The notes below the pieces were generated by a model. That model had not been told where the DNA came from. It was given only the letters and a program-made list of their open reading frames with translations, and did not search any database. Of a DNA stretch of 64,000 bases, positions 1 through 64,000 are shown piece after piece. Source of the stretch: Eledone cirrhosa. Lineage: Eukaryota. The DNA lies in assembly GCA_964016885.1 (NCBI GenBank), contig OZ024743.1:242110001-242174000 (forward strand). Reading direction: 5' to 3'. A program made the position numbers and the translations under genes. Within the stretch, counting starts at the first letter, position 1, and each line of letters starts with the position of its first letter.

Positions 1-719
1 TGTGTGTGTGTGTGTGTGTGTGATGAGGATGTCTATGTGTGTGTAATAGTAAGTTTTTTTTTTCAATTTCGTGGATCTATATATTACGCATGCATTCATA
101 TATTTAACTACATGCTTATACATACCCTATGTGTATGTGGAAACATGTATATGTCACACGTACAAATGTTGACATGAAGAAGATGGATATATTACGTAGA
201 TATTATGATGTCATATGGATATAAACATTGTTTTTTCATCCATATATATATATATATGTGTGTGTATACAAAAAGTTATGAAATGAAAGGAGCTGTGTGG
301 TTACTAAAAACAAGGTTTAGGATGGTGGTTAGGACGGAACAAGAGGAGAGAGGAAGAAGGAGTTTCCATCGTCAGCTGTAAATGTATCTCAAACTGATGT
401 TTCGGCGCTGAATTACAGGACATCGGTGTAGTTCTGGTGCGCCCGAGGCCTCTTATTTATCAAAAGGCCAGGTAGAAAAGGAGAGAGAAAGAGAGGAAAA
501 AATGGAGCAAAAAGGAAAGAGAGGGAAAGGAGGAAGAACAGGGGGGGGGGGAGATGAAGAGAGAGGAAGAAGGGGGAAAATAGGAAAGGAATAGAAGAAA
601 ATAAATGAACAGATCCCATCGTGGGAAGACACAGGTGAAAGAAACATGCAAAAATGTAACCGTGGAAAAATAGGGAAAGTAAGTTGTGGCCAACCTGGGA
701 GACTTTACATATATATATA

Positions 720-856
720 TAGGAAAATGTTTAACCCCAACGGCTTGATCTCTGCCGTCGGGGTTAATCATTTTCCTATTACCCACTCTACTACCCTAAG
801 TATTGAGTACTCTGGTGCGTTATGGTCCATCTGTTCCTTACCACACCTCCTTCGCT
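720..856 (+). mobile_element. (TA)n-embedded hairpin+tail element, family B copy 1
   Basis: Inverted arms ~720-744 and ~754-778, then an ~80-nt tail (tacccactctactaccctaagtattgagtactctggtgcgttatgg...) shared with five other copies; TA runs on both sides. Confidence 0.8.
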
Positions 857-1039
857 ATATATATATATCTTTACATGTATATGTGATATGTGTGTGTGTG
901 TAGGTGTTTGTATTCCCGTGCAGCCGGAATTCGATGTCTTCACAAACTCCATATTCGATAAAATGTATCTTTGTCAAATATGAACTCGTAGTAAATTTTA
1001 GCCGAACTATTAGACCTCGCTGGTAAGACTGGGTCAATA

Positions 1040-1425
1040 TATGGGCGTGGTGGTGGATAGGTGAATGAACGTGTGAATGTATGGGTAGATTGATAGGTTG
1101 GTGAACGGGTTGGTGAATATAGTAGAGTGATGAGTTGAGTGATGGGTAGATGGGTGAAGGGCAATAGATTGATGGATGAGTAGATGGGTTGGAAGACTGA
1201 TGGGTGGGTGAATAGGTGGACGTGTAGGTGTAGGTGGATGAATAGGTGGACGTGTAGGTGGGTGATTAGAAGGATAGATAGGTTGATTAAAGCTTTGGTG
1301 GGTAAAAGGTTAAAGGGTTGGATGGGCTGTTGGGTGAATTCGTGGAAGGGTGGATTCGTAAATAGACGGATGGATGCGTGGATGTATTGATGGGTGACTG
1401 AGTGAATGGGTAGATGGATGGTGTG
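1040..1425. repeat. Degenerate (GGAT/GGGT/GAAT)n tetranucleotide tract
   Basis: Purine/G-rich 4-mer periodicity. Confidence 0.7.
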
Positions 1426-1798
1426 TTAGAAGAAGCACTTGAAGCAGAGAACAAAAGAAAAATTTGTGAAGGGATCGATGTATATTTGAATGAGTGAACA
1501 GGGGTATGTGAACGTTAATAAATTCAGAAAACGTGGATAGAATGTTATATGTTTATATTGTGTTGCACAGCTGAATAATTCTTTTGTCCAATATGAGCCA
1601 GTATATTAATTGCAATTATCACCCATTGGTGGATATTAGTTATTATGCAAAATCAAACTTAAAATATATAAATATGTGAAACTTCGGTGAGCTGTTTGAA
1701 ATATATATCACTTAACTACCAAAAGTATGAAAGGCAAAGTTTCCGTCGGCGAGATTTGAACTCAGAGCGCGAGCATAAAAAATTCCTTTATCGACCTT

Positions 1799-2030
1799 GT
1801 GGTGGATTGGCAGTATCGGTAGTAGGTCGGACGCTATGCTTTGCGGCATAGAGTTATATCCCTTTACTTCATGGGTTTAAATCCTGAAGATGTTAGCTTT
1901 ACCTTTCATCCTTACGGGGTCGATAAAATAAAGTACCAGTAATGCACTGAGATAATTGCTGGCCTTGTGCCTAAAGTAGAAACAATTATATTACCGCGGT
2001 AGATTGGCAGTATCGGTAGAACGTCGGACT
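1799..2030 (+). mobile_element. tRNA-derived SINE (family 1), full copy plus the 5' part of a second tandem copy
   Basis: A-box-like tggcagtatcggtag, decayed B box, central cctttcatccttacggggtcgataaaataaagtaccag (resembles the Meta/MESC SINE domain), 3' end ccttgtgcctaaagtagaaacaatt. Confidence 0.85.
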
Positions 2031-3015
2031 GACGAAAGGTAAGCCACGCACGGAAATAAAATCGTACTCCTAATGTTGAGCAAACCCATACATCTATATA
2101 TTGGGGAAAATATCGGCAGTATTAACAGAAATGTGTTTGTTTTTTATTCTTCCTGTCCATTACTAATGAGATAATATTTATGCGTTTGTTATGTTAAAAG
2201 ACATTTGGAAATGATGCAATGAAAATTTCGAAAATGGGGGACCGCTTTGGGATAATGCATTCAGATAAATATAACAAAGGTCTTCAATTTTTAAAAATCG
2301 GAAGGTTTGCGAAACGTCCAATTTTAATATTTCAGTCATCATCCAATATCTAAAGAGAAAATGAAAGTCTTTGACAATATATATCTTGATATAGAAAAAA
2401 GGGGAAGAATGCCACATAAAATTGGAGAAAATATTGTTATATCTGCTGTGAAGGAAGTCATAAATACTCTTATGAAACGACACCGAGATGGAGGCAAAGG
2501 AAGTTCACGTGGCAAAGCTGGAGTAAGAAGTTCGTCATGACACCAGTAATGGATGTGTGTAGAGAGTGAGAGAGATAAAGTACTCTGGCTCTCCTTTCAG
2601 GTTATTTCTCTGAATGACAAACAATTCAGTAAAATGTTATATTTATAAGACTGCAGAAGAGGGTGGCATAACGATAACATCAAAGCTTCAATAGTGTATG
2701 TTTTCTATCCAGCTGGACAGGTCAAGATTTGGAGGTTATAATATACGCATACCTTATCAAAATTATTGCAGTTGCAGTAAAAATTGAACTTTGGTGAATT
2801 TTTAAGAAGCTATGTGGTCATAATTGAAATGAGGTTCAAATGAAGGTGGATTGTCACGGTTGGAGGGCAAAATGTGGGAAATTGAATGTATAGGAGATAG
2901 AGAGAGAAGGTGAAGCATGTGATAACTATATACAAAAGAAAGAGATTTGGATAAACACAGACAAACTTTCACAACTATATGTGTGTGTGCAATATATGTA
3001 TCTGTCTGCTGCCTT

Positions 3016-3028
3016 TCTCTCTCTCTCG

Positions 3029-3061
<33 letters not shown>

Positions 3062-3071
3062 TCTCTCCCCT

Positions 3072-3114
<43 letters not shown>

Positions 3115-3199
3115 TCCTTTCTCTAACTCTCTCTCTTCCTCTCTCTCACACACTCTCTCTCTTCCTCTCTCTCACTCTCTCTCTCTCTCTCTCTCTCTC

Positions 3200-3233
<34 letters not shown>

Positions 3234-3251
3234 TTTCTCTCACTCTCCCCT

Positions 3252-3310
<59 letters not shown>
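3016..3310. repeat. (CT)n/(CA)n compound microsatellite
   Basis: Direct inspection. Confidence 0.95.
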
Positions 3311-3312
<2 letters not shown>

Positions 3313-3980
3313 GTGATATGCACTGATGCTATTTTCGCTCACCTTCCTAATTCATACATCAGATTCAACAATGGATCCTTAACTATCTTTTATTTACAAT
3401 TCACTTTTTTCTTTTCTTTTACAAACCATTCTCACTCATCTTTCCTGCGTTTTTCTTTTTTTTTGGCTTTTGTTTTTTCTCTCTTCTATTCATAGATTCT
3501 TTCTATCAATATATTTTTTAATTTTCTTCCTTCCTCTTTTTCTTCATTTCTTTACGATTTTCACCGATTTTCTTTCTTTCTTTCCCGCTCTCATTCATTT
3601 TGTTCTTTTTTTCTCCCTATAATTTTTTTTCTGTTATTCTTTTTCATTTTGCCTCTTTTTCTCACACTATTTTCCTTTAAAATATCTATTCCATGTTTTC
3701 TATTTTCTTTCACTCTCTCTTCCCCCACCCCACGCTGACTTGCATTCCTTTCTTTCTAACATACTTCTCATCTTCTTTCTTTTCTTCATTCCCTTTTTTC
3801 TACTTTCTTTCGTCTTTTCTTCCAATTTTCCTCTTTTTTTTTATTCGTTTCTTCTCACTCTTTATTTCATTTTCCCTCCCTTTCATTACTTTTTTATCTG
3901 TGTTATGTCGGGCATGAAACCCATGTATGAATGATAAATCGTATTTTATCGTATCCTTTTTATCAATACACACACACACA

Positions 3981-4076
<96 letters not shown>

Positions 4077-4535
4077 TCTGTGTGTGTATATATGTATATA
4101 TATATGTGTGTGTGTTGTGTATGTGTGTGTATAAGCTAGATATTCGCATAATGGTTAGACCGTCAAAGAGAATTACGATATATATACCGACTTTTTGTAT
4201 TTGCACTGAGGTCAAGTTTTCTCATCACACCCTTCTGGGAGTCGACAAATAAATTACCACACCAGCGCGGGAGATTGACGGAATCGGAAAGCGTCAAACA
4301 TGATACCTTGCAGTATTCGCGCAGGCTTTTTGTGTTCTAAATTCGAATACTGTCGTAGTCTGGTTTAACAATACCACGTGACCCTTGAAGGCATTTAGTA
4401 AACTCTACTCTGTTGCAAGTATTTGGGCCAAGATGCCAATTTCAGGATACTTTTCTACTCTCTGTTCCGCCCACCAATGTTTTGAAGCGATTAAATGATG
4501 TCCTGAGAAGAGCAGCATTTTGGCTTCTGACCGTG

Positions 4536-4790
4536 AAGGCGCGTGGCTTAGGGGTTAGTGTCACGATTGTAAAACCGTGTATTCGATTCCCTCCAACAAA
4601 AACTTTTATTTCACGTTATTCCAGTCTAAACTGCTAACAGAAATGAATTGTACTTACAATTCAAAAGTTCGGCTATATCACCTACTGTGTCACGCTGAAT
4701 CCCCCTGGGAGTTGTTTTAAGAGTATACAACAATTTTCACATTAATTTCACGAACCGGTTGTTCTGTTGATCAAATATCTGGAACACTCA
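4536..4790 (+). mobile_element. Diverged tRNA-derived SINE, second family
   Basis: A-box-like gtggcttaggggttag, B-box-like attcgattccc; body unlike family 1; a related antisense remnant may lie near 55310-55480. Confidence 0.55.
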
Positions 4791-4807
4791 TTATCTGAAC
4801 TATATTA

Positions 4808-5228
4808 CCGCAGCGGATTGCCAGTATCGGTAGAAGACGAACACTATGCTTTGTGATACAGAGTTACGTCCCTTTACATTCTGAGTTCAAATCCCGGCGA
4901 GGTTGACTATGCCTTTCATCCTTACCGGGTCGATAAAATAAAGTACCAGTAATGCACTAGGATAATTACTGGCCTTGTGCCAAACGTAGAAACAATTATA
5001 TTACCGCGCTTGATTGGCATTATCGATAAAACGTCTGACACCATGCTTTAAAGCATAGATTTATGGCCCTTTACTTCATGAGTTCAAATCCTGCCAAGGT
5101 TAGCTTTGCCTTTCATCCTTACAGGGTCGATAAAATAAAGCATCAGTAATACACTGGGGTCGATTAAATCGACTTTCCCCACTCCCCAAATTACTAGCCT
5201 TGCACCTATAATAGAAATCATTATATTA
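4808..5228 (+). mobile_element. Two head-to-tail family-1 SINEs
   Basis: Two repeats of A box, gagttcaaatcc B box, central domain and agaaa(c/t)(a/c)att end, separated by atattaccgc. Confidence 0.88.
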
Positions 5229-5469
5229 CCGCTTGGTAGCATTATCGTATCTATCACGGATGGAGAAACATTTTCCTTGCCTGTCTTACATATTAACGTG
5301 TATTATATTAGAGCATCATATTTTATGATAGTGGAGAATATTCGATATTATATTTAGTTAATATTGTTTAACTCAAGGTCACCACTTCATTGAGCAGATC
5401 AAAGGCCTACAAAATATAATCACATCATCTGTATTAGCCATACTAGTATTCGTTTCAAACTCTATATTT

Positions 5470-5770
<301 letters not shown>

Positions 5771-6707
5771 TATTCGTTTAATTCCAATATAATAACTTGG
5801 TTTCCATGTTCTCGTTACACCTTTATGTTGCTGCGTAACACAACTGTTCAGGTTATGTGAACCACTGTATTTTCAAATTATAAATTAAATTATTATTCTA
5901 CATCATTTTTTCTTAAAAGAAGGCATTACGTGTTGTTATAGGAAGTACGTGAGTGTCTATGTACGTGTGTTTAAATATTCTAATGATATTTATTGTATGT
6001 AATTATGTAAAAGAAGAGCGTTAAATGGGGGAAAATTAAATGATATTTTGTAAATATATACATTTGCAATAATACTGAAAAAACTGGAAAGTTATTTTTT
6101 AATGGATTAAGTCTAGTAATATCGTTAGATTTAAGTCGTAAATAGTTTGTATTTTAATGGAAATATATTGTTTTCTATCGGTATTTCATGATGCAGTAGG
6201 TACGAAACCATAATGGCATCTAAGCTAGTAATTATGGGTGTAGTAGGATGAATAAATTAGTCAAGTATGCTTATCCAATGTTGTGAATAGTTAAAGATAA
6301 GTTTCTCAAGAATACATACATAGTTTACGTACAAGGCATAAAGATAGCAATCTAATATTTTAAATATTTATTTCTCAAAAACTAGAAATGAGATATGTGA
6401 TAAATTGCCTTTGTAAAGTTTAAATAAATAATTTTGTTGATTATACCTTGTTTTAAATTGATTTGCACTTAATATGATGCAATCTATGACATTCTTATTT
6501 ATGGTATATGTGAAAATAGCTACATAGATAACGAATATTTTTTACAAAATGTTCATTGGTTTGACATATATTTTGTGAATGACATTTTGATATTCGACTT
6601 TTAACTTTCATTATACATAATTTACTTTAGATAATAGTAAATAGGCTGTGAATTGATGTATGTATATGTATATACATGTATGTGTGTGTATATGCACGCT
6701 TTTATAT

Positions 6708-6738
<31 letters not shown>

Positions 6739-6914
6739 AGTGCACACAAATACACATATGTATATATGACCCTATGTGTGTCTGTGCAACACGATTGACC
6801 TTATAAGAAAACAGATGACAAAAACAACTCATTCCACATTCAAAATCGACTTGACAGAAGAGCAAGAAACAGCAAAAAGTATGCATACATACATACATAC
6901 ATAGATACATACAT

Positions 6915-7125
6915 GATGTAACTCGATATCGAGGTATACCATCGATTGAAGCATGAGCATCACAGACGTGACTCTTTAGTCTTGCCAGGGACTTGCCTAT
7001 GACCAACCATACCATGCATCGCAACAATGTCACATAAAAAGCGATACCTGTGCTTGAAGCTTTTTTAAGTGAGGAAAAGCTTTGCACAGGGTCAATTCAA
7101 CGCTCTAAAATCGAATGCATTTAAC
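6915..7125 (-). mobile_element. Interspersed repeat ending in (ATGT)n, homologous to 50480-50705
   Basis: Matches the reverse complement of 50480-50705 (aagcatga.ca.cac.gacgtg.ct.tttagtc; gcttgaagctttt..aagtgagg.aa.gcttt; tcgaatgcattt). Confidence 0.75.
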
Positions 7126-7577
7126 CAAAAGGAACTGGTCTACATCTTTCGATTCAGGTTTTATATCAGAATGACCTTCTCCTAAAGAGATGTCTTAATG
7201 AAAACTAGGAGTCTCTTGCTCCACAAAAACATACATGCATACTTACTTACTTACTTACATACATACATACTTACTTACATACATACATGCATACATACGT
7301 ACGTACTTACATATATACGTACTTACTTACATACATACGTACTTACATACATACTTACATAGTAACATAAATAAGTATGTTTGTATACGCATATATATAT
7401 GTATACGTATATGTATATATGTACATGTGCAAGGGACGTATATGCGATGTATTTTGTACAGCATATCTAAAGAACAAATATGGAATCATTTGTTTCATTT
7501 AGTTTTGCTTTTCATGTATTTAACGTACTGAGTGATAAATAACATGTACGCATAGGTTCACACACACACACAGAAAC

Positions 7578-7620
<43 letters not shown>

Positions 7621-7664
7621 CATATATATACATAATTATACATATGTGTATATATATATATGTA

Positions 7665-7761
<97 letters not shown>

Positions 7762-7772
7762 AAAAAGAGATG

Positions 7773-7820
<48 letters not shown>

Positions 7821-8292
7821 GTATATATGTATATATACACATAGATATATACACACACACATATATATATATATATATTAACATGTACTCATGACCATAT
7901 TTTGGAGATGTGTGTGTCTGTGTGTTTGTCCGTATGTATGTGTCTCTCTCTCTGTGTCTGTGCGTGTGTGCGTGTGTGTATGTGTGTGTGTCTTTCTACG
8001 TTCAAGTGTGTTAGTGCATCAAGTTTTATTTTTTTATAGTTTCCTACAATTTCTCCTAATCCTCTCTATCGACCGAACGCCATTTTGTTTTTAGTTTTTA
8101 TTTCCCTCTTTTCTTTTGCTTGTTGCCTCGTAGTTATTCTTCTTCTCCTCCTCCTTCTTTTTCTCCTCTTTTTTCAAATTATCATCATCATCATCATCAT
8201 CATCACCACTGTTATCATCATTACCATTAATATCCTCATCATCCTCCTCGTCATCTTCGTCGTCATCAACATCATCATCATTATTATCATTA

Positions 8293-8333
<41 letters not shown>

Positions 8334-8883
8334 TTCTCTTACTCTTCCTCCTCCTCCTCCCCCAGCTACCACTACTGCTACTGCTGCTACGACTACTGCT
8401 ACTTTTAGCTTCTTTTTTTGCATTTGATAATTATTTATTTTTCTTCTTTCATCTTTCATCCTTCAATTTGTTCTTCATTACAATCACCACCAACATCACC
8501 CTCATCACTATTATCCTCAGCATGATCACCATCATCATCGTCATCATCATCATCACCACCATCATCATCATCAATATAGTCATCATACATTTCCACCATT
8601 GCTGCCCATATCCTATATGTCTTTCTGCCCTGTACCACTACAAACACACCATGTTTTGTGTGACACATACGCACACACACACATACACAAACACTCCCGT
8701 ATATATATATATATATATTGATGAACAAACGAACAACGATGGTTGTTAGACACTACGGCTTAATACGGGATGTTTGTTTACAAACACACCGAGCAACAGC
8801 CGTACTAAGAGTGGGAAATGAAATTTCGTTTCATTTTTTCCATTTATATATATATATATACATATATATATATACATATATAC

Positions 8884-9021
<138 letters not shown>

Positions 9022-9197
9022 GAAAATGTATGACCCCAACGGCAGAGCTCAAGCCGTTTCGACGGCTATTTCTGGACACGTCGAAATGAGGACCTGTATG
9101 TCGGGGTCATAAATTTTCCTATTACCCACTCTACTACCCTAAGTATTGAGTACTCTGGTGCGTTATGATCCATCTGGTTCCTTACCACAAGCCTTCG

Positions 9198-9198
<1 letters not shown>
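9022..9198 (+). mobile_element. Family B hairpin+tail element, copy 2
   Basis: gaccccaacggcagagctcaagccgtttcgacggc arm and the shared tail, between TA runs. Confidence 0.8.
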
Positions 9199-9235
<37 letters not shown>

Positions 9236-9311
9236 GTATTCATAAAAATTATGTAAATGTATATGTGTATATTTATATATATATATGTGGGTGTGTGTGT
9301 GTGTATACATA

Positions 9312-9361
<50 letters not shown>

Positions 9362-9364
<3 letters not shown>

Positions 9365-9569
9365 CGAAGGAAATGTGGTAAGGAACCAGGTGGACCATAA
9401 CGCACCAAAGTACTCAATACTTGGGGTAGTAGAGTGGGTAATAGGAACCAGTAAGACCCCGACGGCTGAGCTCAAGCCGTTTCGACGGCTAATTCTGGAC
9501 TAAGTTAGCCGTCCAGAATTAGCCGTCGAAACGGCTTGAGCTCAGCCGTCGGGGTCTTACTGGTTCCTA
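9362..9569 (-). mobile_element. Family B hairpin+tail element, copy 3
   Basis: Perfect ~59-bp arms 9442-9500 and 9511-9569; tail 9362-9441; TA flanks. Confidence 0.88.
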
Positions 9570-9629
9570 TATATATATATATATATATATGAATAAATAT
9601 ACACGTGTCAAATATATATATATATATAT

Positions 9630-9715
9630 TATCTGAATTATTGAGCCCTCTGCCACTCATGTCGGATTTTGTTTATCGTAAATTCGTGAGCTGATTTTTC
9701 GATACTCGATTATTC

Positions 9716-9720
<5 letters not shown>
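9630..9720 (+). mobile_element. Short TA-embedded element 3' end (family C)
   Basis: Reverse complement of 16995-17085 (attattgagccctctgccactcat...gatactcgattattcta). Confidence 0.7.
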
Positions 9721-9783
<63 letters not shown>

Positions 9784-10083
9784 CACTTGACATCTAGGAG
9801 CCACCAAGCTGTAGCTGACTACACGGCTTCTCACTCTTCAGCCGCCATCTTGGTTTCTCTTATCTATATAATGGACATCAAATCTTTATACCCACTTCAC
9901 CTGTTTCAATATTCACTTCGTATGTTTGTTTGTTGTTGCTGTTGTCATTGTTTTGTTTGTGTGCTTTTAAGTATTTATTATTATTTCAACACATCAAATC
10001 TTTGTATATTTTAATATTTCTCCCATCTATCTATTAACATATATATATATATATGTGTATGTGTATATATATATATGTGTGTG

Positions 10084-10121
<38 letters not shown>

Positions 10122-10145
10122 TCTGTGTATACGTGTGTATATATG

Positions 10146-10178
<33 letters not shown>

Positions 10179-10378
10179 ATAGATATATATATATACACAT
10201 ACTTATACATATACATATATATACACATATATATATATATATATATATATTTACATATACATATACATATACATATATATACACATATATATATACATAT
10301 ATATATATGTGTGTGTGCGTGTATATATATATATTATATATATATGTGTGTGTGTGTATATATATCTGTGTGTGCGTG

Positions 10379-10416
<38 letters not shown>

Positions 10417-10489
10417 GTGTGTGTGTGTATATATATCTGTGTGTGTGGGTGTATATATATATATGTGCGTGTGTGTATACGTGTGTATA

Positions 10490-10530
<41 letters not shown>

Positions 10531-10600
10531 GCTGACTATATATATATACATATACATATACATATATATATATATATTTTATATATATATATACATATAT

Positions 10601-10641
<41 letters not shown>

Positions 10642-10666
10642 TATATATGTATATACATATACATAT

Positions 10667-10783
<117 letters not shown>

Positions 10784-10850
10784 TATATATATATATATAA
10801 TTATATTTATATATATATATATATATATACACATATATATACACACGTAT

Positions 10851-10903
<53 letters not shown>

Positions 10904-10921
10904 TATTTATATATATATATA

Positions 10922-10981
<60 letters not shown>

Positions 10982-11272
10982 TATTCATATATATGCATTC
11001 ATAAACTATGTATACATATTAGCGTACATATTTATGTATCTGTGTGCATGTATGTATATCCCTGTGTCTCTTTCTCCCTATATATACATGTTAGTGTATG
11101 TGAACGTGTGTGTATGTATGTGTGTATATATGTGTGTGTGTGTTTGTGTGCATGTATTTATATCGCTCTGCCCCTTTCTCTCTCTATATATATATATGTT
11201 TGTGTATGTGTATATATATATATGTGTGTGTGTGTGTGTATGTGTGTGTGTGTATACGTGTGTGTGTGTAGC

Positions 11273-11307
<35 letters not shown>

Positions 11308-11821
11308 ATGTGTGTGTGTATGTATATGTGTGTATATATGTGTGTATGTGTGTGTATGTGTGTGTGTGTATACGTGTGTGTGTGTAGCTATATATATATA
11401 TATGTGTGTGTGTGCTTATCTATGTCTTTCTCATTAAATGCGTTCCTTGTCGTCCCTCAGGTTTTTCTCCCTTTCTCTCACATATCTTGATCGATATGTC
11501 TAACTCTTTATCTCTCTCTTTCTTTTCCCTCTCTATCACTCTTTCCCTCTCTCTCTCTCTCTCACTCTCTCTCTCTCTCTCCCTCTCTCTCTCTCGTTCT
11601 CCTACCTTCTCTCTACCTCCACCCGCACCAACACTCATCTCTCCTAAATATGTAAGTCATTTCGCAGAATTTCCATTATCTTTCCACATCTTACTTTTCT
11701 TATTAGTGTCTATATTAATACCTCTTCTTTCTCTCTTTCTCTTTCCCCTCGCTACCTCTCTCTCTCTCTCTTTCTCTTTCCCTCACTACCTCTCTCTTTC
11801 TCTCTCTTTCCCTCACTACCG

Positions 11822-11882
<61 letters not shown>

Positions 11883-11887
11883 CACAC

Positions 11888-11966
<79 letters not shown>

Positions 11967-11973
11967 TATATAC

Positions 11974-12008
<35 letters not shown>

Positions 12009-12017
12009 TATATACAT

Positions 12018-12060
<43 letters not shown>

Positions 12061-12168
12061 GTGTATATACACACACACACACATATCACATATATATATA
12101 TACACGTAAATATATATATATATATATATGGAGAGAGAGAATAAGAGAGAGAAAGAGAGAGGGACAAA

Positions 12169-12242
<74 letters not shown>

Positions 12243-12752
12243 CGACAGAGAGAATATACAAATACATGTAAACATGTTTATGTGAGTATATGATATAATG
12301 TAAATATTACTATAGGTGTAAACCATGTCTTGTCCAATACTTGATATATATTTATACATATGTCCACATTTATGTTTGTGTGTTAGAATGAGATATGAAC
12401 TTGAGAATGTGTCTTTATGCATGTGTATCTGTGCATGTGTGATATGTGTGTTTGTGTATGGATTTATGTATGAGTTTACGTGTGTGTGTTTCTTCGGTAT
12501 TGCAACAGAGCAAAACCTTACACCATTTCTGTCTTCTTTATTTACTATATTTCTTGCTTTGCTTCCTTTCTTCTGTCTTTCTTTCTTTCTTTATTTTCTT
12601 TCTTTATTTTTCTTTCATTCTGGAAGGTTTATCATTGATGTCGGTCCTTAACAAAAGCATTTATGTCTCACCGGCTGCATATAATATCTAAAATATCTTA
12701 TATGAATGAAACTTTTAAAACATGTGTGTATATATACACACACACACACACG

Positions 12753-12813
<61 letters not shown>

Positions 12814-12857
12814 ATACACACACATATATACATATATATACATATATATATATATAT

Positions 12858-12919
<62 letters not shown>

Positions 12920-12955
12920 TTATACATATTTATATATATGTATATACATATATAT

Positions 12956-12999
<44 letters not shown>

Positions 13000-13205
13000 A
13001 CACAAATATATATATGTGTGTGTGCGTGTGTGTGTGTGTATGTGTGTGTGTGTGTATAATTCCTTTGACAGTCTCAATCATTTGACTGCGGCCATGCTTA
13101 AGCACTAACTTCAAAAGAATTAGTCAATCATAATCAGACCCATTACTAATTTTTGAATATCCATTTGTCAAGCTGTTAAATTACGGGATATAAAAAAAAG
13201 TTTAA

Positions 13206-13242
<37 letters not shown>

Positions 13243-13804
13243 TATTTATATACATATATACATACATACATAAATGCATGCATACACACATCCATACATG
13301 CACACACACACACACATACATACATACATACATACATACACGTATTTATGATCATATAATGTTACCCACAACTTCGCTTTGAGCATCGAAGATTGGAATC
13401 ACATACTATAAACACACATTTGATGTATGAAGCTATAAATATTTCTAATATTCTGTGATTTACCTATAAACTGCGTCTAAGTTTGTTTATTTAATGGCAA
13501 ATGTAAACATATTCGTACGTATGCCTGAGAATTATTCTAATCATGAGATAAATATATATATCAACAATAGAAGTACATGTTTGACGGCTGTCGTTGTGTT
13601 TGTCTTTGTATTTGTAAAATCTGTATGTGAAGATTTCTTGAGAGTTTTATGTGTGGGAAAGTACATTTATAAGAAGGTTTCCATAGATGTTATCTGCCTG
13701 TTCAAGGCAGGGATTAGGTACAGACTAGATATGAAATGAAGGCCCTATTTGAAGCTGCTAAATACAAATAACTTACGTATGTGTTACGCATATATAAACA
13801 CGTG

Positions 13805-13960
13805 TACGCCTTCTCCATTCTGTCCGCCGGGGCTGTGGCGAGGCCAGCACGTGGGACCCCATTTGTACATCATACAGAAGATGGGGAATGCGAGAGAGAT
13901 GGAGGCGATGACAGTGGGAGTCCGGCTCTTCCACGTTCGGACCATATCATTGTGGTTGTG
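13805..13960 (-). mobile_element. Possible CR1/L2-type LINE 3' remnant
   Basis: GC-richer island; minus-strand VRTWKSRTPTVIAS loosely resembles the C-terminal WNxLP motif. Confidence 0.3.
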
Positions 13961-14101
13961 TTCATTATCTAAAGAGTTCATTCTAGATATACACTATATA
14001 CTAAGGTAAACAGCGTTATTTTAACTAGTTCTCCAGTACTTAATATTTACAATTAACAGAACATGAAGGAAGTAGCTTTCCTAACAAAATCACAAACCCA
14101 C

Positions 14102-14421
14102 GCCAATCGGGTCCCCTACTCCCACTTCTCTCCTAGCCAGGGCCAATCGGGTCCCCTACTCCCACTTCTCTCCTAGCCAGGGCCAATCGGGTCCCCTACT
14201 CCCACTTCTCTCCTAGCCAGGACCAATCGGGTCCCCTACTCCCACTTCTCTCCTAGCCAGGGCCAATCGGGTCCCCTACTCCCACTTCTCTCCTAGCCAA
14301 GGCCAATCGGGTCCCCTACTCCCACTTCTCTCCTAGCCAGGGCCAATCGGGTCCCCTACTCCCACTTCTCTCCTAGCCAGGGCCAATCGGGTCCCCTACT
14401 CCCACTTCTCTCCTAGCCAGG
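14102..14421. repeat. 40-bp minisatellite, 8 near-identical copies
   Basis: Unit gccaatcgggtcccctactcccacttctctcctagccagg; about two substitutions across the array. Confidence 0.97.
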
Positions 14422-14479
14422 TTCTATGTACATTAAGTTCAAACAAAATAAAAGTAGGAGTAACAGTTATTGGAAAGAC

Positions 14480-14762
14480 TGGTGCTGGTTGTTATTGCTG
14501 TTGTTGTTATTGCTGTTGTTGTTGTTGTTGCTCTTGTTTTTGATGCTGTTGTTGTTTTTGTTGATGTCGATACGGTTCTTTCTGTTGTTGTTGGTGGTGG
14601 TGGTGGCGGTGGTGTTGGTGGCGGTGGTGGTGGTGGCGGTGGTGGTGGTGGTGGTGGTGCTCTTGTTTTTGCTGCTTCTTTTGTTGGTGATGTTGCTCTT
14701 GTTGCTGTTGCTATTGCTGCTGCTGTTGTTGCTGTAGTTGTTACTGTTGTTGTTCTTTGTGC

Positions 14763-14815
<53 letters not shown>

Positions 14816-14906
14816 CTGCTGCTGCTGTTGTTGTTGTTCTTGTTGCTGCTGTAGCTGTTGCTGTCGTTGTTGTTGTTGTTGCTGCTGTGGCTGCTGCTGC
14901 TGCTGC

Positions 14907-14964
<58 letters not shown>

Positions 14965-15850
14965 GCTGTTGTTGTTGTTGCTGTTGTTGCTGTTGATGTT
15001 GTCGTTGCTGTGGATGCTGCTGCTGTTGTTGATATTGCTGTTGCTGCTGCTGTTGTTGCTGCTGTTGCTGCTGCCGTTGTTGCTGTTGTTGTTGCGGCTG
15101 CTGCTGTTGTTGCTGTTGCTGTTGTCGTTGCTGTGGCTGCTGCTGTTGCCGTTGTTGCTGTTGTTGCTGCTGTGGCTGCTGCTGTTGTTGCTGTTGTTGT
15201 TGTTGCTGTTGTTGCTGTTGTTGTTGTTGCTGTTGCTGCTGTGGCTACTGTTGTCGTTGTTGTTGCTGCTGTTGCTGCTGCTGCTGTTGATATTGCTGTT
15301 GCTGCTGCTGTTGTTGCTGCTGTTGCTGCTGCCGTTGTTGCTGCTGTTGCTGCTGCCGTTGTTGCTATTGCTGTTGCTGCTGTTGTTGCTGCTGTTGTTG
15401 CTGGTGCTGCTGCTGTTGTTGTTGTTGTTGTTGCTGTTGTTGTTGTTGTTGTTGCTGCTGCTGTGGCTGCTGATGTTATTGCTGCTGCTGTTGTTGCTGC
15501 TGTTGTTGCTGCTGTTGTCGTTGCTGCTGTGGCTACTGCTGCTGTTGTTGTTGCTGCTGTTGTTGCTGATGTTGTTGCTGTTCTTGCTGCTGTGGCTGCT
15601 GCTGTTGTCGTGATTGCTGTTGCTGTTGCTGCTGTTGTTGCTGCTGCTGCTGCTGTTGTTGTTGTTGTGTTTGCTGTGGTTGCTGCTGTTGTTGTTGTTG
15701 TTGTTGCTGCTGTGGCTGCTGTGGTGTTGTTGTTGTTGTTGTTGCTGCTGTTGCTGCTGCTGCTGTTGTTGTTGTTGTTGTTGCTGCTGTGGCTGCTGCT
15801 GTTGTCGTTGTCGTTGTTGTTGTTGCTATTGCTGTTGTTACTGTTGTTTA
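14480..15850. repeat. Long mixed (GTT/GCT)n triplet tract
   Basis: Direct inspection; source of the poly-V/A, poly-L and poly-C ORFs. Confidence 0.95.
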
Positions 15851-16318
15851 TCTTTACGTCAGAGCTGAATTACTAGAACTGTCATCAAAGACACTCCATC
15901 CACGACGATGCCATCTATACTTCAGACAATAAGTGTACGCAGAACTGCGTGATCTAATTTATTATTCCTTTCTTAAGATGATAGCGTAGTAATGATGATG
16001 ATAGCGATAAGGAAGAGAGAAGAGGATAGACAAGGAAAGAATGGGAGTAGTATGGACAGGTGGAAGAGCAGAAGGACGAGGGGTAGAGAACAGGATGCCA
16101 TAATGATGTGGAAAACAAATTACATTACTAATCATATCTGCCAATCATTTCTAAGCTGTTAAATTAAGATGGCTACATGTATGTATATTTATGTAAGTGT
16201 ATATTCTTGTCTGTAGGAATTTGTCAATACTAGCTTTCGGTGTATGTTAGCGTGGAAGTGAATTTAAAGAAAATTGTGACGAAGGCAGTTTCTTATATGT
16301 ATACGTATATACTTATAC

Positions 16319-16908
<590 letters not shown>

Positions 16909-16951
16909 TGTATATGTGTGTGTCCGCATGTATCTGTGTGTTTCTAAATAT

Positions 16952-16994
<43 letters not shown>

Positions 16995-16998
<4 letters not shown>

Positions 16999-17223
16999 GA
17001 ATAATCGAGTATCGGAAAATCAGCTCACGAATTAACGATAAACAAATCCGATATGAGTGGCAGAGGGCTCAATAATTTTGATAAATCAGAGCTATAACTA
17101 TCGTTAAATTACCAACACATAAAGATTAAGCCTAAAATCACCCGTGCAGCCGAAAAAGAACGACCAGGAAGATTCGCGTCACTCAAATAAAATATCAATA
17201 AATCAATAATTTAAATGAATGTA

Positions 17224-17225
<2 letters not shown>
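16995..17225 (-). mobile_element. TA-embedded element (family C), longer copy
   Basis: Shares its 3' end with 9630-9720; TA runs on both sides. Confidence 0.7.
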
Positions 17226-17262
<37 letters not shown>

Positions 17263-17264
<2 letters not shown>

Positions 17265-18214
17265 GTGGGAAATTCCTTCCTTGCTCACATTTCAACCAGG
17301 TTTGAGGGTCTTTATTCTCTCGTTCACGATTCCACCGAATTTATATTCATAGAAATCTGGGACTTGTTTCTTCTTCATCACTTTCTGTTGCTTAAACCAT
17401 TTTGTTTGTTTACCCTAGCGTCCCCCTTATTTACGGGTCCCAACGACTTTTTTTAGCCGTTGCTCGCACCAACCTGAGGTATATGGCCTTTAATGCGACG
17501 AAATGCCTACGACGGTTGGAAGGTTACTGATGAGGACAAACTTTTTCATATGTAACCCATTTGCAGAGCCGCAGCTACATTACTATCATATTTACACATA
17601 TATTTTTTCCTCCGCTGCCACCAGTCTGTTTCGTTCTTTGTGTCTTTACCCTTTCCAGCAGTCTCTCTCTCTCTCTATTAGCCTCTTCCTCACCTTTCAC
17701 TCACTCACTCTCTGTCACTACCTCTCCTCCTCCCCTTTCTTCCCGTTTGACCTGTCCGTAATCCTTTTCTCGCGGGCACTTGGCCAAGCCGGTACGAATT
17801 TTTTTCTCTCTCTCTCGTCTGCGACTTCACAGAACTTATGTTTACCGAATTCGTAGACCAGACCCCTTCTTCCTCCCGTTAGACCTGTGCGAAATTCCTT
17901 CCTTGCTCACATTTCAACCAGGTTTGATGGTCTTTATTCTCTCGTTCACGATTCCACCGAATTTATATTCATAGAAATCTGGGACTTGTTTCTTCTTCAT
18001 CACTTTCTGTTGCTTAAACCATTTTGTTTGTTTACCCTAGCGTCCCCCTTATTTACGTGTCCCAACGACTTTTTTTAGCCGTTGCTCGCACCAACCTGAG
18101 GTATATGGCCTTTAATGCGACGAAATGCCTACGACGGTTGGAAGGCCACTGATGAGGACAAACCTTTTCATATGTAACCCATTTGCAGCGTTGCAGCTCC
18201 ATTATTATTATATT

Positions 18215-18219
<5 letters not shown>
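17263..18219. mobile_element. TA-embedded non-coding element with ~335-bp terminal direct repeats
   Basis: 17263-17600 is repeated at 17885-18219 (period 622) around a ~285-bp spacer. Confidence 0.8.
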
Positions 18220-18249
<30 letters not shown>

Positions 18250-18638
18250 GTTATCATATACATAAAGTTAAAGATATATATATGTTGCAACTGTTCACTT
18301 TTAAGCCCTATGAAGAATTAATAAATTAAAATCAAAACATCAGAGCATTATATCATAAATCATGTCTTTAGAATCATCAGATATTAAAATATATACTATT
18401 TCTTCTTCTAATTAGCATAATTAACCATATACAAAGTCCATCCTAGCAAGCTATAAGAATAAATTCTCTTATGGGGAAATCTCCGACAAATAATCGATCG
18501 TAGCCTCTTCGCGTCGGCCCCGTCTCATTATTTATCCAACATTTCGACAGCATGTAGAATCTGACCAAATATACCATCAACCACACGCAATTAGTAGTAA
18601 AATTAAACTTAGAAGAAATGCGTACATACCGTAATTAT

Positions 18639-18714
18639 ATCTCTACCATGGTTTCTTCCTTATTTAGGACTTCCAAATAATATGGATGTCCAGAGTTAGG
18701 TTTCATCAGGAGAT
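18639..18714 (-). ncRNA. Minimal type-I hammerhead ribozyme
   Basis: Reverse complement of the motif at 18965-19040. Confidence 0.75.
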
Positions 18715-18964
18715 AAACTCAAAATCAGACATCTAGTTTTTCTATCCGATCCCGCCAAATTTAGATTAAAAAATGGCTAAAAATCGCTATGTAGCTGTTT
18801 TCCAGCCAGAGAGAAAGAGTGTGATTGGTTGCTTACGGCGGGTAGGCATGCTGCTAGAAAGCGCAGCCATATATCGCCAAACAATTACATAGCGATTTTT
18901 AGCAATTTTTTAATCTAAATTTGGCGGGATCGGATAGAAAAACTAGATGTCTGATTTTGAGTTT

Positions 18965-19040
18965 ATCTCCTGATGAAACCTAACTCTGGACATCCATATT
19001 ATTTGGAAGTCCTAAATAAGGAAGAAACCATGGTAGAGAT
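18965..19040 (+). ncRNA. Minimal type-I hammerhead ribozyme
   Basis: atctc-CTGATGA-[long imperfect stem II]-GAAAC-catg-GTA-gagat; palindromic ccatgg helix III. Confidence 0.75.
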
Positions 19041-19469
19041 ATAATTACAGTATGTACGCATTTCTTCTAAGTTTAATTTTACTACTAATTGTGTGTGGTT
19101 GATGGTATATTTGGTCAGATTCTACATGCTGTCGAAATGTTGGATAAATAATGAGACGGGGCCGACGCGAAGAGGCTACGATCGATTATTTGTCGGAGAT
19201 TTCCCCATAAGAGAATTTATTCTTATAGCTTGCTAGGATGGACATTGTATATGGTTAATTATGCTAATTAGAAGAAGAAATAGTATATATTTTAATATCT
19301 GATGATTCTAAAGACATGATTTATGATATATATATATATATATATTTATTTATTTATATATATGTATATATATAAACGTTTATATATATACGTATAGTCA
19401 TATATATATTTGTCTGTGTGTGTACGTATGTGTATACGTATGTGTATACGTATATATACACGTATATAT

Positions 19470-19511
<42 letters not shown>

Positions 19512-19538
19512 GTATGTATGTATGTATGTATATACATA

Positions 19539-19601
<63 letters not shown>

Positions 19602-19610
19602 ATATATATA

Positions 19611-19974
19611 AAGAATGATTAATAAAACAGGTAGACATCATAAAAAGATAATTTATTCCAAGTGTTTACAAATGTTTCTTTTGTAGTTATACACCCTAGT
19701 CATTACCAATTTGCATATAGCATGACTAGGCTGTGTAACTACTAAAGAAACATTTGTAAACACTTGGAATAAATTACCTTTTTATGATGTCTACCTATTT
19801 TATTAACGATTCTTCATCTACACTCCGGAATATAAAGGAATAGGAAACCAAGTTTCTTTAACTGTTCTTTTGTAACTCGTTGAGTAACCCCTCACCGTAC
19901 GTCGACTCCATCTAGTGTAGTAATTAACCATTACTGCATTCAGGATACTCCTAAGCATTTCTTGCATAATCTAA
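19611..19974 (+). mobile_element. Fold-back element carrying a hammerhead 3' half
   Basis: Arms 19611-19703 and 19722-19814, tail to 19974; GAAAC-attt-GTA at 19747-19758; TA flanks. Confidence 0.75.
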
Positions 19975-22900
19975 TATATATATGTATATATATATATATA
20001 TATATATTATCTATGTGTGTGTGCAACCAAAAAGGAATTCGCAACACATATCATGGAGTTTAAATATTTGCATCAACGGTAGATTTGTTGTTGCTCAACG
20101 TGTTACAGATGTAAAAATACGCCAGAACTTTCAAGGTTTTTCCGATTTTAGAGGTGCAGCATCCACCAATTTTAAAGAAATTGTATTCGTCGATGATGTA
20201 TAACATTCGTTCCTATTAGTCGATTTGTTTGCTGGAGAACATATCTCAAAGAAACTACGGTCACCGTGACCTTTTAATAAAGTCATGGTCTCGCATAGCC
20301 TACAATAACTTCCCATGACGTCCGAGTTTTGTGCACAAAAAAAGAGAAGCCAAAACTAATGAGTTTCTATTGCTCTCTAGTCTGAGGTCATTTCTGATAA
20401 AGCACACCAATAAAGTCACTGTATTCATCGCCACCCTATCTATTGTTCTATATATATGTACAAAATAATTTTATTTATTTATGGAATATATCATGCAAAT
20501 ACAGTTTAATAGAAAAAGAAAAAAGGGAAAATTTAGATTGAGAAGAAAGAATGGAATATAAAATTGGAAATATAAAAAAAAAGAAAAAAAAACGGAAACG
20601 GGAGGGTTTCTTAAACATAGTGTAGGCCACACTACATTATCTAATGATTCCTTCCTTTTCTATGACGCCATGGTATGATATGAGTGATATTTGTCTGCTA
20701 TTTCTAGCAGGTCGTGCGATCCTTGGGTGGCTCTCTCAAGCTCTTCATTTGTTGCAAAGAAGGCAGAGAATTAATCCTTGCGTCGGATACATAGTAAGAA
20801 TGCTTGTAAAGAAGTGGCCACCGTTAAATACACCCAAACGCCAATTTTACAACAGACCACGGGTTAACGTTACCAACCGAGAACAGGTATACTCCCGGTG
20901 ATTGGTTTAGTTGCAACGCTATGGTACACCTGAGGTTAAGGTAGAAGACACTTTTCCAAGATGCTCCGAAGTAGTATTGAACCTGATGGTGAACTAACGT
21001 TCTGTTATGTGCATCATAAAAGCTATTTATTGTTTTCAGCGAAGGTATTTATAGGATATAAGTCACTTCCATGTTTTATGAATATTCATAATTTAATGTT
21101 ATATATTCTAATTCTAATTCTCTTGGAGATGTATGTAGGTCATTTCTGTTAAGAAGTGGTAAAGTTAAATCTTAATTAACGATGAAGAAAGTCAGTTGGA
21201 ATATTCCGAAATAGAGATTTAGTTCCAGAATCTTCATTTCAATTACTTTCTGTAGTTGATTTGCTATTCTTTAACTGTTGCCTACCTGCCAGAGGATATT
21301 TTTGTGTTATCTTTAAATTACACGAGGTAACCTCATAGAAAGTGATTTTCTAAAGTTATACGCTAATATCCACTGAACAGTTATGCTTAAATATTTTCTT
21401 AGAATCGGGGAGATATTTTAAGTTGGTTTGTATTGATTCGATTCTTTGTTTTGTTTTACTTTTGTTTGTTTTTTTATTTTGTTGTCTTTTTTTTTTTTTT
21501 ACTTTTTACTCAATATTATTTGATTTCAACAGTACCATTAGATCGTGAGATATTCAGATTTTGTGACAAAGTAAGGCTTCTACACGTATTAAATGTTTAT
21601 CGATCTTATCGATCTATGAGTTTGGTGAAAGGCGATAAAATAGCAAAGATATTTGTCAGTATTATTCCTCTGTTTCTTATCTCAGTCTTATTATATTATC
21701 CCTTCCCCCCAGTGATTTGTTTAAAACCTCGCTTAACTATATCTACGAATCTTTTGTTCTGCAGTTGGAGTGTAATAATCTATGTGCATGTGTAATTCCA
21801 TTTTCTTGGCAAAAGACGGGGAAAACATTCGCTATATACTGTGTTCCATTACTAGTTACAGTAAGTGGAGATATAATAGACTGACAAGACAATAAAAATA
21901 CTATGAAAACTGTTGCTTCTATAATCACGTGATTACCAATAGAGGTTAGCGGTCACTTTATAGACGAGACCAATACTAGAAGAAATTGTTGACTTTTATT
22001 AGACATTCGTATGGTTTGGCTGTTTGAAAAGATGGTTAGTTGCTAGTTTAGTGACAGAGGTTCATATTTAACATTGTTGAATAAGAATTTTTTCTAGCAT
22101 GGATACACGCCCACACACTTTGGAAACTGAATATAGTTGACTATATATACCACAGTACTTATTTCATCGATTACGGAAAGATGGAATGGAACATAGAAGG
22201 ATTTGTGGAATACAGATTTTATTCAAAGAAAACCACTAGGTTTGGAGTGAATCATATAAATTTAGGAATTCTGTAAGTATAAGCTACGTTGCCAATGACA
22301 TACTTTCATTTTCATAATCTTTTTTTTCTTTTAATGATAACATATTGTTGACATTCTGGGGTGACCGCAAAGGTCTACATATTGTAAAAATATGAGTGAT
22401 AAGGAGTTCGATAAGTAAGGCAGTGCCATAACTGTATGTAGTTTGGCAAATAAATTAATGGTCAGAGAGCATCAATCACTTTACCGAATATATATAGTTG
22501 GTTTATATTTTTATAGGAAAATGATAGTCTTATGACTCTATTGACCAGCGCTGATGTTTGTCAGTATAATGTACAGACAATAATTCTTTATGATCTATGA
22601 ATAGTTTATATTTTTCGTAAAATATCTTGAGGAAATTCTGTGTATTAAACATAATTCTAAGGTCTTTTTTCTCTATATTATACGGTGTGTTTTTTCTACA
22701 GAATCCAATGATGTATCAAGGTGAATGACATTCATGTAAATGAACAATTTTAAAATGAAACAAGAAATTACATCATCTTTAATTAGAGTAGATAGCCGCG
22801 AGAAACATTTCAAGATTTAAACCGACGTGGAATAACAAATAGTTCAATGCTAGGAAGTCTTTGACTTCATTTAGATCGATATCACGTTTGTTGAATAAAT

Positions 22901-23826
22901 CCATTCGGTATCTTTCGACAAAAGCGATTTAAACATGCTACAGAGTTGTATATTTCGAGTAAGAGGGCGCTATAAAGATTGATTATGCCAAACATAACGG
23001 TGTGTAGAACGTTAAAGTTACGTGTGAGTGACATATTCTTAACAGCTTCAATACTTCCTTGACTTCTATCGAAGATAAATCCCAAATATGTTATCCATTA
23101 AGAAAAGTTACGTTTACCCCATCTGATTAGAAAGCTACGTTATTTTATTCTGATCTGGATTAAATCAATTCGTTCCAAAGAATGTGTACATCGTTACGTC
23201 TTACAATGATGTCATCCATTCGTGACATGACACACAGATTACCAGTTAGCATAGTATCGATCTAAAAACGGTTTTAATGAGTTTTTATAATTCAAACGTC
23301 CTTCTATTAAAGTTAAACGTGTATTTTTTGCCTATATGTTTCCTGTTTTGAGTTACATATACAAATCTGAAAGAATTTATGAATATTAATATGTTTCCAG
23401 AGAAGCATTGTGACCGATAGAAAAGCAAATGTGAATGCATAATGAACCATTTTGTTGTAGTTTTGTCCGGCTTTTAATTTGTCTCAATTTTACCAACTAA
23501 TAAATTAATGTCTAGTATATTTTATTTTTTGTCAATTACCGTAACATCAACATAAAGCGTTGGAAATTGGAAAATCAGAAGACATAAATCGGTCAACAAC
23601 TACATATTTGCTTTGAAGTTAATGTATTTTCCTCAACATTTCCGAGTATATCAGTAAATTTACTAATAATATTTCGTGTAACGCAAACTTGATTCTTTAA
23701 ATAGCCCCTTTATGTTCTGAATTTAAATCCCATCAGAGTAAACTTTGCTTTTCATCTTCCAGGATCGATAAAATACGTACCTATCATGTAATGTTGTCGA
23801 TTAATTAGATGACTGATTCCCCACCT

Positions 23827-23878
<52 letters not shown>

Positions 23879-24124
23879 CAATTACGCGCGCGCACACACA
23901 CACATGCAATTACGCGCGCGCGCACGCACACATACACACATACACACACACGCACACACACGTACAAACACACGCACACATAAAAAGAAATGTGTAACCT
24001 TGTACATCGGTGAGAATTAGTATTTGACAGGGACTTGTTTACCGTACCAGGAAGGAGGAGAACCAAATTCCCTTCGGTCGAATAATAATACTTTCAAATC
24101 GAAATGAAATCTTTCTAGTTACTA

Positions 24125-24390
24125 CTAATAATAATTGTTTCAACTGTTGGCACAAGGCCAGCAATTACCTCAGTGCATTACTGGTACTTCCTTTTATCGA
24201 CCCCGTAAGGGTGAAAGGCAACAATAATAATGGTTTCTGGTTAAGACAAAAGGCCAACAACTTTAGGGAAAGGGAAAGTAGAGTAAATCGACACCAGTGC
24301 ATTACTGGTGCTATATTTGAATTCAGAACGTAAAGGGCCATAACAAAGCATGGTGTCTGACGCTCTACCGATACTGCCAATCCACGGCCC
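24125..24390 (-). mobile_element. Family-1 SINE pieces in tandem
   Basis: Antisense ggcacaaggccagcaatt, tttatcgaccccgtaagg, ctaccgatactgccaatcc. Confidence 0.8.
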
Positions 24391-24431
24391 TATTAATGAA
24401 AATAATATTAATAATAATAAAGAAAACATAA

Positions 24432-26785
24432 TGCTTTCTTTATTAACCAAAAAAGGGTTTATAAAATATACATTAAGGGCAGCACAGGACGGTACAGGAT
24501 GATATAAATATGGGTTTCTGCGTGTATAAAAAAAAACAGAGAGAAACAAAAACAAAAGATGTACCAAAAAGTAGGAAACAAAGAAACTAACTCCAATAGG
24601 AATGAGACCACTGAGGTTTACCTGTGAAGAAAGCCCACAAAAGCCACGGTTACCCTGACCGCTAGGGCAAGTACCCTCTCCCAGTTGGCCTGCTACAATG
24701 CTACATGCTCACGCTCTGGGCATGTCCATTCACACGGGCCATTCTTGCTCCTCTCATCCACCTTTCAATAAACTGGTTGGAAGACAGTACTTCCTTCTAC
24801 CCCCAGATTTTCCTTTTCAGGTGAAACCTGAAGACGTTAATGGGGGTGTCGGCAAAGAGGAAAGTGCCCGTCTCCAAACCTATTTCACCATGGCCACCAA
24901 ACAGATAAAAATTGTCTTTCCCGGTTAAAGGAAGGCGGCGGGGCAATCCTCACGATGGACTCAGCTGATAGCCGGATCCGTCCTACACGTGACAGCAGGT
25001 GTTCGACATAAAGCCACAAGTCAGCAATGTTCGGACACTGGACGAGTGTGTGCAAGATGGTTTCATCGTCCTATGCGCATCTTGGACAGGTCCGGCTGAC
25101 GACACTTCCATGCCTGTAGGGTTTATCTCGAATAGGCAAAGTTCCTCGGTAGCACTGCCAGGCCAGGGATTTGTGGAAGCTATCCATGGACTCCGGTCCG
25201 AAACTTCTCCCGAAGAGATTGGCTAGTTGATTTTCATAAACGCCCAGAGTCTCCCCAAGGACGCCCCCCCCCCGCCCCCACTAACCCTTTATAAAACGCG
25301 GACGTGGAGTTTCCACTGATCGCAGCTCCGGACTGATCGAAGGCTGTGAGCGCCTGAAGACATTCCAGTCTCCAAGCGCTTCCTCTCAGTCTTCGCTTGA
25401 CCCAGGACTGCAGTTCCGCCAAGGAGATGAGTTAGAGATACCGTAGCCTCAGTGCATGTCTGTGCATCATCAACCATGGCACGCCAAGCCCTCCACGTAG
25501 CGGTTGTTGACAGCAGCTGGACCATCTAACCATCGGAGCGTGTCCCTTCCACAAAAAGCGAAATAGCAAACGCTGAAATACAGTCAGACGAGACTTAGGA
25601 CAAAACAAGACGGTCAGGCGGTAATAGATGACGCGTTCAATGTACACGTTCACCACCTCTGCCCGAACTTTCAGGGATATCTTTCTCTTGTCCCATTTCT
25701 GGGTGAGAGAGGCCACCCTGTTCGTTACCTCGTCCAAGTTTTTGTGTGTCTGAAGGTCTGATTCAAAACAGACCTCTGGCAATTTAACCGGTCCGTCCGT
25801 CCAGCTTCCGATGAAGTTGTTGGACGGTATGAACCTGCCACACCAGGTGCCAAGGCGCAGGTCCATCGATTTTCCTGGTTAATCTTAGCTCCTGTCACCG
25901 CCACGCAGTCTCTTAGTTTACTGCCGAACGCCTTAATGTGTTTGGCACTCGACACCACTACGGTTACATAAGCTGACACGGTTCTCCTGCATCCCAATTC
26001 GCGGCGGATGCCCCCAATATCTCCAGTGTGTGGAGTAATGGCTCTAGAGTCAATACGTACAACAAGTACGAGAGGGGACAACCTTCTCTATCACCACAGA
26101 GCAGATGCCGCTGTGCATGGCAGCGAACCACCCCCTGAAACCAGGCTCAAAGTCGGCCGCCCTGAGGCCACCAGGTATTAATGGTCGACCCTATCGAATG
26201 CTTTCGATTGATCTAAATTGATCAGGGTCCCATTCGTGTCAGGTTCCTTTGCTACCTTCTCCACGATGTATTGAAGTTGCTGTCGGAGGATCTGTTTAGA
26301 ATGACGCATATTTGCTCCTCTCCCACCAGTCTCCCGACGACAAGCGCCAACCTCGTTTGTAATGCTTTGTCCAATATTTTGAACTCTGCGTTCACCAGAC
26401 TTATGGGCCTTAAATTATCTACGTTGTCTCCCTTGTTCGGTCCGATCTAAGCAACGCCACCGCTCCTTGGCTCACAGAAATGGGAATTCTCCTGTTCTTC
26501 AGCCAGTTACAGTACACGTCTTCCAAGAAGTGATCGAACAAGTCTGGCACGTGTACGTAAACTTACCCTTTTCCGCTGGCAACGCTCAGCACCACCAACT
26601 TGCTTTCTGGGTCCAAGAAGATGACCCGTATCTCGAGATCCAGACCTCTCCGGAACAACACTGCAACTCCACCCCCAGATCTCTGACGGCTTGGCCATGC
26701 ATATACCACGTAGCCGCCAAAAATGGGTGCGAATTCTCGTGTTTCAGAGATTCTGGTCTCGCTAATGCCCACCACATCTATGGAG
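24432..26785 (-). pseudogene. Decayed, internally deleted Tx1/L1-type LINE ORF2 plus 3' UTR
   Basis: Fragments ISETRISE..GGGVAVLFRRG, WTDGPVKL and FRFLWKG match ORF2 at 36110-39529; 3' UTR matches 39540-39780. Confidence 0.92.
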
Positions 26786-26799
26786 AAGACGAATCTTAA

Positions 26800-27925
26800 A
26801 TTGATCTAAATATCTGAATGGAATTTGACTTACAAGAATGTGATGTACTCATCCTGAAGTGGGGCAAGATCAAACACGTGGATGGAAAAACAATACCTTC
26901 AGGAGAGATCATGAAGCAAATAGATGATAATGGCTGCGAATATCTGGAAATTTTAGAAAAGAATAACTTGATGGAACAGTAAATGAAAACTAAGTCTGCA
27001 GAAAAATACTTTAGGAGAGTGAAATTGATTCTAAAATCATAGTTGAATGGCAGAAATAAATATAAAGAGTGGTTCGGTAGACAGTAAACAGGTTACAATA
27101 ACTGGATAGGAAAACAAGGAAGTTACTCACAATGAACGGAACCTGCTATTCAAGGAGTGTTGTTGACAGATTATATTTGTCATGAAAGAAAAGAGAGAGA
27201 GGACTCGGCAGTTGTGAAGCATGTGTGAGTGCAGAAGAGAATAACGTAGGTTGGCACATAACGAATGACACTGAACCACTGCTGTTGGGAGAGAAAAAGG
27301 CAAATGTGTTGAAAATTGAAGATTGCAAAGAAAAAACAGAATACAAGAAGAAAATTGAAACTGAAAGGAGGTGGAAAGAAAAGACGATGTTTGGACAATT
27401 TTACCGGGACAGAGAAGGCAAAACGGATTTGGGAAGCGGTGGCTATGAATGCAGAAAAGTGTCATTAAACCAGAAACGGAAGCTTTAATTTGTGCAGCAC
27501 ACGAGCAAGCGCTGGGGACAAATTATGTTAAACACAAAATCAACAACTCAGGTGGAGATGTGCAGAGAAAAGGGAGAAACTGTGTGGTATGTCACCAGCC
27601 AGTGAACAAAGCTGATACAGAAAGAATACCAGCGATGCCATGATAATCATTCATAAGCAGTTATGCGGAAAATACAGCTTCTAAAGATCAAGCAAGTGGT
27701 ATGAGCACAAACTAGAAAGCGTTATAGAAAATGACCATGTCAACATTCTATAGAACTTTATGGTCCAATGTGACCATGAAATTTAACATAGCAAACGAGA
27801 TCTTGTGGTAAGGAGCAAAGTTAACTAACAATGTTTGATTCTGGATGCAGCGTGACCCACTGAAAATTAAGGTTTGTAACAAAGAATTGAAGAAGGTTGT
27901 AAGATACGAAATCTATATTAGGTGT
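26800..27925 (+). pseudogene. Old R4/Dong-like LINE C-terminal fragment
   Basis: KYLEILE, KPETEALICAAHEQALGTNYVKHKI and KWYEHK..VIEND motifs parallel the Dong ORF; many stops. Confidence 0.8.
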
Positions 27926-28015
27926 CAGAAGACGTGGCTCCAACTATGCAAAAACGTTCGTCGTGCCAAGTTCATTGAGCAGAATATTCTCAACTCTCTC
28001 GTATATATTATTATT

Positions 28016-28404
28016 CGTGAATTGGCAGTATCGGTAGAGGGCTGGACGCCATGCTTTCTAGCATAGTTACGTCCATTTACGGTCTGAGTTCAAATCCCGT
28101 CGAGGTTAACTTTGCCTTTCATCCTTAAGGGGGTCGATATAATAAAGTACCAGTAATGTACTTGGTTATTGCTGGCCTTGTGACTAAAAGTAGAAAGAAA
28201 TATTATTATTATTATTATTCGGTGAATTGGCTGTATCGGTAGAGAGTCGGACGCCATGCTTTCCAGCATAGTTACGTCCCTTTACGATCTGAGTTCAAAT
28301 CCCGCCGAGGTTGACTTTGCCTTTCATCCTTACGGGGTCGATAAAATAAAGTACCAGTAATGCACTGGGTAATTGCTGGCCTTGTGCCTAAAGTAGAAAC
28401 AATT
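28016..28404 (+). mobile_element. Two tandem family-1 SINEs
   Basis: A/B boxes, central domain, (ATT)n spacer. Confidence 0.92.
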
Positions 28405-28419
28405 ATTATTATTATTATT

Positions 28420-31400
28420 TGAGTCTCAATCATTGATGTTATATAACTGGAAAGTTTGTTGAAATGAATATCAAGCCACTACCTGCAGCCTCAGATATTC
28501 AGGACGTATCAGAGGGTTCTTGCTGTTCCCAGCAAGCATGCCTTTTGAAGTGTTCCAAAAAGCGGAGCGCGACCAATTTTCTTTAACCATTCTTGGAAAC
28601 TCTTTGAGATAGTACCTAGTGCACCTATGACAATCGGGACCACTTTGACTTCATGGCAGTTCAAAATCCTTTTTACCTCCCACTTTAAGTCCTGGTATTG
28701 GTTAATTTTCTCCCTCTCCTTCTCTTGCACTCTCGTGTCGAATGGGCAGGCTACATCCACAATCAACCACGATCTTTTTTCCTTGTTCAAAACCACCAGG
28801 TCAGGTCTATTGTGTTCCAGTTCCTTGTCCGTCTGTATCCTAAAATCCCACAGCACCTTCACCTGATCGTTTTCTATCACTGACTCTGGCTTATGCTCAT
28901 ATCACTTCTCAGAATGTGGTAAATTCTTTACTTTGCATAGGTGCCTGTGGATCACCTTGCCCATCACATCATGTCTCCAGCCTTTATAGTGAGTCTGGGC
29001 TAGGTGTTTACACTCGGATACAATGTGAGCCACAGTCTCCTCTCTCTCTCCACAGATCCTGCACAGTGGGCTAGCCTCCTCCTTGTAAATATGGTGCTTC
29101 ACCCATTTCGTTTTGAGGGCCTTCTCTTGCGCAGCCATTAGCATTGCTTCTGTAGCCTTTTTAAGGTCTCCTCTTTTCAACCAGTTCCATGTCTGTGGAT
29201 CTCTAAATTCAGTTTTCTCAAACAAGGTACTATGAAGGGTTTTTCATGAAGGCTGCTCTTCCTCCTCGTTGTTATTTCCTCCTTGGACTTCCCCTGGTCT
29301 ATTGTCCTCTCCTTCAGTACAATTCTGAGCATTGGCTCCCTACTATCAGTCATGTATTTGCGTAGGTAGTTTTTATCCATCTGAACACAGTCCTATATGC
29401 TGATAAGACCTCTTCCACCTTCAGATCTCCTTAAGTAGAGTCTATCGACATCACTCCTCTTGTGGAACATGTTGTAGATAGTTAATAGCTTCCTAGTCTT
29501 CCTATCCAATTCTTTTTGTTCACCAACATTCCATCTCAGAATTCCCGCACTCTACCTAATAATAGACACAGCTTGGGAATTTACTGAACTTATGGCATTC
29601 CTACTGTTCAGATGTAATTTTAATACGCTCCTTACTCTCCGAATGTATTCAGATCTTATCAATTCCTTCATTTTTTTGTTCTTGATGTCATCTGCCTCCA
29701 GAACACCTAAATATTTGTATCCTTCTTCAGTGTCAATTTCCTTTATCATCTCACCTGTTGGTACCTAGATTCCGTTGCTCTGCTCAATTTACTCTTGATA
29801 CAAGTTGGGATACAAGTAGGGAAAGCTCTCCATTTCCCAACTTGTATCCTGCTCTTACTTTTCGCAATATAATGGTCCGGGGGATCAGGGCAAGGACAAA
29901 CAACAGAGGGGACAAACTATCTCCCTGGAAGATACCTCTCTTGAACTTCACGCCTCCCAAGGATTCTCCACCCGATGTTAACTCTGTTTTCCAGGACTTC
30001 ATACTTTTGCTCAACAACTGTCTGATGTTATCTGCCACCTTGAAGATCTCTAGGCTTTTGGTTATCCAAGAATGAGGTACCATGTTGAATGCCTTTTTGT
30101 TGTCTATCCATCCCATGGCAAGACCAGTGTGTCTCCGCTTGCAATTCCACTTTACCATCTCATCAATAAGTAACTGGTCCTTTGTACCACGGGACTTCTT
30201 TCAGCATCCTTTCTGTTCGTCCGGTAACAAGTTGTTTATGTGGAGGTGATGGTAAATTTCCTCAGGCACAATGCTTGTTAACAGTTTCCACATTACGGAC
30301 AGACATGTGATAGGTCTATAGTTGGTAACATCATTACCCTTGATTCGGTCTTTCATTACCAGAACTTTGGTACCTTTTGTCAACTACTCTGGTACTCCAC
30401 CTGAGATCAAACAGTCATTGAACATTGTTGTCAGTTTCGAGGTGGAGGGATGTTATATTTTTAATCCAATACCCCTGCACACCATCTGGGCCTGGTGATT
30501 TCCAGTTGGTTAGTTTTCTGGCCTGCTCTTTAAGAGTTTCAACTGTGATACTTAAATCAGTTTGTTGGTGTGCCTGTTCACTAATCTCCTCTTGTACTGT
30601 CTCAATCCACACTGCCTGGTCATTATGTTTAACATCCTGCTCCCATATTCCTCTCCAGAATGTTTTAGTTTGTTCCGCCTCAGGGATCAAGTTGTTGCCT
30701 CTTTCTTTCCCTTCAAGCTGTACAAACAGCATCTTCTGGTTGTTGTCAAACATGCGGTTCTGTCTATATTGACTGACTCTGCTCTCGTATCGCCTAATTT
30801 TTGCACTCTTTGCTACAATGCGTTGCGTCAGTTCCTCTATGATAATATTTAGCTTTTTCCTCCTAGTTTTGTACTTTATTTCCAGTCTATTTTTAGTGTC
30901 TATGTTTTGTAGTGTCCCATTCAGTAAGGACTCAAGCTTTCCAATGTCATTTCTCATTTCCCTGATTTGACCATTCAGTCGTTTCTTCCACCAAGGTTCT
31001 GATCTTTCTTGTTTGTTGTTTCCTCTCGCTTTTATGCCAAGTAATTCCCTCACCGCATTTGTTGTTGCTTTGAGGATATTGTTGCACTGGTGAAGGTTCC
31101 TCGCCTCAAGGTATGGGATGACTTTGTTTACCTTAGCTGTTGTTTCTTTTAACTTTTTCCTGTCTACAAATCTTAGGTTCATAGGTTTCCCACTATCATT
31201 GTTCATTTCATCTACCACTAAGTTTAGGATATCAGCCAAATCTTGTCCTAGCCCGTCAGCATTCATCTCCTCAATGGCCGTATCTTTGTTCCAGGTATTA
31301 TTTATCGCTTATCCACCCATTAGTTCTTATTACCCGAGCCTGCCCGGCCAATTTTTGTTCATCTAATTTAAATAGACCAATCTCGTTCCAGATGTTATGC

Positions 31401-33388
31401 ATCCGTTTCCTATAGCCTTTTTCCTTGGGGTTACTCTTCAGGTAACATTGCATAACAGTTCTATTCAATTCTTTCGACCAGTTGGTTTTGGTCCCTTTCC
31501 TTCTTCTTCTTCCTCCAACACCAGCAGTATTTGGATGACAGCCAGGTCCCTGCTGCTGGGCCAGGGAGCACCTGCTGGGTGGGAGTCTGTCACATGACGT
31601 TCCAGTCTCCACTTCACCGTTATTCGAACTGTTTAGGTTCGACATTTAAACACTCATATCAAGGATTGGTGAATGTATGGTTACATAACCACCTGTGATT
31701 TCATCACGCCCAGTGATTTGATCATCCCCGGTGATTTTAGCGTGGCACTATCAGGCTGTAGATGAACATAAATAAATAAACAAGCAAATAGGTAAAAACT
31801 TAAAAAATTAAACATAAGTTTCATTGTAATGTTTGAATGTCTGACTTAGTTTTTTGTTTGTTTGTTTGTTTTTTTATTTTATTTTTTTCCTCTCTTTACG
31901 GTTTTCGTTGCTGCTGTGCTGTTTTGATTTTAGCTTCATGGGAAGTAGGGCTGTTGCGTTCAAAACTTTTGAAATTTGTTTCGACTTGTTGCTTATCATT
32001 ATTATTATTTGGCGATGGATTGGCAGTATCGGTAGAGGGTCGGACGCCATGCTTTGACGCATAGAGTTACGGTCTTTGCCATTCTGAGTTCAAATCCCGC
32101 CGAGGTTAACTTTGCCTTTCATCCTTACGGGGTCGATAAAATAAAGTACCAGTAATGCACTGGGTAATTGCTGGCCTTGTGCCAAAAGTAGAAACAATTA
32201 TTATTATTTGGCAGTATCGGTGGAGGGTCGGACATGCTTTCCAGCATAGTTACGTCCCTTTACGATCTGAGTTCAAATCCGGCCGAGGTTAACTTTGCCT
32301 TTCATCCTTAAGGGGTCGATAAAATAAAGTACCAGTAATGCATTGGGTAATTGCTGGCCTTGTGCCAAAAGTAGAAACAATTATTATTATTTGGCAGTAT
32401 CGGTGGAGGGTCGGACATGCTTTCCAGCATAGTTACGTCCCTTTACGATCTGAGTTCAAATCCGGTCGAGGTTAACTTTGCCTTTCATCCTTACGGGGTC
32501 GATAAAATAAAATACCAGTAATGTACTGGGTAATTGCTGGCCTTGTGCCTAAAATAGAAACAATTATTATTATTATCAGCCGAGGTTAAACTTGCCCTCC
32601 ATCCCCACGCGGTCGATAAAACAAAGCACCAGCAATGCACTGGGAAATTGCTGGCGTTGTGCCAAAAGTAGCAACAATTATTATTATTATAATATTATAC
32701 GGGGTCGATAAAACAAAGCATCAGCAATGCACTGGGCAATTGCTAGCCCTGCGCCAAAAAAAATAGAAACAATTATTATTATTATATTATAGTTTAGATT
32801 TGACACCGTTTAAACTAAACACTTTGAGAGAGTCTTAGAGGTACAGCAGCAATAATGTTTTTGGTGTTGTTATTGCTTCTAACCGGGTCAGCAAATTAGT
32901 CTATTTATATCTGTTGATACCTTCCTCACTTAGTGGGACTACTACTATCCCTCTGTCTTAACAGGAGGTAGTGGGAGAGAATAGCGGCGATAACGATAAT
33001 GATGCAGTGGTCGTGGTGGTGATGTGATAGTAGTACTGTAGCCATGGTGTTGAAGTAGCCGTTGGTTTGGCTAGATTTTTTGTGTGTGGTAGTGGTGATG
33101 GTGGCGGCGGCGGCGGTGGTGGTGTTGGTGGTGAAATTATTTGTCTGTTGTTTGTAGCCATGTAGCCATTTTTCTTTTTTGACAATAACATTTCTGATCC
33201 AAAATTAAATATTAAATATTGGGGCCCTATGCCATAATGTAATGCGTTGTCACTTCCTGAGAGTAAGAAACTGTAATCTTATATTCCATTTGTAATAAGA
33301 ATTATTCTATCACAATTGTTTTAAATACGTAAAAATCAAAAACTTACGGGCGCGATTTCATAACACTCTATCGACCACGTGCGTATCT
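28420..33388 (-). mobile_element. R4/Dong-type RT-RLE LINE copy 1 (decayed; SINE array inside its 5' region)
   Basis: Fragmented ORF 31645->28490 ([37 protein letters not shown]); FMDD segment deleted; 32870-33388 homologous to 43500-44125; ATT runs at both ends. Confidence 0.92.
32011..32780 (+). mobile_element. Head-to-tail array of about 5 family-1 SINEs (3 full, 2 5'-truncated)
   Basis: Repeated central domain and agaaacaattattatt ends. Confidence 0.92.
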
Positions 33389-33394
33389 TATTAT

Positions 33395-33570
33395 TGACAG
33401 TATCGGTAGAGGGTCGGACGCCATGCTTTCCAGCATAGTTACGTCCCTTTACGATCTGAGTTCAAATCCCGCCGAGGTTGACTTTGCCTTTCATCCTTAC
33501 GGGGTCGATAAAATAAGGTACCAGTAATGCACAGGATAATTGCTGGTATTGTACCTAAAGTAGAAACAAT
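33395..33570 (+). mobile_element. Family-1 SINE
   Basis: Near-identical to 28220-28404. Confidence 0.92.
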
Positions 33571-33594
33571 TATTATTATTATTATTACTATTAT

Positions 33595-33737
33595 TTTTTT
33601 TTTGTTGTTCTATTATTACATCGTCTGTTTTGGGGGGTTTTTTTCACGCAGAAATGCCCTTTTGTACCGTCCAGTATTGTCCTGTACTGTCCTTAATGTC
33701 TACTTTGTGTAAACCCTTGTGGTTAATAAAGAAAGCA
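33595..33737 (+). mobile_element. Severely 5'-truncated Tx1-type copy (3' UTR only)
   Basis: Matches 39650-39781 (cacgcagaaatgcc...aaacccttgtggttaataaagaaa). Confidence 0.88.
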
Positions 33738-33971
33738 TTATTATTATTATTATTATTGAATGCTATGGTTGACGGAGGCTCGGCTCTGTAAGGTATTGTA
33801 AATTTTGACCGCTATAACAATTGGAAATTGTTTAAAACTTTAACCAAATTGTAGACAAAAACACCCTCCTCCTCGTGAGAGGGGTCTTTCTGCCCGTTAT
33901 TTGGCGCTTCGGGGTTAAATAACCGCTTATTGCGGTTTTGTGCCCAATATTTATTTTAAACAAAAAAAAAC

Positions 33972-36074
33972 ATGGCTACGAAAAAGAGTTTTCATAGATC
34001 ACTCCCACTCATTCCGTCTTCTTCTTTCTCAATCGTCACTACAGCAGAGAGAAGATTGTCTCTCTCCCTCCCTTCTCTAAATGTGTCTCTCTCCCTCCCT
34101 TCTCTTTCGCAAGCGATGCCAGTAAAGAAAAATCACGTGCAAAGCGTGCAAAATATCTCCACGACGACGACCACAACGACGAAAAAGGTGTGCGGTAAAT
34201 ACGAAAACCCATTTCATTCGTCTGACGTCAGGAATAATAGCAGTAGCAGCCGTAATAACAACAGCAACAGTGACAATGAAAACAACAGTAGCAGCCTCAA
34301 CAGCAACAGCAGCAGCATAAACAACAACAGCATTAGCAGCAGCAACAACAACAACCACAGCAACAGTGGCGGCGGCAGTAGTCGTAGTACCTGCAGCAAC
34401 AACAAAAGTAACAGCAGCTCTGACGACAACAACGACAACAACAGCAGCAAAGAAAAACCAATCTCGTTTGCAGGTATCGCGAAGAACCTGGAAACAATCC
34501 TCATAACAAATGAGGAATTAGAGGAAGCGAAGAAGATGGTGACAAAAACTGGACACAGAGCAATCTGCAAGGCAGCCGAAAAATCTTTCGAAACCCAGCA
34601 GCACTGTACGGTCACGTACCGTACAGTAAGTACAAAATCCCGTAGGGTGGAAAGAGCCACAGAGGCTCAAATACAAAAAGCCTTGGGGTCTGTGTGGCAG
34701 CGGAAAACGCACATCACCCGAGGCAAGAAATATGCCACCGTAGACATGCTTTTTGCCACACCCCAGGAGGCAAAGGCTCAATCCGTAGTGACCCTAAGGA
34801 GCGAGGAAATGGTGTTGGTGCCCTCCTACTGCGGGCAAAAAATTGTGAGGGTCAAACTGACCCACGTCCCCCCCGGGATGGCCCCTTCTTGGCTGGCCGC
34901 GTCTGTCCTCGTCGGAATCGAGGACAAAACAACTGTACTGCAAGTACAGAAAAAAGTAAGAGAAGATTGGGTCGGCACCCCCATTGAGATGTTAATCCAA
35001 ACCAACCAGGAGTGCATCGAAGCTATCCCGGATGTGATAGACTTCGATAACGGCACTCAACTGCCCATAAGTGTTGAGGGAAAACGCCCGAAATGCTTTC
35101 GCTGTGGATCGAAGACTCACCTCAGGGCCTTCTGCAACGAGAAGACCCTGAGAAAGGAGAAAACCCCCCTCCTTCCGAAACCGGCTCCACGGCTACCAGC
35201 AACAGGACAAGCGGCAACCAGGAACGATAGGTCCGTGGCACCCATACCCACGCCACGGAAATCAAAAACAGCAGCAGCAGTGGAAATATTAACAACAACA
35301 ACAGCAATACCAAATGCAGCTGCAACAGAGACTCCAGTGCAAACATCACCAACAACAACAAGTGAAAGAGTGGAGCTGGTACCCCTCCCCGACCTCACAG
35401 AATCAGACATGGAGTGTGAGGTGGGAGAGAGATGGCAAAAGGTCGTAAGAAGGCACAAACGCAGAAGCAGCGCATCGTCGCCTTTGAAAAGGGAGCAAAG
35501 AAATGAGAAAAGGGTAAAGTCTACTGCAAAGAGACCCATAGCAGCAACACCACCAACACCATCACCACCCACACTAGCACCACCATCACCACCGGCGAAA
35601 ACCCCACCGCCAACAACACCTTCAACACCACCACCACAAGCACCAACATCGCAAACACAACAACAAAACACACAAACCCAGCAACAACGACAAGAAAATA
35701 GCAGAACCACACCCCACCCCCAGAAAAACAAATGCACGGCAATAAATACACACAACAAGAAACTAATGACTTACATAATTGAACACACAGACATTTCACA
35801 ACACGACTACATAATACCAGCACCAATCAAAACGCCAACTAACATAAGACTGCTAAAAATAGCACAGAAACAATACACAAACATTAAAACGAAATTCCCC
35901 AACGCAGTTGGTGATTTCAGGGACCTAGGAGGAACTATCAATCGAAGAGTATATTCAGACATTCTCTTAGAAGAGCCAACGACCAGCCGAAGGGACGATT
36001 CAACGGTCCCTTCACCAGACGATCAAGTGAAAAGGGATGTAAAAACCATCCCTCCTCTACGAAAAGTACGGTAA
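33972..36074 (+). CDS. LINE ORF1 protein (gag-like, CCHC zinc knuckle)
   Basis: 700-aa open frame with CFRCGSKTHLRAFC, N/S-rich and P/T/Q-rich segments, just upstream of ORF2. Confidence 0.85.
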   Translation: MATKKSFHRSLPLIPSSSFSIVTTAERRLSLSLPSLNVSLSLPSLSQAMPVKKNHVQSVQNISTTTTTTTKKVCGKYENPFHSSDVRNNSSSSRNNNSNSDNENNSSSLNSNSSSINNNSISSSNNNNHSNSGGGSSRSTCSNNKSNSSSDDNNDNNSSKEKPISFAGIAKNLETILITNEELEEAKKMVTKTGHRAICKAAEKSFETQQHCTVTYRTVSTKSRRVERATEAQIQKALGSVWQRKTHITRGKKYATVDMLFATPQEAKAQSVVTLRSEEMVLVPSYCGQKIVRVKLTHVPPGMAPSWLAASVLVGIEDKTTVLQVQKKVREDWVGTPIEMLIQTNQECIEAIPDVIDFDNGTQLPISVEGKRPKCFRCGSKTHLRAFCNEKTLRKEKTPLLPKPAPRLPATGQAATRNDRSVAPIPTPRKSKTAAAVEILTTTTAIPNAAATETPVQTSPTTTSERVELVPLPDLTESDMECEVGERWQKVVRRHKRRSSASSPLKREQRNEKRVKSTAKRPIAATPPTPSPPTLAPPSPPAKTPPPTTPSTPPPQAPTSQTQQQNTQTQQQRQENSRTTPHPQKNKCTAINTHNKKLMTYIIEHTDISQHDYIIPAPIKTPTNIRLLKIAQKQYTNIKTKFPNAVGDFRDLGGTINRRVYSDILLEEPTTSRRDDSTVPSPDDQVKRDVKTIPPLRKVR

Positions 36075-36109
36075 GTGGTCTTTCCAATCTTTTCCACTCT
36101 ATTTTAAAC

Positions 36110-39100
36110 ATGACCTCACTCAGAATAGGCAGCATAAATGCGCGTGGCTTGGGGTCGTCATGGAAGCAGGGTCACCTGCTCAACGACCTCAGGTCACTAA
36201 ACATAGATGTAGTGGCCATCAGCAAGACCAGAATCTCTGAAGCACGGGCCTTCGCACCGATCTTCGGCGGCTACGATGTGTAGGCATCTTCCAGCCGTCC
36301 TGGATCGGGGGGAGGAGTTGCTGTGCTTTTTCGGAGAGGTTTGGATCTCGCCATACGGGCCATCTTCCTGGACCCAGAGGGTAAGTTGGTGGTGCTGGAC
36401 GTGACCAGCGGAGACGGGCAACCTTTCAGGCTAGTGGCCGTCTATGCCCCGACAGGAGCAGGGCGGCCTGATTTCTTCCGGCGTCTGGAGACCTTTCTTG
36501 GAACGTCCCGCTCTTTAGTGTTAGTGGGCGACTGGAACGGGATCTTAGATGCACGCTGGGACTGTGTGGGATTAGCGGATAGGGGTGGAGGGTGCAAGAG
36601 CCTCACCAACCTGCTCAGGCGTTTTGAACTGTCTGACAGGTACCGATTGGATTTCCCGAATGTGCCAATGTGGACTTGGACAAATCGCATAGGGTCATCC
36701 AGATCATATCTAGATAGAGTATTTTGTAGGGAAATAGATAGGTCTAGCATAGGCTGTCCACAATTCAAGATAGTCAGCTACACGGACCACAAATTCGTGA
36801 TCTGTGTGCTTGACTTAGATAGGCTTCATAGACGAGGACCCAGCTACTGGAAGCTAAACGCGTCCTTACCAGTGCGCAAGGCCTACAGAGACCAGATTAG
36901 CGAACTTGTTAAGCGGGCGTTGACGGCGGCCATCGTCAACAACAAGTGGTGGTTTGCTCTGAAAAGAGCGATTAGAATAGAATCAATTAGGTTTAGTAAG
37001 GCTTTAGCAATAGAGAAAAATAGAGCAGAGGGAGAACTAGTTAGAAAATTAGACGAGGCGCTTAGCAAAGGCATTGCGACCGACGTGCTTGCGGCGAAAT
37101 TGGCCCTTGACCAATTCTTCAATGCAAAGCATGAAGGCTGCGTTGTCAGAGCTAGGGTGCGTGCTCTCAGACACGAGGGGTCGAAAGCCGTTCGATGGGC
37201 CCAAGTGGCGGAGGCACGTCGTGGCAACAAAGCCACGATCCGGTCTTTGGTGGACCACGACGGGCGCATGCTACTCGATCCCGGGAAAATGTGTGAAGCT
37301 TTTCAGCGACACTTCGCTCAGCTGTTCGGGGGCAGTGGTGGGCCGGGTCGAGGGATGGACTTTAGTGTCTACCTCGACGGACTGCCGCGGCTCTCGGCCA
37401 CTGAGGCGGAGTGTTGCGAAAAGCCGATAACAGCCGCTGAAGTAAGGGAGGCAATGACTGGCTGCACAATGGGTAAATCGCCTGGTTTGGATGGTCTGCC
37501 CTATGAACTTTACGTACAGATGCCAGACTTGTTCGGAGGCCTCTTGGCGGACGTCTACTGCAACTGGCAACAGAACGGGAAAATTCCCAGTTCCGTGAGC
37601 CGAGGAGCGGTGGCACTGCTGAGAAAGGATCCGAACAAGGGGGATAACATAGATAATTTCCGGCCCATAACTCTGCTAAACACAGAGTTCAAGATTTTGG
37701 CCAAGGTGCTAACTAAGAGGTTGGCGCTTGTCGTTGGTGGTCTGGTGGGAGAGGCGCAGACATGCGCCATTCCCGACAGATCCATCCACGACAACCTCCA
37801 CCTCATGCGATACATCGTAGAGAGGGTAGCTAGGGCACCTGGCACGGGTGGGTCCTTGATCAATTTAGATCAGTCGAAAGCTTTCGATAGGGTCGACCAT
37901 CGTTACCTAGCGGCAGTCCTGAGGGCGGCTGGCTTTGGGCCCGTCTTCAGAGGCTGTGTCGCTGCCATGCACAGCGACATCTGCTCTGTGGTGAGAGTGA
38001 ACGGTCACCTGTCGGAACCGTTCAACATCATGTGCTCGGTCCGCCAAGGATGTTCCCTCTCGTCCCTCTTGTACGTATTGACTCTCAAGCCATTACTGCA
38101 CAAACTGGAGACGTTGAGGGGCGTCCCGCGCGAACTAGGATGCGGAAGATCCGTGTCAGCATATGCGGACGATGTCACCGTAGTGGTGTCGAATGCCAAA
38201 CACATCGAGGCGATCGGCACTACACTAAGAGAATACGAAGCGGTGACAGGAGCAATGATCAACCAGGAAAAGTCAGTGGGCCTGCAGCTCGGCACCTGGA
38301 GAGGCATGTCCATGCCGTCCAACAGCGTCGTCGGACGCTGGACAGACGGACCGGTTAAATTGCTAGGAGTCTGGTTCGGTTCGGACCTCCAGACGGACAA
38401 AAACTGGGACGAGGTGACGAGCAGGGTAGCTTCTCTCACCCAGAAATTGGCGGAGTAGAAGCTATCCCAGAAAGGTCGAGCGGAGGTGGCTAACGCGTAC
38501 ATCGCGTCTGTCATCTGCTACCGCCTGACCGTCGTACCTTGTCCTAAGCCTCGCCTGACTGCGCTGGAGCGTTTGCTCTTTCGCTTTTTGTGGAAGGGAC
38601 GCGCTCCGATGGTCAGGCGGTCCATCTGTTGTCAACACCCGCTACGTGGAGGGCTGGGCATGCCGTGGCTGATGATGCGCAGGCACGCGCTCAGGCTACG
38701 ACATCTCCACCTCTTCCTCGACGGTGATCAGGTGTGGTCGCCGTTTGCTAGACACGTATTTCCCCAGCTCGTTTCCTTGACGGAGCTGCAGTCCTGGGTC
38801 AAGCGAAGACCGAGAGGGAGCGCCTGGAGACTGGAATGTCTTCAGGCGCTCACAGCCCTCGACCAATCAGGCAATGTGATCGGTGGAAACTCCACCTCGG
38901 CGTTCTATAGAGGATTAGTGGAGGGGAAGAGCGACGACGTACTTGGGGAAACTCTAGGCGTCGACGAAAATCAACTAGCCAATCTCTTCGGAAGGACTTT
39001 CGGGCCAGGGCCTATGGACAACTTCCAGAAATCTCTGGCCTGGCAGTGCTACCGAGGAGCCTTGCCAGTTCGGGATATACTCTACAGGCATGGAGGTGCC

Positions 39101-39529
39101 GTCAGCCGGGCATGTCCGAGATGCGCGCAGGGCAACGAAACCGTCCTGCACGCACTCGTCCAGTGTCCGAAAATTGCTGACTTGTGGGTTTATGTCGAAC
39201 ACCTGCTGTCGCGTGTAGGACGGATCCGGCTATCATCTGAGTCCATCGTGAGGATTTCCCCGCCCTCCTCCTTTAGCCGGGAAGGGCAGGCAGTTTTTAT
39301 CTGTCTGGTGGCCATGGCGAAAGAGATAGTATGGTCGACACGTTTGAAAGGGCTGAAGACGAGCACTTACCTCTTCGGTGATGCCCTGATTGACTTTTTC
39401 AAATTTCATTTGAAAAGGAAAATCAGAGTAGAGAGGGAAGTGCTCTCTTCCCAGCATTTTGTTGAAAGATGGGTGAGAGAAGCAAGAATGGCCCAAGTGA
39501 ATGGGCCTACTCTGAGTATATATCTGTAA
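36110..39529 (+). pseudogene. LINE ORF2 (APE endonuclease, reverse transcriptase, C-terminal zinc finger) with two in-frame TAG stops
   Basis: ATG 36110 (MTSLRIGSINARGL), GDWN, YLDR, TDH, KSPGLDG, RPITLLN, KAFDRV, QGCSLS, YADD, CPRC..H...C; stops at 36281 and 38456, all in one frame. Confidence 0.93.
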
Positions 39530-39779
39530 ATTAAAGGTGGAAAACATGGGAGAGGGCACTTGCCTCGGTAGTCAGGGTCACTGTGGCCTTTTACTGGGCT
39601 TTCTCCACAAATGTCCCTCCGAAGTCTCCCCCCTATTGGGGAATTTTTCATTGTTATTTTTTGTTACATCCTCTGTTTTTGTTTTTTACACGCAGAAATG
39701 CCAATTTTGTACCGTACTGTATTGTCCTGCACTGTCCTTAATGTCTACTTTATGTAAACCCTTGTGGTTAATAAAGAAA

Positions 39780-39856
<77 letters not shown>

Positions 39857-39857
<1 letters not shown>

Positions 39858-42800
39858 CTAGAATCTCAGTCATTGATGTTAGTTAACTGGAAAGTCCGTT
39901 GGAATGAATATCAAGCCACTACCTGCAGCCTCAGATATTCAGGACGTATCGGAGGGTTCTTGCTGTTCCCAGCAAGCATGCCTTTTGAAGCGTTCCAAAA
40001 AGCGTGAAGGGGCCGATTTTCTTTAACCATTCCTGGAAACTTTTGGAGATAGTCCCCAGTGCGCCTATGACAATCGGGATCACTTTGACTTCATGGCAGT
40101 TCCAAATCCCTTTTACCTCCCACTTTAAGTCCTGGTATCGGTTAATTTTTTCCCTCTCCTTCTCTTGCACTCTCGTGTCGAATGGACAGGGCACATCCAC
40201 GATCAGACACGATCTTTTTTTTTGTCCACAACCACCAGGTCAGGTCTATTGTGTTCCAGTTTCTTGTCCGTCTGTATCCAAAAATCCCACAGCACCTTCA
40301 CCTGATCGTTCTCCATCACCGCCTCTGGCTTATGCTCATACCATTTCTCAGAATGTGGTAAATTGTTTACTTTGCACAGGTGCCAGTGGATCACCATGCC
40401 CATCACATCATGTCTCCAGCCCTTATAGAGGGTCTGGGCTAGGTGTTTACACTCGGATACAATGTGAGCCACAGTCTTCTCTCTCTCTCCACAGATCCTG
40501 CACAGTGGGCTAGCCTCCTCCTTGTAAATATGCTGTTTCAACCACTTCGTTTTGAGGGCCTGCTCCTGCGCAGCCATTAACATTCCTTCTGTAGCCTTTT
40601 TAAGGTCTCCTCTTCTTAACCAGTTCCATGTCTGTGGATCTCTAAATTCAGTTTTCTCAAAGAAGGTACTATGAAGGGATTTTTCCTGAAGGCTGCTCTT
40701 TCTCCTTGATGTTATTTCCTCCTTGGATATCCCCTGGCCTATTGTCCCCTCCTTCAGTACAGTTCTGAGCATTGGCTCCTTACTATCTGTCACGTATTTG
40801 TGTAGGTTGTTTTTCTCCATCTGAACACAGTCCTCTATGCTGATAAGACCTCTTCCACCCTCAGATCTCCTTAGGTAGAGTCTATCGACATCACTCCTCT
40901 TGTAGAACATGTTGTAGATAGTCAATAGCTTCCTAGTCTTCCTATCCGTTTCTTTTTGTTCAGCAACATTCCATCTCAGAATTCCCGCACTGTACCTAAT
41001 AATAGACACAGCTCGGGAATTTACTGCGCTTATGGCATTTCTGCTGTTCAGATGTGACTTCAATACGCTCCTTATTCTCCGAATGTATTCAGTTCTTAAC
41101 AATTCATTCATTTTTTTTGTTCTTTATGCCATCAGCCTCCAGAACGCCCAAATACTTGTATCCTTCCTCAGAGTCAATTTCCTTTATCATCTCACCTGTT
41201 GGTATCTGGATTCCGTTACTTCTGCTCAACCTACCCCTCCTCATCACAATGACTCCACACTTACTAATACCAAACTGCATACATATATCACTGCTGAAAA
41301 TACGGACAGTGTCAACAAGCACATCCAACTCCTTCTCACTCTTCCCGAAGAGCTTAAGATCGTCCATGAAGTGGAGGTGATTGAGGCTTTTGGTGATCCA
41401 AGAATGAGGCACCATGTCAAATGCCTTTCTGTAGTCTATCCATCCCATGGCAAGATCAGTGTGTCTCCTCCTGCAATTCCCCATTACCATATTATCAATA
41501 AGTAACTGGTCTTTTGTACCACGTGACTTCTTTCGGCATCCTTTCTGTTCGTCCGGTAACAAGTTGTTTGTGTGGAGGTGATGGTAGATTTCCTCAGACA
41601 CAATGCTCGTCAACAGTTTCCACATTACGGACAGACATGTGATAGGTCTATAGTTGGTAACATCATTACCCTTGATTCGGTCTTTCATTATCAGAACTGT
41701 GGTACCTTTTGTCAACCACTCTGGTACCTCACCTGACATCAAGCAGTCATTGAACATGGTTGTCAGTTTCGGGTGGAGGGATGTTATATTTTTAATCCAA
41801 TACCCCTGCACACCATCTGGGCCTGGTGATTTCCAGTTGGTTAGCTCTTTGGCCTGCCCCTTAAGAGTTTCAACTGTGATACTCAAATCAGTTTGTTGGT
41901 GTGCCTGCTCACCGATCTCCCTCTGTACTGTCTCAATCCACCCTGCCTGGTCATTATGTCTAACATGCTGCTCCCATATTCCTCTCCAGAATGTTTTAGT
42001 TTGTTCCGCCTCAGGGATCAAGTCGTTGCCTGTTTCTTTCCCCTCAAGCTGTCCAAACAGCATCTTCTGGTTGTTGTCGAACATGCGGTTCTATTTATAC
42101 TGACTGACTCTGTTCTCGTATCGCCTGATTTTTGCACTCTTTGCTACAATGCGTTGCTTCAGTTCCTCTATGATAATATTTAGCTTTTTCCTCCTAGTTT
42201 TGTACTTTATTTCCAGTCTATTTTTAGTGCCTATGTTTTTTAGTGTCCCATTCAGTAGTGACTCAAGCTTTCCAATGTCATTTCTCATTTCCCTGATTTG
42301 ACCACTCAGTCGTTTCTTCCACCAAGGCTCTGCTCTTTCTTGTCTGTTGTTTCCTCTCGCTTTTATACCAAGTAGTTTCCTCACCGTATTTGCTGTTGCT
42401 TTGAGGATATTGTTGCACTGGTGAAGGCTCCTCGCCTCAAGGTATGGGATGACTTTGTTTACCTTAGCTGTTGTTTCTTTTAACTTTTTCCTGTCTACAA
42501 ATCTTAGGTTCATAGGTCTCCCACTATCATTGTTCAATTCATCTACCACTAAATTTAGGATGTCAACCGAATCTTGTCCTATCCCGTCAGCATTCATCTC
42601 CTCAGTGGCCGTATCTCTGTTCCGGGTATTATTTATCTCAGTATTCAGATCATTGTCTGCTTCGGGTGGTTCCTCCGTTCTCTCGACCCCTTCACCTTCA
42701 TTTCCCACTGGCTCGTTTGCCTGGCATACTCCACCCTCCATCTCCAAGCTAATCTCTCTGCTCAGTTCCTCCAGTTCCAGCTCGCTTATCCACTCATTAG

Positions 42801-44125
42801 TTCTTATTACCCGAGCCTGCCCGGCCAATTTTTGTTCATCTAATTTAAATAGACCAATCTCGTTCCAGATGTTATGCATCCGTCTCCTATAGCCCCTCTC
42901 CTTGGGGTTACTTTTCAGGTAACATTGCATAGCAGTTTTATTCAATTCTTTCTTCCAGTTGGTTCTGGTCCCTTTCCTTCTTCTTCTTCCTCCGACACCA
43001 GCAGTATTTGGTTGACAGCCAGGTTCCCGCTGCTGAGCCAGGGAGCACCTGTTGGGTGAGAGTCTGTCACATGACGTTCTAGTCTCCATTTCACCGTTAT
43101 TCGAACTGTTTAGGTTCGATATTTAAACAATCTTATCGAGGATTGGCGAATGTATGGTTACATAATCATCTGTGGATTCACCGTCTCCGGTGGTTGCACC
43201 GCTCCACTTGGCTCCTGTGTGGCATTATCAGCACGCTGTAGGCGAACACAAATAAACAAACAAACAAACAGGCAGAAAAAACCCCAAAAATGAATAAGCA
43301 TAAGTTTCATTGTAATGTAGTGTTCGAATGTCTGACATAGTTTTTCCCCTCTCTTCTCTGTCCGTCCGCTTGTTTCTCTCTTCATTCTTATTTTCTTTAC
43401 GTTTTTTTTTTGTTTTTGTTTTTCTCTGTTTGTTTTTCTCTTTTTTTTTTGTTGTTGCTGTGCTGCTTTGGTTTTAATGTTTGTTTTTTCTTTTGAATCT
43501 ATCTATATATTTTGATGCCTTCCTCTTTTTTAGTAGGAATTCTATAATGTGGTGGCAGCAACTAGCAGGAAGCAATGGGAGAGAATAGTGGCGGTAGCGA
43601 TACTGAGACAGTGGTAGTGGTGATGTCGATACTGAGGCAGTGGTGGTGGTGATGTGATCGTATTACTGTAGTGTTGGTGTTGTAGCGGTGGTAGCAATGA
43701 AGGAGTGGTGGCGGCGGTGATGGGATAGTGGTAGTAATGATGGCAGTGGCCGTTATCTGGCTGTTGTGTTTAGTGTACACAGAGAGGTTATGGGGTAGGT
43801 GGTGTATCTAGTTTCTGGTGTTGGTGAGATTGGTGTTGTTTGTCTATTCTATATAGTGTAGACAGAGGAGGGGGGGTTCTTCTTCTTCCATTTATAGCCA
43901 TTTTCTTTTTTGAATATACAATGTACAATACAAAGTTGAATATTTGAATATTTGAGCCTTATAACAATATATTTTGGGTCCGAATTTTTTGGGGGCTCAA
44001 GCCGGATGCTTTACGTAGCATTTGTACTAAGAGTTGTTATTTCACAAATGATTTAAATATGTTAAAAATTCAAAACTTACGGGAGCGATTTCATGACCTT
44101 CTACCACCTCGTGTGTCTTCTTCCC
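39857..44125 (-). mobile_element. R4/Dong-type LINE copy 2 (full-length extent, disrupted)
   Basis: ORF pieces 43089->39931; stop at 42091, ~234-bp RT deletion near 41385, frameshifts; ~1-kb 5' region; (ATT)n flanks. Confidence 0.93.
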
Positions 44126-44166
44126 TTATTATTATTATTATTATTATTATTATTGTTATTGTTATT

Positions 44167-46873
44167 CCTTGAATCTCAGTCATTGATGTTGGTTAACTGG
44201 AAAGTCCGTTGGATTGAATATCAAGCCACTACCTGCAGCCTCAGATATTCAGGACGTATCGGAGGGTTCTTGCCGTTCCAAGCAAGCATGCCTTTTGAAG
44301 CGTTCCAAAAAGCGTGAAGGGGCCGATTTTCTTTAACCATCCCTGGAAACCTTTGGAGATAGTCCCCAGTGCGCCTATGACAATCGGGATCACTTTGACT
44401 TCATGGCAGTTCCAAATCCTTTTCACCTCCCATTTTAGGTCCTGGTATCGGTTAATTTTCTCCCTCTCCTTCTCTTGCACTCTCGTGTCGAACGGGCAGG
44501 CCACATCCACAATCAGGCACGATCTTTTTTCTTTGTCCACAACCACCAGGTCAGGTCTATTGTGTTCCAGTTTTTTGTCCGTCTGTATCCTAAAATCCCA
44601 CAGCACCTTCACCTGACTGTTCTCCATCACCGCCTCTGGCCTATGCTCATACCATTTCTCAGAATGTGGTAGATTGTTTACTTTGCACAGGTGCCAGTGG
44701 ATCACCCTGCCCATCACATCGTGTCTCCAGCCCTTATAGTGGGTCTGGGATAGGTGTTTACACTCGGACACAATGTGAGCCACAGTCTCCTCTCTCTCTC
44801 CACAGATCCTGCACAGTGGGCTAGCCTCCTCCTTGTAGATATGGTGCTTCAACCACTTCGTTTTGAGGGCCTGCTCCTGCGCAGCCATTAGCATTCCTTC
44901 TGTAGCCTTTTTGAGGTCTCCTCTTCTCAACCAGTTCCATGTCTGTGGATCTCTAAATTCAGTTTTCTCAAAGAAGGTACTATGAAGGGATTTTCCCTTA
45001 AGGCTGCTCTTCCTCCTTGATGTTATTTCCTCCTTGGATATCCCCTGGCCTACTGTCCCCTCCTTCAGTACAGCTCTGAGCATTGGCTCCTTACTATAGG
45101 TCACGTATTTGTATAGGTTGTTTTTCTCCATCTGAACACAGTCCTCTATGCTGATAAGACCTCTTCCACCCTCAGATCTCCTTAGGTAGAGTCTATCGAC
45201 ATCACTCCTCTTGTGGAACATGTTGTAGATATTCAATAGCTTCCTAGTCTTCCTATCCATTTCTTTTTGTTCAGCAACATTCCATCTCAGAATTCCCGCA
45301 CTGTACCTAATAATAGACACAGCTCGGGAATTTACTGCGCTTATGGCATTTCTGCTGTTCAGATGTGACTTCAATACGCTCCTTACTCTCCGAATGTATT
45401 CAGTTCTTAACAATTCCTTCATTTTTTTGTTCTTTATGCCATCAGCCTCCAGAACGCCCAAATACTTGTATCCTTCCTCAGAGTCAATTTCCTTTATCAT
45501 CTCACCTGTTGGTATCTGGATCCCGTTACTTCTGCTCAACCTACCCCTCCTCATCACAATGACTCCACATTTACCAATACCAAACTGCATACATATATCA
45601 CTGCTGAAAATACGGACAGTGTCAACAAGCACATCCAACTCCTTCTCACTTTTCCCGAAGAGCTTAAGATCGTCCATGAAGAGGAGGTGATTGATGGTAA
45701 GCTCTCCCCTTCCCAACTTGTATCCTGCTCTCACTTTTCGCAGCATAATGGTCAAGGGCATCAGGGCAAGGACAAACAACAGAGGGGACAGGCTATCTCC
45801 CTGGAAGATACCTCTCTTGATCTTCACGCTTCCCAAGGATACTCCAGTTGATGTCAACTCTGTCTCCCAGGACCCCATACTCCTGCCCAGCAACTGTCTG
45901 ATGTTATCTGCCACCCTGAAGATCTCCAGGCTTTTGGTGATCCAGTAATGAGGCACCATGTCAAATGCCTTTCTGTAGTCTATCCATCCCATGGCAAGAT
46001 CAGTGTGTCTCCTCCTGCAATTCCCCATTACCATCTTATCAATAAGCAACTGGTCCTTTGTACCACGTGACTTCTTTCGGCATCCTTTCTGTTCGTCCGG
46101 CAACAAGTTGTTTGTGTGGAGGTGATGGTAGATTTCCTCAGACACAATGCTCGTCAACAGTTTCCACATTACGGGCAGACATGTGATAGGTCTATAGTTG
46201 GTAACATCATTACCCTTGATTCGGTCTTTCATTATCAGAACTGTGGTACCTTTTGTCAACCACTCTGGCACCTCACCCGACACCAAGCAGTCATTGAACA
46301 TGGCCGTCAGCTTCGGGTGGAGGGATGTTAAATGTTTAATCCAATACCCCTGCACACCATCTGGGCCTGGTGATTTCCAGTTGGTTAGTTTTTTGGCTTG
46401 CCCCTTAAGAGTTTCAACTGTGATACTCAAATCAGTCTGTTGCTGTGCCTGCTCACCGATCTCCCTCTGTACTGTCTCAATCCACCCTGCCTGGGCATTG
46501 TGTCTAACATCCTGCTCCCATATTCCTCTCCAGAATGTTTTAGCTTGTTCCGCCCCAGGGATCAAGTCGTTGCCTCTTTCTTTCCCCTCAAGCTGTCCAA
46601 ACAGCATCTTCTGGTTGTTGTCGAACATGCGGTTCTGTTTATACTGACTGACTCTGTTCTCGTATCGCCTGATTTTGGCACTCTTTGCTACAATGCGTTG
46701 CTTCAATTCCTCTATGATAATATTTAGCTTTTTACTCCTAGTTTTGTATTTTATTTCCAGTCTATTTTTAGTGCCTATGTTTTTTAGTGTCCCATTCAGT
46801 AGTGACTCAAGCTTTCCTATGTCATTTCTCATTTCCCCGATTTGCCCACTCAGTCGCTTCTTCCACCACGGCT
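44167..46873 (-). mobile_element. R4/Dong-type LINE copy 3 (5'-truncated, young)
   Basis: Same 3' end as copies 1 and 2; (ATT)n on both sides. Confidence 0.93.
44241..46832 (-). CDS. Reverse transcriptase-CCHC-restriction-like endonuclease ORF (N-terminally truncated)
   Basis: 863-aa uninterrupted frame: KAFDMV, QGDSLSP, FMDD, YKYLG, GGRGL, CRICGEREETVAHIVSEC, RHD, NRPDL..D..K..RY. Confidence 0.9.
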   Translation of the reverse strand: MRNDIGKLESLLNGTLKNIGTKNRLEIKYKTRSKKLNIIIEELKQRIVAKSAKIRRYENRVSQYKQNRMFDNNQKMLFGQLEGKERGNDLIPGAEQAKTFWRGIWEQDVRHNAQAGWIETVQREIGEQAQQQTDLSITVETLKGQAKKLTNWKSPGPDGVQGYWIKHLTSLHPKLTAMFNDCLVSGEVPEWLTKGTTVLIMKDRIKGNDVTNYRPITCLPVMWKLLTSIVSEEIYHHLHTNNLLPDEQKGCRKKSRGTKDQLLIDKMVMGNCRRRHTDLAMGWIDYRKAFDMVPHYWITKSLEIFRVADNIRQLLGRSMGSWETELTSTGVSLGSVKIKRGIFQGDSLSPLLFVLALMPLTIMLRKVRAGYKLGRGELTINHLLFMDDLKLFGKSEKELDVLVDTVRIFSSDICMQFGIGKCGVIVMRRGRLSRSNGIQIPTGEMIKEIDSEEGYKYLGVLEADGIKNKKMKELLRTEYIRRVRSVLKSHLNSRNAISAVNSRAVSIIRYSAGILRWNVAEQKEMDRKTRKLLNIYNMFHKRSDVDRLYLRRSEGGRGLISIEDCVQMEKNNLYKYVTYSKEPMLRAVLKEGTVGQGISKEEITSRRKSSLKGKSLHSTFFEKTEFRDPQTWNWLRRGDLKKATEGMLMAAQEQALKTKWLKHHIYKEEASPLCRICGEREETVAHIVSECKHLSQTHYKGWRHDVMGRVIHWHLCKVNNLPHSEKWYEHRPEAVMENSQVKVLWDFRIQTDKKLEHNRPDLVVVDKEKRSCLIVDVACPFDTRVQEKEREKINRYQDLKWEVKRIWNCHEVKVIPIVIGALGTISKGFQGWLKKIGPFTLFGTLQKACLLGTARTLRYVLNI

Positions 46874-46899
46874 TATTATTATTATTATTATTATTATTA

Positions 46900-46932
<33 letters not shown>

Positions 46933-47415
46933 TGTGTTATATATTATACATACATATTATACAGATATATAGATATAGATAGATTGGTCCGTGCGTAGAT
47001 GTGTCTGTGAATACTCATTAGTCATTCACCTATATTTTAGAGTAACAAATGGGTATTAGTATGCCGGCGATTGTATGTAACACTAGAATATGTTGTATTT
47101 CTGAACTCGCATTTAGGTAGGCTACCTACTCTGTATGATATTACTTGTGTGTTTCTAGTCAAAATAAATGTGGTAATATAGTAATGTTTATTGTAATAAC
47201 TATTGCGTCAAATTTATTGATTTCATGCAGATTTATGGCTGAATAAATTTTAGTTAATATAATAATAATGGTTTTCGTAGTTTAATTCGTAATTGAAGTT
47301 TGCCAATTTTCTGTCTTGTTAGTATGTTGTTAGTATAAATATTTCAGTAAGTTATATAATATAGGCCGATGATTAAACTCGTCAGCCTTTGCAAAAGTAA
47401 TACTGCAGATATATA

Positions 47416-48295
47416 TCTATATATCTAAAACAGAGAATGTCTGTCTGTCTGTCTGTCAGTCTGTCTGTCTGTCTCCCTAAAACTCGAGAACCACCCAACC
47501 GATTTTTTTCAAACTATACACATGTAATACTTATGGGCGTGTGAGTGTTTTGAGCAAATAATATTTCAAATTGTCAATGTCCCAGCGACCGCATTAGGCG
47601 AAAAACCGAATATTTTAGGCTTTAAATGTTTTTTAAAGCATAATGGAACAATAATCCAGGCGATTTTTTCAAAATTTGCATTACTTAGGTCGTTTAAAGT
47701 ATTTTGAGCAAAAAGGATTTTCTCATTTTTTGCCCCAGGGACCGCATTAGGCGAAAAACCGATTTTTTGAAGCATGTTGGTTGCGTTAGGGCCTGTAACA
47801 CGAGAAATACCCAACCGATTTTTTTTAAACTTTGCATATGCATTACTAATGTTTCACTAATGTTCTTGACTGAAAAAGATTTCAAATTCTTGCCCGCGGA
47901 CCGCATTGTTTAGCATTTTGGTTGCGTTAGGGTCTGTAACCTTAAAAGTATCCAACTAAATTCCTTCGTGCTCTCCACTACTGCAGTCCCACATGCTTAC
48001 TGCTTTGTAACTATTGCTTTCATTGTACCATAGCACAACAAATACATGTTCGGTTTGTCGAATGCCTTTTTATTTAACCCTATCGTCTTCGCTTTCGTGG
48101 GTTGAACATTTTACCCTCAGGCACCCAATTAAATTAAACCCCTGGTAATCTACAACGAATGTTTTTTATAAGCACAAAATGTAGACACCATCCCCAGGCC
48201 GAGGTATTCCGTATTTCTCTGTACTGTTTCAGAAAGGAGGGATAACATGCCAATCTATGTTTAGAATCCCGATCAACGCCGGGCCATTCTGCTAC
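47416..48295 (+). mobile_element. Non-autonomous Helitron-like element
   Basis: A|TC 5' end, (CTGT)n, aaccgatttt motif, internal repeats gaccgcattaggcgaaaaaccga, subterminal hairpin cccgatcaacgccggg then CTAC|T (decayed CTAG). Confidence 0.7.
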
Positions 48296-48349
48296 TATAT
48301 ATATATATATATGTGTGTGTGTGTGGGTGTGCGTGTGTGTGAGTGTGTG

Positions 48350-48524
48350 TAACAAAGAAAGTGTGGTAAGAAACTAGGTGGACCATAACGCACCAGAGTA
48401 CTCGATACTTAGGGTAGTAGAGTAGGTAATATAAAAAAGAGTCAGGACACCGACGGCTGAGCTCTGGTCGTTTCGACAGCTAGATCCGAATTCGGAGCTC
48501 AGCCGTCGGGGTCCTGACTCTTTA

Positions 48525-48528
<4 letters not shown>
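48350..48528 (-). mobile_element. Family B hairpin+tail element, copy 4
   Basis: Antisense shared tail; arms aagagtcagga..ccgacggctgagctc / gagctcagccgtcggggtcctgactctt. Confidence 0.8.
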
Positions 48529-48559
<31 letters not shown>

Positions 48560-48560
<1 letters not shown>

Positions 48561-48757
48561 ACCTGAATTAAATCGGGGATAACCACAGTTGATACGATAC
48601 TCAATACATTAGTAGAGTGTGAATATATAATATAGAAAGGGCTTCTACAGGACTAGCACTGTTTCATTCGTATTAAATGATCAGAAATGCGCATTCCTTG
48701 TGATTTTATACGAATGAAACAGTCCTAGCCCTGTAGAAGACCTTTCCATATTATATA
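48560..48757 (-). mobile_element. Fold-back element with a hammerhead-like 3' half
   Basis: Arms ~48625-48673 and ~48708-48757, tail on the left; minus strand reads GAAAC-agtgcta-GTC; a related remnant lies at 60910-61010. Confidence 0.65.
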
Positions 48758-48761
48758 TGTG

Positions 48762-48909
<148 letters not shown>

Positions 48910-48979
48910 GTAATCAGACGAAGGGTAGGCGTAAAATCCAAACTCGTTATCTGGGCCCGGTCGTCGTCCTGCTACTTCG

Positions 48980-50478
48980 AGAAATTTCAAGTTTAAGCCT
49001 TTGAATATTGGGTGCTGGTATGTTCACACTTTACTAGATTCTCAGTCTTTTACAATATGTCATGAAAGAAGATCAGCACTGGTAACTAAAGAGCTGCAGC
49101 GATGCATAGATCTAATGCCTTGTCTGAAACGAGACTCTCTGAAGAAAGCCACTTACAGAACAGTTCGGTTACACCTTTTATTTGTAGAAGAAAAGCAGAA
49201 GGATACAAAAGGGAATGTGGTGTAGGATTTACTGTTAAGTACTCTCTAGTTTCTAAGCTGGAAGAGCTTGCAAATGCATTAACTGATCAACTTATGTCAA
49301 TGAGAATTCCATGATCAGAGAACAGTTTTGTCACTCTAGTGAGTGTTATACGCTCCAACCATACGCTCCAACCAATCTGAGGACGAAAAAGTCTGTTTAT
49401 CTTTCACTGAAGGAACTCGTCCATTCGTTTCCTCGGGCTGACAAAGTTGTCATTCTGAGTGACTTCAAAGCTAGAATTGACAGGGATTATGAAACATGTG
49501 ATGTACTCGAAAAACTTGGAGCTGGAAGAGGCAACATCAATGGTTTGCTGCAGCTACAAATGTATCAGGAGTTGGATTTGTGCATAACAAAAACCCTGTT
49601 TCAGAAGAAAGATAAATACAAAACAACCTGGCTGCACTGTCGATCAAAGCGGTGGCACATGATTGATTATGTTTTTGTCCGCAGGCATGATGTTTGTGAT
49701 GTGTGCAGTGTCAGGGTTATACGGGAGCTGAATGTTTGACTGATCGTCGTATTCGTGCAAATGTGAAGTTTGCTGTGAAAACAAAGATCAGGGTATGTGA
49801 TCTGACCATACCAAAGAAAGAAATGTGGCTCGTACAAAAGATGATGCAATTAAGGAATTGCTGGTGAAGAGAATGGATGACATTCAATGTGATGAATCAT
49901 GGGAAGAGTTGAAAACATCTGTTTAGTAAGTCGGCACGGATGTTCTGGGTTTAGTCAAAAGAATAACATTGATGAGAATAACAAAGAGGTTCAAATGCTT
50001 TTAAATTAATGTAACACAGTGATAACGAAGGTGCTAGCTGGAGGACCAGAAATGCCTACGAATGAAGTCTTGCTCAAAGTGAAGTGTAAAGTGCAGCGTA
50101 GTCTTCATGGCATGCAAGATAAGTTGTGGAGGAATAAAGCAGAGGAGATTCAGTCGGCCTTTAACTCCAACAATATAAAGTTGCTGTAGAATTTGTTGCA
50201 GGCCGTTATTCTCTCCAGTTGCACATCTTCTCACCCAGGACGGCAACGGATTGCTTAGGAATCCAAAGAGATTCTTGTCAGGTGCCACGAACGCTTTGAC
50301 AGACTTTTGAATAGGCCTTCTGAGATTGATGATGAGTTTGTAGACACCATTCCCTGCAGATCTACCATAGATATAATGGCAGAAACCCCTTCCATAGAAG
50401 TCCAAATTGCTGTGAAAAAGCTGAATAGTGGTAATTCATCTGGGATGGCCGGTCTCCGTGCTGAAATCTTCAGACCTG
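48980..50478 (+). pseudogene. RTE-clade LINE 5' fragment (APE endonuclease to RT start)
   Basis: LNIGCWYVHTL, ERRSALVTKEL, LSETRL, YAPT, SDFKAR, KTTWLHCRSKRWHMIDYV, EVQIAVKKLNSGNSSGMAGLRAEIF. Confidence 0.88.
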
Positions 50479-50479
50479 C

Positions 50480-50718
50480 GACTACGTTTGCCTTCAATGG
50501 AGCAAATGCATTCGATGTTCAGAGAGAGGGATTGGCCCCGAGTAAAGCCTTCCCTCACTTGAAAAAGCTTCAAGCGCAGGCATCGCTTGATATATGGTAT
50601 TGCTGGTGATAGGTAAATCCCTAGTAGGACTAAAAAGCCACGTCCGTGGTGTTCATGCTTAAGTATCAAACGATGGCATTACTCAAAATCGAGGTTCAGC
50701 CATCATGTATGTATGTAT
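50480..50718 (+). mobile_element. Interspersed repeat with (ATGT)n tail
   Basis: Homologous to 6915-7125. Confidence 0.75.
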
Positions 50719-50809
50719 ATTTCTCTTTCTCTTAATTTCGAGTACATTTTTGACCAGCCACCTTCCTGGTGGCAAGGTTGTAAAAGAATAGAAATTGTTA
50801 TCCCTTGAA

Positions 50810-52885
50810 TCGCAATAATGTTTAGCAAATTTTGGTGGTGCTAGATATCGCAGCCATTTGTAGTATATAAATTAGAGAACTGCGCTCTTTGTCCACAAAT
50901 CCAAGTTCAGTCATATTTTGGTCCAAGTGGGTTGGTATATAACCTATAGCTCCAATAATAATGGGTATTAAGCTGAAGATGTATCTTGGATACTGGATTT
51001 GCAAACTCCTCATCAATCGTCCGTAGATGTCCTACTTCTGTATTTTTTATACAATGTTGACATTAAGTGGGCAGCTGATCCCTACAACAGAGCACGTTTC
51101 CAATGTGTGGTCCCAAACAACAACATCAGGCCAGTTCCAGTTGTGCTTTAATTTGGTGGCAGTTTTTATTTTCAGGTTCCACCAGTAATCCTTAGTGCCA
51201 TCTATCTCAACATATTCCTCCTCATTTATTTTTAATTTTGTTTTCCCTTGTGCGTTCCAGATGGTTATCATATCGTGTCTCATAGGGAGGTAGTAACGAG
51301 ATGACATGCTTTCATAGTTGGCACTAATGTGGCTAACAGCTTCGATCTTTGTTTTACATAGCCTACATTCATTATCGACTGATGGCCCTCTCCTCTTTTG
51401 TGTAGCAGATATTTGGTAGGAATTTCTTGTTCCTGTAATGCATAGAGATATCCTTCAAGGTGTGATGTTATAAACTTGTTGGAATTCCATGCCATACTTT
51501 TTGAAAGATTTATCCCCTCTATGGTCTATGTTTTCGTCTGAGGCACCCATGCATAACTTTCGCTGTGAATTGGTCCATTTTTTTTTTATCTTATTCGAGC
51601 ATTGAATCGGATCTTTCAATGTTCCTGTGAGACACCATGCTTTGCAGCACAGAGTTATGGCCCTTTACGTTCTGAGTTCAAATCCCGCCGAGGTTAACTT
51701 TGCCTTTCATCCTTACGGGGTCGATAAAATAAAGTACTAGTAATGCACTGGAGTTATTGCTGGCCTTGTGCCAAAAGTAGAAACAATTATTTCCTGCATG
51801 CTCATAAACCTGGGCAAGATGGTTGTTGACCTGTATCTTCTGTTGAAGATGTTGCTTCAGTGTTACTATCCGGGCCTCGTATGATGTTAATATGGATTTT
51901 AGACCCCGGCCACCTTCCTTGCGTGAGAAGTATAGCCTATCCACATCATTGATGTTAAATGTTCAGTAACACTGAGCAGCTTGCGAGTTCTTATGTCCAC
52001 CTCACTTAATTCTTGCAATGACCAGTTGAGCAGGTCAAGTGTTGGTGTTAGGATTGGCACAGCAAAAGTATTGTCGGCAATGTACTTATTGTACGCTAAG
52101 AGTTCTGATGACCATATTTTCTTTACTGGGGTATTCGGGCTTGGTTCTCTCCTGATGTATGGGTCCATCATATTTGACATTCTCATCCTGTCCAAGATAT
52201 CTGTTAGTTGTCACCTGACTGTAGAGGTTGTATTGTCAAGCCGTTCATCTCTAGATTTCCAGAGAAGGGCACAACCTTCCACGTTTTACTGTCAAATATG
52301 CACATTTGGACAAAATTTCATTCTGACGTCTGTAGAAAATTATACAATGAGGTCCAATTTTTGTTATATAGTTGGTATTTGGCCCATACCACTTCAGGTC
52401 ATCAACAAAGAAAAGTTGGGATATACTTCTGGACCCACTTCTAATACCACTTTGATTTGTGAGCAGCTATGATAATGGGTTTAGTGAGAGGACGAAGAGC
52501 AGCACTGATAAGCAATCACCCTGGAAGATTCCTTTCTGGTAGTGTATTGTATCAGTCTACATTTGCTCCTTCTCACTCCTAAGGATAAAATCAATGCACC
52601 AGTTCTTGGTAAGGCGTTCAATAGCATGTACTAGTGGTTGTGGGACTTTGGCTAACTGTAAAGCCTTAATAATCCACCCATGAGGTACACAATCAAAAGT
52701 CTCCTGATAGTCCAGCCACACCACAGCCATGTTCCTGCGATTATTTGCTGTTTTTTCCTGTATCATGTTGTTAATTAGTACCTAATCTATGCAGCCCCAC
52801 ACATCCTTCTTTCCACCAGCTTGCTCAGGTGTTATAATGTTATTGGTGGCACAATGATCCTGCAAGAATAGATTAAGGCACCGAG
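50810..52885 (-). pseudogene. Divergent R4/Dong-like RT-RLE LINE remnant
   Basis: WLDYQETFDCVPH, GIFQGDCLS, DRLYFSRKEGGRGL, EGYLYALQEQEI, RHD, PDVVVWD, PIIIGAIG. Confidence 0.88.
51632..51790 (+). mobile_element. Family-1 SINE inserted into the LINE remnant
   Basis: B box, central domain and 3' end. Confidence 0.9.
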
Positions 52886-53606
52886 TGGTGCCTTAATCTG
52901 TTCTTGCAGCAAGGGTGGTTTGGGCTATTTGTGGGGATGAGGAGAGTGGTGTATGCATGTATGTATGTATGTATGTATATGTAAGTATGAACATCCTGTT
53001 GACTTATCAGACAATGGAAAATTTTGAAATGCAGTCGCCCCAACGTAAATGACCAAAACAACAGCCAATTTCATGTTGTGTGTGTGTGTGTGTACATAGG
53101 TTTGTTTGTTAATATCTATGTTTACGTTTATTCGTTATTTCTCTCAATATACCGGTTCGACAAAAGATTGCTAGAATAAATACTAGACTTGAAACCAAAT
53201 AGGTTAAGAGGTCTATATAATTTGGTTAAGCTCATGATGTGATATTTCATCTCGACGTCACTTTAATCACTGAATCCAATGAAAGAATATTTATATATTT
53301 GTCAACCGCAGATCTTCCGCCGACTATACTAAACTTACAAGTCTCAGGGCAAATCAAACCCCTATTAGAAATCAATTTTCCTAGGAGCTTCAGTGTAAGA
53401 TCGAACACAGAATTACATGACTGTGAAGCGAACATCTTATCCACACTCCCATATCTTTTTATTTCCCCCACGTTTTTCCCTAAAATTTGCAAGAAACTAA
53501 AGTTAGACACTAATAGATGTTTCAGTAGATATCCGGTTATTTTCATCAATTATGAAACATATAATCAATACTTATTCCACCCTTCGTCATAAAACGAAAA
53601 CGCGTG

Positions 53607-53661
<55 letters not shown>

Positions 53662-53778
53662 TCGTGGCGCTTATCTAGCAAAACATTATTCTTTACATCT
53701 ATTCAAAATAAATACTTCATGCACATATATCACATACATACACAAAAAACACACTAGGACATACAATAAATAATAGGC

Positions 53779-53858
<80 letters not shown>

Positions 53859-54574
53859 GTATATATATATGTATATATATATATATTATGCATATGTCTT
53901 TTTTATCATTCAGATTATTTAAAATGTTGTGACCAACAGTTTCAATTTCTTTCAAAGAAAAAAATCGTCTGATGTCTGAGTCGTTGTCGGTTGCTTTAAG
54001 CCCGTTATGTAATTACCAACCAGAAACATATATAATAGTAAACCGCCCTCTTCCCTTCAATTTTTGATTTTTCCTTCTTTCATTCATTCATTTGTTTTAT
54101 TTACTTTTTCTTCTTTTATCATCTCTTAAATTTTTTCTTTGAAATTATTTTTTTAAATTTGCTTTTACTTCATCTTTATCCTAATCGTTTTGGAGAGTTC
54201 TTTTGTTGTTTTGTTTTCATCTTATCATTTCTTCTTATTCCTTTTTCCTCTCTCATTATCATTTTTCGCTTCCTTTCCCCCACCCGCTAGGTTTCCATTC
54301 CTAATTTTAGTCCAAATTATTTGCAGCTTTAATCTCATTTAGATTGAACAAGTCTTGTCCACTTTAGTTTTCTTAATCACTAGAAGCCGCTGTTTCACGA
54401 TAATGTTCTGTGATAAAGATATTTTGAATCTATTGAAAGTCGGTTCAATAATTGATTGATTGATTCGTTATGGCGCACATTAGTTAGTAGATTATCCGCC
54501 AAGCAAACCGACAGAGAGAGATACAACGCAAACCAACGCAAGGATACAGCAATACACACGCACTAACATACAGA

Positions 54575-54650
<76 letters not shown>

Positions 54651-55674
54651 CATACTTTGCTCACTACCTTGCTTCATTAGTCAGTTCAAATTTAACAAGA
54701 CGCCATTGAAATGAAATAACCGAAGTTCTTTCAACTAAGATGGACGCGACGTGAAAACGTAACAGTCTACAGTGTTTAGCAAAGAGAGAAGAAGCTGGAA
54801 AATGACGTCCCAAGCTGTCAATCAGAATCTCATTCCTCACCATTTTAAAGATTGTAACAATTTTTTTATATTTTACTTTTTTATGTTGACGCTTAATTCG
54901 AATGGAAATTTTAAAGAGATAAACTAGAATCGCAGGAAATGAAATCACACAAAGCACAGAAAGCAGAAAAGGAAATTCTCGGGCTCTTTACTGTTTAGTA
55001 GGACTACCCTTTCATTGTAGGGTCAAGACAGCGAACAGAATAACGAGCCACCTTCTCATAGACCATCAGTGTAAATCTGCTGAAAGCGTTTTATTGTGGA
55101 AAGAAGCTTTCTATATATACCCTATGAAAGAATACCCACTACATATCCCATTGATAAAATTGATAGACTTCCAGCTACATACCTGATAGAGAGGAACTCT
55201 CTGTATATTTGGTGGCAAGACTCCTGCACTATAAACCTCATATATACCTGATGGAAAGAACACGCCTTCCCTTAACATCCTTGATGCAAGGAATCCCTGG
55301 AATGGACCTGCATTGGTTTCGATAATTGATGTTCCAGTTGTTTAATCAACAAAACAAGTTATATCGAGTAAGCGGGTGGGCATTCCACAGGCACGTGTAC
55401 CCTCAAAGTAATTTTTAAGGATACTTAAACAGTGTGGGACAAGCCTAGTCCTTTCTATTACAGTTTCAGTCCATCCCAAAAGCTTCCAGATAGTTTCCAT
55501 CTACACAATTTTACTCACAAGGTATGAGCTGGCCAGACATTATAATAAATGGCATTTGCTCAAGATTCGGCACAGTGGGATCCAACACGGGACCCAATTA
55601 TTGCCAGGCGAAATCCTTAAACATTCCGCTATACTGTGTCTACATGTAAAGAAACCATATACATGCATACAATA

Positions 55675-56040
55675 ATGATTTTTAGTATACGCACAAAGCC
55701 AGTAATTTGGCGGGAAGGGAAAGTCGACTAAATCGACCCCAGTACGTTACTGGTGCTTTATTTTATCGATTAACCTCGGCGGGATTTGAAATCAGACCGT
55801 AAAGGATCATAAGTCTATGCAACAAAGCATGCTGTCCCACCCTACCGATACTGCCAATCCACCGCCCTTATACATGCATACAATAATAAATATTAAATAA
55901 TTGTTTTATACTTAACATTGAACATTAATTACTTAACCCGCCGAGGTTAACTTTGCCTTTCATCCTTACGGGGTCGATAAAATAAAGTACCAGTAATGTA
56001 CTAGATAATTGGTGGCCTTGTGCCAAAAGTAGAAACAATT
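55675..56040. mobile_element. Family-1 SINEs (minus copy 55675-55866; plus 3' half 55937-56040)
   Basis: Central domain and ends recognisable. Confidence 0.85.
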
Positions 56041-56151
56041 AATTACTTAACTCTATATCTAGTGAATAAATAAGAAGCAGCTAACAATCGAAAATGTGAT
56101 GTGGATAGATAACAGATGTTTTATTGTGTTTATTTGATTTAACTTGGTGCC

Positions 56152-56197
<46 letters not shown>

Positions 56198-56199
<2 letters not shown>

Positions 56200-56409
56200 C
56201 AAAGGAAGTGTGGTAAGGGACCAGACGGACCATAACGCACCAGAGTACTTAATACTTAGGGTAGTAGAGTGGGTAATAAGAAAATGTTCAAGATCCCGAC
56301 AGCAGAGCTCAAGCCGTTTCGACAGCTATTTCTGGACTACTACTCTAGTCCAGAAATAGCCGTCGAAAAGGCTTGAGCTCTGCCGTCGGGGTCTTGAACA
56401 TTTTCTTAT
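56198..56409 (-). mobile_element. Family B hairpin+tail element, copy 5
   Basis: ~63-bp arms around ctactc; shared tail on the left; TA flanks. Confidence 0.85.
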
Positions 56410-56469
56410 ATATATATATATATATATATATATTCATATATATACATACACACATATATATATATATAA

Positions 56470-56600
56470 AATATTATAAAACAAGAAGGAATAATAGATA
56501 CAATATACCTATTTTTTCTTCGCCCCGACTGTACAGTTTCGCTGGTCACTATGCAAAAATGTTATATCATTGATATGTAACATTGTTGTGAGGTACCAGC
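56470..56600 (-). mobile_element. Element fragment with hammerhead stem II and 3' half
   Basis: Minus strand gctggt...long hairpin...accagc-GAAAC-tgtaca-GTC; palindromic helix III; no stem I partner. Confidence 0.55.
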
Positions 56601-56691
56601 TTATTCAATTTCATCTTTTTTCCTTATACGTTCACTCGTGTAGGACATCTCGTCTTTTTCATTTTGGAAAGTTGAAAAAAAAGCCTCATTC

Positions 56692-56749
<58 letters not shown>

Positions 56750-56758
56750 GAATAATCG

Positions 56759-56783
<25 letters not shown>

Positions 56784-56792
<9 letters not shown>

Positions 56793-57390
56793 GAGGCTTT
56801 TTTTTTTTCTTCTTTCCAAAATGAAAAATATATATATAGCGAACCTGCAACCATTAAGGTTGTTCTTCTGCGGGTATGTCAACATTTATAAAACAAATTT
56901 TGTATTTTATCTGATGAAAGCGCACCAATATTTGCCTTGGTTGCCCTTGAAATATATATAATAAAATAATTATGGTTTTATAAATATAGTTTCCATTTAT
57001 TAATACAATGAATATTTACTCCACTAAATTGTTGAGTGCTTTATATCAGTTATAAATCTTTTAAGTTTGTTGAATTCCAACAAATTAAATATAACCTTTG
57101 TATATATATATATACAAAGTTTTATAACTGATATAAAGTACTCAACAGTTTAGTGGAGTAAATATTCATTGTATTAATAAATGGAAACTATATTTATAAA
57201 ACCATAATTATTTTATTATATATATTTCAAGGGCAATCAAGGCAAATATTGGTGCGCTTTCAGCAGATAAAATACAAAATTTGTTTTATAAATGTTGACA
57301 TACCCGCAGAAGAACAACCTTAATGGTTGGAGGTTCGCTATATATATATTTTTCATTTTGGAAAGAAGAAAAATAAGCCTCATTTTCTAA
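56784..57390. mobile_element. Inverted repeat with ~270-bp arms carrying hammerheads
   Basis: Arms 56784-57056 and 57121-57390; TA flanks. Confidence 0.85.
56904..56967 (+). ncRNA. Minimal type-I hammerhead ribozyme
   Basis: attttat-CTGATGA-aagcgca...tgccctt-GAAAT-atat-ATA-ataaaat; 7-bp stem I. Confidence 0.72.
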
Positions 57391-57725
57391 TATATATATA
57401 GTGAAAGTATAAGGAAAAAAGATGAAATCGAAAATGCAACTGAAGTCTTTTTAAGAATATTTATTTGGTTCCTTTACCGGTTCTACAGTTCTTATGCTTT
57501 TCGAAAGTAGAATTGAGATGGAGGGTTTGTAGTTTTTGTAAATAGGGAGACACAAAGCAGGCTTTGTTTAGAAGCGGCTAGCGAATTTGTTGAAAATTAG
57601 GTATTAACATGTGCTAATGCCGTATTTGACTAAATAGAATTAGTCTGTTAATTGGGATTTAAAAAAACCCACTCTGAATGGAAAAAAAGGATGAGTATTG
57701 ACGTACATGGGACACGAATCCACAT

Positions 57726-57775
<50 letters not shown>

Positions 57776-57945
57776 AAAGAAAATTTTGCTCTAAATTGCT
57801 GAATACAATAAATGTAATCTGAGTTTTTCGAATATTAATAATAACATTCGATTCGTTTGCAATTTCGCAAACAAGCCTCAATTTTATAGCCATGTCAGTA
57901 GGATGAACACTTCATTATTGCTCTGGTGTTGGCATGTAAACAGAA

Positions 57946-57990
57946 CTGCAGACACTAATGTTTCTGGGTATCACTCTTCGTCAGTACAGC
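57946..57990 (-). ncRNA. Type-I hammerhead ribozyme
   Basis: ctgta-CTGACGA-agagtgataccca-GAAAC-attagt-GTC-tgcag. Confidence 0.75.
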
Positions 57991-58379
57991 TCACTGTTCA
58001 CCTGCCAAACTGTCAGAGCTAGTGAAAATATATGCTATTTTCAAAAATACACAGTCACTGATCGGCCTGATATGCATATTAGCAGACTGCTGGTTGATCA
58101 GTCATATCTGCATATTAGCAAATCCACTGATCAGCCAGATTTGCATATCAGCAGACTGGCCAGTCAGGTTCCTGTATACGGCTTTGCCAAATTCAAATGA
58201 AAAAGAAAAATTTCGTTCTACATGGCTGAATACAATAAAAGTAATCTTAGTTTTTCGAATATTAATAATAACATTCGATTCATTTGCAATTTTGCAAACA
58301 TGCCTCAGTTTTATAGCCATGTCAGTAGAATGAACACTTCATTCTTTGCCCTTGTGTTGGCATGCAAACAGAACTGCAG

Positions 58380-58423
58380 CTGTACTGATGAAGGGTGATA
58401 CCCAGAAACATTAGTGTCTGCAG
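58380..58423 (+). ncRNA. Type-I hammerhead ribozyme
   Basis: ctgta-CTGATGA-a-gggt-gat-accc-a-GAAAC-attagt-GTC-tgcag; canonical core, stems I and II pair. Confidence 0.82.
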
Positions 58424-59009
58424 TTCTGTTCGCATGCCAACACAAGAGCAAGAATGAAGTGTTCATTCTACTGATATGGCTATAAAATTGAGGCTTGTTT
58501 GCAAAATTGCAAACGAATCGAATGTTATTATTAATATTCGAAAAACTCAGATTACATTTATTATATATATATATATACCCAATACAAATTGTAGGTCATT
58601 GTTGTGTGCATGACAAATTATCTACTAACTGGACTATTGCCGTCATCGATGACTAGGTATTTGGTGTCGCATTTCTGTCCATAGCATTTGCTAGTTTTAC
58701 TTCAGATGCTCAGGTCACCCGGATTAAAAAACAAGAAGTGTTTATCTTTTTCATGTTAGAATATTCAGAAACTTTACAAGTGGGAGGTGTGAAATTTCTC
58801 AAATGACTGAAGAAAAATTCCTTAAGATTTAATTTTTCTCTGCTTTTCCTTCGTTACTTCCTAACATGATCGCACACATGAGACATCTTTACCTCATATG
58901 TTGATGTATTTTAACTAAGCACATTTAGTTTTGTATTTCAAAGAAACGAAGTATGTTGATGGCATGATTTGCATGTCTTTACTAAACAGCAGTAAAGGTT
59001 GATATTGAT

Positions 59010-59142
59010 TGTATGGTATGGCGTTCATATCTTTACCAATCTCTAGTAGTGAATGTTGATGGTATGATGGCGTTCATATCTTTACCAGTCACTAGTAGTG
59101 GATGTTGATGGTATGATGGCGTTCATACCTTTACCAGTCATC
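59010..59142. repeat. 49-bp tandem repeat, ~2.7 copies
   Basis: gcgttcata at 59021, 59070 and 59119. Confidence 0.88.
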
Positions 59143-59217
59143 ATTAATGGTTTAAATTAAATAAAATGATTATCAATGAGAATCCAACCAACGTTACTCA
59201 CTCAGATTTCCACGGCA

Positions 59218-59360
59218 TATGGCACTAAATATTGATTGTTTGATTTCTTACTGTGTCACTAAGTATCGGTTAATTTTTTACTGTCTCTCTAAGTGTTGAT
59301 TATTTTCTTTCTGTGTAACTAAGTATTGATTTCGTACTACGGCACTAAATATTGATTGAG
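59218..59360. repeat. Degenerate ~30-bp tandem repeat, ~5 copies
   Basis: Recurring ctaa(a/g)t(a/g)ttgatt. Confidence 0.6.
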
Positions 59361-61005
59361 AGATCTGTAAATGATGGGATAAAGTCCAGCCTATAGATCT
59401 CCCTAACAGTTATTTTATTGACTCCAGGACAGTATTTATATCGTTTAGTCAAAGAGAGAAGGACAATACCTGTTACACTTTCAGGGCTTCTGAGATTAGT
59501 TTTGGAATGGCGTCATGTTAAAGTTAAACTGACTAATGAAGCAAGGTAGTGAGCAATGTATGGACTCTGTGTGTGTGTATTACTTTAACTTTGCGTTGAT
59601 TTGGGTTGTATTTCTGTCGGTTTGCTTGGCAGATAATCTACTAAGATTCTCTAAGCTCATAGGTATGTCCTAAATACTTGTTGCAGTAAGAACTCCACTA
59701 AAAATACCCAAGAGTCAGGTGGTGATGTTAAACCTGCCCATAGATTACGTCTCCTACCAACGTAGGTCACATAGGTATTTTAACTTTGAACGCAAAGACC
59801 TAGACCAAATACTACAAAGAATTTCATCCGACATAAACAATTTCACCAATTCACTATCTTGGACTGGTACTTTATTTTATCGACCACAAAAGGATGAATA
59901 GCAAAATTGACCAGCTAAGGATTTAAACTGTAGAATTTGAAAGGTAAATTCTAAACTAGTAGGATTTAAAATCTGAATGCAGAAAAGTAAAATAAATTTT
60001 ACTTTCTAACATTAAGAGAAGGCCACAAATTTGAGGTTAGTCGTTTAGATTTACCTTAGTACTTGACTTGTACATTATTTTATCGAGCTTTTCAAGATAT
60101 TTTGTCCAACATTCCGGGGGTCTGCTGGATGTTTAGTCTGGCATTGTTACAGACACAACAAACACGAAGACAAACCCATTGATTACGTTTAACCAACGAG
60201 GAAACGTTTATGTGACTGCTCAATCAGCTGGAAATAGCAACCAAATCTCCTTGGAATCTCAACCTACCGCTTTAATAGATGAAGAAGACATTAGAAATAA
60301 TTCTGTTTGGCAGTGGGGAAGATGAATTGTTACGGTTAGGAATCCTTAAAACATAGCGCCACTAATCAGAGATTACTGGGATCAAATCGACAAACAGTAA
60401 CACCCTATATACGTTAAATGTTTCAAAACATCTCATATTGTTTGAGGCTATAATTTACGTAGAAATTAACATAACAGAACCAGCTGCTTCTCAGTATGTA
60501 ATTCTAATTTGATTATATCATGTTTCTCAATTCATATCTCGCCAGTGTTGGCTCGACATTGTCTTTCATCTCTCATCTCTGGCAAGTCGATAATACAAGT
60601 ACAAATAATAAAGTCGATTAAATCGACTTTATCCTCGCCCTACCACATTCCTCCGAAGACGTAGAGTAGCCTAAATATTGTCTAGGAAGGAAATCAATAT
60701 TTCACATTATAATAGCCATGAAGTGCCATGAAACAAGTAGTGCTAAGCTGCCTGCCGGGGTGATGAACTGGGGAGGCCGCTAGTATGGCTGTGTGTTTAT
60801 AAGCTTGCTTTGCAACCGATTGTTTCCAGGTTCGAACACATGTAGTTTTATGTATATATATCTAATTAAGGATAATTTTCAAAAGAGGACAGAAACGAAA
60901 ACAATGTTAAGTAAGGTACTCAATACATTAAGTAGAGAAGATGCAAATTCCTAATGATGCCAAATTAATAAAACAGTTCTGGTCCTGTAAATGCCATTTC
61001 TATTT

Positions 61006-61075
<70 letters not shown>

Positions 61076-61087
61076 TATATTTATATA

Positions 61088-61191
61088 TAGGAGAAAGTAT
61101 GACCCAGACGGCAGAGCTCAAACCGTTTCGACGGCTATTTCTGGACTAAGGTGCGTTATGATCCATTTGGTTCCTTACCACAACTCCTTCG

Positions 61192-61192
<1 letters not shown>
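61088..61192 (+). mobile_element. Family B element, copy 6 (internally deleted)
   Basis: Inverted arm joined directly to the distal tail ggtgcgttatgatcc; TA flanks. Confidence 0.75.
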
Positions 61193-61259
<67 letters not shown>

Positions 61260-61480
61260 TGTATGAATATATATACATACATACATACATACATACATAC
61301 ATACATACGTGCGTACATACATATACATATATATATATATCCATACATTTCTTTATGATACATATATATGTTTGCGTGTGTGTGTGTGTGTGTGTTTGTG
61401 TGTGTTTGTGTGTTTGCGTGTGTTTGTATATAAGTCTGCGGTGGCAAGACAGGGGAGACCACAAGAGGATTTATACTTTC

Positions 61481-61517
<37 letters not shown>

Positions 61518-61911
61518 CACACACAACACATACACACACACATATATATATATATTCATCATTACTACATTACTATCTTATATTCGTTGTACCTATTCTT
61601 GTGTTGTCTCAGTCATAAGACACTTTTCCGGTTTTAATTTTAATGTTTAGTTTATTAATATATTTTGTTGCTTTATTACATTCTGTTGTCTGTGAAAAGA
61701 TATTCCATTTGTTTAACTACCTACTTACTATTCTGTTCCTTTCTCTTTATTGTCTATGTCTACCGTTGTTCTCTTTTATACATATACAAGCACATAAAAA
61801 CAGATACACATGTTATTTATCGATAATGTACCCAGTAACTGCAGTGTTCCTTCACATATTTTTATGCTCATTCCCTCCAGTATATCTGTATGTGCTTTTA
61901 TTGTTTATATT

Positions 61912-61986
<75 letters not shown>

Positions 61987-62092
61987 TATATATGTATGTA
62001 TGTGTGTATGTATGTATGTATGTATGTATGTATGTATGTATGTATGTATGTATGTATGTATGTATGTATGTATGTATGTATGTATGGATGGA

Positions 62093-63220
62093 TATTGGGT
62101 TGGACAGAAATTTTCCGCTGTTTTGCAAAAGGAGATATTTTGGTAGAGTTTTCTGGAAATATTGAAGGTCGTGCATGCGCACATACATATATAGGGAGTA
62201 CCGTTATTTCTCATTTTCTGTTACACCGTTTAAAGGGAAACAACATGGATCTATCCAAATTGTTTAATCGTGGCTGTTTACTTTATGACTTCAAATCGGG
62301 CCTAAGCGTAGCAGCATCGAGTTGTCGCATTAAAATGCAATTGGGTCACTCACAATATCTCAACGCAATATCAGGGACTATTTCATACGCTTCCGTTCTG
62401 GTGATTACAGCCTTGAAAGTCGACCTTGTGCTGGACGAAGTGCTTCGAAACCTGCAACAAAACATCGAAAACAGCCATCCCCAATCACTTGCATGCAATA
62501 GAGCAGGTGTCCAATCTAAACCATTGCGTGCCCCATAATCTGACTCATCGTAATCGTGAATGTTGAGCGGCAGCTGCGAATTTTCTGCCCTCCTACTGTC
62601 CCACAAACAACTGGTTACGTTCCAATGTCACTGGTGATGATAAATGCCAAGCGCAAGCGATCATAGGTTGATAAAGTGAGTGTAATACAACGGCAAGCAA
62701 AGGCTGGCCTTCACCATCGCAAGGCCCTACAGAGCGTCTGTTGGAACTGGAAAGGTGTCATCCGCTACGAGCTGCTCCCACTGAACAGCAGCATAACCTC
62801 TGACGTCTACTGCCAACAACTTGGCAGATTAGCGGCAAAATTTGTACAGGTGCATCCTCAACTCTTCGATTTATACATGATAACGCTCGGCCGAATACAG
62901 CAAGGATGGCTCGTGGGAATCTGCCGGAGCTAGGTTGAGAGATTCTGCCCCACGCGCCGTATTCGCCTAACCATGCGACTACAGACTATCAACTTTTTCT
63001 GACAATGAGCAATGTGATGCAATCAAAGACCTTCGCCAATGAAGACCAATTAAATCAGGAGCTGGCAGAATCCTTTGCACCGAAACCAGAAGAATTCTAT
63101 AGAGATGGAATCATGTGCCTTCCTCAATGATGGCAGACGGTAATCGCCAATGATGACAATTATTTTGACTTGTAACGTTTTCCTAATGTTAAAACAAAAA
63201 GAACTTTGTATCCAACTTTA
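62093..63220 (+). mobile_element. Decayed mariner (Tc1/mariner) DNA transposon
   Basis: Diverged ~30-bp TIRs (ta-ttgggttggacagaaa / tttgtatccaacttta-ta); LLYDFKSG HTH, VTGDDK, WNWKGVIRYELL, HDNARP, HAPYSPNHATTDY; frameshifts and stops. Confidence 0.92.
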
Positions 63221-63337
63221 TATATATATAGAGAGAGAGAGAGCGAGAGAGAGAGAATTAGTATACCTACCAACATATGTATACAGATGTATACTCATGC
63301 TAGCAAATATATATGTTATGTCTTAGTACCTTTGTGG

Positions 63338-63425
<88 letters not shown>

Positions 63426-63430
<5 letters not shown>

Positions 63431-63855
63431 AGTGTAAGTTTCTACACAAAACGAAGGTTATAGAGAAAATTGAGGTTGGTAATGGCACATGGAATATATA
63501 AGAGACAGAATACTTTTTTGGCAAAAAACATATAATTTAATAAGGTAAGGAAAGAATAAAGGGTATAAAAAATGACCGGTTTCGATGGGTCTGCAAAAGC
63601 CATCTTTTCAAATGTTGATTAATATTAAGAAAAATTAATAATAAGAAGAGTTAAAATTTGAGATTTGAAAATTCAAGTATAAAATTCAGTGTGGGATTTC
63701 ATAGTAGTTTTCATCTTGGTAGCAGCAAGTTGACTGCTGTGTGTCCCTTTCTGGTAGTGAATGAGGAATTATTTGTGGGGAGTGGTTTTTTTTTAAGGTC
63801 AGATTTAGCAATGGCCAGATGGCCAGCTGCTGGTCAGTGAGGGGGTGGAACCAAT
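63426..63855 (-). mobile_element. TA-embedded non-coding element with hammerhead
   Basis: Unique sequence between TA/CATA runs containing the motif at 63569-63616. Confidence 0.55.
63569..63616 (-). ncRNA. Minimal hammerhead ribozyme, U3-A8 core variant
   Basis: aacat-TTGAAAA-gatgg...ccatc-GAAAC-cg-GTC-atttt; 5-bp stem II, palindromic ccgg, one mismatch in stem I. Confidence 0.62.
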
Positions 63856-64000
63856 ATACATACATATATCTCCATGTGGTCGGTAGGAGAGGGGAGAGTG
63901 ATAGAAAGGGATTTAGTGCACTTACACCTATATATACACATACGCTCATCCACACACACATACATATACATATACATACATATATATATATACACACACA

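Follow-up and report, generated by a model that had tools for sequence, protein, structure and literature searches.

A 0.8-kb insertion in the genome of Eledone cirrhosa carries an inverted arm that joins its body at the predicted cleavage site of a hammerhead ribozyme, and this raises the question of whether the 5' end of the copy records the cutting of an RNA before it was turned into DNA. The insertion lies in a stretch of 64,000 nucleotides (assembly GCA_964016885.1, contig OZ024743.1, positions 242,110,001 to 242,174,000), here called the window. An earlier note on this DNA had proposed that the copy was reverse-transcribed from a ribozyme-processed multimeric or circular RNA and then folded back, as would be expected for a retrozyme. 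What hammerheads do in Penelope elements is called unclear in PMC8557442, in vivo evidence on them was lacking according to PMC4209133, and for the anole Penelope cleavage was dispensable in vitro (PMC11167929). Inverted copies, one-sided tails and mobilisation by Penelope machinery are already known or have been proposed; what is unusually clear in the family described here, with a unit of about 438 nt, is the genomic record of probable cleavage and probable paired priming. In the literature covered, mostly papers available without subscription, we found neither a mapping of genomic 5' ends to the cut of a Penelope-type hammerhead nor a strict rule of one short and one long 3' end.

Anatomy of the insertion

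The features of the insertion, which is one of thousands of genomic copies of a small non-coding mobile element, are collected in Table 1. Unit positions are numbered from u1, the first base past the predicted cut, with negative numbers upstream of the cut.

Table 1. Coordinates of the insertion and its parts within the window
Feature	Position	Strand	Remarks
Cut-to-cut unit	57951..58378	-	428 nt in the window copy (family about 438 nt); non-coding, strongly self-paired
Head-to-head body/arm junction	58378..58379	.	2-nt overlap at the predicted second cut
Type I hammerhead crossed by the body	57943..57992	-	core CUGACGA/GAAA; predicted cut 57951/57950
3' partial repeat, u1-u180	57771..57950	-	ends at the 'long' priming site, the one with a Penelope-type tail
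Inverted arm, u398-u438 plus u1-u148	58378..58566	+	189 nt; ends at the 'short' priming site
Arm hammerhead motif	58378..58426	+	identical to the family majority; predicted cut 58418/58419
Long internal hairpin of short internal repeats	58030..58170	-	z -3.7; 0 of 200 shuffles equally stable
(TA)n target flank, 3' end of body	57729..57773	.	seen in the sequence
(TA)n target flank, 3' end of arm	58563..58577	.	seen in the sequence

On the minus strand, the homology of the body to the unit holds as far as 58379, the C preceding the cut, and is lost at 58380; on the plus strand the arm begins at 58378 with AGCTGTA, the 5' strand of stem I. Body and arm therefore overlap by 2 nt and the junction lies no more than 1 nt from the cut, so the start of the body at 58378/58379 that the earlier note had given was recovered. 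The same was true of the layout that it described (a body running from the cut through one unit, across a hammerhead and into a repeat that ends in (TA)n), of the cut GTC/TGCAG at 57951/57950 on the minus strand, and of the repeat before the TA flank, put at about 175 nt and measured here at 176-180 nt (57771/5-57950) with 90.5% identity to the 5' copy. The unit of 428 nt was correct as the spacing in the window copy, but this spacing is private to it and stems from a 15-nt deletion plus small insertions. Similarly, the crossed hammerhead, described as intact, has kept its core, but its stem II is weakened by a private G>A at 57975 that breaks a pair, whereas the arm hammerhead corresponds to the family majority. 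The arm does begin at stem I with the overlap mentioned, but across the family arm starts at this position show no clear departure from randomness (7/56, 4.2 expected, P 0.13), and overlaps of 1-7 nt occur at 54 of 98 family junctions, so that the 2-nt overlap is ordinary. The arm is likely a second cDNA. One junction at the cut may by itself be due to chance; the excess across the family is not.

Other repeats and mobile elements were seen in the window. Another inverted repeat, with 261-nt arms (97%) and a short TA-containing spacer, lies at 56801-57376 and is possibly a MITE or a fold-back element, and the translations at 33960-39529 and 40203-46943 pointed to a non-LTR retrotransposon with two ORFs and to another element that encodes an RT, the latter in several copies.

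A hammerhead with a non-canonical stem II

The motif consists of an 8-bp stem I, the core CUGANGA plus GAAA, a 4-bp stem II, a 3-bp stem III and the triplet GUC; the core, stem I and stem III of a type I hammerhead were found in the window and in about 229 sampled copies. In the family majority stem II is closed by A.A and the canonical G10.1-C11.1 pair is absent. Two autonomous Penelope families of the same genome have U.U at this place, as does the axolotl retrozyme HHR_Amex2, which cleaves and resembles the window family in the weakness of its stem II base (PMC7229834). An Rfam search in gathering and E-value modes matched no hammerhead family, and covariation was weak, with one pair showing two-sided change among 14 sequences from two subfamilies. 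The stem III loop gives a 10-nt palindrome, for which a dimer helix of -8.8 kcal/mol is predicted, while in the predicted minimum-energy fold of the monomer the core CUGAUG is paired with the stem III loop; from this pairing we infer that the ribozyme would be blocked as a monomer and active as a dimer.

Variants of the motif were also observed. An older subfamily (L151-L160) has another stem II loop and, in two copies, a compensated stem I pair, and both hammerheads of one insertion (L126:1650-1660 and 2088-2098) carry the same altered, still palindromic stem III loop.

A family of non-coding tandem units

In this genome of 3.0 Gb there are 1,114 exact matches to a 34-nt core and 3,281 unit candidates. 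Units are arranged head to tail, copies with two and three hammerheads exist (three in L123), and the 40 best of 4,263 candidates include no long tandem array. Each of the six frames of the circular unit contains 4-12 stops, which rules out coding or rolling-translation potential, and the circular fold is far more stable than its shuffles (minimum free energy z of -5.6 for the window unit and -10.8 for the family majority, 60 shuffles each). Among 166 sampled segments the 3' end carries a run of TA in 137 cases, an inverted partner is present in 118, and the 3' ends form two clusters, at u143/148 and u165-182, spaced 32-37 nt. An inverted 5'-truncated copy, a tail of 30-40 bp and a microsatellite target are thus all present, as described for Penelope elements in PMC8557442; two internal initiation sites are reported for Penelope in PMC11167929. 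With a hammerhead in every unit, head-to-tail units, no coding capacity and strong self-pairing, the retrozyme identity suggested by the earlier note was upheld, and by the features tested, all of them read from sequence, the element would belong with the animal non-LTR retrozymes and work like them.

A SINE-like element of about 190 nt, with a tRNA-like head and variable truncation, was repeatedly found joined to the retrozyme at u109, in the ATTATTAATATTCG hairpin (L062:1343-1526, L116, L076, L073 and others), with varying duplications or deletions. There were 46 SINE-joined sites and 177 uninterrupted ones at u109, and the joins would reflect either targeted insertion or template switching; ARAGORN detected no tRNA gene in the inserted piece.

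A second hammerhead repeat family (L161-L169, L418-L447; 355 exact matches to a 34-nt motif) has units of about 310 nt with A-U at the stem II base. It shares the anatomy described above, being inserted into (TA)n with inverted arms and with two 3' ends that differ by about 33 nt, and in a small sample inspected by eye 2 of 30 copies, and one partner, ended within 5 nt of the cut.

5' ends accumulate at the predicted cut

Two samples were picked by exact motifs located downstream of the cut, which leaves the 5' ends unselected: sample M comprised the first 100 of 1,386 matches, and sample R matches 24-100 of 210, after leaving out 23 within the range of M (four R loci had previously been chosen under other selections). 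In sample M, 19 of the 79 segments reaching u10 stopped in u1-u10, where 3.4 were expected, compared with 1/60 in the next 10 nt. The result was replicated in sample R, with 11/50 (2.1 expected) and 1/39, respectively. Taken together, 30 of 129 segments stop at +1 to +10 downstream of the cut versus 2 of 99 at -9 to 0 upstream, and the mode is u1, with 10 cases; three of the 30 stops, including two of the ten at u1, are ambiguous by a long palindromic overlap. The plot of copy 5' junctions against the cut, which the earlier note had put forward as a check, therefore revealed the pile-up that it predicted. The excess in u1-u10 also stood out against the neighbouring u11-u40 (P 1e-4) and was kept in copies lacking arms (9/37, 1.7 expected). 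At the second cut, stops no more than 2 nt away occur in 3 of the 27 segments sampled by pattern, where 0.5 were expected (P 0.016), and stops no more than 12 nt away in 10 of the 28 copies selected by unit, the window copy and one duplicate being left out. Read-through was nevertheless the commonest outcome, 60 of the 79 cDNAs in sample M passing the cut. As far as genomic copies can tell, the excess is likely a fossil sign of the ribozyme cutting RNA in living cells before this RNA was copied to DNA.

A second bump of 5' ends was observed in the upstream unit at u175-u184, where the long priming site is rich in U (18/91 in a 20-nt bin), and may come from collision with the partner cDNA or from an alignment effect.

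Most two-armed insertions have one short and one long 3' end

Both 3' ends could be classified in 66 of 100 two-armed insertions, and after removal of one duplicate a short end was paired with a long one in 61 of 65 (P 2e-14). Sample R gave 26/28, with 12/40 unclassifiable, so that overall 87 of 93 classifiable insertions combine one short and one long 3' end. These data fit arms that are two cDNAs primed on opposite target strands, a reading that agrees with the extension of both strands and the predicted dimer in PMC11167929. Arms also agree with their bodies at subfamily sites (91/96 at u86, for example), and rare variants are common to arms and bodies 6 times above permuted pairs, as would be expected from one RNA or one source, although gene conversion at a later time may have played a part.

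Alternative explanations

We regard it as unlikely that the 5' ends result from stalling of the reverse transcriptase, or from a preference in joining, along the extended stem I of an uncleaved RNA in which the hammerhead is inactive or irrelevant. Stops are indeed raised as a ramp from +1 to +20 that tracks the 3' strand of this helix and falls sharply at the strand end; moreover, the stem II base is non-canonical, cleavage can be dispensed with in vitro by the anole Penelope (PMC11167929), and 8 of 9 dimers of Xenopus retrozymes failed to cleave in vitro (10.64898/2026.07.22.740005). However, the mode is the cut base itself, and stops at +0 to +3 exceed those at +4 to +40 (P 5e-5). The 3' strand of the strongest internal hairpin, a more stable obstacle, collected 18 stops where 34 were expected from the background, a deficit that speaks against a simple helix stall, and 16 stops were found at the cut versus 1 over five other TGCA sites, which also rules out TGCA microhomology as the origin of the peak. 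Fold-back, in which the end of a cDNA re-anneals to itself and is copied into an inverted arm, was the source of the arm according to the earlier note. In the window it has appeal, with an arm nested in the body and a junction that is a near-perfect hairpin, though trimming would also be needed; the nested geometry recurs in 23 of 57 pairs and variants are shared by arms and bodies. Self-copying should nevertheless leave the same 3' end on both sides, where 87 of 93 pairs have different, complementary ends. The short-end segment is also the longer-reaching one in 36 of 61 pairs, against 25 for the long-end segment. Among 57 pairs, four others with long overlaps having been removed, it extends further upstream in 22 and yet has no tail, so that in these neither arm can have been copied from its partner and both must have been templated by RNA. 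Fold-back thus fails as a rule, this part of the earlier note did not survive at the level of the family, and we hold it to be very improbable as the general origin of the arms.

The possibility that a ligated circular RNA of about 438 nt is the source of copies longer than a unit, with linear monomers, or circles that the ribozyme has reopened, behind the stops at the cut, falls only a little short of an even chance in our judgement. Over 266 hammerhead crossings there was no excess of indels, so read-through junctions are precise and sloppy template jumping at the cut can be discarded. One copy, L123, has three hammerheads; the lack of a long tandem array among the best candidates, the very stable predicted circular fold and the circles formed by known retrozymes (PMC7229834) point the same way, and a lineage that is truncated at its 5' end would somehow have to regain length to survive. 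Rare variants were common to tandem passes (22 in 18,352 sites, 4 times permuted), and a diverged tandem master was rejected, there being no convincing variants specific to unit position (four sites nominally at P<0.05 among about 136 tested). On the other hand, no 5' end lies at the cut in a closed circle, which could not yield a second-cut stop, so the window copy requires either a linear multimer that was cleaved in part or a jump from end to end. After the second crossing 24 of 32 segments stop within 113 nt, versus 43 of 190 after the first (0.012/nt and 0.0026/nt, respectively; P 5e-8), and synthesis is therefore not memoryless; since stops become steadily more frequent with length, templates of finite size and a limit on the length of synthesis look alike in these data. 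The sole end-to-end pairing, the extended stem I, would be formed by a linear tandem too. The multimeric template of the earlier note was supported, in that the template was multimeric or was read past a hammerhead. A partly cleaved linear multimer is the best account of the window copy, for which a circle is not needed; circles may account for the longest copies and, as their source, can be reconciled with the explanation given below.

Penelope-type elements in the same genome

Copies encoding GIY-YIG and RT domains are abundant (more than 10,000 candidates). None of 80 loci, a small sample of these, was an autonomous element with this repeat for a pLTR. Autonomous families of Penelope type, each with a hammerhead different from the others, numbered at least four (L272-L300, L304-L308, L310, L316, L319, L250), together with long open frames of 750-1,096 aa in the Penelope-type loci L277/L317, L301, L302 and L303. 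Retrozyme copies that adjoin Penelope ORFs (L159, L251/L313, L310) were considered as possible signs of a partner, but look like separate insertions, L159 being the one that was read base by base.

Proposed mechanism

We consider it quite probable that the element is a retrozyme of about 438 nt inserted into (TA)n by a Penelope-like RT/endonuclease, with cDNAs on opposite strands, one of them made off a hammerhead-generated end. Multi-unit transcripts would undergo only partial self-cleavage, the monomer being predicted to sequester its core CUGAUG and the palindromic stem III making a 10-bp dimer helix possible. The pattern of 3' ends suggests that priming then uses two U-rich stretches inside the unit, u143/148 and u175-180, each serving one target strand; cDNAs stop in excess at the cut and just downstream of it, although most read through it precisely, and the two products are joined head to head through short overlaps. 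In the window copy, the cDNA from the long site would have passed one hammerhead and halted at the next cut, and that from the short site would have halted 40 nt past its hammerhead. Weighing against this explanation are the A.A base of stem II, the failure to match Rfam, the weak covariation, a stop excess that is a ramp over +1 to +20 and not a single base, the lack of an autonomous partner among the 80 loci and the anole results of PMC11167929. A more specific version seems to us slightly favoured by the data: an asymmetric RT dimer would always begin one cDNA at either of two fixed sites, separated by 32-37 nt and each used for one nicked strand, with RNA of one lineage as template for both, and a dimer-gated hammerhead closed by A.A would cleave the germline templates.

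Ribozyme-defined 5' ends have a precedent in R2 elements, which carry HDV-like ribozymes, a different ribozyme in a different class of retroelement. The pieces of twin-primed L1 insertions do not overlap, unlike the cDNAs of this family, both of which cover the same sequence.

The family resembles metazoan non-LTR retrozymes, as presented in PMC7229834 and 10.64898/2026.07.22.740005, in having tandem units that code for no protein, measure a few hundred nt and contain a type I hammerhead, and in its low GC content, self-pairing and high copy number, and its presence alongside Penelope elements. It differs from them in forming dispersed insertions of 0.3-2.5 units with inverted arms and tails, where long arrays are described, and its unit, known here from the genome alone, is slightly above the 170-400 nt of the expressed circles; the parts of both papers available contain no mapping of genomic 5' ends to the cut. 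The traits shared with EN+ Penelope-like elements (PMC8557442, PMC4209133 and PMC11167929) are 5' truncation, partial tandems, an inverted 5'-truncated copy, a tail of 30-40 bp that is often confined to one end, insertion into AT-rich or microsatellite DNA, a pair of neighbouring internal sites of initiation with extension of both strands, and a hammerhead in which helix III is palindromic and position 9 is followed by an extra nucleotide. Unlike those elements the family has no ORF, and in 87 of 93 cases exactly one of the two ends bears the tail, whereas the statements of these papers on this are qualitative. Its 5' ends mark the cut, while RNA-seq of the anole Penelope gave no reads ending there (PMC11167929).

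If the proposed mechanism is true, one rule would account for both inverted pLTRs and one-sided tails, and these insertions would be a fossil read-out of the Penelope mechanism, providing genomic evidence of hammerhead cleavage in vivo in the Penelope/retrozyme cycle. The anatomy of the insertions directly backs the proposal that animal retrozymes are moved by Penelope machinery. A family of 438 nt that records both the cut and a strict two-site priming offers a small substrate with sharp predictions for the questions of hammerhead role and priming, and the same survey of junctions can be applied to any genome that holds such a family.
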